From the NCBI GenBank assembly GCA_964252035.1, contig OZ176204.1: a stretch of DNA of 64,000 nucleotides; one strand, written 5' to 3'. A program made the translations under genes and the position numbers. The DNA comes from Podarcis erhardii (Eukaryota). The notes beneath the pieces were generated by a model. It saw nothing but the letters and a program-made list of their open reading frames with translations. It searched no databases and was not told the DNA's origin. Below, one piece after another: positions 1 to 64,000 of the stretch; the stretch's first letter is position 1; the number at the start of each line of letters is the position of its first letter.

Positions 1-317
1 GAGACTTTTCCCACAAAGCATCGCTAATTGCATTATGGCTATCTGGCAGCCAAACTGAGAAGACCACAGTCCTTACCTTGTAGAGGTGGCATTTGGATTA
101 GCGAGTTTAACATTTTGCAAATGTTACCTAATGCCAAATGGAAGAGGCGTAACCGAGTCTGTTTATGGAAATATTTTTTTACATGTAGAAACAGCTAAAC
201 CTTCCCTGACACAGGCATTATTTGTACAATCAAAATACCAACCTGGGTGCAGCTTAGTTTTTGTTGAGAACAAGTTGGTTTGATCTAAAATGCCTTGTTA
301 TGGCAGAAATGTGTAGT

Positions 318-343
318 TGCTGCTGCTGCTGCTGCTGCTGCTG
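318..343. repeat. (TGC)n microsatellite
   Basis: Directly visible run. Confidence 0.95.
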
Positions 344-3300
344 TGTGATTCTGCTAGTTTATAAAGCTAGTTTGCTGGGATTGTATGCCCCATCATGCAT
401 ATAGCTGTCTGAGACATCTTGATAACTTTAGTAGATTTCTGTCAACCTCTTCTCCCCTCCCTCCTCTTTAAGGTATTCTACCACTCGTGTATGGAGGGAG
501 GGTTTAATATCAAATCCTTGCATATAGATCATACCATCTAAAGCATGGATGATTGACCTGTGGCCCTATAGGTTATGATGAATTCCTACTCCCATCAGCT
601 CCAGTCAGCATGGCCATTGGTCACGGATAGTGAGAGCTGTAGTTCAGCAACATTTGGAAGGCCACAGATTCTCCACTCCAATCTAAAGACTGAGATCTTG
701 CTGAGGTTTCCCCTGGTTAGAGAGTGTGCTTTTCTCTGCAACCATAAAAAGAAGGAGGTTCTCCTCTTCATTTCCCCCAGCTGAAGACTGTAGTTTTCAG
801 TGTTCTAACATATTTTTATGGCCTGGACAACATTTTCAGTAAGCTAGCCTGATTAGGGTATTTGCATACGTTGCCAATTTGCATAAAGAGCTGGATTTTG
901 TTACTTGCAGTGTCAAGAATAACTGATGAAGCATTAACACATCACTTTGGAGATTTGGCTTTGGTTCTTTGGTCTGCCACTCACTTCACTCTGTAAACTG
1001 CCTGCTCTGCCAGCTCTTTGCATTTCTTTTGACACAATTCTATGTACTGTACGTATATTCAGAAGCAGGTCTTCTGAGTGAGGCTTACTTTCAAGTAAGT
1101 GTGTGTAGGATTGCAGCTGATAATTCAGTATCTGCACATACGAGCTGAGGATTTTGGAAGTGTTCAACACCGAAAAATATGAATGCCTCATAGCTGAGCT
1201 TTAGAGAAGCAAAGAGTAGAGCTGTTCCTGAAATCAGCTCACTGCAGAACAAGTAATGAAGTTAGCCTTGGGGTTAGCATACTTTAGAAGTGGCATAAAT
1301 ATAATGGGGAAGAAGTGAACTGATGTAACATAATGGTGCCGTTTGTGTCTTTTTTTTACACCCGTGTTGACACGGGTGTATGAATTGATAATGCTATTTT
1401 ATTTTATTTTGAAGCCCTAAAAGACTCTGGACCAGTTAAGGACTGTCTTGCTCCTTATGTCCCTTCCTGAACACTCTGATCATTGGGAGATGTACTCTTG
1501 GTGGTGACTCTTACTCCTCCTGTCTGCTTCACAGTTGTTAGGAGCAGGGTGTATAGCACTGTAGCACCTGCTTGGTAGAACTTTCTCCTGATTAGTATCA
1601 GACAAGCATTTACTCCCTGCCCCCTGGCAAAAACTTATTTTATAAAGGCAAGCATTTACAATGCCAACTTTTAAACATGTGCTCAAAATATTTTTTGTTC
1701 ACTTGGACATTCCCTGAAGTGTGACAGATTACTGACCATGGCAAATACTATTGTTCAGTAGTTTGTTGTGTTTTTATATTGGATTGTATACCATTTTCTT
1801 ACTCCATGTTAGCTGATATTTACATCTGTTAACTAACTAACTAGTTTCTGATGGCCAGTCCAAAGAGAAAAGAGCCCTTTTCTAAAGGACTGACTTCTAA
1901 CAGGGGTGGACACTGCTATTGGTTAAATGTTTCATGTAGGGCCTTGCATTTGAATATTTGCATGTTTCAGGTTCAGTTTGATTTGTAAAAGTTTGGTGCA
2001 GTGGATGATGTGTTAGCTTTAGATGTGTGGAGGCCCAGTCTCAAATTCTTGCTTTATGGAGCACACGCTGTAGCTTTCTGTGCTAATTACTTCACAATGT
2101 ACTTGTTGGGATTTATAAAGAATTATAAATTGCATCAAGCTTGAATTTCAGTGTTGCTGAAATTCCTTTGGCCACCAAAACCCATGTTTTGCTACTGTGA
2201 ATTCAGACATTTTAAAGTGACCTCAGTTCTCAGAAGCATTTAGATTTTTATAAAATAAAATAAATAGTCAGTATGCAGGGAGGCATTTGATGAATTCAGG
2301 TAAAAATTTCCTGAGGTAATAGTAGATCATGAACTTTTAAGGACTTGATGGTGAGGGAGAGTGGCCTCATGCTGTTGTAGGATGTACATCTATACTTGTA
2401 TTTTTAAAAGTTATATTTCAGCGGAGTCGTTTATTGAACATTAGTATATCTACAAATTACAAAATACTGTTCCAGATTTTCATGATTTTTCTTCAAGTTA
2501 TTACCTGAAAGGGCTATAGTACTTTCGATTTCTGACTTCTGACTTCTCATACTGACAAAGCTTGTTGCTTCCAGCTGTTGTTGTTGTTGTTGGTGGTGGT
2601 GTTGTTGTTGCTGCTGCTATTTTTGACATCCACTGTGACAAGAGGACTGCTCTCTTCATTTGAGTTTTTGGAAGCAATGGAGAGTTGAGCCTGTTCCCTT
2701 TCCAAGTCTGATGTGGTTTGACAGCTCCTTTGTGGGTCTTTGCCTTTCAGATCTCGTAGGAGGATAAACGGCTGTAGCTGGTCACTGAATGATGAATTTT
2801 AGCAGCTGGAACTGCATCCATCCATGAAATAGACACGATGCAGACTCCCCTGAGAGCTAAAAGGAGTGATTGAAAATTAATATTGTTTGAATTGAACTCC
2901 TTAGGCCTTTCAGTTAAACTCATAAATGCAGGCAGCAATTACAATCGGATCTGCTACAGTGTGTCACCACAGCAGAAAGCCTCTTGTTATTGTTTCACAG
3001 TGGTATTGGCAGGCATGCAATGTGTGGGGTAACACCTCTGAGTAGTGCATGTCTGTTGGTATGTGACTGGGAGGAACGCATTGGAAGACAAAATGTATTT
3101 TACCAGAGGACTCACTGCTTGGCTCATCCAGACCTGTACACATCCATTTTCTATTCAAAACAAGCATTAAATACAATATCAAGAAAAACGATGGCCTAAA
3201 TATCAAACTGTCTTTAGCATACGAGGTATTCACTGGAAGCGTGTGCAGAGGGGCAAGTCTTCCGGATATTTGCTGTAAGAAGGAAGGTGCTTGTAAACAT

Positions 3301-6300
3301 TACGTGTCCTTGGGTGATGTACGCAACCATGCCATAGGAACAGTTTGAAAAGGTAATTGTAGGAACATGTTGGAGTGTTTGCAGTCATTCTTGTAAAGAG
3401 AAGGAGGGCTCTTGAGAAATTCTTGTGGCAGGCAGCTCTTGCCTGAAGCTTATGTTTCTGATGGAGCTTATAAAAGGTTCTAAAACAACCTGTTTTATGG
3501 TTTCTTAACCCAGAGTTTATCACCCTTCCCCCCCCACCCTGCTACTTTGAAACTCTTGCGAGAGAGAGCAAGAGAGAATGAGAAATGTTTTTCTTTGAAG
3601 GACATCCTCCCATTGCAGAGCTTAAATGAGGTAGTTTTGCTTTTCAATCTCCCAGAACCTGCAAATTAAGTTTCTACAGAATCAAACTGCAGCGGCAGAA
3701 GAGGGATTAGGACCATGGTGGTGCAAAGGAGAAAACAGCTCTGATTACTCAAAATAATAATTCTAATTCGTAAGGAGAGACTTGCAGTGGATTACACGTG
3801 TTGAATCGCTCTAGTGAATGACTCAACGTAATCCAAATAGTGACAGTTTTTATTACATTTATACAGTATTCTGCCCTTTCCCCACAGTTTTTGTTTCTCA
3901 AAAAGAAAAGAAAAAAGCAGAAGATCAGCACTTCTGTGAGATTGGCAGAGGTGAACTTCTATGAAGTCTCCATAACTGAGTGCCTAAGGCCAAATCACTG
4001 CAGTGCATCATCTTAAATCTGGAAAGGTCTTTTTTAAATGGGCTGAATTCAGATATGCTACTTTATGTATAATCTGAGCATCTGGAATTTTTGGTAAAGT
4101 TTATTATTATTCCTCCGTGTTATAATTTATATAAAAAAGTGATAACAATGACAGGATCAGACAAAAATTAAAAGATGAAAAACAGCACATGACTCCGACC
4201 ATATGGTGAACCATTCAAAAGATGGGCAAATATATTGGAAAAATCAACTTGCTTTAACATCAGCTTGTGAAAATCTGTGAATATGTGCTTAATTTGGCTA
4301 GGCAGCAAGGGCTCTATTCCCTGGCAGGTGGGATTTCAAGTGGTAAACAATCCTGCATTGTGGTATGAGATTGAATTCTGTTGCTCTGGATTCTAGAAAC
4401 TGCCTCCCACCCAGTCTCGGGCAAACTGATTCTGTTATTATTGAGAGCAATGGGGTTTTTGCTGCTCAAGGGAGCCATGAATTGTAACACCAGCAATGGA
4501 AGGAATCGTCTGAGCCTTATAAGAAGCTGTGTGAATGAAGTTCTCCACTGTACTATTATTGATGTTTTAGATGTTTGTGTACAGTGTCATTTAATGCTTC
4601 TACAAGCTGCCCTGGGAGTGCCAATTGGCACTGAAAGCCGGGATATGCATCAGAACCAGGTAGTTTCCATAGTGCTCTCCAGATGTTGTGGTCTACAACT
4701 CCCATTAACCTCTGGCCAGCATGGCCAATGGGCAGGGATCATAGGAGCTGTAGATCACAACATTTGGAGGGCACCATGTTGTCTACCCCTGCATTGGAAC
4801 AAAGATGAAACAGCTGGGGGTATGCTCATCTCAAAACTGTGAAATCATGCATATTTTACGGGATGATATATCAGTTCAGTCCATAATCGGTTGCCTTATC
4901 TTAATAAAATCTGAGAAAACTTCCCACCACATTATCTTAGTGTGGCTGAAATTTGAGGAGGAATTTGTGGTCATAAGAAGAATAAATTACTTAAGGGGCC
5001 TCTAAGAGAGCTAATCCACATTGGTACTACTGAGTGGTCTGGTAAGGAGAGGCAGCTGTTAATACAATCTTGTTCCCTCTCAGTGACTTGAATAGTGCAT
5101 GAAGTATGTATCCCTGCAACCCTATATTATAAAATACCATGCTGCTTTAAATCTCCCCAGCATGATTACTGGGCATAGCTATGGAGGCATCCTCCAGACC
5201 TAGTAAATAACGTTTCATTTTTCGACAGGAGTGATGGATGAATGCAGCATCCTTGCTGAGGATAAACTGAGAAACAGCTGTCATTGTACAGAGCATTTAG
5301 CCATTGCTTATTGTTAAAGCCTTGGCGCTTGGGAAAACTACTCTGATAAAACTCCTGGCCAAGACTGGAGCCTTCAGGACAGACAGCTGCATTGTGAGAA
5401 GTGGGATTCAGGGCAGACCTTGATTTCTTTTGGTTTCTTTGTGATCTTTTTGGAAACATTTATGATAGCATTGTAAACAAGCCCACAAAAGTTCCTCTCT
5501 GGTTTTTTTGTTTTGTTTTTGTAAACTGATTTGTGGTTTTTAGATAATCAAGTGGTGTGTAAATTTCATGAAATAAATAAATAAAAATAACACAGCCAGC
5601 AAGGCTGATGGAGCCTTGTTATGGTGGGTGAGTTCTGAACCATTAGTGCTGAGATGTTCCTCCTTCAGGGAGTACATTTTTTCATGCTGTTTCTAAAGAA
5701 GCAGCAACAGGAAAATCTCTCCACAGGCCATGCTTTTCAATGCATCCCTCTTCCATTTGTCAAAGCAATGTTCCTATAAACATAAACAGTGAATGGAAGC
5801 TAAGTAACTGGCTCAGAAGTACAGAGGGTGAATTCTGCCATAATCTTTTGTTGTTTGATCTCTGTGGGAAATAGAAGCAGGAAGAGAGGCTGACAGGCTG
5901 CTTTCTGTGCGTGTATTTATTCTGACATACCTTGATGGAGCTTCTGGTTGTGTTGTTCCATTGTCTCTCTGGTGTCCATGTATCTAGCCTGACCTAAGGC
6001 CTTGAATCCCCAGACGCTATGGAAGCACCCCGCTATGGGATGATATATTTGGCACTTGCCCCTGGAGGTGCTCATGTGTGAACATGCCCATATTTATAGG
6101 CAGGTTTTAATCTAGAAGAAGAGCAGCTGTTGTGTACAACATATAAGAAGTGGACTAAAACATTCTGGCAGGTTTGCAATGACATGTAGATTTTTTTGCT
6201 CTAATTTTGTTTTAGCACTTCAAATAAAAACCAAAGCCAAGTGAACCTAGTGCATAAAATCCAAATTGGGGAGAACTGTCCAGCAGTGTGAAGCAGTTGT

Positions 6301-7760
6301 TTCTGGCTCCTAAATGTTGATCTCATTCCCATAAAAGGAAGAGAATTGTCTCTCTTTGAGACCTAAGCATCCTCTGTCATTGTTTTTTTCAAGAAAATAA
6401 AGCCACTTTCTCCCTTTTGAAAGCACCCCATCTTTTCCCCCTGCAAAACAAACAAAACCGGTTGTCCTGGCTGGGACTTACTCCATTGTACAATCATTTA
6501 TCCTTTTATGCTGTCTTTCAAAGCAGCCTTCATTGGACACCAAACTGTTTCCCTTGAAATGGAAGCATCAGGAGGCTGTGCAAGCAAACAACATTCAGAG
6601 CTGCTTCAAAGTAGACACTAGGCTTATAAGGCTCTGGAATTTAGTCTGTCATCCACACTCTAGTTTCCTATTTTGTGCAGTACAAGGGGTGCTGACTGTA
6701 ATTGTATTATTAGAGCATAAACTAGCATCTAAGGTTTGTAGAAATCAATGGGACATACGTACTAAGCAAATGGCGGTAAGCACACAGGACTCCAAAGTGC
6801 ATGTTCTTACAGATGCAGACTTCCGCTTGCTTCACTGAGCATTTTAACTTGTACAGATTCACACAGTTGTCTTAAATGCTAAGTAGAAGCTGACACCCTG
6901 AGGGCTCAGTAGCACATACTGTATTTCCTGGAATCGGCAAGGGTTGGGGGAAGGCAGCACAACCCAAAGGAGACAGAGAGTGGAGCTGAAGGCAATGGAG
7001 CTGTGCAGAACAGCAAAGCAAAACAACTGTACCCACCAACCCAGAGCAGAAGGGTATTCTCTGGTCTACGGAGGCTAGAACCCAGTGTGGCTAAAGACAC
7101 TTCCCAGTTAAAAGGGGCAAGAATAATATCCAAATGCTGTTCTCTTCTACTGTGTAGCACAGGAGAATTTATATTGGTCAGATGTTCTACACCTTTGACC
7201 TTACCCAAATATAAGGCTGATCTTATTTCACGAGGAGAGAGGCAAAGGCTGAGAAGGATAAATTGAAAAACTGGTCCAAGGTGAACTGCTGGAACATAGT
7301 GTATAGAATTGCTGTCACATCAGAATGCTTCCTCACATTAAGATGTGTAAAACACATTGTGAGATTCCCATTTGGTGCAAGGATGGTGCTTCGAAGCTGA
7401 AGGTTGCCAACGGAGAAAGCTCTTGGCAGAAAAGGCAGATTTTTCTTTCAATCTCTATTGTTGTGATTGTAGAAGCCAAGAGGCCATGAAACCAGTTTGA
7501 CTGGAGATTGCTGTGGGTAATCGCTCTTCCCTCTAATCACACAAAAATGAGGAAGTACTAGAAAGATTTTGGCTCAAAAACATGCAGTGTTGGACATGGC
7601 TCCACAGTGGAAAGTATTTAGTAGAGGGTGGTTCTCTGGATGTTGCTGGACTACAAGTCCCATTATCCTTGGCCATTGGCCATGTTGCCTGGGTCTGATG
7701 GGAGGGCCACAGGTTCTCCAATTTAATGGAAACTGTGCTTAATATGAACGATGCAGTGGA

Positions 7761-7963
7761 TAGGGTTGCCATATTTCAAAAAGTGAAAATCCAGACCGCT
7801 TTTTGGGGGCCAAAGTAGTTTTGCCGAAAGAGTTGTTGAACTTTTGGACGCTGCCAACATTGGTTGCCGTACATCGGGAATTTCCTGGACATTTCACCCA
7901 GACACTGCTTCTGGCTGTAGTATTCCGGGTATGTCCTGGAAATTCCAGACATATGGCAACCCT
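7761..7963. mobile_element. hAT-like MITE (TAGGGTTGCCATA termini)
   Basis: TIR AGGGTTGCCATAT / ATATGGCAACCCT; flanking direct repeat gcagtgga(t) at 7753 and 7964. Confidence 0.8.
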
Positions 7964-9247
7964 GCAGTGGATCAGAAATTGATGATGATAAGTATTGATA
8001 ATAGAATCCTATTCCGCTGGCACAGCTGAGTCATATTTACAATTCAAGCTGCACCTCTTAGTCATTGGTTCCCATATGGAATCTCTCTCACTCTCTCACT
8101 TACCTGGAAGGAAGTGTAGCATGGAAGGTGCTTGTTGTACATGGGTAAAAGTCTGATCTGGTGCTCCACCCACTTTTGTTTTGGGCACCACCTGTCACTG
8201 GCAGGTGGCCTCTGAATTGCTGCTCATGAGTTAGTGCAGCCTTTGGACTCAGAAAGGTTCCCCATTTCTGATCTAGACAGAACAAATTTGATAGGTGCCA
8301 GTGCTAAAATGTTTGTGGTAAATGAGGGGTTGGGACTCCTTTTGGCCTGGCAGAACAGATCTTTATTTCCCTCGACTGCATGGGCCAATGTTCGCTGGTG
8401 GGCAGGGTCACTCTTGCTGATCAGATGACTGACAGGTAGGCAGGACCACTCATCTCTCAGAGTTAATCCATTGAGTGGGAAGAGGGGGGTTCAGCTAGTT
8501 GGGGTTCAGTCCTGCTGTCTGCAGGGCTCTACACCCAATGTGACTTACATGTAACAGGATCCCACTCATAACTCTGGCTATGTATCTAAAAAATACAGTT
8601 TCTATTTCAGAAGGGTATTGACGGGCTTATTTAAATTTCAAGAAAACCTTCAAGCTGTTTTCTTTGAGCTAGTTCCACTGTGACATTTTGGCTTTACCAG
8701 TAAGCTTCAGAAACTCATCCCATGTGCGCAGGTATGTAAAAAAAATATTCTGCCCAAGTGACACAGCATGCATCTGGGTTATCTCATGAGCTGAGGCTGG
8801 ATATGTGGATAGGATTATTTACCAGCAACTTGTGCATGTGCACAAATCTAACAAATATTTTGCATTAATTAATGTACCTATAGGATTCATTCTCCAAGCC
8901 ATTTTGTGGTTGCTTAATATTGCATCAAACCTGGCTTTAGCTTCAGCATCTCACTTCCATAAGTGATAGATTTTGTTCAAACAGTTAAATCAAGGACCAA
9001 GTCTCTGTTCTACTGTACTGGAGAAAGCAGCTCTCTTAACCCCCTTTCATGTCCTGGGATTGTTCTCTTAAAAGCTTCCTTTTCCAACAGCACTGCATCA
9101 TCCTCAGTAATTTCTGATTCACTTTGTTCTTGCTTCCCAGTATGGCAGGAGCTTTTAACTTGCCCTGCAGCCATTTTCCTCCTTTGCTGCAGGCAGAGGG
9201 CAGAGCATTTTGCTCTTTTGCAAGTTTTAACTGAGCCTCAGAGAGAA

Positions 9248-9249
<2 letters not shown>

Positions 9250-9305
<56 letters not shown>

Positions 9306-9330
9306 TGTGTGTGTGTGGTTGTGTGTGTTT
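9250..9330. repeat. Compound (CT)n(GT)n microsatellite
   Basis: About 52 bp of CT followed by interrupted GT repeats. Confidence 0.95.
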
Positions 9331-12300
9331 CCACCCATCCCTGTGTTTCCAGAGCATCTGATTTCTTGGATCAGACAGATAATACCAAAAAATCTTCATT
9401 GATCAAATAATTACACTATGGTGCTAAATATTTTATGTGGAAGTTAAATATGTTTGGAGCTTACTCTCACACCAGAATTTTGGCTTCTCAGAGTTAATAT
9501 GTTAAGGTTCCACCCTAGCACTGAACCTGAAACAAATAACCTTTCATATTTATTCCACACATGTGCAAAGTTGCCTTATGAAGTGGTAGTAGTTCATTTT
9601 TCCTGTTTACAGTTGAGAAAACCAAGTTGGGCCTGCTCAAGGTTATTTGCAAATGGATAGATGAACTGGGATTTCACTTCTGCTGCAGGCTGAATGCTTT
9701 ATGCACCAATACGTCTTTTTAATAGCAAATAACTGTTTCTCGTGGTCCTTATGCACATATGAGGACAGGTAGCACTTGGTTTCCTGATATTTACACATTA
9801 TCTGTTGCATGATACTTGTTATCTGTACAGAGGCATACCTAGGCTCCCCCCTCTCCATTTTTGCCCCTTGGCAAGAAAATGTATCAGTACCTCTGAAGCC
9901 AGGAGAGACCATGTACCAGAAACTCAAAAAACTTTATTCTTGTTGCCTTTCATGCTCTGCCAATAACTTCCTCTGCAGCCATTGGCATCAGGTCTGGTCT
10001 GCTCCACCTCTCCTCCTCCTCCTTCTCCATTGGTCAATCCGTCCATCTGCTTGCCTGCCTCCCTTGGCTCACCGCTTTCCCTTCTGGCTTCTTTCTTTTT
10101 TCCTCCTCCTGCAACTCATGCCCGCTCTCTCCCTCTTTCTTCCCTCTGAGCCCTGCTGGGTGCCTCACTCACACTTCTAATAGCACCACCAGTCAACTGT
10201 GGAGGGGGCCCTGCAGGACCCATGCCTGTGACCAGATTCCTCTCCCAAGGTGCCCGGAAGAGTCTGTGTATCTCACCTGGCTGCCCAGAACAGCAGAGGA
10301 GTGGCCCGGGGAGTGTCCAAGCGGGTGGAGTTCTCCTAACCACTCTGAGCCAGAGTGGAGAAGTGTGATTTTTGCATCCCTCTGGGTCTGTGCCCTTGGT
10401 GGCGGCCCAACCTATCTAACCCTTAGGCATGCCTCTGTATCTATATGCATGCAGAAGAGGCCTTAGCCCTGTTTGAGTTGAAGCAGTTCTCAAATTGGCA
10501 AGAGTGACATCATTTGAATAGCACAGTGCAGAGGTTGGGGACAGGGAGGTAGCCTTTATTGGAGTAGTGGAGATGTTGTGCTTACCTGCCATACTTGCAT
10601 TTGTAAATCCACAAAATTCACAGTTTCCCTTCTCAACGTCTCTTTACTGACAACTGGACTGCTCACATACTTTGGTGTTGTTTTGTCACACACTGTTGCA
10701 TTCTTTCAGTCTACAGCTGCTAGCAGCCATCTTCCCCTGCCCCCAACATCTCACCCAGAACCAAGGAGGTGGATGAGAGCCATTTGTTTAGAGGGCTACT
10801 CCCACTACCGGTCTGGCTTATTCCATGCCACTTCCATTCCATCTTGGACAGCAGAATAAAGTAAGCTTGCATTCAGGGCATGGGAAGGAGAGATTCTATG
10901 GTAGGCAAGACTCCCCTTTGTGTTTTGATGCCAGTACTGAGAACAGAGCTCTCTGCTCATAAATTTTACCAGCATTTGTCTGTTTAAGGAGATCTCATCC
11001 GCTTGACATTTGGATTAGTTTCACCCTTCCCTATCCTCATGCTGATGAATAGGTTAGCTGTGCAGTGTGGAATAAACATTGATTAGGATAAGTGGACTGT
11101 TCAGCTGAATTACGGATTCAACCAGCCACTTCTCATACTTTGCTGCTTCTGCCTGTCCTTTCTTACAGAGGAGGTTGGTTCAACTGGACCTCTGCACATG
11201 TCCAGAATTGTGTGTATGGTTTTGCTTTGTTCTAATAATGAGAGAATACCATGTGATCATCACAGGAAGCCCTTATTGTGTGAGGCTGCGCTGGTATAAA
11301 CTGGAGGTACATCCAGTCACAAGGAGGTGGTTACACTGTGACCCAATTAATTCCAAAATCCAATCCAATAGCTAATACATCTAATGCCTTTTTGCATTCC
11401 CTAAGAAGTCCCATTTCAGCAAGGATGAGAGCACCTTGCCATAAATATCTGTATTGGCAGAGATATCCCTATGTCTCCTATGTTTCAGCCTTTGGCACGA
11501 CACTAAATTAACTGAACTTGGGATGCACCATGAAGTCTCCACCAATGTCCTTTGTTATGTAATGTCATTTATGTCCGAGCCTGGACCCTTTGTAAAAAAA
11601 GCCCTTTCAGAATCAGGGAAAGCTATTGGGTCAGTTTTTCCTAAAACTGGGTACATAAAAAAAAATCCCAGTTTGTTCAGCTTTTGGGGAGATGCTTCAG
11701 GAGACAGGAAAACCACAACTTTTCATGTGACCATTTGCCTTTCCTCATTCTTTTTCTCTCCTTAAAATAAAGCTGGATCTTTTAAGAGTGCTTCTGTAGT
11801 GACATTTTAGTAAGACACATAGCTCTTCTGCTGTTTATAAATAATTTCATATAAGCAATTTAAATCTTTATCCATTCATAAATAAATATTACAGTTGCAG
11901 CAACAGTATGGCTGGTTCTCTGCAGCAAAGATACTAATATGCAAAATCCCACAAATTGATCAAGGTTATCAAAGCAAATGCAATTCTCTCTGTGTACATG
12001 TGTAGTGTTATTCATTATGCTTCCAGGCATGTATATTCTGTACAGATTTTCTGATGCCCATACAAATGTTGCCTGTCAAATGCTCATTGTGGGGCAGATC
12101 CTGACATTCACGTGTGAACTCTAATCGACACTGACCCCATGCAGTCTGTGCGGTTTTCTGTTCTCCCTAGAAGTGGGAGATTATTTTCCTAGAAAACCCT
12201 GCTATTCTTGCGAGGGGCTCCTTTATGTGCATACAAAGTCCTTCAAAGAATATTAACAACCTGAGTGTCTTGCAGAGGCCTGGAACTGATGATCCGGAGC

Positions 12301-12928
12301 TACAGATTTGATCAGTTCAGGCAACCTTGGAAAGGAGATCTGTGTGAAATGACTGAGAAACAGGCTGGAAAGGGCATCCAGCAGAACGCTTCCCACTTGC
12401 AAAGCGATTTGAGTGTCACCTTTCCTCGTGGCAGCACAGGTGGGGGGGAGGCTATCACATTCTCCCTCAAAGCTGGAGCTAGCTAACTCTCAGAGGTAGG
12501 GAGGCTGTGGCTCCCCCCACTGAGGCTCACCTTGCAGTTCTGCATTTTGGCACAGCAATGACACTTCAAAGGCAGGTACCTGCCATCTGTCACTGATCTG
12601 ATCCCCCTCAAGGTAGGGCTGCCGCAACACCAAGAAGGTGACTCCAACATTTAAGCTTTGCTCAGGGAATTTATTTGCTCTACGTAGGCAGGTTTAGTCA
12701 TTAAGGCTTATAACTCTGCAAACACCTTACAATTTGAAGTGATTGGTCTGCCTTCCCTGCCTTGTGCCTCATTCATGTACAATGTCACTGCCATTGTTCA
12801 TGCACATCAACAGAGCTGGTATTTTCATAAGTTGTATACTATTTGAATAAAATGATTGTTTGCATAAAGTTCCAGGATGAGCTCAGAGTGTTCCGAATCT
12901 CTCTCTCCCCTGCCCTCCCAATCATCTA

Positions 12929-13998
12929 CAGTGGTACCTCGGGTTAAGAACTTAATTCATTCCAGAGGTTCGTTCTTTTTTTCCATAATAATTTTTATTA
13001 ATTTTCCAACACAAATAAACAATCATATCAGAATTTCCACAAATTTAACTCTATTTGGACTTCCTTCAGCTTCTCTGACAATCATCCATATTTGCCTCCC
13101 AGTTACGCATTTATTCTGTTTATATTGCCATTAACCTTCCCTCCCACTTCTATTTCTGTTCAAACAATATATCTCAACTTTCACAGTGCTTCTTGGAACC
13201 CCACTAGCGTTGTTTGCACATCACACGTTCTTTTCAGATATTAAAAAAATTTCCCCCAGTCCTCGATGAACTTTTGGTCTCGAAGATATCTGATTTTCCC
13301 AGTTAGTCTGTCCAGTTCTGCATAGTCTGTCAGCTTCAGTCTCCATTCTTCTACCGTTGGTATTTCCTCTTGTTTCCAATTCTGGGCCAATAGGATTCTT
13401 GCTGCTGTAACTGCATATTGGAAAAGTTTAAAGTCCTTTCTTCTTATTTCCTTTCTTGTAATCCCTAAAAGAAATATCTCTGGTTTCTTTGCAAATGTAC
13501 ATTTTAACATCTTTTTCATTTCATTGTATATCATCTCCCAAAATCCCTTCACTTTCTTACATTCCCACCACATGTGATAAAACGTTCCTTCTATTTCCTT
13601 ACATTTCCAACATTTATTACACGTCTTATACATTTTTGCTAATTTTACCGGTGTGATATACCATCTGTAAAACATTTTCATAACATTTTCTTTTAGTGTC
13701 ATACAAACAGTGAATCTTAAATTCTCCTTCCACAATTTTTCCCAATCCTCAAACTGTATATTATAACCAAAATCTTTGGCCCATTGTACCATTGAGGTTC
13801 GTTCTTAACCTGAAACTGTTCTTATCCTGAGGTACCACTTTAGCTAATGGGCCTCCCGCTGCTGCTGCGCTGCCAGAACACGATTTCTGTTCTCATCCTG
13901 AAGCAAAGTTCTTAACCCGAGGTACTATTTCTGGGTTACCGGAATCTGTAACCTGAAGCGTATGTAACCTGAATCATCTGTAACCCGAGGTACCACTG
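12929..13998. mobile_element. Tc1/mariner (Tigger-like) MITE, family A, split by the L1 insertion
   Basis: TIRs CAGTGGTACCTC / GAGGTACCACTG, flanking TA at 12927-28 and 13999-14000; body matches the copies at 42154 and 54028. Confidence 0.88.
12978..13793 (-). mobile_element. 5'-truncated L1-clade LINE (ORF2 C-terminal Cys-rich region plus 3' end)
   Basis: ORF 13241-13792 with CWKC-x8-HMWWEC zinc-knuckle and W-rich C-terminus; A-rich tail at 12978 on the minus strand; 13-bp TSD GAGGTTCGTTCTT at 12965-12977 and 13794-13806. Confidence 0.9.
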
Positions 13999-16900
13999 TA
14001 CCTTTTGGGAAAATTGCCCATTCTTTTGATGGGACAAACTAGAGATATGTCCATACATCTCAAGCTCCATTTTTCTTTCTGCAAAATCATCTTTTTCCAA
14101 GAAGAGATGAAGTATTTATAAATATACTTTCTATGGCAGTTTAGGTTATGCCCGCACTTGCTGTATAGTTGAGGTCATTGCTTGCTGTGTATATGATTCA
14201 TGTCAAGCTGGCCAGGTCTATACTGCACATACATTCATCCCTTCATCTACTGAGTATTACCTGTAATAAGGGAAGTCGTGTCAGTGTATGGTCTATGATG
14301 CAGCACAAAGGGTACATATCCATCAGGATCTGTGGTCCTCCAGATGTTATTGGATTCCAACTCCCATCAGCCGCAGTCAACATAATCTGTGATCATGGAT
14401 GATGGAAGATATAGTTCAACAACATCTACAGGACCATAGGTTCTGCAATCCTGATCTTTATGGTTTAAATAAATTACAGGTGCTAGCTACATCGTGTGTG
14501 TCAGTGAATCGTGTATATTTGGAACACCATTGAGAAAGCCTGCAAACACCCTGCCCCTTTTTGTGAATTTTCGGGTCATTTCTGGATTTGGCACGATGTG
14601 GTTGTGCACATTCATGCACATATTGAACTCATAAATGGGGGGGGGTTGTCTGTATGGTCTTTTGTTTTTTGTTATGCTGTATATTTTTGTGTTTTTATAT
14701 TGTAAACTGCCCTATTATCAGATGAATGGCAATATAGAATTCAAATAAATAAATAAATAAATAAACAAACAAATAAATAAATAAATCTTGCCCCTGAACA
14801 CTTCCCATGCTGATAACAAAAAGTGTTCAAAGCTGCTGTATCTGATGAAGTATGGTCATGTTTTCCTTTTCCAATATCCCCTTTTTTTATTTGTGAAATG
14901 CTAAATTTCAGGTGGTACAGTTTTACACAGAGAAAAGTATGGGAGTGTACAATTGTACAAATCTGTACATAAGCCAGAGTCACACCAACACTACTAAGCC
15001 ACTGGTGCAATCTTATCTATTGTGAATTCCTTTTGTGGTAAACACCTGACTCATCAGATAAGAGTGGGTCAGCTGCAGTTACATGGCCCTGAACTGCTTT
15101 AGGATTACATGGCAGAAACATCACACAGTTTGAATAATTGGGAGCACCGGGAGTGGCAAACCTGTTGCTGGACTACAGCTCCCATCATTCCTGCTTATTG
15201 GCCATGATGATCGGGGCTGTTGGGAGTTGAGATCTAACATCTGGAGGGTCAGTGAGCTCCACCCCTGGAATGGGATGGAATAACATGGCAAAACAAAAAC
15301 ATACAAAATAAAAAACTATCAGTATAACATGATTGCTTAAACAACATGCTGCATCCAATAGAAAAAGTAAGAAGGGAGTTTCACAGGTTCACCTTAGTCC
15401 TAGAAGCACTCCTCTCGTAATGTTGCTCACAGTCCCTCTCCTGCAGCAGCTTCTGATAAGGCTTCCAAAGCCAAAGAATGGGGTGGGTTCAAGTTAGAGG
15501 TTCCAGATAACAGTTGCAGACACAGATTGACAAAGTTTGCTGACTAACAGAAGAAACTAGAATATAGTATATAGAATGAAAATGCAAATATTGCAGTGGT
15601 CTCTGTTACAATTTGCTATTTTTTGCTCAAATACTCATCCTCTCCTTCTGTTGCTTTCAGTTTCCAGCATATGCTAAGGATTCTTTCTACCAATGCTGAA
15701 ATAGTTCAGCAAAATGAATTGGAGCGGGGTGGGGCATGCCCTTTGTTAACATACTGGCAAATAGAAGAATGATGTTAAGAAGTGGAGCTCACAAGCCCAT
15801 GCTTTGCATCAAGATGACTTTTTGGAAGACATTGTTTTCTCCTGCTGAGCTCCCTTCCCTCCCAGGTTATGAATCAGATCACACAAAAAGTAAAGTTTGT
15901 GTAATAAACCAACCAATATCAAAGGGCCAGTTCACATGTGTACATGTGTCATTTGATGATGAACCTATGTGAATGAGCCATCCCAGATAGTACTTCAATA
16001 TGGAAGTTTTCAAAGGGAATCAGTTCACATGTTTGGTTGCAAGTCATCAAGTGATAGAAAAGAATTAAATTCTATCTATGCAGATGTGAACCAGCAAATA
16101 AGATTCTTTGGCTCCTTGTTATTGCATGTTAATTGGGTTTCATTTTTTTTAAAAAAATGCTCAATTTCTGTCACTTTCTTCTCGCAGATCTTGCATTCTA
16201 ACAGCATTGTCATTGTCACGCTCCTGTGATCCCTCGCAGATTTTTACTACACTCGCATCATAAACAACAATAAACACAATTTTCCAGCTGCACCTCTCCA
16301 ACTGAGCTGAATTTTGAGTGGTATTATTCTTATTTTGACATGGTACCTTCTAACCTCCAAACAGCTGTGACTTCTTTTTACAGCAGCCTAGTTAATAATC
16401 AGGAGCAAACACTGGCATTTTGCAAGGGAGAGAAAACACTGATAAGCCAGAAGTGCCTTTCACCTTCTTCTGCCACAGGCATTTAAATGACCAGGAGTGG
16501 GGAGGGGAAATGATGGTTGTGAAAGCGGGAGGGCTCAGGACTCTGCCTGACCTCAAACTGTCTCCCAGCCTGCCATCCCTGCTCAGAACTGGCCTTCTGG
16601 TGACTCAGTCTGAGCAGTTCTAGGTAAGGGATATAAATAGCACCTACTATCGAGGCAGCTATCTGCCTCAGGCATTTGTGCCCCAATCAAGATTGTTGGT
16701 TTGTCCCTGACTTCCCTCAAGGGACTGTGGTTTGGAAAGCAAGTCTTACCTCCCTTAGCTCAGTGTGATTGTGTGGAAGAAGACATGACTGGATATGGCT
16801 GTATGAATGTATGGAAGCATTTTCTTACATGTTACGAGGCAAAGTATATAACACTATTTGCTCACAGTTTCTGCTTGCGTCCACACCAGACATTTACAGC

Positions 16901-17890
16901 TCATGGCTTCCCCCAAAGACTCACTGAGAATTGTAATGCAGGGTGCAGGGGGCTGGAGCTCTGTGAGGTGTAAACTACAATTCCCAAGATGCTTTGGGGA
17001 AGCCATGTGCTGTGAATGTATAGTGTGGATGTGCCCCTTTCTAATTTTCACTCAATAGCAGGCTATATATGAAGGGTTGGAACACAATATTGATCAGTTT
17101 TCAGTAGGAGTTTAGGCACTTGTCTGAAAGGGGTGCTTTTGCTATAAAAACGTGGTGCTCTAATAACAACTGGAGGAAATTCAATTGGTTTTTCACTGCA
17201 GCTTGGACAAGGCTAGGGTTAAATTCCTCTGGGTGTATTACGGTTTGCCTCGGTATATTTATATATGGTTTTCTGCTTCCTTCAGTGCTCCCATAGGGAA
17301 TGAGGACTCGCATTCTCAAGCAGTCAGATACTGATTCAGTTTATCCACCTTCCCTTTCATTCACTCGCCCACACACGTCGGCTCCTGAAAACATGCATTT
17401 CCATGGTATACTTGAAATTCCCCTTGAAAAATATGGGCTTTGTAAGTTGGAAGGAATCTTCCATAATCAGTTTTCACTGTTACACAGAGCATAACTTCTG
17501 ACTGCATTTCTTCTGCATGCCCTGTTCAAACTCTTGATTGATACCCACAACAGAAGAGTTTGGGACATGAGGTAGCCAGAGAGAGACAAAAAACCAGAAC
17601 AGGTCACGGTGTGCAAGCAATAAGGCTGAAGTCCAGGGGTGTGTGTGTGTCAAACCAGGGCTTCCAGCTTACCTCCTGCTCCCCATTGCTCAATTCCTTT
17701 AATGAGCCTGGCAGACTCTGGAGTTCAAGGCTGCAGCGCTAATCTGGACATCCAGTCAGCTGACTCTATGGGTCAGTCTCAGAGCACCAGGCTTTTTAAT
17801 ACCCTATCCTCAGAACTAGCTCCTTAGTTTAGCCACTTGACTCTAGTGTAAAGACTCTGCCTTACCTGGACTATATAGTTGCCTCTTTGG

Positions 17891-17955
17891 TAGGGTTGCC
17901 ATACGTCAACAACGTTCCTGTCCGGATCTTCACTTTTTGAAATATGGCAACCCTA
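17891..17955. mobile_element. 65-bp internally deleted copy of the same hAT-like MITE, opposite orientation
   Basis: TAGGGTTGCCATA ... TATGGCAACCCTA, flanking repeat tctttgg; its right ~35 bp is the reverse complement of the start of the 7761 copy. Confidence 0.8.
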
Positions 17956-18758
17956 TCTTTGGTTCTTGTTTGCTGCTCTCAACCTTGGTTCTCGCCTGCT
18001 TTAGACTACACTTGGGGTATTTGGGTGGACGGCCAGCTCCCGGGATCCCAGAACATGACAGCTTGATGCTTGTGCTTTCTGGGGTCTAAACTAAGGGACC
18101 AGATAGTGTGGGCTAAGACATCTAGGCTGCAATGCTGTGCCTACTCAGCTAGAAGTAAATCCCACAGAACTCAATTGGACTGTGTAGATAGGCATAGGAT
18201 ATGCTGCCACTTAGGGATAGCTGTGCTGCTATTTTGTGGGTTGCTTTGGCTGTGAAGGCTTTCAGGATTGACCTTAGAATTTGTAGTCCACCTTCAAGGG
18301 AGAAAACATACTTATGCAAAAGGGAGCAGCTTCAGGGGCCCAGTGAGTGGCCTGGGAACACCTGAGGCCGCAGAATTGCTAGTGTCCTTCGGATGGGAAA
18401 CCGGTAGAAGCTGTTCGTAAGAACTGGATATATAAGCATAATCAATCTTTCAAATGAAAAGCAGTTTCAGATGTCATCACACTCACACTAAAACAGTTTT
18501 AATGGGAACTTGAGATGCAGCAGATACTGGATCAATGATGACAAAAAGCCAGCAGTCGGTTTTTTTTTGTTTTTGTTTTTTTAAAAAGATTCATGTTGAA
18601 GGCATTAAGATCTAGTAAGGATGCCCATAATCAACATGGAGGAAAATTAGAGTTTAGTTTTTGAGCAAAGGTCCCTCTACTTAGAAGGTGCAGCTTCTCT
18701 CCCCCCCTCCCCTCCCTCCGGTGTCCTCTGATCTGGGCTGTTATTGGTGTCCAAAGAT

Positions 18759-18764
18759 TACACA

Positions 18765-18802
<38 letters not shown>

Positions 18803-18820
18803 CACACACACACACACACG
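18759..18820. repeat. (GT)n-GCGCGC-(AC)n compound dinucleotide repeat
   Basis: Directly visible; 62-bp uninterrupted pyrimidine-purine alternation. Confidence 0.95.
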
Positions 18821-19849
18821 GTAGATGGTTGATGGAAGGCTACTTAGTGAGAGGCAGGGAAGGGAAGACTTCCTCAGGTGAAAGACTGGGAGAAGAAAGG
18901 AAACCTCCCAGGTGAGAGGTGAGAGGGTCCACCACTTCTTGGGTGAGACAAGGATTAACTTCCTTTGAGAGAGGACTCTGCATTTTCTTTTTTCTTTCTC
19001 CTTTCTCTGTTTTTGTTTTTGTTTCCCTTAGTTTCTTCTATCTTACTATATTATGAAAAAGCTTTAATAAAATAGTATTTTTAAAAAAGAAAGCTAGTAC
19101 TGTAAATAGGTTTGGGCCAGTATACTTCCAATTTAAGCAAGGTGAACTCGTACTCAAAATATTTACTGCCCAATTTGCAGTTTTATCCATTAATTTATAA
19201 TGTTGATCCAGGGAATAGCCATTCAGTAATTTTTGACCCAGCCAGAGGAATGACTACCGCATAGGCAACAATGAGAGCTGTGCAGTTTTGGGCAGCTTGA
19301 TTTACAACTTGAAACTTATGAGGGATTTATATGAAGCAGCTAGCTAGAACCTCTGTTTAATTTGTTTTTGTGGTTAATGGCACGATCCTAGTCAAGCTTA
19401 TCCTAATGTAAGGCTCATGGAGTTGATTAGGACTGACTCCCAAGTAAGCTCAAGGCGCCAACCCTAAATACACTCCCAGGGGAGTAAGCACCATTAAACA
19501 CAATGGGACTTCTGAGTCAGCATGTGTGGGAATGAGCTGTTAAGTCTGTAAAAACACCTCAAACCTGACATCTTTTTGGTAGGTAGTTATGTTTGTTTCT
19601 TTAAATGTTGTTTTAAGATTTTGGGCCCCCCACAATATCCCTTTGTCATAATCATGTATGTGTATATATATATATTTCTTTGTAATAATCCATTTAAAAT
19701 TTCAAACCATTGCATTATAAAAATTCTGTTTGGCTTATTTTGAAATGCATTGGGTTTGAGAAATGTAACACTCTGCTAACAAAATTCACCCTCTCTATGA
19801 AGAGAAGAGGAAACACTGAGTAGCAGGTCATTCCTCCTTTATCTTCCAG

Positions 19850-20002
19850 TATGCTTCTGAATACCAGTTGCTAGAAACCACAGGCAGTGGGTGGAGGAGG
19901 AATGCTGGTGCCTTCAGGCATCTGATCAGCCACTGTGAGACTGGGATGTTGTACTAGATGGGTCATTGGCCTGATCCAGCAGGCTTTTCTTATGTTCTTA
20001 TG
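19850..20002 (+). mobile_element. Squamate SINE/LINE 3' end with (TTCTTATG)n tail
   Basis: cagccactgtgaga...actagatgggtcattggcctgatccagcaggcttttcttatgttcttatg; recalled as a common lizard repeat; a related tail lies at about 50560-50720. Confidence 0.5.
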
Positions 20003-20232
20003 GCAACCTTAGGATCTGTGGGAAAACTGAGAACTGAGAACTGCCTTATCTGGGGGAAGCTTGCAATGCTAATAGGGGACTGGTTCTTAACAGTACCTAT
20101 CTTTTCAATATGTATATTGTCTAGAGATATTTTTTAAAAGTGTACTGCCTGTTGGGGTGCCTTGCAGGTCTGCATCCTCCTAAAGCAACAGCTCAGAGCC
20201 ATATCAGACAGCTTCACTATTTCAAATAATTA

Positions 20233-20586
20233 CAGTGGTACCTCGCAAGATGAATGCCTCGTAAGACGAAAAACTCGCAAAACGAAAGAGTTTTTCGTTT
20301 TTTGAGTTGCTTCGCAAGACGGATTTCCCTATGGGCTTGCTTCGCAAGATGAAAACGTCTTGCAAGTTTGTTTCCTTTGTCTTGCAAGTTTGTTTCCTTT
20401 TTCTTAAAACCGTGCATTCACTTCAAGGAGCAACTCATAGCACACGGTGTGGTAGCCTTTTTTGAGGTTTTTGAAGACTTTGGTGATTTTTGAAGCTTTT
20501 CCAAAGTCCATGTTTCGCAAGACGAAAAAATCGCAAGACGAAAAAACTCGCAGAACGAATTAATTTCGTCTTGCAAGGCACCACTG
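20233..20586. mobile_element. Tigger-like MITE, family B
   Basis: CAGTGGTACCTCGCAAGA ... TCTTGCAAGGCACCACTG, TA flanks, internal CGCAAGACGAAAA subrepeats and a 22-bp tandem duplication (gtcttgcaagtttgtttccttt x2). Confidence 0.85.
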
Positions 20587-21212
20587 TACTATGTGTTCTC
20601 CACCCATGCTTTCAATTGAATTGCCTACATGACAAGAGGCTTCACAATATCTTTTCCTTTCTGGCCCAATGAAGAACATTATCAACCTGGTGCACAAACA
20701 AGTTAAGTTAGAACATATGGGCTGATCCCTCTTGACGTCAGTAGTGGGACTAAGGCTACAAACCTTCGCATTCTTACTTGGGGATAAGCCCCAGTGTATG
20801 CAGCGAGACTTTCCACCAATTAAGCATGCAGTAGGCTCTGTCTGCACTTCATTTTAAGATCCAAGTGCTCTGATTACTGTAACTGAGCTGAAGAGCAGGC
20901 TCTGTATCTTTTGAATCTCTGGGTTAAATGTTGATCCATGGAAAGGTTTAAAGGCTTTCCCCCCTTCCAAAGTTGCTGCATATATTGAATAATATTTGAA
21001 AATCATTTTTGGAGGCCCTTGAAAGTGATCAACTTCCACACTCTGTCCTGATTCACATTTTGGTTTACTTTTGCATTTTTCTGTTCCAATCTTTCTGATG
21101 TCGGACAGCACAATAGTGAGCCTTCAGTTCAGCTGCCTCTTCCAGGGTATCTGGAGTGCCCAAGAAACCTCTGTGGTATTGCTTTTTAAACAGCCTGTGT
21201 TTCTTTCCGCAG

Positions 21213-24200
21213 ATTTGACCACTGCAAGACGTTTTAGCAGCCATGCCCAGAACTACACCACCCTCCTGCTAGAGGATGAGAAGGGTATTCTTTATGTTGG
21301 GGCCAGGGGGGCCATATTCTCCTTAAATTCCAGCAACGTTTCTGATGGCTCGCATCGGACAGTAAGTGCAGCTTTATCCCACTGGCATGTTCACAGTTAA
21401 TTCCCTTTGCAAATTTTGGTTTCCAAAGCCATTTAGGGCTACATATGTACCTTCAAGGAAGAACAAGTACAGCTTTCTCTTTATTTAAACTTTAGAATCT
21501 GCTTTGATTGGGGAGGGACCATGGCTTCATGACTGAGTCAGCAAATGGCCGATCAGTGCTGTGCATATCAAATTTCTGCTATAAAGTAGAAGACTAGATT
21601 TCACCTCGAATCTTATTGCATATGTGTAAAATATGTGATGAGTGCATTTCCACAGCAGACTCACTGCTGGAATAATGTATGCCTGCATGCAGCCTTTGTT
21701 ACATTAGAGTCACCAAGAGATACACTGAAAACAATCTGTTCTGAAAAACTGATAAATGCCTCCTCATTAAAAATGGATGCATCTGCCATCAAATCTAGTT
21801 TCCACAACAGATATAGACAGATATGGACCCTTTTGTCTGCCTCCCATGTTAGTGGAATGGGCTGGGGCCAACCCACACTGGTAGGCAATGGGTTCCTGAA
21901 CTACAGCTCCCACTATCCTTGACCTTTGGTCATACTGGCTGGGGCTGCTGGGAGTTAGAGTCTAACAACACCATATTGGTTGCCCTTGCTGAAGTACACA
22001 AAGGTCCTTTAAAGTACCTGGAAGTCTCTGGTGCCTCTTACCAGGTATAACATTTGTTCACTCTCCTTTGAGGCCCTTTATCTCAGTACAGTTTCTTTTC
22101 TGTGCCCTTGTTTTTTATGCAAAATGGGAAGGGAGCTCTCGAGCCATGTAAAAATGAAAACAGCAGCCACCCTCTACTGAAAACCACTTGCTTTTTTTGG
22201 TCTCCTTCCCTCTCCCTTTCTCCCTGCTGCTTCCTTATGGTATTTGTAACAGCCAGGTTCTCATTTCAGCCAAGGACCTTTAAAAGCAAATGGACTACAA
22301 AAATCTGCAGCGCTCCCCCGCTTTGCACTTAAATAAATCCACTCATTCTGGGGGAAGGCGAAGTGTGAACTTTGAAGAGCTCTTGTGAGTTTCATGGGAC
22401 TTGCTTCTTAATGTCACGCTCCACCACTATTTCCTGGGCTGGGATGCCCCAGTGAATAATGATCCTGCTTTGTGTTTAACTTTGTAGATTGATTGGGAAG
22501 CCTCTCCTGAGAAGCGGGGAGACTGCCTGAAAAAGGGCAAAAACAACAAGGTATGTGCTCCATAAGTCTCTGCCTTTTTGTCTCTGTTCCTTCGCTTCTG
22601 ACCTGTTTGTGCCTGTAGCTGATGAACAGGCCATTGTCAGGACTCTTGTGCAAATGACACCCTCCCTTCCTCTTTTGCAGACAGAGTGTTACAACCATGT
22701 CAAGCTTTTGCAACGGCTGAACACAACCCACCTGTATGCCTGTGGCACATATGCCTTCCACCCGCTCTGCACATACATTGTGAGTAAAAGAAGCAAAAGA
22801 ATCTCCTCCACTGCCTTGTTGGGAGTCCCTCTTTGCACTGAAACTGACTGACAGGCAGATGTCAGCCATGCCCTTTGGTTCCAGAAGCTGTGCAATATTA
22901 TTAGCCAGTCAGAAACCAACTGAAAATCACTCAGATTAACTTTTCTGCACATGGAACTGGTTGTAGATGAACTCTATAGGCAGGTATCCAGGACAACAAA
23001 CCAATCCCAAATCCTGGCTCCTGTGTCAGTAATTCCTGCCAAGGAACGGAAAGGTCATGAAGACCAGAACTAATTTTTACTGCCTGCCAGAAGGAGGGAG
23101 GTCTGTGGGGAGGCTCTCTCTTCCTGGTGTTTTGTTCTCCAAGGCTGGCTGTTGATTTCTGGGAAGCCTAAGAACCTGGACTGATCCTTTAAGGTGCCTT
23201 GCCCATGGGTTTGCTAACATACTGTCTGCATAAAGAACCAAATGAAATGGCCAACCCTACCATTAGCAATGAGACAACCATCTCAGGTGGCCTAGTGTGG
23301 GGGCACTGATTATTTTTTTATTAATTAAATTTCTATATTAGTTTTTAATATATAATCATACAAATTTCTATGACAGCAGCCCCTTCCCCCTGTTCCCCTC
23401 TGTGGAGGACAGAACTGTGTGTGCCCTGTGCCAGTCTGGAAATAAGATTCAATTATCATTCGACTCTGCTTCTCTACATGGGAAGGGGGTGGCAACTTGT
23501 CTTTCATCATAGGGTCGGACATCACTGGCCCGTACGGGCAGGGGTACCTTTACCTTTACCTTAATGGTTCTTTAGGGACGCGGGTAGCGCTGTGGTCTAA
23601 ACCACTGAGCCTTGGGAGCACCGCAACCCCAGAGTCGTTTGTGACTGGACTTAACTGTCAGGGATCCTTTAGCTTTTTTAAATGGTTCTTTATGTATGTT
23701 CAGACCCAAAAGCACACAGCTTTGGAGCTGTATGACGGACCTCCTCCTTCTGCCTCCCTTTTTTTGGATTTGGGGCAAGAATGGACTTTAGTAAAAAGTG
23801 TCTGCAGTTTGTTAATTTGTGTACAAGCATTTGCCTCTCATTTTATGAAGACAGACATTAATAAAAGGAAAGCAATAAAAAAGAACAGAGGGGCAAACTG
23901 TACCCTTTCAGTGATGGCAAGGCCTCCTACCTGAGGCACATCGCCCTACTAGTGATGTATGTGGGGAGAACCTTGTCAGTTTAGGCAACTCACCAGAACA
24001 CTTTATTCTGATGATCGAGGACTTTAAACTCATACCTCTGCTCTGTTGCCAGTACTGCAAGTGACTTATTTGAACTTTCCTCTACCACCCAGTAGTGTTT
24101 CCTGCATCATGCTTAAAGCAGCAGAGTCAAAAAGCTAAGGCTTACTATTTTGTTCCAAAACTAATTGTTGGAGCCTAGTGAAATTTCACTTTCCAGGGCT

Positions 24201-27200
24201 GGACCACCAATAGGAGAATGTCCAGGTTTGGCTTTGCCAATGATTGTTTTTCACCCAGAGTTTATTTTTTATTTAATTATTGATTCACGTTCCACACTTA
24301 ACAATGCAATCCTTTGTAAGTTTACTCAGAACAAAGTCTCGTACAGATCAATGCTGCTCACTCCTAAGTAAATTTATTTAAGGATGCAGCCTTAGAATTC
24401 CAATAATGCAGCAGGTAGCTATTATTGTGATGTTTTGAGTGTTAGGGTCAAAGATCAGAAAGCAAGTATGTAGTCTTTTGTCATTGACACCAACACATGA
24501 TATTTTAGACAAATTTGTCAAATGATAATTGAACATCTCTCTGGGAAATAAAGTGTTAGCTCTTCCAGAGTTAAAGAGTGGCTATATTTTCAGGAAGAGA
24601 GATTATAAAACCAGTGGCATCAACTATTGGTCATGCTGGACAAAGAACATTGTGATTGATTCTGTAGTCTAATTTGGCCGTTCTTCAGAGAGCATTCCAC
24701 CTTTAGATTGATCACATTGGCTAGAGAACCTCTCTGTACTAGTTCCTCAGCATGTTTATGCAGGATGTCAGAGTCCCACCAGCCCTCATTCTTTGAAACA
24801 TGTTGCTCCCCAGAGTCGCAGCAGTCATAGAAACAAGGAGGTAACATCCTTCATTGAACTAATCGTCTTTACTGGCTAACAAAGATGCTGTTCCCCCTCC
24901 CCCCTCAATTTGCAGCCTCTAGATACCTGCCACCTGTTCAAACAGTCATTTAGATGGATCATCTTCTATTTTAATAACATTTTCTATAATCCAGAGCTTG
25001 CCCTAGACAGCCTCATCTATCTTGTGCTCATTTTTGTGCCTTGCCACATTTCTGCATGCCATTTTTAGCTTCACTGCCCAATTGCCTCTCTTCCTGAATC
25101 TCTGTGTAAAATACACTTGGGTTAGAACCAGTTACAGTGGCGCTACCCCAGCCTCAGCTTAGACTGTGATACATGTGTGACCTTTGAATAGCTTCTTCAA
25201 AGTAGCTGGGCTTTGTGAAGCTTGTCCCAGGGGTCTCCTTTCCAAAGCAAACCGGGCAGCTTGAAAGAGAACACATTGATAGCATTAGCCTCATCTCTGC
25301 CTAACTAAAGGCTTAAATCCATCAGTTAGGGTTGAAAATCTGCTCTGGCCAAGACATTTTCCACACAATTTCCACACATTTTCCACACTGCCTCCTTTTT
25401 ATATCCATTATCTCTGAATCATACCCAAAGCATACCTGTTATGATACTGATTGGGCCATAAGAGGCTCCTGAAGGATAGCTACCCTCACAGACTTTGCTG
25501 TTTAGCAGCCCCTTCATCCACCTCTTCTTTCTTGTTCTTTGCTTTACCAGTAGAGTTGTTCACTTTTTAAAAAAGCCACCAGTACCATACATACTGATGG
25601 TTTAATCATTTCCTCTGTTCCGCGCCCCCCCTCCCCGAGCACGGGTTTTCTATATAATACCTGTTCTCAAAACTGTTAAAGAATTCCCTGCATTCCTGCT
25701 CTTTTCTTTACAAACAAACCCTCCACAAGTGCCTGGTGCTCTCATCTGAGCACCCTCCAATGCATTAGTCTCCTGCTGGAAATAAGTTGTTTGGAAAAGA
25801 GCCCAGCATTTTTGACTGATCTATGGATTCTATGAACAGCAGGAAAAGGTGCCATTTGTTAGCCAGCAGCAGGTTCTGCTACTCTCTGCTGTTGGAATGC
25901 TACAATCAACCACAATCCTCTTTTGCTATCTATCTTGCTTTTCAAAAAATATCAAATGGTGACCAACAGAGAAGCAAAAATAAAATAAAGATTAACTCTA
26001 ACAAGAAAACAACGTAAGAGAAAACCAAAACAGCAGCAAAATGTAAAGCCAGTGGGAAGACCAAAAAGAAAGAAAACCCAGTAACAACATTAGATTCAGA
26101 CTGATGCTAAAACACACACAAACACAGTCTGTCAAAACCTGGAGGTCTTCATGGACTGGTGAAAGGCAAGAAGTTCTACGTGCTCACCTGCCTTATCTTG
26201 GGTCAGCGCTAAGCTGAGGCTCAGAGTTCAGCATCTATATATTGGGATCCATGTTTGTATAGACTGCTCTCCCAGGTTAGTTTGCACTTTGAACTGCACA
26301 CCACACCCAGAGCCAAGAATTATGGTATAATCAGAATCCTATCCAAGAAATGGTCCTTCTTCTTTTAGCTAAAAGTTCAGATCCAACTGACTGAAGCTCC
26401 TGAATCACTAAAAAATGAAATAAGAAGATTTGGACCTGATCCCTGGCTTGTTTTGTACAACAGAGGGCTACCCTACAAATGGAAAATTGAACAGGATCTC
26501 CTCCAAAGACTGGTGAAATTGAGCAGGTTCAGGTGGGAGGCGGCAGTGCTTAAGATACCTTGGTCCCATCTATTTAGGGCTTTATGGTGAAAACCAGTGC
26601 CTTGAATTGCGCCTGGCAGCCAGTTGGCGATTCAGTAATTGGAGTTGTCTGACATGCACACTTAACTTGCTCCATTGGTCACATAGATATCAAGACTTTA
26701 AATCTGAACAAGCATACATAGGATCAGGCTTCTTCTTTGGCGCTTGGTATTTGGATTCCTTTTATAATCAGAGGGAGTTACTGGAGTTATTTTAGGAAAG
26801 TTAGGAAAGGCAGAGATCAGTGAAAACATTTCCATGAAGTTGGAATAAAGCTATGATGCATTCCCATCAGTGTTTGCGTTTCAGTGTAAACACACTTCCT
26901 TCACTGACACCAGCTTAAATGGGATGGGGTGGGGGGAGGAATCAAACATGAAAGAAGCACACATAAAACAAAGGACTGTTTATATTCTCAGTGGAGAATT
27001 GGATGGTTTGATTGCCCAAAATAGAAACTGAAGCAACTGGACACAGTTTATCACCACCTCAGTGCTTTGAATTAAGATAAGTGTGTATTTGTGGTAAGCC
27101 ACTTTAGGCACAGCTCACTGTGGAAAGGGGGCATATAAATAAATATTTCACCAAACATCCAGATTCTGTTGCGTACATTGTGATGGTACTCATGCAGGTT

Positions 27201-30200
27201 TCTAAATCAGTGTGATGCAGAGCACAGCGTTAAGTTTTGGAAGTGGCAGATGTCGGTTTTAGATCTGTGCTAAGCCTTGAACTTCCATGCCTGTGGCAGC
27301 CCAGTGGGTGATCTCAAGAGATTGTTGTGAAGATAATGATATAAAAATGGCAACAAGTTGTAATGCCCAGAGCATGAGTTACGAGCTGGCAGTCCCTGAT
27401 TCACATCTCAGCTCATCCTTGAGTTTGTTGGCTCATCTGAGCTAAGCTGTTGTTCTCTGAACCTTGACCTCTCGTCTGAACATTGGGCATAATACCACCA
27501 ACCTATATGACAAGCTGCTGAAGATTACTGCGGAATCGTCAACTAAGTGCTGAGAAAAAACAACTGTGCTTTTAAATGTATGGTGTGGATGTGGCCTAGA
27601 CCTAGCAATCAGCACTACTGGAACTTCAGCTCAGTGGGAGACCCTTGGGCAATGAGGGTTGTGAAGGAATGAGAGTCTTTGCCACAAAAAGCATCCCATT
27701 GTTACCTTTGGAGAGCAGGATCTGACGGGTCCTGAAGGCCTGTCTCTTCTCTTCCCTCTGAAAGAACTGTCCTACTTGTTTGTTTCCAAGTGGAGGCCTT
27801 TGGTCTTCAGGATCATCAGAGGTATTGATTACTTTAATGGATGCAAGCAAATCCTGTGATCCCCTGCCCAGAGGTTGATCTGTTTCTTCTCTTTGTGTTC
27901 TGCAGGATACCAACAAGTTCACACTGCCCTCTCACTTTGAGGAAGGGAAGGAAAAATGCCCTTACGACCCTGCCCGGGGCTACACAGGTCTCATTGTGGG
28001 TATGTATGTGATTTCTCCTCCATATAACAGTTCGGCTTGGAATCCAGCTGGAGTGGGAGAAGCAGGCAGTGCCTCCTTTGAGTGGGGGTGTGGTGCTCTA
28101 GAGGAAGGCCATGCTCGCTCGTCATCCATCACCTGAGGGCCCACTGCATCTCCATCTCCCCCATCCCTTCCAGCACTTAAGTTTCCTTGCTCTTTTTGAT
28201 GTCAGAGCAGCTGTAATCTCCCTGCCTGTGCAGCACCTCGGCCTCTCTAGCCACATGGTGCGGCTGCTTCTCTTCCACTCTAAATGTGGCCGGAGTCATA
28301 AACCAACCAGGTGCTGCTGCATGACAAAATGACAGGGAAGTCATGGGTAGGTGATGCTCTGGTTATTCCTCGAATGCTCTCTTGGTACCTAGCTCTGTAA
28401 GGGAGTTATTATGCACCGGCACACACAATGGCCAAAGTCAATAAATCTCGGGAGCGGGTGTGGTTGTTATCAAGGGTGTGCTCTTCCTGCTTAGAGCAGG
28501 TGCAGAAGGGTTAGCTTAACAAGGAAAGAAGCGTTTCGGGCCAAGCTTTGTTAGAGAGATATTGATCAGACACATCCATGAGCAAAACCATTCAGAAAAC
28601 TGGCCTTTCCTTACTACTTTTGCTGCATTGTCTCGCAGATGGCAGTTTATATACGGCGACGCGCTACGAATTCCGCAGCCTGCCAGACATCCGACGCAAC
28701 AGGCACCAGAGGATTCTGAAGACTGAAGAATCCCCCTTGCACTGGTTGAATGGTAAGCCCCACTAATCCCAGAGCAGTACCTCTGGGATCTCTTGTCTCT
28801 TCCCACACTGGAGGTGGAGGGAGTCTTGTGTTTGTAAGGCCCTAGGTAGTGGTAGTACTCTTCCCAACTCTGAAGCCAGAGCGTGTCCTATTCCACTGCA
28901 GAAAGGAGCCTAACTGACTCCTGGATAGATCTGAACCCAGTTTGTTCCTAGTTCCCCTCTCTGTTGCCTATCCCATAGCCATGACACCCAGGCTTGAGAT
29001 CATTTAGAGTTGCTGTGTGAACACCATCTAGTGCCTCCTTTGGTAGCTCTCCCCTAAATATTGTGCCAACCCTTTCCCTCTCTCCTTGGTGTTTTCAGAT
29101 GCTGAGTTTGTGGCCTCCGTGCTGGTCAGGGAGAGTGTGCGCAACCCTGTGGGCGATGATGACAAGATCTACTACTTCTTCACCGAGAGAGCAGGAGAGG
29201 AGAGCACTTCTGTATTTGACAAGGCACAAGTGCCCAGAGTAGCCAGGGTGGCTCGAGTGTGCAAGGTAAAGAGATTGGTGTGTTGGAAAAAGCTTGAGTG
29301 TGCTGAAGGGCACCAGGAGGATTAATTCAGAATTTTATCTAGGAGTGCTTGGTGGTAGTGGGGAGACTCTTTCTCCTCATTTAAAAATGCCCCTCTAAGC
29401 CCTATAGTTACGGTGTCATTAATCTAAAAGGGAGCTTGGGATCAAATGAGATGTGTCATGGAAGATCTCTTGCAGGACATCCTGATATCTTGGGTTAAAA
29501 GGAATTGTGGGGGTGAGCTTTGCATCAAGGATGTAGTCCTAGGCAAGGGTTTCCCCCCCAGCTGTTTCTCCCTGTTCTGTTTTGACAGCTTTATCCCTTG
29601 CAAAAGTATTTGTAGGTTCCCCCCCTCCCGTCTTTTCTTTTTCTTCTCTCCCATGGCTTGGCAATATAGAAATCTAAACTATTTTTGAACAAGTCATTTC
29701 CAGTCTTTTTAAAAAATAACAGTTCAGAAAGGTCAAACAAAAACATTACTCTTGAAGTGGTGTTTATACACTGGACCTTTAGGGACACATGGCTGACTTT
29801 CTACATTCAAAGAAAAAGAACTAGGCTATGCAGATAAGTATCATCAAGCAACACTAGAAAAATCCCAGGTGCTTGGCTGCCCAAGTGCCCAAACATTGGA
29901 TAATGGCACCTGGGGATCTTGAGCATAGAGCCAGCCTTGCATGGGACAGACTACCTCAAATGTTAAAAATTTAAAATCTGAATTACGCAACCCCCCCCAT
30001 CTCTGACATTATGTATAAAGAGGCTCAGGCAACTCATATATATGAATCAGTCACCCCAAGAAAGGCTATAGGGAGAGGTAGTAACTCATCCAAGTTATGA
30101 ATGAATGAATGAAGACCCAAAGGCCCTTTTTCCTGGTAGGGTGACCAGATGGCTCCTGCACTTTTAATAGTTGTGCGCAAGAGAGAAATTCAGCAGGTGC

Positions 30201-33200
30201 AGCTTGCTTTTGCACCTGAATGCTGCATGTGCTGGCAGGTTATGCTCAGGCCTGGTGTGTATCTTCAGTTAAAACTAGAGTTGAATATTTGACTGAAGGG
30301 AGCAGGGCCACTTCTTAAGCAAGATCCTGATGGGGTGCAGTGCACAGAGCAATTTGAGAGGTGCAGGCTGAAGTGCAGTTTGGTCAGCCCAGTATGTAGC
30401 TGTGGAGGCTTGAGCCTCAGCTTTAGCCCTGCATGGACCTGGTGCTTTGCTTCAGCCACCTGTAGATTCCCTTTGCACGCTGCCAAGCCCTTTATTGCTC
30501 AAGTTCTAGATTGCAAAGCCTTATTCACAAGTTTTATCTGTGGCAAATATAACCATGATTATCCCTGTTAGCCTATTACTGTTCTATCCTGATTACCCTG
30601 TTGCGTCTCTTGAGATGGGTAGTGTCCATGGCTAAAACCCCTTTACAGCCCCTTTGTGTTGTTCACTGCTGTAGCAAAACTAGCTACTGGTGCTTAGGTG
30701 CCACAAAGCATCCAAAATGAAAGGAAGAGACAGTGTTGTACAGAGGGCTGAGTTTGGACCAGGGAGATTTGCAGTATGATCCTAACTAGGGTTGCCATAT
30801 GTCCTCTTTTTCCAGGACACGTCCTCTTTTTCATGGGTAGAGTGGTCATAGCGATCCATAGTTAAAAGCAGATGTCGGCAAATGTGTCTCTCCCCCCCCC
30901 CTTCAACAGCAACCCCAACATGTTTACCCAGAAATAAGCCTCACCAAGTTCAGTGGGACTTAGGAGGAAACACACGTGCTTGGGATAGACAACCTAGGTT
31001 TCCTGCTCAGCCAGAAAACTTTAGAGTCCCTGACTCTGAACCTGGCCTATCTCACAGGGCTGTTGCAAGGATAATGTCAAATAGTCCCTTGGGCACTCCT
31101 TGAGAAGAGCTATAGCTCCAGTGCGGGGGAAGCTAGCTAGATTTTTTTATCCCGGGTGAAACCTCCAGAGGGGCACCATTGAGGATCTCAGCATGTGTGT
31201 TTGTTTGTTTGTGTGTGTGTGTGTATACACAAATGCACATGGGGAGTGCCAAACTGGGTCTTAAACCCGGGTGAAAGAAAACCTAGTTTTGCCCTTGCCT
31301 TGAGGGTGGTGGCAGGCTGGGGGGGAGGGATGCAAATGTGATAAATGAAAAGGGCTAACCAAACCAACTGCAGTATACTGCAAGGACGAGCACTGAATCT
31401 CTTCTGCATGTGATGCCAGAGCACAAATAGCTCAGATAGAGGTGATACAGGCTTCTGTCTGTGCTCATGGCAAGGTGCCCTTGGCCCCAGAATGAGCCCT
31501 ATCACTCTAGGGACTGCGGCAGTTAGCACTGGACTTGGTGCTCACAAGGTTTTTGAGAGAGAGGCTTGTCAAAGCAGAAGTCCTTCCACTGGTTCTCCTC
31601 TGGGTGCTGCCAGCTCTGCCCAGGGCGTTGCAGTGAAACCCACGTTCCCACGGAGGCTATGCTGCCCACCCCCAACCTCTTATGAATGCAAGCCTCGGTG
31701 GCTTGAAAGCCAGAGTATTTCAAGTGCATCTAAGTGAGGGCAGGGCAGAGTCAACAAGGCTGCATGGGATCCATCTTTCAGCTGTTCTGACAGATGGTTC
31801 TGGGCCCTGGGAGCATCCAGGACTCTGCTTGTGGCTCTGAATTTATGCATCAGTCACCTTGGCTGGTTATACCTCAGTCCTTGTAACCAGGGCAGCAGCA
31901 GCAGCAAATTGGAGCAGGCAGGGAGAGAGAGAGAGAGGAATGGGAGAGTGAGCTTGGCCACGAGAGATTTAAGGAGCTTGAGATGTGTGCCTGATCACAA
32001 GGTTAAGAGGCTATTTGATTACTGCACATAAGTATGTTCCCAGGGAGAAAGCGCTGGGAGGGAGGCAGAAACAAGAGTCAGCAGCAGGATGTTAAAGCTA
32101 TGTACAATCAAATTGGAAACCAGGTTCTTACGAACAGAAACAAAGCAACAAGGGAGATTAGCGCCAACCGTTTGTGAAAGGGATGTGCGCCATTACACCC
32201 AGAGCCCTGTGTCTTTGGCATCAGGTGTTGCTTGTTTTCTCCAGGGCCTGAGGCTTCAGTTGCATCTTGGAAGGAGAACAGTCTTATCCGGAATACACAA
32301 GCTCCCTTGGCATTGTGCTCTGATCCTGGGTTTTGTCGGGGGGGGGGGGGGAGGGGGAGGGGTGATCAAGCCTCTCTCAATCCTCCTCCAAATGCTGGTC
32401 TTGCTGTGTTTGACTCACAGGGAGGCAGAAACACTTGCTTTCAGAAAGATCAGCCCAGATTAGTTACCCTATTATAGCACTGAGAGATGTTCAGGGGGCT
32501 CGTTTTACAGTAATTTTGAAAAAATATTGAGTCTTTCCTAGAGTGAACTAAGTTGTTAATCCTGGTTTGTTAATAGGTGGTTTTTTTCAGATGCCATAAG
32601 CAGACCCATGTAGTTTCCCAAGTGATGTGCATTTAAATGATTTTGATGTAAATGTTTAGAAGCTGCTGATCTGTTTCAGTAAAGCTCCAACTGAAGATGA
32701 GTTGGAGCCATCCTAGAAGACCTTGGTCCCAGCTTGGAGCAAACCAACATTAGTGCAGAACGTTCTGTTCACATATAGAATTCCCTTTGTTTATGACCAC
32801 AGTTTCCAGAGGGGTAGACCTCTTGCAGCAAAACCAACAAAGAGCCTCGAGGCACATCAAAGACAAACACATTTATTATGACATAGGCTTTTGTGGACCT
32901 ATAGTCCGCTTCATAAAATATATGAAGCAGAACATAGTCCATGAAAACTTGTGCCATAATAAAATAGTTGGTCTTCAAGGAGCCACAAAACTATTGATTG
33001 CTCATTTGTGGTTCCCTCCCCCACTGTCCTTGGGCTTTTCATGCACGGTGAAACTGTTCAAATGGGACCTTTCCATTGTATTGGAATCAGAGTTGGCCTT
33101 GTGCTTGGCTTTGCCTAACAGATATAAACTGAAATGGGACTTGGCTTTAGCCTCTGCCTCTCTTTCTTTTTCTGCATTCCAGAATGATATTGGTGGCAAG

Positions 33201-35396
33201 AAGATTCTCCAGAGGAAATGGACATCCTTCATGAAAGCAAGGTTGGCCTGCTATGTTCCTTACTATGAGGTACTGAAGGATGTTTTCAGTCTGGATGGTG
33301 GCGACTGGAGGAGCACCGTCTTCTATGCAACATTCACTTTATCAGCACAGTGGTAAGCCAAGCATGCTAACTGCGTGTTAGGTACTCGAGTAACTGTAAC
33401 CGTTCCGAAAAGATACATGGAGTCCGTTGAATTACACAAGTTCCATGTGCTGCCACCAGCAAAAAAGACAAACTAAATGCTAGGGATTATTAGGTAATGG
33501 TACAGAACACAGCGCAGGACGTGTCATGGTATCCTTGAGTACTGAATGTGGTTCTCAATCTCCTGCCTGCTGCATTGCAGAACTTGACTTGCAGTATGGT
33601 GCAGGACACAAACAGAGCAGATAGGCTGTTCAAGCAAGGGAACCTGGCCTTGCGCATTTCAGCATTCCAGGGAGCATCTGCATTCACTTGGGCAAATTGG
33701 TCCAGTCTCTGTATTCCAAGGCAACAGGTATGGATTCACCCCACCTCTGAAAGGTTTTCAGTGCTTGTTGCGGCACAATGCAAACATACGCCACACTGTT
33801 CAAAGCCTCATAAAAGACACCAAAGGAAAGTCAACTTGCATTGAATGGAAAGAAGGCCATTGTCAGTTGGTCCTCAGAGTAAAGAGGCTTTCAGCTGCTA
33901 AGACTGCGCTGGCTCTGCCAGTACCACTTGTTATATTCTCAGATACTTTTGCCCTCTGCTTCTGAGTGAGGCAGGAGGCTCGCTCCTCTGTTTCCAAGGC
34001 TGGCCTGCCTGTGCTTTTAAGCTGGACGGGGTCCACTGATGCTTTCATCCCACCTGAGCTCCAGTCAGTGGTGTGATGGTGGATGGAGGCTTTCAGTTTG
34101 GTTGCCAGCAAAATCCTCCTTGCCCTTGTAAGTATTTTGGCACTTGTGACTAATTCAGTTTGCCTGAGTGTTTCTTGCTGAGGGCAAGGAACAGATGGGA
34201 CACTCTGAGCACTTTGTGAGACAAAAGTCCTATTGGTGAGCATCCGTAGAATAGATTAATAATAGCTGCTTATGCAGGAGGTGGTGTGGGATGGGAAGGG
34301 GAGTCAGCTTAGCATTCTGGAAGGGCTCACTTTGGCTTAATTGGGAGCAAGGGCCAAACTGTTCGCCATACGGATTTTAACCACAGCAATAGGCGCTGTG
34401 CGACTTCACTGTTTGTGGACTGAGCCCAGTCTGAAGTCATAGCCAGCCTTTTGCATTTCCTGTTAGTTTTTAATGGTAGTATGAATTTTAACAAGTTGTC
34501 CTCGGCTAATTAGTAGCTTTGTGCTTGTAACATTTATCAAGTGGAAGGTTCACACTGGCAGCAAGATGGCACCCACTGAGCTACCATCCTCATGAGAGGG
34601 TAGCGGAACATCAGAGGCATTTATTAATGAGCACTGGCCGTTACATCTCAAAGGCTATTGAGAACGTACAGGGTATTTTGCACGTGGCCTTTTCGGGGAT
34701 GTCAGGGGAATGGTTAAAGAGACAGAACTGGGGCAGAAGTGGCAGCTGGTTGTTGTTATTATGTGACGATGAAGGAAAACCAGGGGGCTTTGCAGGGCTG
34801 ACAGTCTTCCCCACAGAATGACAGGAAATGAGGAAACCTCCAGGATTACACAGGAATATCCTGCTCGTGACAGAAAGTCATTTGACTCATTTGTCACAGA
34901 AGCAAAAGCTACCACTTACTCGGAATCTATTCTCTTGATCTGGCTTTGCACTGAGGGTGTGTAAAGGAGACCACTGCCAAATCCAGAGAAGAGTGCAAAA
35001 CTAAGAACTCACCATACAGCACAAAGTCCAGCAGGAGAAGCAAGCATTTGCAAGCATCAGCATGAATTAACACTACAGGGATAAAGGAGTCCAGTTGGAG
35101 ATGGCCCAAAATATTTTGGTGTTTGAGAATGAAGATATAAATGTTGCTACTGTGACAGCAATTTGCTGTTGTTTAATGGTACCTCCAAAATCTGCTGCCT
35201 GGGGCAGGCGGACTTTCCCCTGTCTAATGGTGAATCCAGACTCCCCGCCCCCCCCCAAGTCCAGTATCTCTCATGCAGAAAGGCCACACAGGTGCAAGGT
35301 AACATTTTCCAAATACTGGCTGGAAGTTCATGGAGGGATAGCAGGAAGACAGATGCAATGATAGCCAGTAAGTGGTAGCAAGGACAGGTGTGATAT

Positions 35397-35459
<63 letters not shown>

Positions 35460-38400
35460 TTTCATAAAATGTATACACCACTAGATTATTGAAAGAAAAA
35501 AAATACTCAAAGCGGTTTATAGAGAGAATAAAACAATGCTGGGGATACAGCTGCAAAGAGAGGGCAGGGACCCTGAGAGATAGTCTTGTTCAGGTACAGA
35601 ATACCAGGACTGGCTCCAGGTTTTAAAGGCCAGAGTGCCAGCTGGCAGGCCCCAGCAGACCTACTCGGCAGTGGCAATGGGGTAGCAAGTACCAGGCAGC
35701 ACCACTGCAATGCAGTGCTGAGCAGCTGGGCCCATAATGATTCAGAGCAGTACTGCATTGGGGGGCACTGCAGAAAATTTTAAATAACAGCTCAGATACA
35801 GCCTCCCAACAAAGGGGTGGGGGTGGGGGTGGGAGGCATAAGCATAGCTGGGGGAAATTCTGCTGACGCTCCAGCAGCTGCACAAGTCTTCTCAAGTGAG
35901 CCATTTCATCTTGGTGCAGGGACTGATTACTCTTCCAAGCTCCGCCTGGCAGCAGAGAGTGAAAGGGATTAAAGGTGTTGCCCTGTCACTCAGACCTTTG
36001 CACAGTTTATGGCACCAGAGCTTTTGGCTGCCTCAAGCAAAGGTTCTCAGAGGCAAGTGGAGTCTTGGGTAGTGGATGACAGTGCCTTGCTGGCCAGATG
36101 CACAGGAGGACAGAACAACTGCGCTTTTAACTGTTGAGTAGAAGAGGGAAATTCAGGAGGTGTAGCTGCTGAAACTCCCTCTTCCATACAGCCATTAAAC
36201 TTATAGGAGCCCCATCCTCTTGTGGATCTGGACACTCCAGATCTATAGTGAGGTATATAAGAACTGTTTGTACCATCAGCTGCTCATGCTTTTTAAAATA
36301 ACTTGTTCAATTACTTTTAATATAAATGTGTAAAACATTTTAAAACTTTTACATATGCGTGTTTCTCTATCTCCACTCCAGTCACCTAGCAGCTACTCAC
36401 TCCTGAATTGCTTCTTTTGTTCTCCCTTATCAAAGGCTGCTAGTCTGGCTCCACTGACATTCTGCCAAAACAGAGTGGGGGGCAGCAACCTTTTTCAGCA
36501 GTGGGCAGGTCTACTGTCCCTCAGACCATGTGGTGGGCCAGACTATATTTTGAAAAAATATATATATGAATGAATTCCTATGCCCCACAAATAACCCAGA
36601 GATGCATTTTAAATAAAAGCACACATTCTACTCATATAAAAAAACGCTGATTCCCGGACCGTCTGTGGGTTGGATTGAGAAGGCGATTGGGCCGCATCCA
36701 GCCCACGGGCCTTAGGTTGTCTACCCCTGCATTAGAGTCCCTATAAAGTGGCAGTGCCTGGGCAGCCAACTGCTTGAGAAAAAGGTTGCTAGAATGCTGC
36801 CTTACCGGTAGAAACAACTGCTGCTAACTGCTAGACTTAAGAACCCTGTAGTCATGACCTAACTCTCCACAGCCAAGATAGATTTTGCAGCTGATCTTGT
36901 GGCCTTTTTTTTTTTTTTTTAAGGCTACTGCCTGTCCCTGAAACAAGAAATGTTTTCTGCAGAGAAGCGCAGGGATGCTTCATTCATGGGCCAGGTTGTA
37001 TCCAATCTTAGGCTCTATCTAATCCGTTTATCTGGAATGGGAGAATAATTTTCCTGTAAGTCAAGTGTGCTGGTGACGATACCCAGGATTTATTGCATTC
37101 TCCTCCAACATGCAATGTCATAGACTTTGTTGAGCCATCTGGGTTTAGTTCATGAAACCTGTTCCCTATTGGTCAAACCAGATGATCTTCAGATTCCTTG
37201 CGGCCCTATAGTGCTACAAGGATCGTTTTATGTTGAGGGTGGGGAGCGTGTGGCTCTCCCATCATCTCTGCCCACTGACCATGCTGCTTGGGGCTGATGG
37301 GAGTTAAAGAGTACAGCAATATCTGGAGCACCACAGGTTTCCCATGCCTGGTTTCTGTGGACCCAGAGGAATTAGCAAGAAGTGGAAGGCTCTGGTCCTG
37401 TGCTATGACCATGTCACCATGCCTTTCAGGAGGAGCATGGAGGTGTCTGCCATCTGCCGGTACAACATCTCTGAAGTGCGGGCAGCCTTTGAAGGGACCT
37501 ACATGGAATACCAGGACTCCTCCCGCAAGTGGTCCCAGTACACCGGGGAGGTGCCAGTGCCCCGGCCAGGATCAGTAAGTTACTTACCCAACTTAATAGC
37601 CCTTAAACATCATTGATAATATTCTATTTAAGTCAGTTTGGAATAATGGCTGGCTTTTAGTTTTTGAACCTGAGTTTTGTTGGGTTGGTGCTGGAGGTTT
37701 TAATCAGTGTCAGACTTTATGGCTGGATTTTATCTACTGCTGTGTTGGTTTTTCTGATTTATAGTTTTGCTGTTCATTTAAATTTTATCTATTTGTCTGG
37801 GTGCATGTCACCTAGAGAACAGTTTTTTATTAGGTGACTCATGCACAGAATAGCATAAATAAATAACATCTTACTTTGCCTCTTGTCTCAGATAAAGGAG
37901 GCGGGAGGCACTCTCTTCCACCCAAGGAACACAAGAGTGCTCATAACTAAAACAGACTAATATGCACCATTCCATACTGAGGGTGAAGGTTGAGGGCGAA
38001 GGTTGAGGGCTCCCCTACCCAAAAAAAATCCATACCAGCAGAAAAGTAGAAGATTCTCCAATTAGGCTTTTCACAGGCATTCTAGGTTTGAGTTGCATGT
38101 AGGGTTGTGTTCAGTCTCTTACCTGCAGATTGAAATACAACAAGCCTGTCAACTGGTGTATCAGAAGGGGTATTTGTTTATATGCTTTAGCTATTAGAGC
38201 AGGGGTGGAGAACCTGTAGTCCTCCAGCTGTTGTTGGACCCCAGCTTCCATCAGTCTCAGCTAGCATGGCCAAAGGTCAAGGATAATGGGAGCTGAAGAC
38301 CAGAAGCATCTTGAAGCTAGGTGTGCAAATAACACCCATTTCTCCTCTGCAGTGCATCACCAGTCGGGCTCGCAAGAATGGCTACAACACCTCCCAGGAC

Positions 38401-41400
38401 CTGCCCAATGGTGTGCTGGATTTTATCAAGCTCCATCCACTGATGTATGAAGAGGTGAAGCCTGCGGATGGAGTCCCCCTGTTGGTGAAGAAAAATGCGG
38501 TTTATACCCAAGTAGCTGTAGACAGAGTCCGAGCCCTGGATGGGCGAGTGTATGACATGCTCTTCTTGGGAACAGGTAGGTGTGTTTGCATTCCCCATGC
38601 ATATCTAAGTGTCTGTGTGTCCTCATCTGTTAGGACAGAACACACATCTAGGGAGGTTACTCGTTGTTCTCACCCCTCTCAACCTTGTATTGGAATGTAG
38701 AGGAGACAAAGAGTGCAACCCTATTATGCTTTCTAAGCTTTCCAAACCTGTGTTTTTTTAAAGGAGACACAGTTGGGGTTTCTGTATGCTGCAGAGCCTC
38801 CCTTTCCCCAAGCTGTTCCAGTGCCACTCAGTTCTAATTGACAGCTACTATGCTGTGCTTAACACTACTAAGCTGCAAACAGACATACCTGTAAACAGGT
38901 ATGGTTGCTTTCCTCCCCCCCCCCCAGGTCAGCCTTGCTTTTTCTGGCTTTTGCTCTTCAAAGGACAGAGAATCAAAGGTTGATTACCTGTTCTTCTTTG
39001 CCCCTTTTCTGTCACTTAGGCAGGCTTTGTGGGTTTTTGTCTCTCTCGAACATAAAAGGTTATATTCCTCTTAAGTTCTACTCCAAGTGATGCTTTTTTG
39101 ATGACAAAACCCCAGCATCAAATCAGTTCTGGACAATTGCTCTGAGAAAGGGAGTGGTGGCTTCATGATTGCCAGTGAAGTTCCACTATGGAACTTGGGC
39201 AGTTACAACTTTGTGCCTGTTTAGAATTCAGTTGAACTCCTCTCAGAACTACAAATCCCATTATTCTGGGGAGAGGAAAAGAACAGGAAAAGAAGTGACA
39301 AAACTGTTGTCCTGCAGCATAGACTGGCTCTACAGTGTTCAGGCACACTTAGGCTTCTTGTAAATCTGGAAGTAGACAGATCCTCTCACTTGCCAACCAG
39401 ACCCTACACAGGGCTAGCACCTTGAATTTTGCTTGCATGACTGATGTCAAGAATGAGACTGTGTTTGAAATTGCCTTTTTAATGTTTACTCCCCTTTAAC
39501 AGGTAATGGCTGGATTCACAAGGCTGTGGTCATTGGTTCCATGGTCCACATCATCGAGGAGATCCAGGTCTTCAAAGCCCCCCAGCCTGTAGAGAACCTT
39601 GTCATCTCTAAAAAGCAGGTACATGTGGCTTCAGACCCCACCCAAATGCTCTTGGTGAAGGCACACATGCACTGTGAAAAAGCAAAGCACCAACAAGGGT
39701 GCAGTAAACAAATGTTGGGAACAGGCCTATGTCAGCTGGAGAACCAATTCAGGATAGTCTGGACTTCATTGCTAACCTATGTCCTGCACACTTCTCTCTA
39801 CCAAAGTTGTAAGATAGTCACTTTTTCTTCATACCACTGTAACAGGAAAGAACTATCCATATTAGCAAACGCTCTGTCAAGGTGTGGTTCCCTTTTACAC
39901 CTTTCACCTTGGAAGGAAAAAAAAATCATAAGCTTGTGGAACGTGGGTGGTGTTTTTCTTATGTATTCTGACTCTGTGCTGTCTCTGCCAATAGGCAGCC
40001 CTCAATAAAACTGTGCCTTGAGGGTGTTTATTTGGCTTTGCCTGTAGCTAAGGTGGTTCCCACCCAGTGTCCAAAGGCCCTGTCATGCGCTGTCCTGCCT
40101 CGTTGGAGGCCTTTGCTCAGCAGTCTGGAGCTTGTTCCTCCACATTCCTTGCAAAGCTGCACAAGTTTAAAAGCTTCCCTTTCCAGCTCCCAGGAAGGAC
40201 TGCCATTTTTTGTGACTTAACAGATTCAATTAATTCTGTATGCATAATTTGCATGCCGCCTTTTCACCATCCAAACCATGCTCAAGGCGGCTTACGACAT
40301 AAATTCAGCATAACGAAAGAAGTCATAAATAAACAAAACATCAAAAAATACACAACCAAGCTGAACAATTTCCACATAAATCACAAGGTCTAAAATAAAG
40401 ATACACAAAAATCAACAGCAACAACCCCCCAGCAACAAAACACCCCAGCCCAAGAGTCTGTTCAGCAGCCTCAACTGATCCAGACCCCACCCTCACAGGC
40501 CAGGTGGGAAAAGGCTTGCAAGGCAGGGAGCAGGTCTTCCAGCCAATATGCTTTGTGCCTCTATGATGACAAGCAGGAGGGGGGGAAATCACTAGGTAAG
40601 AACCTCCATCCTAGCAAATGCTGCATCTGTTGAATTCTTCAGTTCCCGTCAGGCAAAAGAGCAGCAGCCCTATTTGCAGCTCAGTCCCTAGTTCCTTTCT
40701 CAGTGTGACAGTGAAGGTTTATGCCTCCCTGGTACAGCTGTCAGGGGAATTTGTGTGATGTACTGCAGGTGGGATGATATTTTAGTACTATAATATGTGC
40801 AGTCATGTGTGGTTCTGCAGGCTCCTCTGGATCTTGTTAAGACTACAATTCCCATCATCCTTGACCACTGACCGTGTGCTGGGGGTCACAGGAGTTGCAG
40901 TGCAGCTACATATGGAGGGTACCACATGGGCTAACACCCTTCCTGCTTTCTCTTTGGGCTCTTTTTCTAGGACTGCCACTTTTTTGTTTTTTACTGGCTC
41001 TGCCCCAGTTCCTTGCATTAGCCATCAGCCAGACATGCAAATATTTAGTTGGTTGTGTTTTTCCTGGCTTGGAGATAAAAAGGGTGGAGAAAGCTTAGCC
41101 AGGCAAACGCCTGCATGTCATGCTGCTGTTAAAAGGAAATAATGTAGATGGGACTCAAGGAGGGACTTTTCCTGGCCTTTGTTCTTTCTCTTTCATTTCA
41201 AGCATCTCCCTCCGAGTGGTCAGCAGGGAATGCAACTCTGCCCTCAGACTTTTTTTGATGTTAGGGTGGCTTTGGAGAGGCAGCAAATCTACGCACCAGG
41301 TGGTGTACAGCAGTAGGATAGCCTTGAGCTGGGAAGGATAAATGGCTGCAGGGTGACCCCAGTGATTTACTCTGGTACCCTGCTTCCCTCTGCTGGTCAA

Positions 41401-44400
41401 ACACTGGTGCTGAAGCTACCTGTTACCAACACATGATATTGAATGTACCAGCTATAGCTGAGCCCAGCTTCTATAAAAATCCTGGCTTCCAGTTCTGCCT
41501 TTTAAGTCATTCCAAGGTATGGTCTGAAAGCCACCACCTTGCTGAAGTGAAGCAGGTATAGTGGCTGGAAGAGTGGCTATCTGGGAACAATGTATTTGCC
41601 ACCTTAGGTTCCATGGCAGAAGAAAGGCAAGATATGAATGTAAGAAAAATAATACCGTGTTTTTCCGTGTATAAGATGCCCCCATGTATAAGACGCTCCC
41701 TATTTTTGGGAACTCCAATTAAGATAACACCCCTCAGCACTACCCATGTATAAGACGAGCCCCAATTTTAAACCTCATTTTTTGGTTAAAAAACGTAGTC
41801 TTCTACATGGAAAAATACAGTAATTAACCTGGGCCTTGAAGCATTGCACCTTACATTGCCTTTCAACAGTTAATTGGATGTTTCAGTTCCCTGCCTTTGC
41901 ATCTCTGCTGAGTGCATGTCCTGTCTTTTCTCTCTTTGCAGAGGAGTCTGTATGTGGGGGCTCAGAGTGGAATCCTGCAGTTACCATTTTCCTCCTGCAA
42001 GCGCTATGTCTCCTGCTTTGATTGTATCCTGGCCCGAGACCCATACTGTGGCTGGGATGGTGAGACCTGCAGAGAAGTAGCCGAGATGCTGGACAGGTAA
42101 TTGAAAACTGACTACAAAGACCTGGAAGTGTATATAACACTGTGTACGTGTTGCAGTGGTACCTTGGGTTAAGAACTTAATTCATTCTGGAGGTCTGTTC
42201 TTAACCTGAAACTGTTCTTAACCTGAGGTACCACTTTAGCTAATGGGGCCTCCTGCTGCTGCTGCTGCTGCGCCGCCAGAGCACGATTTCTGTTCTCATC
42301 CTGAAGCAAAGTTCTTAACCCGAGGTACTATTTCTGGGTTAGCGGAGTCTGTAACCTGAAGCGTCTGTAACCCGAGGTACCACTGTACTTGCATGTGGAG
42401 TATACTTGTGCACAAACTGGAGCAGGGTGATACTTTTAAACCTACCCTGTTCATTCCCCAAATGCTGGATATTTGGTTGTTTTTTTAAACAACTTCCCAT
42501 TGGGTGTGTTTGTCCGACTAAGGCAGCCAATGTGTGAGCTCCTGCTGGAACTCCACATGACTGGGACACCAAGTTGCCTGGATGTCCCAGTCAGGCAGAT
42601 GCTCTGCAGGCAAGGAGGAGCTCATACATTGACCATGCTCAATGCAGCTATTAAAGAAAAGATGACTTGAGGTGGGTTAAACATGTGCTCCCCACTCTGG
42701 TCTGTACTCAGGCACGTCCTACATATGAGTAATGCATGCATACAGCTTGCATCCAAGACCAATGTTCGCCAACACTTGGTGAAGCCAGGGCTCTGTTAAG
42801 GCACCACTAATGTGCTTCTGCATTGAGACCTATCCTACATTGAGGTTTATTGGATCAATGGAGTATTAGTTTGTGCTTGTTTGAGACTTAACAACATTCC
42901 TTCACTCTATCCCTCCCTATTGAAAGTGGGCATTTGACAGGACACCCCTGTTATTTGGCTTTAAACATATCAGGGCGTCTCTCTGTCTCATACAAAACGG
43001 GTTAGGTTTAGTGGATTCTGATTTTGCAGGATATCTAAGAAGCTGTAGTCAGCGACAGTAATAAGAATATATTCCAGAAAATTTACATGCCTTACAACCA
43101 TGAAAGTTTTGAGTGTGTGCATGCTAAAATATAAATCCATTACAAGAATCACGGCATAAATGTATAGATAGGGCAGGCAGTTAAATCCTATAGGTTGCTA
43201 AATCCCATAGGAACTCACTGAAAGCCTATTTAAATAAACATGCTTTACATTGTCCCCCCCAAAAAACCCCCCTGCAAACTTGGACTCAGACTGGGTCTTC
43301 CTTAGTAATACCTTCTCTTTAAGACCTGGACTACAGCTGAGCAGCCATAGTTCCATACTCTAATTAAAGGGATCACGCTGAAGAGCTCTGTATTTTGTCG
43401 CTGGAATTGTCTGCTGGCTGTGCATGTGCCCTTGTGTGAGGTGACATATGCAGGTGACTCGGGAGGTTTCAGCAAAGCCTGCAGTTTGTGTTTTAGATAT
43501 TGTGCAGCTGTGCATATTGGGGTGCTTATGCTGGGGAGGGGTGCCTGCTGGAGCATGCAAGATTCTGCCCACAAGTGTATTAATGCCCACAGATTTCATC
43601 AGGTGTGTGCTGCATGCCGGTGAGATTGAGTATCTTTGCGCTGCTGCCTTTCCCCAGCTGATCAAGGTTTTGCTTATATTGGCTTAGGAGTCTGCTGATC
43701 CAGGACATTGTGCATGGCAATGTGGGCTGCTCGAACGACTCTGCCCAGGGTAAGATTCTGATACTGCCTCTTCTGGAAGCCAACGGAGCCTTGCCTCTGC
43801 TACCTTGGTCTGGTGCTCTGGGTTGAGAGAATGGAGGATGATTCCTTCCTAAGGGGAATTGTTCATCTGTTTCCAACCCTTGCTTGCAAGAGGAGCAAGC
43901 TTCCCTTCTTCCCACCCAGACTCAAAGTTTGTTTTCCTTAATTACCGTATTTTTCGCTCCGTAAGACGCACCTTTTTCCTCTTAAAATCTAAGGGGAAAT
44001 GTCTGGAGCGAATGTGTGGTCCCTGGGGCTGGGGGGGCGGGGAGAACCCGGGCTTCCCCCGCCAGCCCCAACAAGCTCTGGGAGCAGTGGGAAGGCTGCG
44101 CTCCGGAGGCTTCGGGTTGCCTTTACTGAAGGCGACTGAATGCACTTTGTTTTAGAGGGGGAGAACAAGAAAAAAAAATTCTTCCCCTCTCTGCGCAGCG
44201 CCCCTTCAGCGAAGTGGCAGGAGAAATGGAAGGGGCTCCGTTTCTCCTGCCGCTTCGCTGAAGGGGCGCTGCGCAGAGAGGGGGAATTCCCCCCCCTTGT
44301 TCTCCCCCTCTAAAACAAGGTGTGTCCTATAGAGTGAAAAATACGGTAACAGAATATTTCCAGCACAGGATTATGTAAAACAACAACAGAAAAACCACAA

Positions 44401-45715
44401 GATTATGGACACAAAGTAGTGCAAATTAAGTAGGACAACATACATTTCTTTGCATTGTGGGTTTTTCTTTAATCAAAATTATTCTTACACTCATTGTTTT
44501 TGCAGTAGGGTGGAGTAAGGGAAAGGGGGAAGAGAAAGCCATGAATGAGGGGTGTTTTATGGGACAGTTCTGTATACTAACCACTCACTATAGGGGCTGT
44601 GCCTATCCCAACTAAGGGATCTAAACTTTTTAGAGCCTGGCCTCAGATTCCCTTTATTATCTGTACTTTTAAGGAGCGCTTTCGCTTTTAAAAATAAAAC
44701 AACCCTCATCAAACCCTTTGGGTGTCCCATCCCCCTCAGCTGGAGAGCCCAGAGTGCCTCTTCCAGAGTATTAACTGGCACTCCAGTCCGACACCTGAAT
44801 TGTTGCGGCTCAGGTAGGGCAGCAATTTGGTGCTTACTACGTGTGTTTGTGTCTCCTGCAGCCACACCCATGCAGAAGAACCGGACAGTGCTGTGTGGTG
44901 ATGACGTACTCCTGCCTTGCGAGCAGATGTCCAACCTGGCCCGGGCGACCTGGCTGGTGAACGGCACCAAAGTGCTGGCGGAGGACGGACAGGGCCGCTT
45001 CCGCCTCGGGGTGGATGGGCTGCTGGTGACGGACACCCAGCCGGAGCACAGCGGGGAATACCGCTGCTACGCGGAGGAGAACGGCCTCCAGGCCCTGGTG
45101 GCTGCTTACACCCTGAACGTGCTCCCTGAGCAGCGAGTGCCACAGCAGGCATCCACCGTGTCGCACCCATACTGGCACGCCGCCAGTGCCACTTACGGAG
45201 ACGTGAGGTTCATCTACATTGCCGTCATCACGCTGCTGGGGGGGCTGTGCCTGGTGCTTAGCGTCGTGCTGCTCTATGTCTCCTGCCTGCAGAAGCGGAG
45301 GGGCAAGTACAGCCTGGGGGTCCCCCAGGCACCCAGCGTGGAGCTGCAGACGGTCTCTTCCAATTGCCTGGGCAAAGGAGGGGAGGAGGAGGAGGAGGAG
45401 GACCCGGGCACCTACCTGGACGGCTGCCTGCAAATCATCCCCGGGGAAGCCCCCACCGTGCCATCGCCCTCCAAGGAAACGCTCCCCATCCCACCGCCGC
45501 CCCCTCCTCCGCTCCCTGCCGAGTTCACCAACGGCATCACCACTTTGCCCAGCATGCTGCGCAAGATGAACGGGAACAGCTACATGCTCCTGCGGCAGAA
45601 TGAGGAGCCGTGCACCTCTCCGCTCTACAACTCCTTCACAGAGGAGCTGAGCAAGATCCTGGAGAAGCGGAAACACACACAGCTGGTAGAAAAGCTGGAC
45701 GAGAGCTCCGTGTAG
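21213..45715 (+). CDS. SEMA4G: Semaphorin-4G (sema, PSI, Ig, TM, cytoplasmic tail ending DESSV); 5'-incomplete model
   Basis: 13 GT-AG exons in continuous frame: 21213-21361, 22488-22550, 22681-22779, 27906-27999, 28639-28752, 29099-29265, 33183-33352, 37430-37574, 38353-38575, 39503-39618, 41942-42096, 43688-43749, 44862-45715 (2411 nt, phases compatible). Peptides match recalled SEMA4G ([78 protein letters not shown]). The first (signal-peptide) exon was not found. Confidence 0.96.
23505..23562 (+). mobile_element. Sauria-type SINE 3' fragment
   Basis: gggtcggacatcactgg...caggggtacctttacctttacctt with the characteristic (ACCTTT)n tail. Confidence 0.65.
23575..23680 (+). mobile_element. Internally deleted Sauria-type SINE
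   Basis: 5' head gggacgcgggtagcgctgtggtctaaaccactgagcc fused to 3' end gcaaccccagagtcg...gggatcctttagcttt; 12-bp TSD AATGGTTCTTTA at 23563-23574 and 23681-23692. Confidence 0.75.
35395..35463. repeat. (ATTT)n microsatellite, probably a LINE tail
   Basis: About 17 units, adjacent to an L2-like end on the minus strand. Confidence 0.95.
36471..36729. mobile_element. hAT-Charlie-type MITE
   Basis: Right end AGGTTGTCTACCCCTG, degenerate left end (ggggcagcaacct), subterminal gggccgcatccagcccacgggcc motif typical of Charlie-type MITEs. Confidence 0.6.
40243..40620 (-). mobile_element. L2-like LINE/SINE 3' end
   Basis: Minus strand reads gtaagccgccttgagc...aaaaggcggcatgcaaa (GCCGCC/GGCGGC terminal stem). 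Similar decayed 3' ends at about 14520-14785, 27060-27150, 35400-35520, 37690-37870 and 59250-59390. Confidence 0.5.
41655..41820. mobile_element. Tc1/mariner (Tc2/pogo-like) MITE
   Basis: Termini CCGTGTTTTTCCGTGTATAAGA / TCTTCTACATGGAAAAATACAG are imperfect inverted repeats; TA flanks. Confidence 0.75.
42154..42385. mobile_element. Tigger-like MITE, family A
   Basis: TIRs CAGTGGTACC / GGTACCACTG, TA on the right flank, body nearly identical to the 12929 and 54028 copies. Confidence 0.88.
43945..44346. mobile_element. Tc2/pogo-like MITE with a long internal palindrome
   Basis: CCGTATTTTTC ... GAAAAATACGG TIRs, TA on both flanks, internal inverted repeat 44147-44318. Confidence 0.85.
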
Positions 45716-46967
45716 GGCAGGGTGGAGGGCACAGGGAGCCCACTTTGCTGTGAACTAAACCCCCTAACTGCCCTCTGTGATTCCTCCTCCCCAGCCCAGC
45801 AGAGAAACAGTGTTACGACTCAGCAACTACCTCCGGCCGGCCCTCCGGAGCAGCCACAGGCTCCATGCTCATTTCCTTCTCTCTCTCTCTTTTTGGTTGT
45901 TGTTTTTTCCGTTGGCGTTGATGGTTTGTTTTCCAATTGCTGTAAAAAAAGATCTTATTTAAATGGAATTATATTTATATATAAAAACAATGATCGATAA
46001 ACAGGAGCCACAGCGATCTGTTGGGTTTGTCTGGGTGGGGTATATCGGAATGTGCCCTTGGCTTGTGTGGGGAATGATGTTGTCGGGCTGGACAGTGGGG
46101 TGGTTAGAGGGTGGTTTCCTACCAATAGTTGCAACGGCCAGAAGGGCATCAGCAGTCATAATGAGGGGACAGGAAGTGCAGCTGCCATTTCAAGAGGTAG
46201 GTAACAAAACTTCTTTGTTACACCCGAATTACATCAAATTCAAATCACGTTTCAAATACATCTATATAAATAGAATTAAGGGTATTTTTTCTGAGCATCA
46301 GATATAAATGATGGCTATTGGTTAATCCTTTGGGTTTGGGTTTTCCTTAGATGACATTAGGAGATGCTTTCAGTTCCTTTGGGGGGTTTTTGGGGCACAA
46401 TCACAGTCCACAACTTGTTAGTGTTGGCCCATAGCAAATGGTCTCTCTGCTATGGTATTAGAGGGGCTAGGCAGCTGAATGGAGAAACCTTAGTATATCA
46501 CAACTAATGCCCAATAGTTTCTTTAAAAAGAAATTAACTATGGCTTACAGCCTATGAGCTTTTGAATGACACCTTGCTGGTGCAAAATAACTGAGCTGTT
46601 TCATCCAAACTTTGCTGTTTGCTTATGTGAACCTGCAGGAAAACAGTGCCCTCTGCTGAAGTTGAATTGCAATTTGTCCATACTCTCTCCTGTTGCCCTG
46701 AGAGCAAAGTGTTTGTCTCACTGTCATTTCACCTGTCTGGCAACAGGCCTCCTGCAAGAGTGGTGGGTGAGAGGACAGGTTTCAGTACAACCTTAATAGT
46801 CTTTAGAAAGTTTAGTCTTGCCTTCTCCAATGTACAAGAATAGTTGTTTTGCTCCTGGTCTGAACTAGCACGAGTCTCTTGCTAAATCTAGATCATGGTT
46901 TCTCCCATCTGAAATTATTATTGCTTTGTCAAACTGGAGTAAGGGGTAAGAGTGACATCCCCTAATA

Positions 46968-47205
46968 CAGTGGTACCTCAGTTTTCAAATGTCTCCATTG
47001 ATGAACATTTCAGTTTACGAACACCATAAACCCGGAAGTAAATGCTTCGGTTTTTGAACACTCCTCAGAAGTCGAACATGCCACGTGGCGTCCGCTGAGT
47101 GCAAGATCTGGAGGCCTAGCTGTTGGAAACCACACCTTAGTTTTCAAACATTTCAGAGGTCGAACTGTCTGGAATGGATTACGTTCAAAAACCGAGGTAC
47201 CACTG
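46968..47205. mobile_element. Tigger-like MITE, family C
   Basis: CAGTGGTACCTC ... GAGGTACCACTG, TA on both flanks, body differs from families A and B. Confidence 0.85.
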
Positions 47206-47727
47206 TATTCGCAGTTGTGTAAGGCAGCACCATTCCTAATGGGTGACTAGAGAAATCTCTTTCATAGAGCTCATAATGGTACCCTAAGGACTAATCAAAA
47301 GAACCAGCAATGTCTGGCTGTGCACTGCCATGGGCAAGCACTGGTGTCTGAGTGACCCATGGGTGAGAAATGACAGGGAAGTAGGAGTAGAATCTCTTAG
47401 CCCAATCCATCTGCAATACAGGGTAAAAAAACCACCAGTCTACATACCACAGAGTTTAGTCTTGTAAGGACATATTTGTGGTGCACTTAAGGAAGTTCTT
47501 GTCACTGTCATTGTTTCTCATGATCTTCTATGAGCCTTTAGGAAATCTAATTTATGTGTCATTCACATAGCATTGATACTGGAGACCTCAATATAAATTT
47601 ATCATGCATTTCAGACCTAGAGGGAGAGTGTCACAGGTTGCAATGTCATTTATGACATCTTACACAGCCTTGTTTTCAACCCAATGGACGCTTAACACAG
47701 TTGCTGCTCTTCTCTGCCTTGGGTTCT

Positions 47728-48166
47728 ATCATAGAATTATAGTTGGAAGGGGCCTTGAGGGTCATCTAGTCCAACCCCCTGCAATGCAGGAATCTATGAT
47801 AAGGTTTTCATTTACATATCTGATGGGATTGGGGGAAACTCTCCACCTTCAATCCTCAGAGTTGCCCTTTCCCAGCTCTGTAGTATCCTTTTTGGTGAGA
47901 CATGCAAATTATACACAGTATTCTAAATACGTGCACTCCTGTTTTGTGTCAAGGGCATTAAGATACTTTTATTTTCAGTTGGGTCTGGGAGACCCAGCAT
48001 CTGGCGGCACCAGGCTGGGAAAAGCTGTTTTTACACTTGTACATTGACCCTCTTTTTACTGTTTTGATGTCAAATCACACCCTTTTTAGAGAGATCCCTT
48101 GCAGGGCTCTTTGCAATCTACTTGGGTTTTCACCACTCTAAATAACCTGATGTCATTTGCAAACTG
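47728..48166 (-). mobile_element. Degenerate CR1-clade LINE 3' fragment
   Basis: Reverse complement of a CR1-type 3' end (ctcaaggccccttccaactataattctatga) and a decayed KFADD-like RT motif near 48151-48165. Confidence 0.6.
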
Positions 48167-48922
48167 GGGGGTACTGAAAAAGCCATCTGGTGATTATTAG
48201 GAAGGCTTCAAGAGCATTTTCAATGCACTCAGATTATACAAGTACAGAAATTTATGAGTGAAAGTTTCAGCATCTTCAGAAACTGCTTTAGTTTTAATAA
48301 AAGCAAGTTTCTAGTCTTTGTGACTGCTAATTACATTAATGTTTCTCACACAATACAAAGCTACAGTTTGGTACACACTTCTTCTACACCTTCATTACTT
48401 AACCCGAGCATGAGATTTTTAATAGTTATAGTCAAAACATCCAATACAAAGAATCTCTCCTAATAATGGTCTTCTCTCCAATCAAAAGAAACCAAACCAC
48501 ATGCAAGACAGAAGACAAGCATAGGGACAATCCCCTTGATATAGTAAGGGTTGTATACAATGCTTCTTGTATGGAGTTCTGCTCATGCAGTGGGATGTCC
48601 CCTTGCTATCTCTGCACGCCCTCAAAATCCAAGGTGGTCTTCCAACCCTCTGGGGGCAGATTCTGAGCATGGGGCAGGGGACAAGGGCTGCTGGGGAATA
48701 GAAAATTTCATTGTGCAAGCACCAGCCTGTTGACAGTAGCAAACGGCATTAAAACAAGGCTCAAACAGGAGAAGGAAGCAAGCCAGGAATTTATTGAACA
48801 CTGGGACAATACACCAGACAGATTAGGAGGTTGCTGTTCAGAATCTTGAATACTAATGTAATCCTGGAAATAAGTCCCATTGAAGAGTGTAGGACTACCT
48901 GATAAGTAAACCTGCATACGGA

Positions 48923-48925
<3 letters not shown>

Positions 48926-48954
<29 letters not shown>
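48926..48954. repeat. (GT)n microsatellite
   Basis: Directly visible. Confidence 0.95.
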
Positions 48955-48957
<3 letters not shown>

Positions 48958-49792
48958 GCCCTTCACCCAAAGGTCACAGGGTGGTTCACAACATGAAAAA
49001 TATGCAAGCTGTATCTCCTAGTGTAATGTAACAGAAATGGAAACCCAAGAGTTATTTTTATCCCTTTCAATCAGTTTCTTTTTGCTGCTAGTTCAGAGTC
49101 CTGCCACTGCCATACATCTTATGAAGACTGAAAACATGGCATATGAAGAATCTAGGTTGGGTTCAATCTTGTGCTCAGTGGAATTCTGCTTGCACTGGAG
49201 AAAGCAGGTGGGGAGGCAGTTTTTACTAACTGCCTTCTCCCTGCGCCCTCTCTCATAATCTGTTCTAGAGGGTTGAGGGATCCCCCAGAACAGCATGGGA
49301 AACTGCACTAGGGGATGCTCCACTGGATCCAAATTTCTTCCATTAATAGAAGACATTCATGGAAGGGAATGTCTAGAACCAACCCATTAAGTGCAAAAAG
49401 AATTTGTTCTTACAAAACAACATTCCTGGTCTGCCTACATGCTGCTCTGTCTGCTTCTTGCCCTAGCTTTCTCATTAACTGCAGTTCATGCCAAACTGAA
49501 AGCACTTTCCTGCTCCAATCTCCACTCCTGTTAATGAAACGTAAAAACTTCTAAAAAGACATTTTAAGTTCTTGTTTAAAACATTTAAGAGCACAGCTCA
49601 AACCTCCTGATTGATACACAGTTTAACAGAAATGTAAAATTCAAACTGATCAGAATGCCATAAAAGGAATTTTTACTCAAAGTCTTAAGATCTGTTGGAC
49701 TGGCGTTCCTGAAATAGAAGTATCACTTGCTGGCATGTTATAAAAGTCCACAATGTCCCTGGGAAGCAAAAAAAAAAAAAAAAAAAAAAAAA

Positions 49793-50177
49793 CGTTTCCG
49801 AGCACAATTCAAAGTGTTGGTGCTGACCTTTAAAGCCCTAAACGGCCTCGGTCCAGTATACCTGAAGGAGTGTCTCCACCCCCATCATTCTGCCCGGGCA
49901 CTGAGGTCCAGCACTGAGGGCCTTCTGGCGGCTCCCTCATTGCGAGAAGCAAAGCTACAGGGAACCAGGCAGAGGGCCTTCTCGGTAGTGGCGCCCGCCC
50001 TGTGGAACGCCCTTCCAGCAGATGTCAAAGCGATAAACAACTACCTGACATTCAGAAGACATCTTAAGGCAGCCCTGTTCAGGGAAGTTTTTAACGTGTG
50101 ATTTTACTGTATTTTTGGTTTCTATGGAAGCCGCCCAGAGTGGCTGGGGAGGCCCAGCCAGATGGGCAGGGTATAAA

Positions 50178-50230
<53 letters not shown>
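49793..50230 (+). mobile_element. 5'-truncated L2-clade LINE, young copy
   Basis: Open ORF2 C-terminus (FKVLVLTFKALNGLGPVYL...RAFSVVAPALWNALP...LKAALFREVF*), 3' UTR stem gccgcccagagtgg...gatgggcaggg, (ATT)n tail, TSD GAAGCAAAA at 49763-49771 and 50231-50239. Confidence 0.85.
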
Positions 50231-52179
50231 GAAGCAAAAGTTAGATGCTGGTTGCTTCCTCCCCTTGCTAATCAAAGAAGCGTTATATCCTTCCCATTGC
50301 TGCACAACCTGGTGAAGCTGAAAATGCCAAGACACCTTGAACTGTTGCAAAAGGCCCATACTTTGCAAGCAAACTGCAAAGGGAATGTAAACAAAGGCAG
50401 CACATGCCCAAAATTATGCCCTGGCCGTACGTAGGGCCATATTACGCGCTAGCTTAATATACTGAGGTGAAGTGATGGCAAACTCTTCTTTTTAGTGGTA
50501 TGGCCTTTATGGAAGCCAGGTCATAGCTCTATGACAAATTAAATGCTTTGTGTGTAGGGAAACTCGAATTCAATCCTCATCACCTCCAGTTGGATCGGGG
50601 GTAGAAGGGCCAGAAAATACCTCTGCCTGGGATTCTCAAAAGCCCCTGGCAATCACAATAGGCAGAACTTGGTTAGACAGAGCAAAGACCTAACTCAGTT
50701 TAAAGCAGCTTCATATTCTTACCCTTATACCAAGGTAAAAATCCCATTTCATGTATGTAGTTTCTTCTGCCAAGACTCTGGCGCATGTTGATAATCTATG
50801 ACAAAATCTCTGAAAGGAACCAGATGAGAACTTGCTTCTGCCAAGCTGCCAGTTGCTTTTTTTCTTTTGCTGCCAACATTGCTAATTAATTGATTCAGAT
50901 TTCCCAGTGCTTTCCATTAAGAGATGGCAGGGGTTTTACAAGGAGAAAGGGTTCTCTTTAATTTATATTTAATAGAAGGGAGGAGAGATGGGGCAACTTG
51001 TATAAAGGCAATGGAAAACAGCCACTCAATGTAGACAAGGGTATGTAGACTTGTTTAGAGAAAAGTTCCAGCTGATTTCTACTTGCCTGAATTCTCTCTC
51101 TGTGTGTGTGTTTTCGGAATGGTTTGGAAACCAGGTATAAGAATTTCAACTCCAATATCCTAGCCAAACTGCAGCTCAGTGCTAAATGATGTTTGATTTC
51201 TAGCATCTCCAAATAAGATGATATCTGGCACTACATCTGAACAACAACAAAAAATACCTCTAGCCCAGACTCTTATGAAATTCTAGTGAACAGGGAGATT
51301 TTTATACATTTGCTAATTCAAAGGAAGGGTGGATAACTCATTGTTTCTTTCTGTGCTGGCCAATGAAGTTTGGTGGTGTTCCCACAGGCTGAATGTCAAA
51401 GGTAACACTACTTCAGCACAAATTAATCCTTTCTGTACTGTATGCACAGGAAACACTGGCTCTTTCCAGCAGAACAGTACATGACTCTCCTTTTAAAGTT
51501 GTGTAGATGCTACCTCTGAAGGCATGAGGAGCCAAACCTTACTATGTTGCACCAAGGAAAGCTAGCAGAGTAGGGAATCAACACCTCTATCATCTTGCCT
51601 CCTTCCATCTGGAGAAGCCAAGGGGAAGGTACTCAGACTTGCTGAGCAACTCAGCACCATCCTCTACAGGGTATGTAGAGGCAGGAGGGAAGGTTGAACC
51701 AATGCAAGCACCACCTTCAAAGACCCCTTCAGACCTTCACTCACTGAGCTCAAAAACCTCAAGAGGACTTCTAGGCGTGTTCAGCTGAGCATTGCTAGAA
51801 GCCTCCCCAAGATCAAAAATCCTAACAAGGCAGGGTGCCTGTTTCTGTAAAATCTTTTATAACTGGAATCAGAAGCCCTCTCCAGACCTTTGTACTAAAC
51901 ATGCAAAAGTCAGGGGGAGGAAGGAGAGTGAGTGCCTGACATGCAGGGCACACCACGGGTTAAGGTGCCACATGCAGGCTTGGCCATCTACAAACATTTA
52001 GCCCTCCATGCTTGAGCTGAACACTAAAACAGGGCTTAGGAAACAATTATCACGGGCAACGCAGCTTCCAGTGAAGAGAGGAATTCACAATTAGTACTCT
52101 ACTGACTTAAGTATTTGCAACTCAAGGCATGTTCATTAGCAAGAAAGCTCTCGGAGAACCTTACAGGTCGTTCCATCCA

Positions 52180-52185
52180 TTTATT
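52180..52185 (-). terminator. Candidate MRPL43 polyadenylation signal
   Basis: TTTATT on + (AATAAA on -) about 405 nt downstream of the MRPL43 stop. Confidence 0.45.
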
Positions 52186-52589
52186 TCCAATTCCAGCAAG
52201 AGTAGCATTAGCCAAGGATAACATTCAGCACAAAACATGGATAAGACAAGCTGCCAGCACAAGTAGCTGGTGGTGTAGAGAACAGTTGCCTCTAAAGTCT
52301 CTGCCACTCTCTTGAGGAGGAGGAGCAGCCAGTCCCATCCAGTTCTAGGCCTTGTTCACCATTGACCTGGGCTGGCCTGTGACTTAGCTGATAAAACACA
52401 ACAAATCAGGTAGGAAACTGTCCGATGTCAACATACAGTAGTTTGGAATCCTTTCAAAGCCCATTTCTTTCAGGAGAGGGATGATATTCTTCCTCCAGAT
52501 GAATTATATCAATGTAGCTCTATGATCTTGGCCTGGATACAAGAAATTCCCACTCACAAAAGCCCCGGGCGGTTTGTACCATTGTAGAT

Positions 52590-55319
52590 TTAGTTTTTGG
52601 GGGGCTGCAGAAGCTGCTGACCCACAGCTTCCACATTGAGCTTGCTGGGCTTATTTGTGAATGGGTGCCACTGGCCTTGGATACTGGGATTATCTGTATG
52701 GAAAGGCTTTCGGATACGGATGATCTCCAGGCCAGACTGGCCTGCCAGCTTCTGGATGACCTTTGCAATCTCATCCACTGTCTTGCTGGTTAAACACTCT
52801 ACCTTCACGGTTCCATTCACTAGAAAGAAAATTAGGTGGACAAAATGTGGACCAATTCTTTTTCTGTTTGGAGAAATAAGATTCCCTGGGCACTTAAACC
52901 CAAATCCCAAGGATTTTTTGTTGATGAACCTCAATAAATCCACACATCCACCCTCTTACTCCTGAATGTTACAAACTAAGGCCTGATTTACAGCTCCTTG
53001 GTGTGTAAGTCTTTCAGCAAATAGCACACATCAATTGCTGCTGAGGGTTGCCTTAGAAGCCTTGTTGAGACAGGGTGCACCCTCCCTGCTGATTTTTAGG
53101 AGCAAGTTTCACAGGAAATGCCAATAACAGCCAACACCAATCTCTCGTTAACATGGCTCTAATGCAAAGCTGCATTTTCTATACTTACTGTATTCAGCAG
53201 TCAATGTAGGGACCCTGCACTGCTTTGGAGCAACGTAGAACACAATCCCAGGGTTCTGCCTGGCAAAATCCACCACCTTTTCTTCAATGTATTCTCTAGA
53301 ACAAAAAAGAAAGGAGTCACTGAGGTATTTAAATAACTGTTCTTATGAACAATTGAAGGAGAGCTCAGGAAAAGCTGCCACCACCATCTGCAATTGGGGG
53401 ACTTCAACTGCAGTAATTCCCATTGGGCAGCATTGCAATCTACATAAACTGCAGGCCAGGTAAATATTTCTTCATTAACTATTCTGTGATTCTATACAAA
53501 ATTATTCAGAACAACAGAAAGGACAGGCAATTCCCTTTTGGCAGCCACCTACCCACCTAAAACAGTTAGCCCAATTTTTAAAAATATTAGTAGCATAAAT
53601 ATATGGTACTAGGCAGGCACCCTAGTTATAGTGTTTTAAATGCCTGCTAAAAATATTATTTCAACAGGCCTATCCCAAAACATAGTTGAGATATACAATT
53701 TTAATGTTCGCTAATTTTATCTGTGTTTTACTGATAATTGTTTTATGTGCATCCCTTAGAGGGTCCCCCCCCCATTAAGCAGTTTAAACATTTTTCAAAA
53801 CAGATGAAAATGACCAGATTATAGTATGCCAGAAATAGAAAGCAAGTGGGGCACTTTCTAGAGATGCATGAAGGCCAAAGACTTCAGTTTCATAAATATA
53901 TACTCTTAATAAGCAAGCGAATCACAACCCAAAAGAATGAAAAAAATATTCAAAGCCATCAACCAAGTCTTTATTGCTCTTGGACATTACTTTATTAATA
54001 TGAGTCAGTAATATTTCTACCTGAATACAGTGGTACCTCGGGTTAAGAACCTAATTCGTTCTGGAGGTCCGTTCTTAACCTGAAACTGTTCTTAACCTGA
54101 AGCACCACTTTAGCTAATGGGGCCTCCCACTGCCGCCATGCTGCGGTGGCGTGATTTCTGTTCTCATCCTGAAGCAAAGTTCTTAACCTGAGGTACTATT
54201 TCTGGGTTAGTGGAGTATGTAACCCAAGGTACCACTGTACCAGCCACCTGATGTATAAAGACGCTCTTCCACAAAACACACAATTTCTCATATGCCTTGA
54301 AAACCTATTTGATTCTGAGCTATAAAGCTAAATGTCTAGTGTTTTGATTTCTATATTAAGGAGTTTTTATAGTTTTGTGCAGATTAGGTCATGTTTTGAC
54401 TATACAAATGTTTTAAGTTTTGTATCAAACTAGTATATATTTTATTGAATGACATTGAATACATTGCAGCAGCCTTTGGCTATAAGCAATAAACTTGACC
54501 GACTGACTGACACACATGTATTCCCCCCCCCATCCTAATCTGGAAACTTCAAACTGAATTTCAAGGCCCTAAAAAGTAAGAATTCAGTGACCCCCTTGGC
54601 TCAGATATGAAAGTCAATACAGTATTCCAGTGGCTATTCCTCTTCCCTCCTCCTCCCTCTTTCTTTTTTTGCACCATGTATTTTACCTTTTAATGGGGGC
54701 GGGGGGCAGGGACTGTCTCTTTTTAAATTGAACCATACTTACTTTATCATAAATGTGCAATATAAATTTTTACTTATCAGTCAGTCAATAAGAACTCAAC
54801 AGTGCTACACAGTGCTTTTTTTTCCTTTAAAAAATGTTTAGGGGCACTCTCATTTTGACTCAAAAACACCCTTTTATAGTTCAAATCGGGGGAAATAAAT
54901 ACTACAGTAAGCGGACAAAAGTACTGTACGAAGATTCACAAATGTTTAGGAGTATGCGTGCCCCTGCGTCACCCCAGGGGGAAAAAAAGTTTTGGGGAGC
55001 CTCTCGGCTGAAGGGCAGGGCGAAAACGGCCCACGACTGCAAAGAGAGGCTGCAGCGTCCGCGTTGCGCAGAGCCGAAGAGTCAAGCCCCGCTCGAAGCC
55101 CTTCTAGGGAGGAGACCAGCAAAGGGCGCTCCGGAGAAGCCAGAGCCCCGGCACCTCTTTGCGGGCGGGGGGGGGAGCAGCAGCGTACCTGGCGCCCCGC
55201 GAGCTCGGCGCATCCCGGCTGACCGTCAAGGTGAGGCGCTGCAGCTGCCCCACGTAGCGGCCCACCCCGTTCCTCAAGACGCTGGCCAGGAAGCGGCTCG
55301 GGGTGCCTCGGCCGGTCAT
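52590..55319 (-). CDS. MRPL43: Mitochondrial ribosomal protein L43 (mL43), 155 aa
   Basis: Exons 55189-55319 ([29 protein letters not shown]...), 53189-53295 ([19 protein letters not shown]...AEY), 52590-52819 (NGTVK...[35 protein letters not shown]...*). GT-AG sites; 131+107+230=468 nt in frame. Confidence 0.97.
54028..54237. mobile_element. Tigger-like MITE, family A (MRPL43 intron 1)
   Basis: Same TIRs and body; TA on both flanks. Confidence 0.88.
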
Positions 55320-55538
55320 GGCAGATGAAAGCGGGATGGGAGCAGGTTGGCCGCCTCCCTCTCCTCCTCACCGGAAGGAGAAGCAGCGGAGGAAGGGACG
55401 CAGGGAGGCCGCTAGCGCCCTAGAGCTACTCTGGTGGGAAAGTGACAGATAGGTAGCCGTGTTGGTCTGCCATAGTCAAAACAAAACAAAACAAATTCCT
55501 TCCAGTAGCACCTTAAAGACCAACTAAGTCAGTTCTTG

Positions 55539-55576
55539 GTATGAGCTTTCGTGTGCATGCACACTTCTTCAGATAC
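55539..55576 (-). ncRNA. Minimal type I hammerhead ribozyme motif (mirror copy)
   Basis: Exact reverse complement of 55755-55792 in the left arm; predicted cut between 55543 and 55542 on the minus strand. Confidence 0.7.
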
Positions 55577-55754
55577 ACTGAAACAGAAGTTTCCAGACCC
55601 TTCTATATAGTGAGAAGGTGGGGAGGGGTATTACTCAGAAGGGTGGTGGGAATGGGTGATCTATCTGCCAATCACCCAATCCCACCACCCTTCTGAGTAA
55701 TACCCCTCCCCACCTTCTCACTATATAGAAGGGTCTGGAAACTTCTGTTTCAGT

Positions 55755-55792
55755 GTATCTGAAGAAGTGTGCATGCACACGAAAGCTCATAC
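55755..55792 (+). ncRNA. Minimal type I hammerhead ribozyme motif
   Basis: GTAT-CTGAAGA-A-GTGTGCATGCACAC-GAA-AGCT-C-ATAC: helix I GUAU/AUAC, core CUGANGA, helix II, GAAA, palindromic helix III AGCU, predicted cut after C55788. Confidence 0.7.
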
Positions 55793-56647
55793 CAAGAACT
55801 AACTTAGTTGGTCTTTAAGGTGCTACTGGAAGGAATTTTTTTATCTGGTGGGAAAGTCCTACGAAGGCTCTGACGGTCACTTTTTACGCCCGTCTTTTTT
55901 TTTGCCTGCCCAGTAGAAATAGCAAAGGTCACCGTTAGTCTGTGCACTTAGAAGCGCCTAACTTGCCACGGCCGCCCTATTATACACTCGCCAAGTGCTA
56001 ACGTGGAAATGACGCCTCTATAGTTTCCTATCTCTATATACCTGGCTCGACGTTTGAGGCCAGGATCCCCGCGCGGAAGTGACGTTTTCATGTTGTGTTG
56101 TTGTTCCGGGGCGCAGCGATCGCGCGCTCCCTGCAGCCGCACGTGGGGGGAAGGATGATGCTCGATCCGAGACAGGCGCGGAGCTCTCCGATCGCGCGGT
56201 GACAGGAGGGAGGGAGGGCGGGGAGGTCGAGTTTGGGGGCAGGTGCTGCTTGTTGCAGCGGATCGGGGCTTCCTTCAAAGCGGCCGGTTGCCGGGGGCTG
56301 AAATCTGGGGCTGGCGCCTCTTTGCCCATCGCAAGGCAAAGCGGGGTTATGCGGCGGGACTCGCGCCGCGAGCGAGGAAGTGGTTGGGGTGGCCGGGAGG
56401 GAAGCGGCGAGGCAGAGGAGGGGATGGTTGAGGACGGGGTTGCTTCTCTGATGAAGGCAAGTCTGCGCGCTCGTGCGATTAGGAGGGAGAGGTATTATAG
56501 CAAGGTGAAATAAGGCAGTCTCGATATGGGAGAGGTTGCTCTTGGGGGAAGGTTTCCCAGCAGAGGTTTTTAGTGTGCCAGTCTGGAAGGTTACTGTCTT
56601 GAGAGGATGCTCTTGGCAGGCATCTTTCTGCCACTGGTACAGAAAAA

Positions 56648-59600
56648 ATGTGGTTCCTCACCCGCTCCTTGTTCAGTCTTTCAAGCCACTGGCCCCTTAG
56701 GGGCAGGCTGATCCTTGCAGGGAGCAAATCCTGTAGGTCTTACAAGAAAGAGACGCTTCCGTCCCCAGAAGGGCCGATCCCCCCAGTTTCAGTCACAGAG
56801 ATTCGCCAGTATCTGAGGGCGCAGGGCATCCCCTTTCATGATGGCTATAGTTGTCTTCACGTGCCCAGTATTTTTGTGGAGGAGCAGCAGCAGGTCCGCC
56901 ATAGCTACAGCCTCTTCATCGACAAGACCACTGGCCGCTTTTTGTGCACAGCTTCATTGGCTGAAGGTAACTGGCAAGACTTTCAGGCCAGTGTAGAGTT
57001 GCGACATAAAGGGATGGCTGTGGGTGGCCTGGAAGAGGCCAGTGGGCAAAGAGACCAAGATGGGAAAGATGCCATGCATATATGGGAACGAGCCCTGCCT
57101 CTCTGGGAACTGCTGGATGAGCAGGAGACTCAGGAGGCCAAGGCTATGTTCGGCATTTCCAATGTCTCAAATGCCACACTCAAACGGTTTGGAGTACGTT
57201 ACTTGCGGACAGCGCGGACCTTGGTTTTCCCTTGGTTCAGTCCCCGTGGCACCAGCCTGAAGGGGTTAAAGCTTCTGGGAGTTGAGCGCCAAGGGGAAAT
57301 GGTGCACTATGTGGAGAACACCCTACCTCGCCCTGTGGCCTATCACAACCTCTTTGGATTGCCTCTGATCAGCCGACGAGATACAGAAGTTGTACTGACT
57401 GGCCGTGAGCTGGACACATTGGTGCTGCACCAGGTGACTGGGCTACCCACTTTGGCCCTGCCCCGGGGGATTTCCTGCCTCCCGCCAGCCCTTCTCCCCT
57501 ACTTAGAACAGTTCAAGCGGATCACCCTGTGGTTAGGGGAGGACCTCCGCTCCTGGGAAGCTGCCAAACTCTTTGCCCGCAAGCTGAACCCGAAGCGTTG
57601 TTCTTTGGTGCGGCCAAGTGACCAACAACTACAGCCCCTGGAAGCTTTCACCCAGGGCATGAACCTCACCAAGATTCTGCGCTCCGCTCTACCAGCTGGC
57701 CACAAGTCCATCATTTCATTTCGCCAGCTGCGGGAAGAGGTGCTTGGGGAGCTGGCCAATGTGGAGCAGGTGGCAGGTGTCAAGTGGGCTCGTTTTCCAG
57801 AACTGAACAAACTCCTCAAGGGTCATCGAAAAGGGGAGCTCACTGTATTCACAGGTGTGTAGCTATGTGTTTTGTGGCACTTTAACTCTCATTCTCCATT
57901 CACTCTGTGTGTGTGTGTGAGAGAGGGAGAGAGTGTGTGTGTTCCCTTGTAAATTTCAGCTGGATGTCTTCCCCAGGGTCTCTTCAAAGGATACTGCAAG
58001 TAGCTGACTGACTTTTCATTCACAAGTCATTTACAATCAAAGGCTTATTGAGCCTTCAATTAGAAAATGATGCAGTATGCTTTAGTACTGTGTGGTTCTT
58101 GGCTTTTTTGTTGTTGTTGTAATGCCTGCTTGCCAGCTCAATGACTTGTTGCAGAGTTGGGCTACCTCAATCTGGTGGCTCTTGAGCTGTCCGTTTTTTC
58201 CTTCAGGAATGTAAGGAGTCTAACCTATATTTTGCTATTTTCTGCCTTAGACCAATTTTCATGTCACTACTTGCCATGAATGCTGATTGCCGTTACTCCC
58301 ACTAAATAACTGGGTTGTTTTTTTGTCTACATCTGAAGTGGGTGGTCTTTCAGAAGAAAGGGCGTGTTGGTCTACACATGAAAACTCAAGGTGAAAACCA
58401 TCTATCCTGTAGGTTGCAACAGCCTGTCCTCATATTAATTTTATCCTGTCTGTGGAACAGGCCCAACGGGCAGTGGGAAGACAACCTTCATCAGTGAATA
58501 TGCCTTGGACCTCTGCACACAGGGAGTGAACACTTTGTGGGGCAGCTTTGAGATCAACAATGTGCGCTTGGCCAAGATTATGCTTACCCAGTTTGCCATG
58601 GGGAGGCTGGAAGAGCAGCTGGAAAAGTATGACGAGTGGGCAGACAAGTTTGAGGATCTTCCGCTCTACTTCATGACTTTCCACGGGCATCAGAATATCA
58701 AGTAAGGTTCAGGGTGGCAGCTTCCCTCCTGCATGTCATGGCTTAATGTTCTTGATGTGATGCAGTAGTGGGCATGAAGCAGTGTTCTAGTTGTTCAGAT
58801 GCTAAGGCCGCATTCCTGTTCATATTTCCACGTGTGACCCTTATTTCAATCTTTTCTTTTTCAGGACTGATGATGAAAGATGTGTGTGTAATTGTGATGG
58901 TCTCTTCCATGCAGGACAGTGATAGACACCATGCTGCATGCTGTGTACATGTATGATATCAGTCATGTGATCATCGACAATCTCCAGTTCATGATGGGCC
59001 AGGAACAGCTCAATGTGGACAGGTAAGCTCCCCCACATGCATTCATCCTTTGGCCTAGACTCTTTTTTTACAACACTGTATTTCTCCTCTACCTTCTTTA
59101 AAAAATGACTCAGTGTGTCACTTATTTATAGTGACATGAAAATAATTGTAATCATGCCGGTGTAAACAGTAGTCCTGACTGAGAGTGAATTTCTTCCTTA
59201 ACCATAGATAAGCATTCTTTTGGTAGTGACAGTAACTACAGTTAGGCCTTCTAGTCGTTTTTATGTTTTATTTTTTGTGGTCATTTTATGGTACTGTATT
59301 TGGATTTTAAAAGTTGTACTGTGTTTTAAGTGTCTTGTAAGTCACCTTGAGACTTTTTATAAAAAGCAGTGAACATAATAAATAAATAGGAACATGTTCA
59401 AGAGGAAAATAGTGTCTCTCACTATGAAAATGTGCAGTTCTTCTTTTCATCTTCTACTAATATTCATTTCCCCTCTCTAGCAGGTAAACATCAAGTAACC
59501 TTTCTTTTCAAATTGTGTTCTTTGTACTTCACTATTCATGTGTCTAATGTAATTACTTTTGCTACAAGGTATATTTATTCCACCATGTTGCCATTCTAGG

Positions 59601-60952
59601 CTAGCTGTGCAAGACTACATAGTGGGTGCCTTCCGGAAGTTTGCCACAGAAAACAGCTGCCACGTCACCGTGGTCATTCACCCCCGGAAAGAAGATGAAG
59701 AGAGGGAGTTGCAGACGGCCTCGATTTTTGGGTCTGCAAAGGTGAGAATTTGTGTGGAAGTGGGCAAATTTGGTCTTTGGAGAGCTTATATTTCCAGCTT
59801 AGCTCAAAGTGTGTGTACTTTATCCTTAACAATCAAGAGTTCATTGCACCACTCTGTATCCCTAACATAGTGGCTGTTGGAATTGCTAAGTCTGGTATGC
59901 AATTCTCTGTCCCTTTGATCCCTTCTGGCTATAGTGGGTATGGGTAACCTGTGGACCTTCAGATGTTGTTGGGCTACCACTTCCATCACCCCTGGTTATC
60001 CTGGATGGGGCTGATAGGAGTTGGTGGCCAACAGCATCTTGAGAACCACAGGTTCCCCATGTCTGGCCCATAAGAATCCATTTTTTCTGCATATTTGGGC
60101 TGGTCTAACTAGACAACCCATAGTCAGATGATTTAACCATCTTCTGCCTAGCAACTCCTAGTGACAGAAGTAGGACGGCTTCAGCTGGCACCCTTTGATG
60201 TACTTGTGCTTAATTTTCTCCCGTTACAGTCAGTGGGATTAAAGTGCTTACTTGTTTATTAGATTGTATCATTCTCACTTTTAAAGAATGAAGATACCTA
60301 CATTGTGGTTCTTGATCCTTAGCTGGCTAGAGGATCTGAGAAAAATACTGCATGTCTCAACTTGTTGCGAATTGTTTGCAGGGAAAACTGTGCAGATAAC
60401 CTGGGGAAAGTGTAGCAAGATCACCTGACTGGCCTAAGACCCACCACATTCAGTACAATTGCATTCATATCGCATGTACTCTAAATCTGCTTTTTTTTTA
60501 GCTGCAGGCTGCTGCTCCTCATACTGCTGAGCTACATTCCATGCTGTACAAAATGGCTGCCCCTTCTCCCCTCAAACAATAACTTTCCTTCTGCGTCTCT
60601 TGCGCAGGCCAGCCAGGAAGCCGACAACGTGCTGATCCTGCAGGACAGGAAGCTGGTGACAGGCCCAGGAAAGCGCTATCTACAGGTCTCCAAGAATCGC
60701 TTTGATGGGGATGTGGGAGTCTTTCCCCTGGAGTTCAGCAAAGCATCCCTCACCTTTTCTACCCCCGTCAAAGGCAAAGCCAAGCTGAAGAAGGTAAAGG
60801 ATGACAATGGTGTGCCTGCCAAGAAACCAGCAGGTGCCGGTGGAGCTTCAAAGAAGCAGAGGTCTCAGTCCCCCAGCAGCACAGCCCCTGCCCCAGGGAC
60901 CTCTCCTGATGAGCCCATCAAACCAGGAGGAGGAGGAGGAGGAGGAGTGTAG
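56648..60952 (+). CDS. TWNK: Twinkle mtDNA replicative helicase (T7 gp4-like, SF4), 680 aa
   Basis: Exons 56648-57854, 58461-58701, 58915-59022, 59600-59741, 60608-60952 (2043 nt, in frame). Walker A GPTGSGKT spans the exon 1/2 junction; [32 protein letters not shown] and KNRFDGDVG motifs present; N-terminus MWFLTRS resembles the mitochondrial presequence. Confidence 0.98.
59940..60060. mobile_element. Short self-complementary squamate MITE (ctacaactcccatc...gatgggagttgtag family)
   Basis: TIR ATGGGTAACCTGTGG / CCACAGGTTCCCCAT (14/15). Related degenerate copies at about 4655-4800, 7628-7715, 14330-14450, 15145-15270, 21860-21990, 37250-37345, 38200-38310, 40800-40935 and 63460-63555. Confidence 0.65.
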
Positions 60953-62118
60953 GACTTGGAAAAGGGTTGGAAGCCAGCAAAATCACTGCCTCACATCTGA
61001 TCATAGGAATAATCATTGGACTGCAAAGAAAGGCACTGGTGGGATATTTCCTGCTTGGTTGCCTGTTTTCCGTTGGGATAATGTGCTGGAAATATGTATG
61101 ACAAATCTGTGGGGTTGTCACAGGATTTCCAGTATCATTTTACTAATCAAGCAATAATTTGGAGAGGAAACTTTAATACCGGCCTCGTTCCACCCAAGAG
61201 GCAACTACTGGGTGGCTCCATTTGTGCAACACAGAGGAGATTGTGCTGTTGGTGCAGGGAAGTAGCTTTGTTTTGCCATCTTCGGCTTAGCCTTGGCCTG
61301 GACTCAGTAGCTGCAAAGAGTGAAGACTATATCAAAAGGAACATTGAAAGTACTTCCAAGTTGTTTTGTGTATTTCTTGCACTAGTATGCATACAGAAAA
61401 ATGGTTTGCCGCAGCCTAGTAAAGTGTTAGATCCCTGGCATGGGATCAGAGGGGACATGCTGTATCCATATGCATTGCAAAAATCACTGGTTAAAATTGC
61501 GAATGTTACAACAGGAGCTGTGCTTTCTCTCCTAATCTCAGGGCTTGAATTAAAGTGAGAATGGTTAAATTGAGCCGAGGAGGAGTCAGCAAATCCTGAG
61601 ATTTAAATGAGCCATGGGTTTGGCAAAGGGGATTGACAAAGCACTTAGCTGTGGAGGTTGAGTAAACGGTTGGCACAAAGGTAAATTGCTCTGAAATGCC
61701 CTTCCTTCCTTCAAATTATTTCTTATATGACTGTTCCATACTGGCTCTGGACTTTACTGTTCTAGCCTAATGTGAGTTTAGGAGAGGAGATTACTTGAAG
61801 GAAAAACCACACTATTAATGTATTCCAAAGGGGGCTGTTGAAATGCTGTCATTAAGAAAAGTAGCAACTTTGTTGCAAAAGCCTTTTCTAAAGCATTCAT
61901 GGTTCTATCAAACTTTTGGATCGATCTCCCTGGTTTTGAGGCCGAGTGGGTTTGGGTTTTGTTCACTTCAGTTTTAGCACCAAGAGATACCTCTGTTTAG
62001 GATATAAACATGTAGAAATGCTGCTTTTTGAAAACCTATCTCACAACTGACTCTGATCAATGCATAAGCTGAAATGCTTATGGAAGTAAAAGTGTGTTCC
62101 CTCAACCTTTATGACTTT

Positions 62119-62124
62119 AATAAA
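62119..62124 (+). terminator. Candidate TWNK polyadenylation signal
   Basis: First clear AATAAA I found after the TWNK stop; an alternative ATTAAA at 62262-62267 is followed by a GT-rich tract. Confidence 0.45.
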
Positions 62125-62540
62125 CTGAATCCAAACTAATTCTGACTGTGATTTGGTTTGGCCATGCACACACTGTCTTTTAACAGTATTTGAAATTATC
62201 TATGCATTTTAGAAATTACGGGTTAATCGACATTGTGTTGGACGTTGTGTCATTTATTTAAATTAAAAACAGTACAGTTTGTACTTAATGTGTGCTGTTC
62301 CTTATACTGTCCACAAGAGGCCAGCCTGTTCAAATGGAAGATTTACATAATATTCCCATGCTAACCCACAGTACCTCCATCACGTGCCAAGCACTGGCAT
62401 GCTTCTTTGAGCTCTGAAATTGCAGACACAAGAGTATAGCAGCAAGTTCACTAAAACAGGCGATTTGTGGTGTTACTAGCAGTATCATCTAGCCTAAGAT
62501 TCCCTAGATTTAATGTCCCTGATAGATGCTCAACTACTCT

Positions 62541-62585
62541 TCATCATCATCATCATCATAATAATAATAATAATAATAATAATAA
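62541..62585. repeat. (CAT)n(AAT)n compound microsatellite
   Basis: Directly visible. Confidence 0.9.
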
Positions 62586-63569
62586 TTTACAGGTAACTAA
62601 CTTCCATAACCTTCCAAGTTCTTATTCTTGCAATTAAGAGGATCCCTCACTCAACCCAAATATATATATTAATCCACCATGAGCCTCTTTCCTGGTTGTC
62701 CTGTTCTGATGTTGCTCAGCAGCTGCTACCCTTTTTCTTAGGGCCTGCATTTTAGCTAGTTAAGAACTTCTGTAATTATCAGCATTGCCTGCAAATGAAA
62801 ATACTTACTTCAGCCTTTACTCACATGTTTTCCATTCCAGTAACCTGACCTTGTATTTAAGCAACCACTGAATAAGAGCAGACCTCAGAAAGCATAGAAG
62901 GACCAGCAGAAGTGATGCAGGAGATGTTTGGGAGTAATAGTTTTTGTGAGACAACATGTAGGGGAGTGGCGAGAGCAACCCTTTTCATCTGATCTTAGGG
63001 TTTCAGGGCTTAATTTGTAGGCTATAAGCACTCCTTGACATTGGCTATGCTAACTGTGGCTGATGTGAATTGTAGCCCAAAATGTCTGGAGGATACCAGG
63101 TTGAATCAAGGGTTAGTTGAAGGTGATGATTTATGCCATTGCCAATAGAAAAGAGCAGCAGGTCCACACATAGTTTGTTATAATGCTGCGCTCATAATTA
63201 CCCACTAATGGGATGGCAGGCAAGTGTTTCTTAGATGGACTTCCATCAACCTTTAAAAGTATACTTCCTTTTGCATGAACGTGGCTGTGTTGTATCTTTA
63301 ATCTCTTTTGCCTACTTGAGTTGGACATCATTTTGGTAAAATGCATGGGGAAATTTAAGAGTTCCACCCTGCACTTTGTAGGAACATTAGGAATCTGCCT
63401 TACACTGCATTAGACCTCCAGCCTATATAATTCAGTACGGTCTACAGTCTTCTTCAGCCATGGTTCCCCAGATGTTGTGTTGGACTACAACTCCCACCAT
63501 TGCTGACCAATGGCTTTGATGTAGTCCCAACAACCTCTGGGGCCCAGCACTGGAGAACAGAGATCTGTT

Positions 63570-63660
63570 GCACTGACTGACAGGAATATTTCCCAGCCCT
63601 CCCTGCAGAGCCTGGGGACTGAAGCTGGGACCTTATGCATGCAATGTGTGATCTCTACCC
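63570..63660 (-). mobile_element. tRNA-derived SINE head (decayed)
   Basis: ggggactgaagctgggaccttatgcatgcaatgtgtgatctctacc is the reverse complement of a tRNA-like head with a box-B-like motif. Confidence 0.45.
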
Positions 63661-63944
63661 CTTCCTCTCAGTTCTGTCTCATTGGTCCAAGCAGTGCCAA
63701 TTCTAGCTTTTTGGGGTGGGTGAGTGGGTCTGGACGAAGTGCTGTCAGTGTGCCTCATTCATGAGCATGGTTGCCACTGCCTATTTGCTTACCTTTCCCC
63801 TTGGGTCCAATTGGTACCGCCTCCCAGAGGAAAAGAACAAGAAGTGTGCAAACCATTGTTCTTTCTCCTCCTTGCTCCTCTCACTACTTGCTTGCTCAAG
63901 GGAGCAGTCAAGCGGAAGATTCAAGAGGCTGCAGAAAGGACAGC

Positions 63945-63981
<37 letters not shown>
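63945..63981. repeat. (TTG)n microsatellite
   Basis: Directly visible. Confidence 0.95.
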
Positions 63982-64000
63982 AATTTATTATTTGTATCTG

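What the first reader, a model, noticed from the sequence alone, without database searches (positions are those of the whole stretch)
55430..55857. Young 400-bp palindromic insertion splits a conserved bidirectional CpG-island promoter
Seen: perfect 14-bp TSD (TCTGGTGGGAAAGT), arms of 168 bp with only 2 mismatches, 10-nt loop. The insert starts about 125 bp upstream of the MRPL43 ATG and pushes the ETS/CRE-like site (56074) from about 340 to about 755 bp from that ATG. It is CpG-poor relative to both flanks. Inference: a recent, possibly polymorphic insertion in a normally TE-depleted housekeeping promoter. It could extrude a cruciform under transcription-induced negative supercoiling, yield a long dsRNA hairpin (ADAR/Dicer substrate), or decouple MRPL43 from TWNK expression.
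Basis: partly seen in the sequence, partly recalled or inferred. Interest (0 to 1): 0.7.

Follow-up and report, generated by a model that had tools for sequence, protein, structure and literature searches.

The report
Young Penelope-like retrotransposon palindrome near MRPL43
The 400-bp palindrome between the lizard MRPL43 and TWNK genes is real and recent, but it is the ordinary mirror-image double copy that a very abundant Penelope-like retrotransposon leaves on insertion, and no effect on either gene has been shown.

Summary
A 400-bp insert (55444-55843) lies between two perfect copies of TCTGGTGGGAAAGT. It has 172-nt inverted arms with 3 mismatches and a 10-nt centre. It starts 124 nt upstream of the MRPL43 ATG (55319, minus strand) and interrupts a CpG island.

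It is a true, lineage-specific insertion. Contigs of three other taxa, and the reference genomes of Podarcis raffonei, P. muralis, Lacerta agilis and Zootoca vivipara, cross an empty site holding one copy of the target. An independent contig set of the window's own taxon crosses both junctions at single-copy depth.

It is two 5'-truncated 3' ends of a hugely abundant Penelope-like element (PLE), joined head to head:
- each arm has a minimal hammerhead ribozyme motif;
- each arm has a TATA box 33 nt before the base where most family copies begin;
- only one arm carries the 34-nt "tail".

This is the published PLE insertion signature. This scan has already reported many such palindromes elsewhere in this genome.

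Polymorphism, cruciform, dsRNA and decoupling of the two genes remain untested. MRPL43 keeps its own conserved ETS/CRE-like block on its side of the insert. RNA-like contigs of a relative hint that the site may lie inside the MRPL43 5' leader.

The parts
55430..55443 (.). Left copy of the 14-bp target-site duplication (TCTGGTGGGAAAGT)
   Evidence: The target is present once in four lacertid reference genomes and in contigs of taxa B, F and G.
55444..55477 (-). 34-nt PLE 'tail': the extreme 3' end of the left (minus-oriented) copy, absent from the right arm
   Evidence: It is unpaired in the fold. Another family copy continues from the position equivalent to the right arm's end into this same sequence (loose end in X15 at 55837). 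The literature describes a 30-40 bp tail at one end only.
55478..55495 (-). Short (CAAAA)n / (TTTTG)n microsatellite between the tail and the body. The right arm ends inside the equivalent T-rich run.
   Evidence: Sequence.
55444..55660 (-). Left PLE copy, 217 nt, 5'-truncated, minus orientation (its 3' end points towards MRPL43)
55539..55576 (-). Minimal hammerhead ribozyme motif of the left copy (mirror image of 55755-55792)
   Evidence: Pattern and helix II check. It is the only such motif on the minus strand of the window.
55604..55609 (-). TATATA box of the left copy, 33 nt before 55576, the mirror of the common family 5' end
   Evidence: The joints 55576->55755 in many other copies are.
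55661..55670 (+). 10-nt centre of the palindrome. It is probably the extra 5' letters of the right copy.
   Evidence: Thirteen contigs in X4 match from 55661 rightwards and then diverge into a shared upstream sequence. This evidence is weak.
55661..55843 (+). Right PLE copy, 183 nt, 5'-truncated, plus orientation, without tail, ending in T7A (its 3' end points towards TWNK)
55722..55727 (+). TATATA box of the right copy, 33 nt before 55755
55755..55792 (+). Minimal hammerhead motif of the right copy: helix I GTAT/ATAC (55755-58 and 55789-92), CTGAAGA 55759-65, helix II 55767-80, GAAA 55781-84, palindromic AGCT 55784-87, predicted cut after C 55788
   Evidence: compared with the min-HHR description in PMC4209133. 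Position 55755 is the commonest 5' end of family copies (53-57 loose-end contigs per WGS run).
55844..55857 (.). Right copy of the target-site duplication
55185..55319 (-). MRPL43 (mL43) coding exon 1; ATG at 55319
55370..55400 (+). Conserved MRPL43-proximal block with CCGGAAG and GGAAG(T)GACG motifs. It stays on the MRPL43 side of the insert.
   Evidence: Nearly invariant in five lacertids. The window reads G at 55396, where all four runs and four species read T.
56075..56085 (+). Distal ETS/CRE-like motif GGAAGTGACGT in a conserved block next to the TWNK 5' region
   Evidence: It lies in the 56064-56115 stretch that the RNA-like run X15 leaves uncovered.
56648..57862 (+). TWNK (Twinkle) first coding exon

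Best explanation
The insert is one retrotransposition event of a very abundant, recently active Penelope-like element (PLE) of lacertid lizards.

How it formed (inferred from published PLE biochemistry): the element's endonuclease cut the two target strands 14 bp apart, which gave the 14-bp duplication. Both freed 3' ends then primed reverse transcription on the 3' region of element RNA. One began at the outermost start site and so includes the 34-nt tail. The other began at the inner start site in the T-rich run and so has no tail. Both cDNAs stopped about 180-215 nt in and were joined head to head. The result is two 5'-truncated 3' ends facing outwards, which is a 172-nt-arm palindrome.

What each arm carries: a pLTR TATA box, the usual family start base and a minimal hammerhead motif.

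When and where: the insertion arose in the window's lineage after it split from a relative about 1% diverged. It landed in a poorly conserved spacer between two conserved promoter blocks of the MRPL43-TWNK CpG island.

Most likely effect: it is a tolerated, neutral or mildly harmful passenger. Any effect on MRPL43 or TWNK expression is unshown.
For: Shown here:
- Perfect 14-bp duplication and 172-nt arms.
- Empty site in single contigs of taxa B, F and G (records 23, 9, 16).
- Empty site in P. raffonei, P. muralis, L. agilis and Z. vivipara genomes.
- Both copies of the duplication share a derived G (AAAGT where the four reference genomes aligned read AAAAT/ATAT). The target was therefore duplicated in this lineage.
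- Both junctions are crossed at single-copy depth (21.1 and 20.2) in run X1 of the same taxon.
- The insert belongs to a huge family. 8,800-12,500 contigs were laid per WGS run. Summed word depth is 0.35-2.9 million against about 20-35 in the flanks. Depth is highest at the outer (3') parts of the arms and lowest at the centre, as 5' truncation predicts. The family edges fall at 55444/5 and 55843/4.
- Many other copies are also head-to-head dimers with mirror-symmetric joints such as 55576->55755.
- The tail is the true 3' end of other copies (loose end at 55837).
- A min-HHR motif lies on each arm and nowhere else in the window.
- TATATA lies 33 nt before the commonest family start.

From the literature:
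- PLE insertions are 5'-truncated, often with an adjacent inverted copy, a 30-40 bp tail at one end and an HHR in the pLTR (PMC8557442; PMC3846280).
- A purified Anolis PLE protein cleaves and extends both target strands and starts reverse transcription at two adjacent internal sites that delimit the tail (PMC11167929).
- The min-HHR architecture is described in PMC4209133.
Against: - No reverse transcriptase / GIY-YIG ORF could be tied to this family with the tools at hand. The copy is only a non-coding 3' end, the window has no PLE ORF and no lizard genome could be searched by DNA.
- The hammerhead is a motif match only. No Rfam hammerhead model hit it, and cleavage is untested.
- k=31 contigs cannot span the arms, so the exact interior of the palindrome rests on the assembly alone.
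- The arms differ by 1.7%, nominally more than the roughly 0.9% flank divergence from the relative that lacks the insert. This is within Poisson error. It could also mean that the two arms came from two templates or carry reverse-transcriptase errors.
- The joining step at the centre is inferred, not shown.
Confidence: 0.88

Rival explanations
1. The insert has been co-opted. The left arm's TATA/start block now provides a transcription start for MRPL43, and possibly the right arm's does the same for TWNK. Alternatively, the palindrome sits in the MRPL43 5' leader and changes its translation or stability, so that the two genes are no longer co-regulated.
For: By symmetry, both promoter-like blocks point sense-wise into the neighbouring genes. 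Neither arm has an AATAAA or ATTAAA signal. In the RNA-like run X15 (a relative without the insert), one contig runs from MRPL43 exon 1 up to 56063. The next begins at 56116, and there is no cover over the ETS/CRE motif between them. This suggests the MRPL43 leader may start near 56063 and include the insertion site. A transcript through the insert would fold at -342 kcal/mol and gain four upstream ATGs. An essential gene would then need a start downstream of the hairpin.
Against: No RNA of the window's taxon was available. X15 is only guessed to be RNA, and contig ends do not show transcript ends. The strongly conserved ETS-rich block at 55370-55400, close to the ATG, fits a proximal MRPL43 start that the insert leaves intact. 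The lack of upstream ATGs in the native leader is not significant (P = 0.14). pLTR promoter activity is unshown.
Confidence: 0.12
2. A single PLE copy inserted first, and a later local inverted duplication (replication template switch) made the second arm.
For: Such inverted duplications exist in this genome according to earlier notes. The arms are not identical.
Against: The 14-bp duplication flanks the whole palindrome. The two arms have different 3' ends (tail or no tail), which a copy of one arm could not produce. Head-to-head dimers are common throughout the family and are a published PLE trait.
Confidence: 0.04
3. It is a fold-back or MITE-type DNA transposon.
For: Long inverted repeats and a flanking duplication.
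Against: The termini are not inverted copies of each other, because there is a 45-nt extra end on one side only. A 14-bp duplication is atypical of DNA transposons (established knowledge). Most family copies are single arms with graded 5' truncation and a fixed 3' end. A hammerhead and a tail are PLE features.
Confidence: 0.02
4. It is an assembly fold-back artefact.
For: Palindromes are a known artefact of long-read assembly. PLE structures are known to trouble assemblies.
Against: Independent contigs of run X1 cross both junctions at single-copy depth. The left junction leads into a minus-oriented 3' end and the right one into a plus-oriented 3' end, so two opposed copies must be present. 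An artefact would not make a perfect target duplication.
Confidence: 0.02

Closest known systems
Head-to-head (inverted pLTR) insertions of endonuclease-positive Penelope-like elements (Penelope/Poseidon-type; Evgen'ev & Arkhipova 2005, Arkhipova 2013, Craig 2021)
   Same: 5'-truncated copies joined in inverted orientation with 3' ends outward; a short target duplication; a roughly 30-40 nt tail at only one end; a hammerhead motif and a TATA box in the pLTR; very high copy number in a non-avian reptile.
   Different: This copy holds only about 200 nt of non-coding 3' end per arm, so no ORF is present. The 14-bp duplication is longer than the 8-10 bp reported for rotifer copies. The link to an RT/GIY-YIG ORF was not shown here.
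Poseidon of Anolis carolinensis (PAc), biochemically characterised (PMC11167929)
   Same: A lizard PLE with a hammerhead at the pLTR. Two reverse-transcription start sites define the tail. The protein cuts and extends both target strands, which can explain an outward-facing double copy.
   Different: There was no evident similarity, by eye only, to the one short PAc oligonucleotide fragment quoted in that paper's methods; no alignment was run. In PAc the ORF start lies in helix II with the cut 26 bp downstream. Here the ATG in helix II is followed by a stop after 9 codons in both arms.
Minimal hammerhead ribozymes of metazoan PLEs (Cervera & de la Pena 2014)
   Same: CUGANGA core, an unpaired base before a long helix II, GAAA, a 4-bp helix I, and no helix III but a palindromic AGCU that could pair in a dimer.
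   Different: Cleavage is untested. In this palindrome the two motifs are on opposite strands, so one transcript would carry one sense and one antisense copy and could not form the active dimer in cis.
Twin priming inversions of LINE-1
   Same: Both nicked target strands prime reverse transcription, giving an inverted structure inside one target duplication.
   Different: Twin priming joins two different, non-overlapping parts of the RNA. Here both arms copy the same 3' region, giving a true palindrome.

Membership tests
Penelope-like element (PLE) insertion | Autonomous relatives encode a PLE-type reverse transcriptase with a GIY-YIG endonuclease | not testable with these tools
   The copy is a non-coding 3' end. 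No PLE ORF was found among the window's ORFs of 150 aa or more. Two metagenome scans gave only chance 18-24-nt matches. Earlier notes of this scan report GIY-YIG PLEs in this genome, but these were not checked here.
Penelope-like element (PLE) insertion | An inverted 5'-truncated copy adjacent to another copy, giving head-to-head inverted repeats | tested here: met
   Arms at 55489-55660 and 55671-55842 with 3' ends outward. Many other family copies show mirror-symmetric head-to-head joints.
Penelope-like element (PLE) insertion | A 30-40 bp 'tail' extension present at only one end | tested here: met
   34 nt (55444-55477) plus a short microsatellite at the left end only. Other copies continue into the same tail. 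Compare.
Penelope-like element (PLE) insertion | A hammerhead ribozyme motif in the pLTR | tested here: met
   A min-HHR motif on each arm. This is a motif match only. No Rfam hammerhead hit appeared at E <= 10.
Penelope-like element (PLE) insertion | A short target-site duplication, confirmed by an empty site | tested here: met
   14 bp. The target occurs once in seven other data sets.
Penelope-like element (PLE) insertion | Strong 5' truncation across the family, with a common 3' end | tested here: met
   The depth profile and loose ends.
Minimal hammerhead ribozyme (type I, dimer-dependent) | Conserved core CUGANGA ... GAAA ... UH with helices I and II | tested here: met
   Position 55759 C; helix II 5-6 bp; GAAA at 55781-84; U 55787, C 55788; helix I 4 bp.
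Minimal hammerhead ribozyme (type I, dimer-dependent) | Self-cleavage | not testable with these tools
   Needs an in vitro transcription and cleavage assay of a tandem dimer.
MITE / fold-back DNA transposon | Terminal inverted repeats reaching both ends of the element | tested here: not met
   The left 45 nt have no partner at the right end.
tRNA-, 7SL- or 5S-derived SINE | A Pol III-type head related to a small RNA gene | tested here: not met
   No tRNA was found. Rfam gave only sub-threshold generic hairpin matches to miRNA models.
MRPL43-TWNK bidirectional promoter | Head-to-head genes sharing a CpG-rich intergenic region with conserved motifs | tested here: met
   Gene identities are, the CpG profile, and conservation in five lacertids. 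A conserved bidirectional promoter is reported for cattle (Meersseman 2014, cited in PMC9818230). Transcription starts were not determined here.

The most novel reading that the evidence does not exclude
The insertion landed inside the transcribed 5' leader of the essential MRPL43 gene. The gene is kept working because the element's own left-arm pLTR promoter (start near 55576), or a proximal start below the insert, now drives it. That would be a very recent replacement of a housekeeping core promoter by a Penelope-like element, uncoupling MRPL43 from the shared TWNK promoter.
Probability: 0.1. Interest if true: 0.6.

Novelty: new member of a known kind. Interest (0 to 1): 0.3.

Why it matters
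As a structure it is a textbook PLE insertion and adds nothing new about the class. Its value is as a clean, dated natural experiment. A 400-bp palindrome that is CpG-poor, carries two promoter-like blocks and bears ribozyme motifs was dropped very recently into the CpG island between two essential mitochondrial genes. Closely related taxa keep the empty site. Comparing transcription starts, methylation and expression between the two states would show how much disruption a housekeeping bidirectional promoter tolerates. It would also show whether PLE pLTR promoters fire in a host-gene context.

Tried and rejected
- **Rfam at E <= 10 on 55300-56000.** It gave only sub-threshold miRNA-model matches, as any long perfect hairpin does, and no hammerhead model.
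- **ARAGORN.** No tRNA-like head.
- **Other copies in the window.** None were found by pattern search or sensitive blastn.
- **Two metagenome scans, to find longer copies with an ORF.** The hammerhead core gave 0 hits. The tail 18-mer gave 17 hits, all matching over only 18-24 nt, so they are chance.
- **Pfam on all window ORFs of 150 aa or more.** No RT or GIY-YIG; only Sema/Ig exons.
- **Earlier-findings look-up by sequence.** Blank.
- **Upstream-ATG depletion in the native MRPL43 leader.** Zero ATG in 330 nt, but P = 0.14 under a first-order model, so it was dropped as evidence.
- **Blastn of the insert against about 50 kb of four lacertid loci.** No copies.
- **The Meersseman 2014 paper.** Not held.
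- **First attempts at the MRPL43 exon.** They used a frame off by one and were corrected.
- The MRPL43 coding exon was deliberately left out of the stretch given to read laying.

Full report
**1. Observation**

The sequence is as described. TCTGGTGGGAAAGT occurs at 55430-55443 and 55844-55857 and nowhere else in the window, even with one mismatch allowed. Between the two copies lie 400 bp (55444-55843). The inverted arms are 55489-55660 and 55671-55842: 172 nt, three mismatches (55492, 55530, 55652) and a 10-nt centre. As single-stranded DNA it folds at -214.7 kcal/mol (z = -41.5). As RNA it folds at about -340 kcal/mol on either strand.

The left end has 45 unpaired nt: a 34-nt unique stretch (55444-55477), followed by the first 11 nt of a (CAAAA)n run that continues into the left arm. 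The right arm stops in a T7A run.

**2. Gene context**

- The minus-strand ATG at 55319 opens an exon whose 45 residues match mitoribosomal protein mL43 (E = 2e-17).
- The ORF 56648-57862 is the first coding exon of Twinkle (E = 1.6e-165 to PDB chains). It is 99% identical to the Podarcis raffonei protein.
- The insert begins 124 nt upstream of the MRPL43 ATG.
- CpG observed/expected is 0.16 in the insert. It is 0.57-1.04 in the flanking 54950-56450 and 0.27 in bulk sequence. The insert does interrupt one CpG island.
- A conserved MRPL43/TWNK bidirectional promoter is reported for cattle (Meersseman et al. 2014, cited in PMC9818230). I could not read that paper.

**3. It is a real, lineage-specific insertion**

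I laid Logan contigs of four runs on 55325-56600.

Single contigs of three other taxa cross an empty site:

| Taxon | Record | Window positions either side of the empty site |
|---|---|---|
| B | 23 | 55429 \| 55844 |
| F | 9 | 55430 \| 55846 |
| G | 16 | 55433 \| 55848 |

Each pair of positions is contiguous in its record. Flank divergence from the window is about 1% for B, 6% for F and 7% for G.

I then fetched the orthologous loci of Podarcis raffonei, P. muralis, Lacerta agilis and Zootoca vivipara through their Twinkle proteins. All four have the target once and no insert. Both copies of the duplication in the window share a derived G (AAAGT, where all four species have A). The target was therefore duplicated within this lineage.

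In run X1 of the window's own taxon, a 600-bp contig crosses the left junction (55325-55472) and a 6.7-kb contig crosses the right one (55820-56600). Their depths are 21.1 and 20.2, the same as the unique flanks. The insert is therefore present, with no sign of an empty allele in that sample. X1 differs from the window at 55396, 55409 and 55421, so it is not simply the same haplotype.

This excludes an assembly fold-back. However, k=31 contigs cannot span the arms, so the exact interior still rests on the assembly.

The window is about as far from each Podarcis species (93-94% identity) as those two are from each other. The run names are coded, and I did not try to decode them.

**4. What the insert is**

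The insert belongs to an enormous repeat family.
- 8,800-12,500 contigs per whole-genome run match it.
- Summed word depth is 0.35-2.9 million, against 20-35 in the flanks.
- Depth is greatest over the outer parts of both arms and least at the centre. This is the profile of a retroelement family with a fixed 3' end and graded 5' truncation.
- Family homology stops at 55444/5 and 55843/4, which are loose ends with no consensus.
- The commonest internal 5' end is 55755 (53-57 contigs per run).
- Many copies elsewhere are themselves head-to-head dimers with mirror-symmetric joints, such as 55576->55755. The mirror axis is 55665.5.
- One listed copy continues past the position equivalent to the right arm's end into the tail sequence. 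The tail is therefore the family's true 3' end, and the right arm lacks it (X15 at 55837).

A lead from earlier notes of this scan pointed to Penelope-like elements, and I tested the class features directly.
- Each arm carries a minimal hammerhead motif. On the plus strand it reads GTAT-CTGAAGA-A-GTGTGCATGCACAC-GAAA-GCTC|ATAC at 55755-55792.
- These are the only such motifs in the window.
- The architecture matches that published for metazoan PLEs: a 4-5 bp helix I, a long helix II after an unpaired base, and no helix III but a palindromic AGCU for dimer pairing (PMC4209133).
- TATATA lies 33 nt before the common start base on each arm. pLTR TATA/Inr pairs are described for PLEs (PMC3846280).
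- The combination of 5'-truncated copies, an adjacent inverted copy, a 30-40 bp tail at one end only and an HHR in the pLTR is the published PLE insertion signature (PMC8557442).

What I could not show is the link to an RT/GIY-YIG ORF. The copy is non-coding, the window has no PLE ORF, and two metagenome scans gave only chance matches.

**5. How it formed (inferred)**

A purified Anolis PLE protein cleaves and extends both target strands. It initiates reverse transcription at two adjacent internal sites whose spacing is the tail (PMC11167929).

Applied here, staggered cuts 14 bp apart gave the duplication. The top strand primed a cDNA from the outer site, giving the left, minus-oriented copy with the tail. 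The bottom strand primed from the inner, T-rich site, giving the right, plus-oriented copy without the tail. The two cDNAs ended within 10 nt of each other and were joined.

The 10-nt centre seems to belong to the right copy, on weak evidence (13 contigs). A snap-back of a single cDNA cannot explain arms with different 3' ends.

The arms differ by 3 in 172 nt. Flank divergence from the insert-free relative is about 0.9%. The two figures are compatible within Poisson error. Two templates or reverse-transcriptase errors could also explain the arm differences.

**6. Effect on the host genes (open)**

The alignment of five lacertids shows two strongly conserved blocks.
- One lies next to the MRPL43 ATG, at 55320-55429. 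It includes CCGGAAG and GGAAGTGACG.
- One lies next to TWNK, at about 56025-56150.

The insertion site falls in a variable spacer at the edge of the first block. MRPL43 therefore keeps its own conserved motifs, which weakens the decoupling idea.

Against that, run X15 is RNA-like. Its ratio of repeat depth to single-copy depth is about 300, whereas the whole-genome runs have about 100,000. In X15 one contig runs from MRPL43 exon 1 to 56063 and another runs from 56116 onward, with no cover between them. If these reflect transcripts, the MRPL43 leader includes the insertion site. A read-through RNA would then carry a -342 kcal/mol hairpin and four new upstream ATGs. The outward-facing pLTR promoters could then matter.

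Contig ends are not transcript ends, and X15 is only guessed to be RNA. I give this reading about 10-12%.

In this palindrome the two hammerhead motifs are on opposite strands, so they cannot form the active dimer in cis.

**7. Verdict**

The inference of a recent insertion is confirmed and sharpened: the site is empty in seven other data sets.

The palindrome is the ordinary product of a Penelope-like element. This scan has already reported many such palindromes elsewhere in this genome, including another in a divergent promoter gap about 0.9 Mb away. Those notes were leads only. The functional ideas remain untested.

Noticed in passing
window 55396: The window reads G where all four laid runs (including the same taxon) and four lacertid genomes read T. 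The change falls in the conserved MRPL43-proximal GGAAGTGACG motif. It is either a private allele or an assembly error.
   Followed up: partly
window 55391-55400 and 56076-85: The same composite ETS/CRE-like motif (GGAAGTGACG) occurs twice, in the same orientation, at the two ends of the MRPL43-TWNK intergenic region. Both copies lie in blocks conserved across lacertids.
   Followed up: partly
window 56064-56115: The RNA-like run X15 has no cover over exactly these 52 nt, which hold the distal ETS/CRE motif. Contigs abut on both sides. This would fit divergent transcription starts at about 56063 and 56116.
   Followed up: no
window 56379: Taxa F and G carry 26 extra letters (GCGGCGAGAGGGCGAGTCCCTGCGAG) after this position. 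This is likely a deletion in the window's lineage within the GC-rich TWNK 5' region. There are also 8-nt indels at 56204/5.
   Followed up: no
window 39526-45715: ORFs here have weak Sema, Sema4F_C and Ig-domain matches (all below Pfam's curated score cut-offs), so a semaphorin-4-type gene lies upstream of MRPL43. From my own knowledge, this matches the human SEMA4G-MRPL43-TWNK order.
   Followed up: no
window 55755 / 55576: Most family copies in all runs begin at the first base of hammerhead helix I, 33 nt after a TATA box. Transcripts of the element probably start there, and not at the ribozyme cut site (55788/9).
   Followed up: partly
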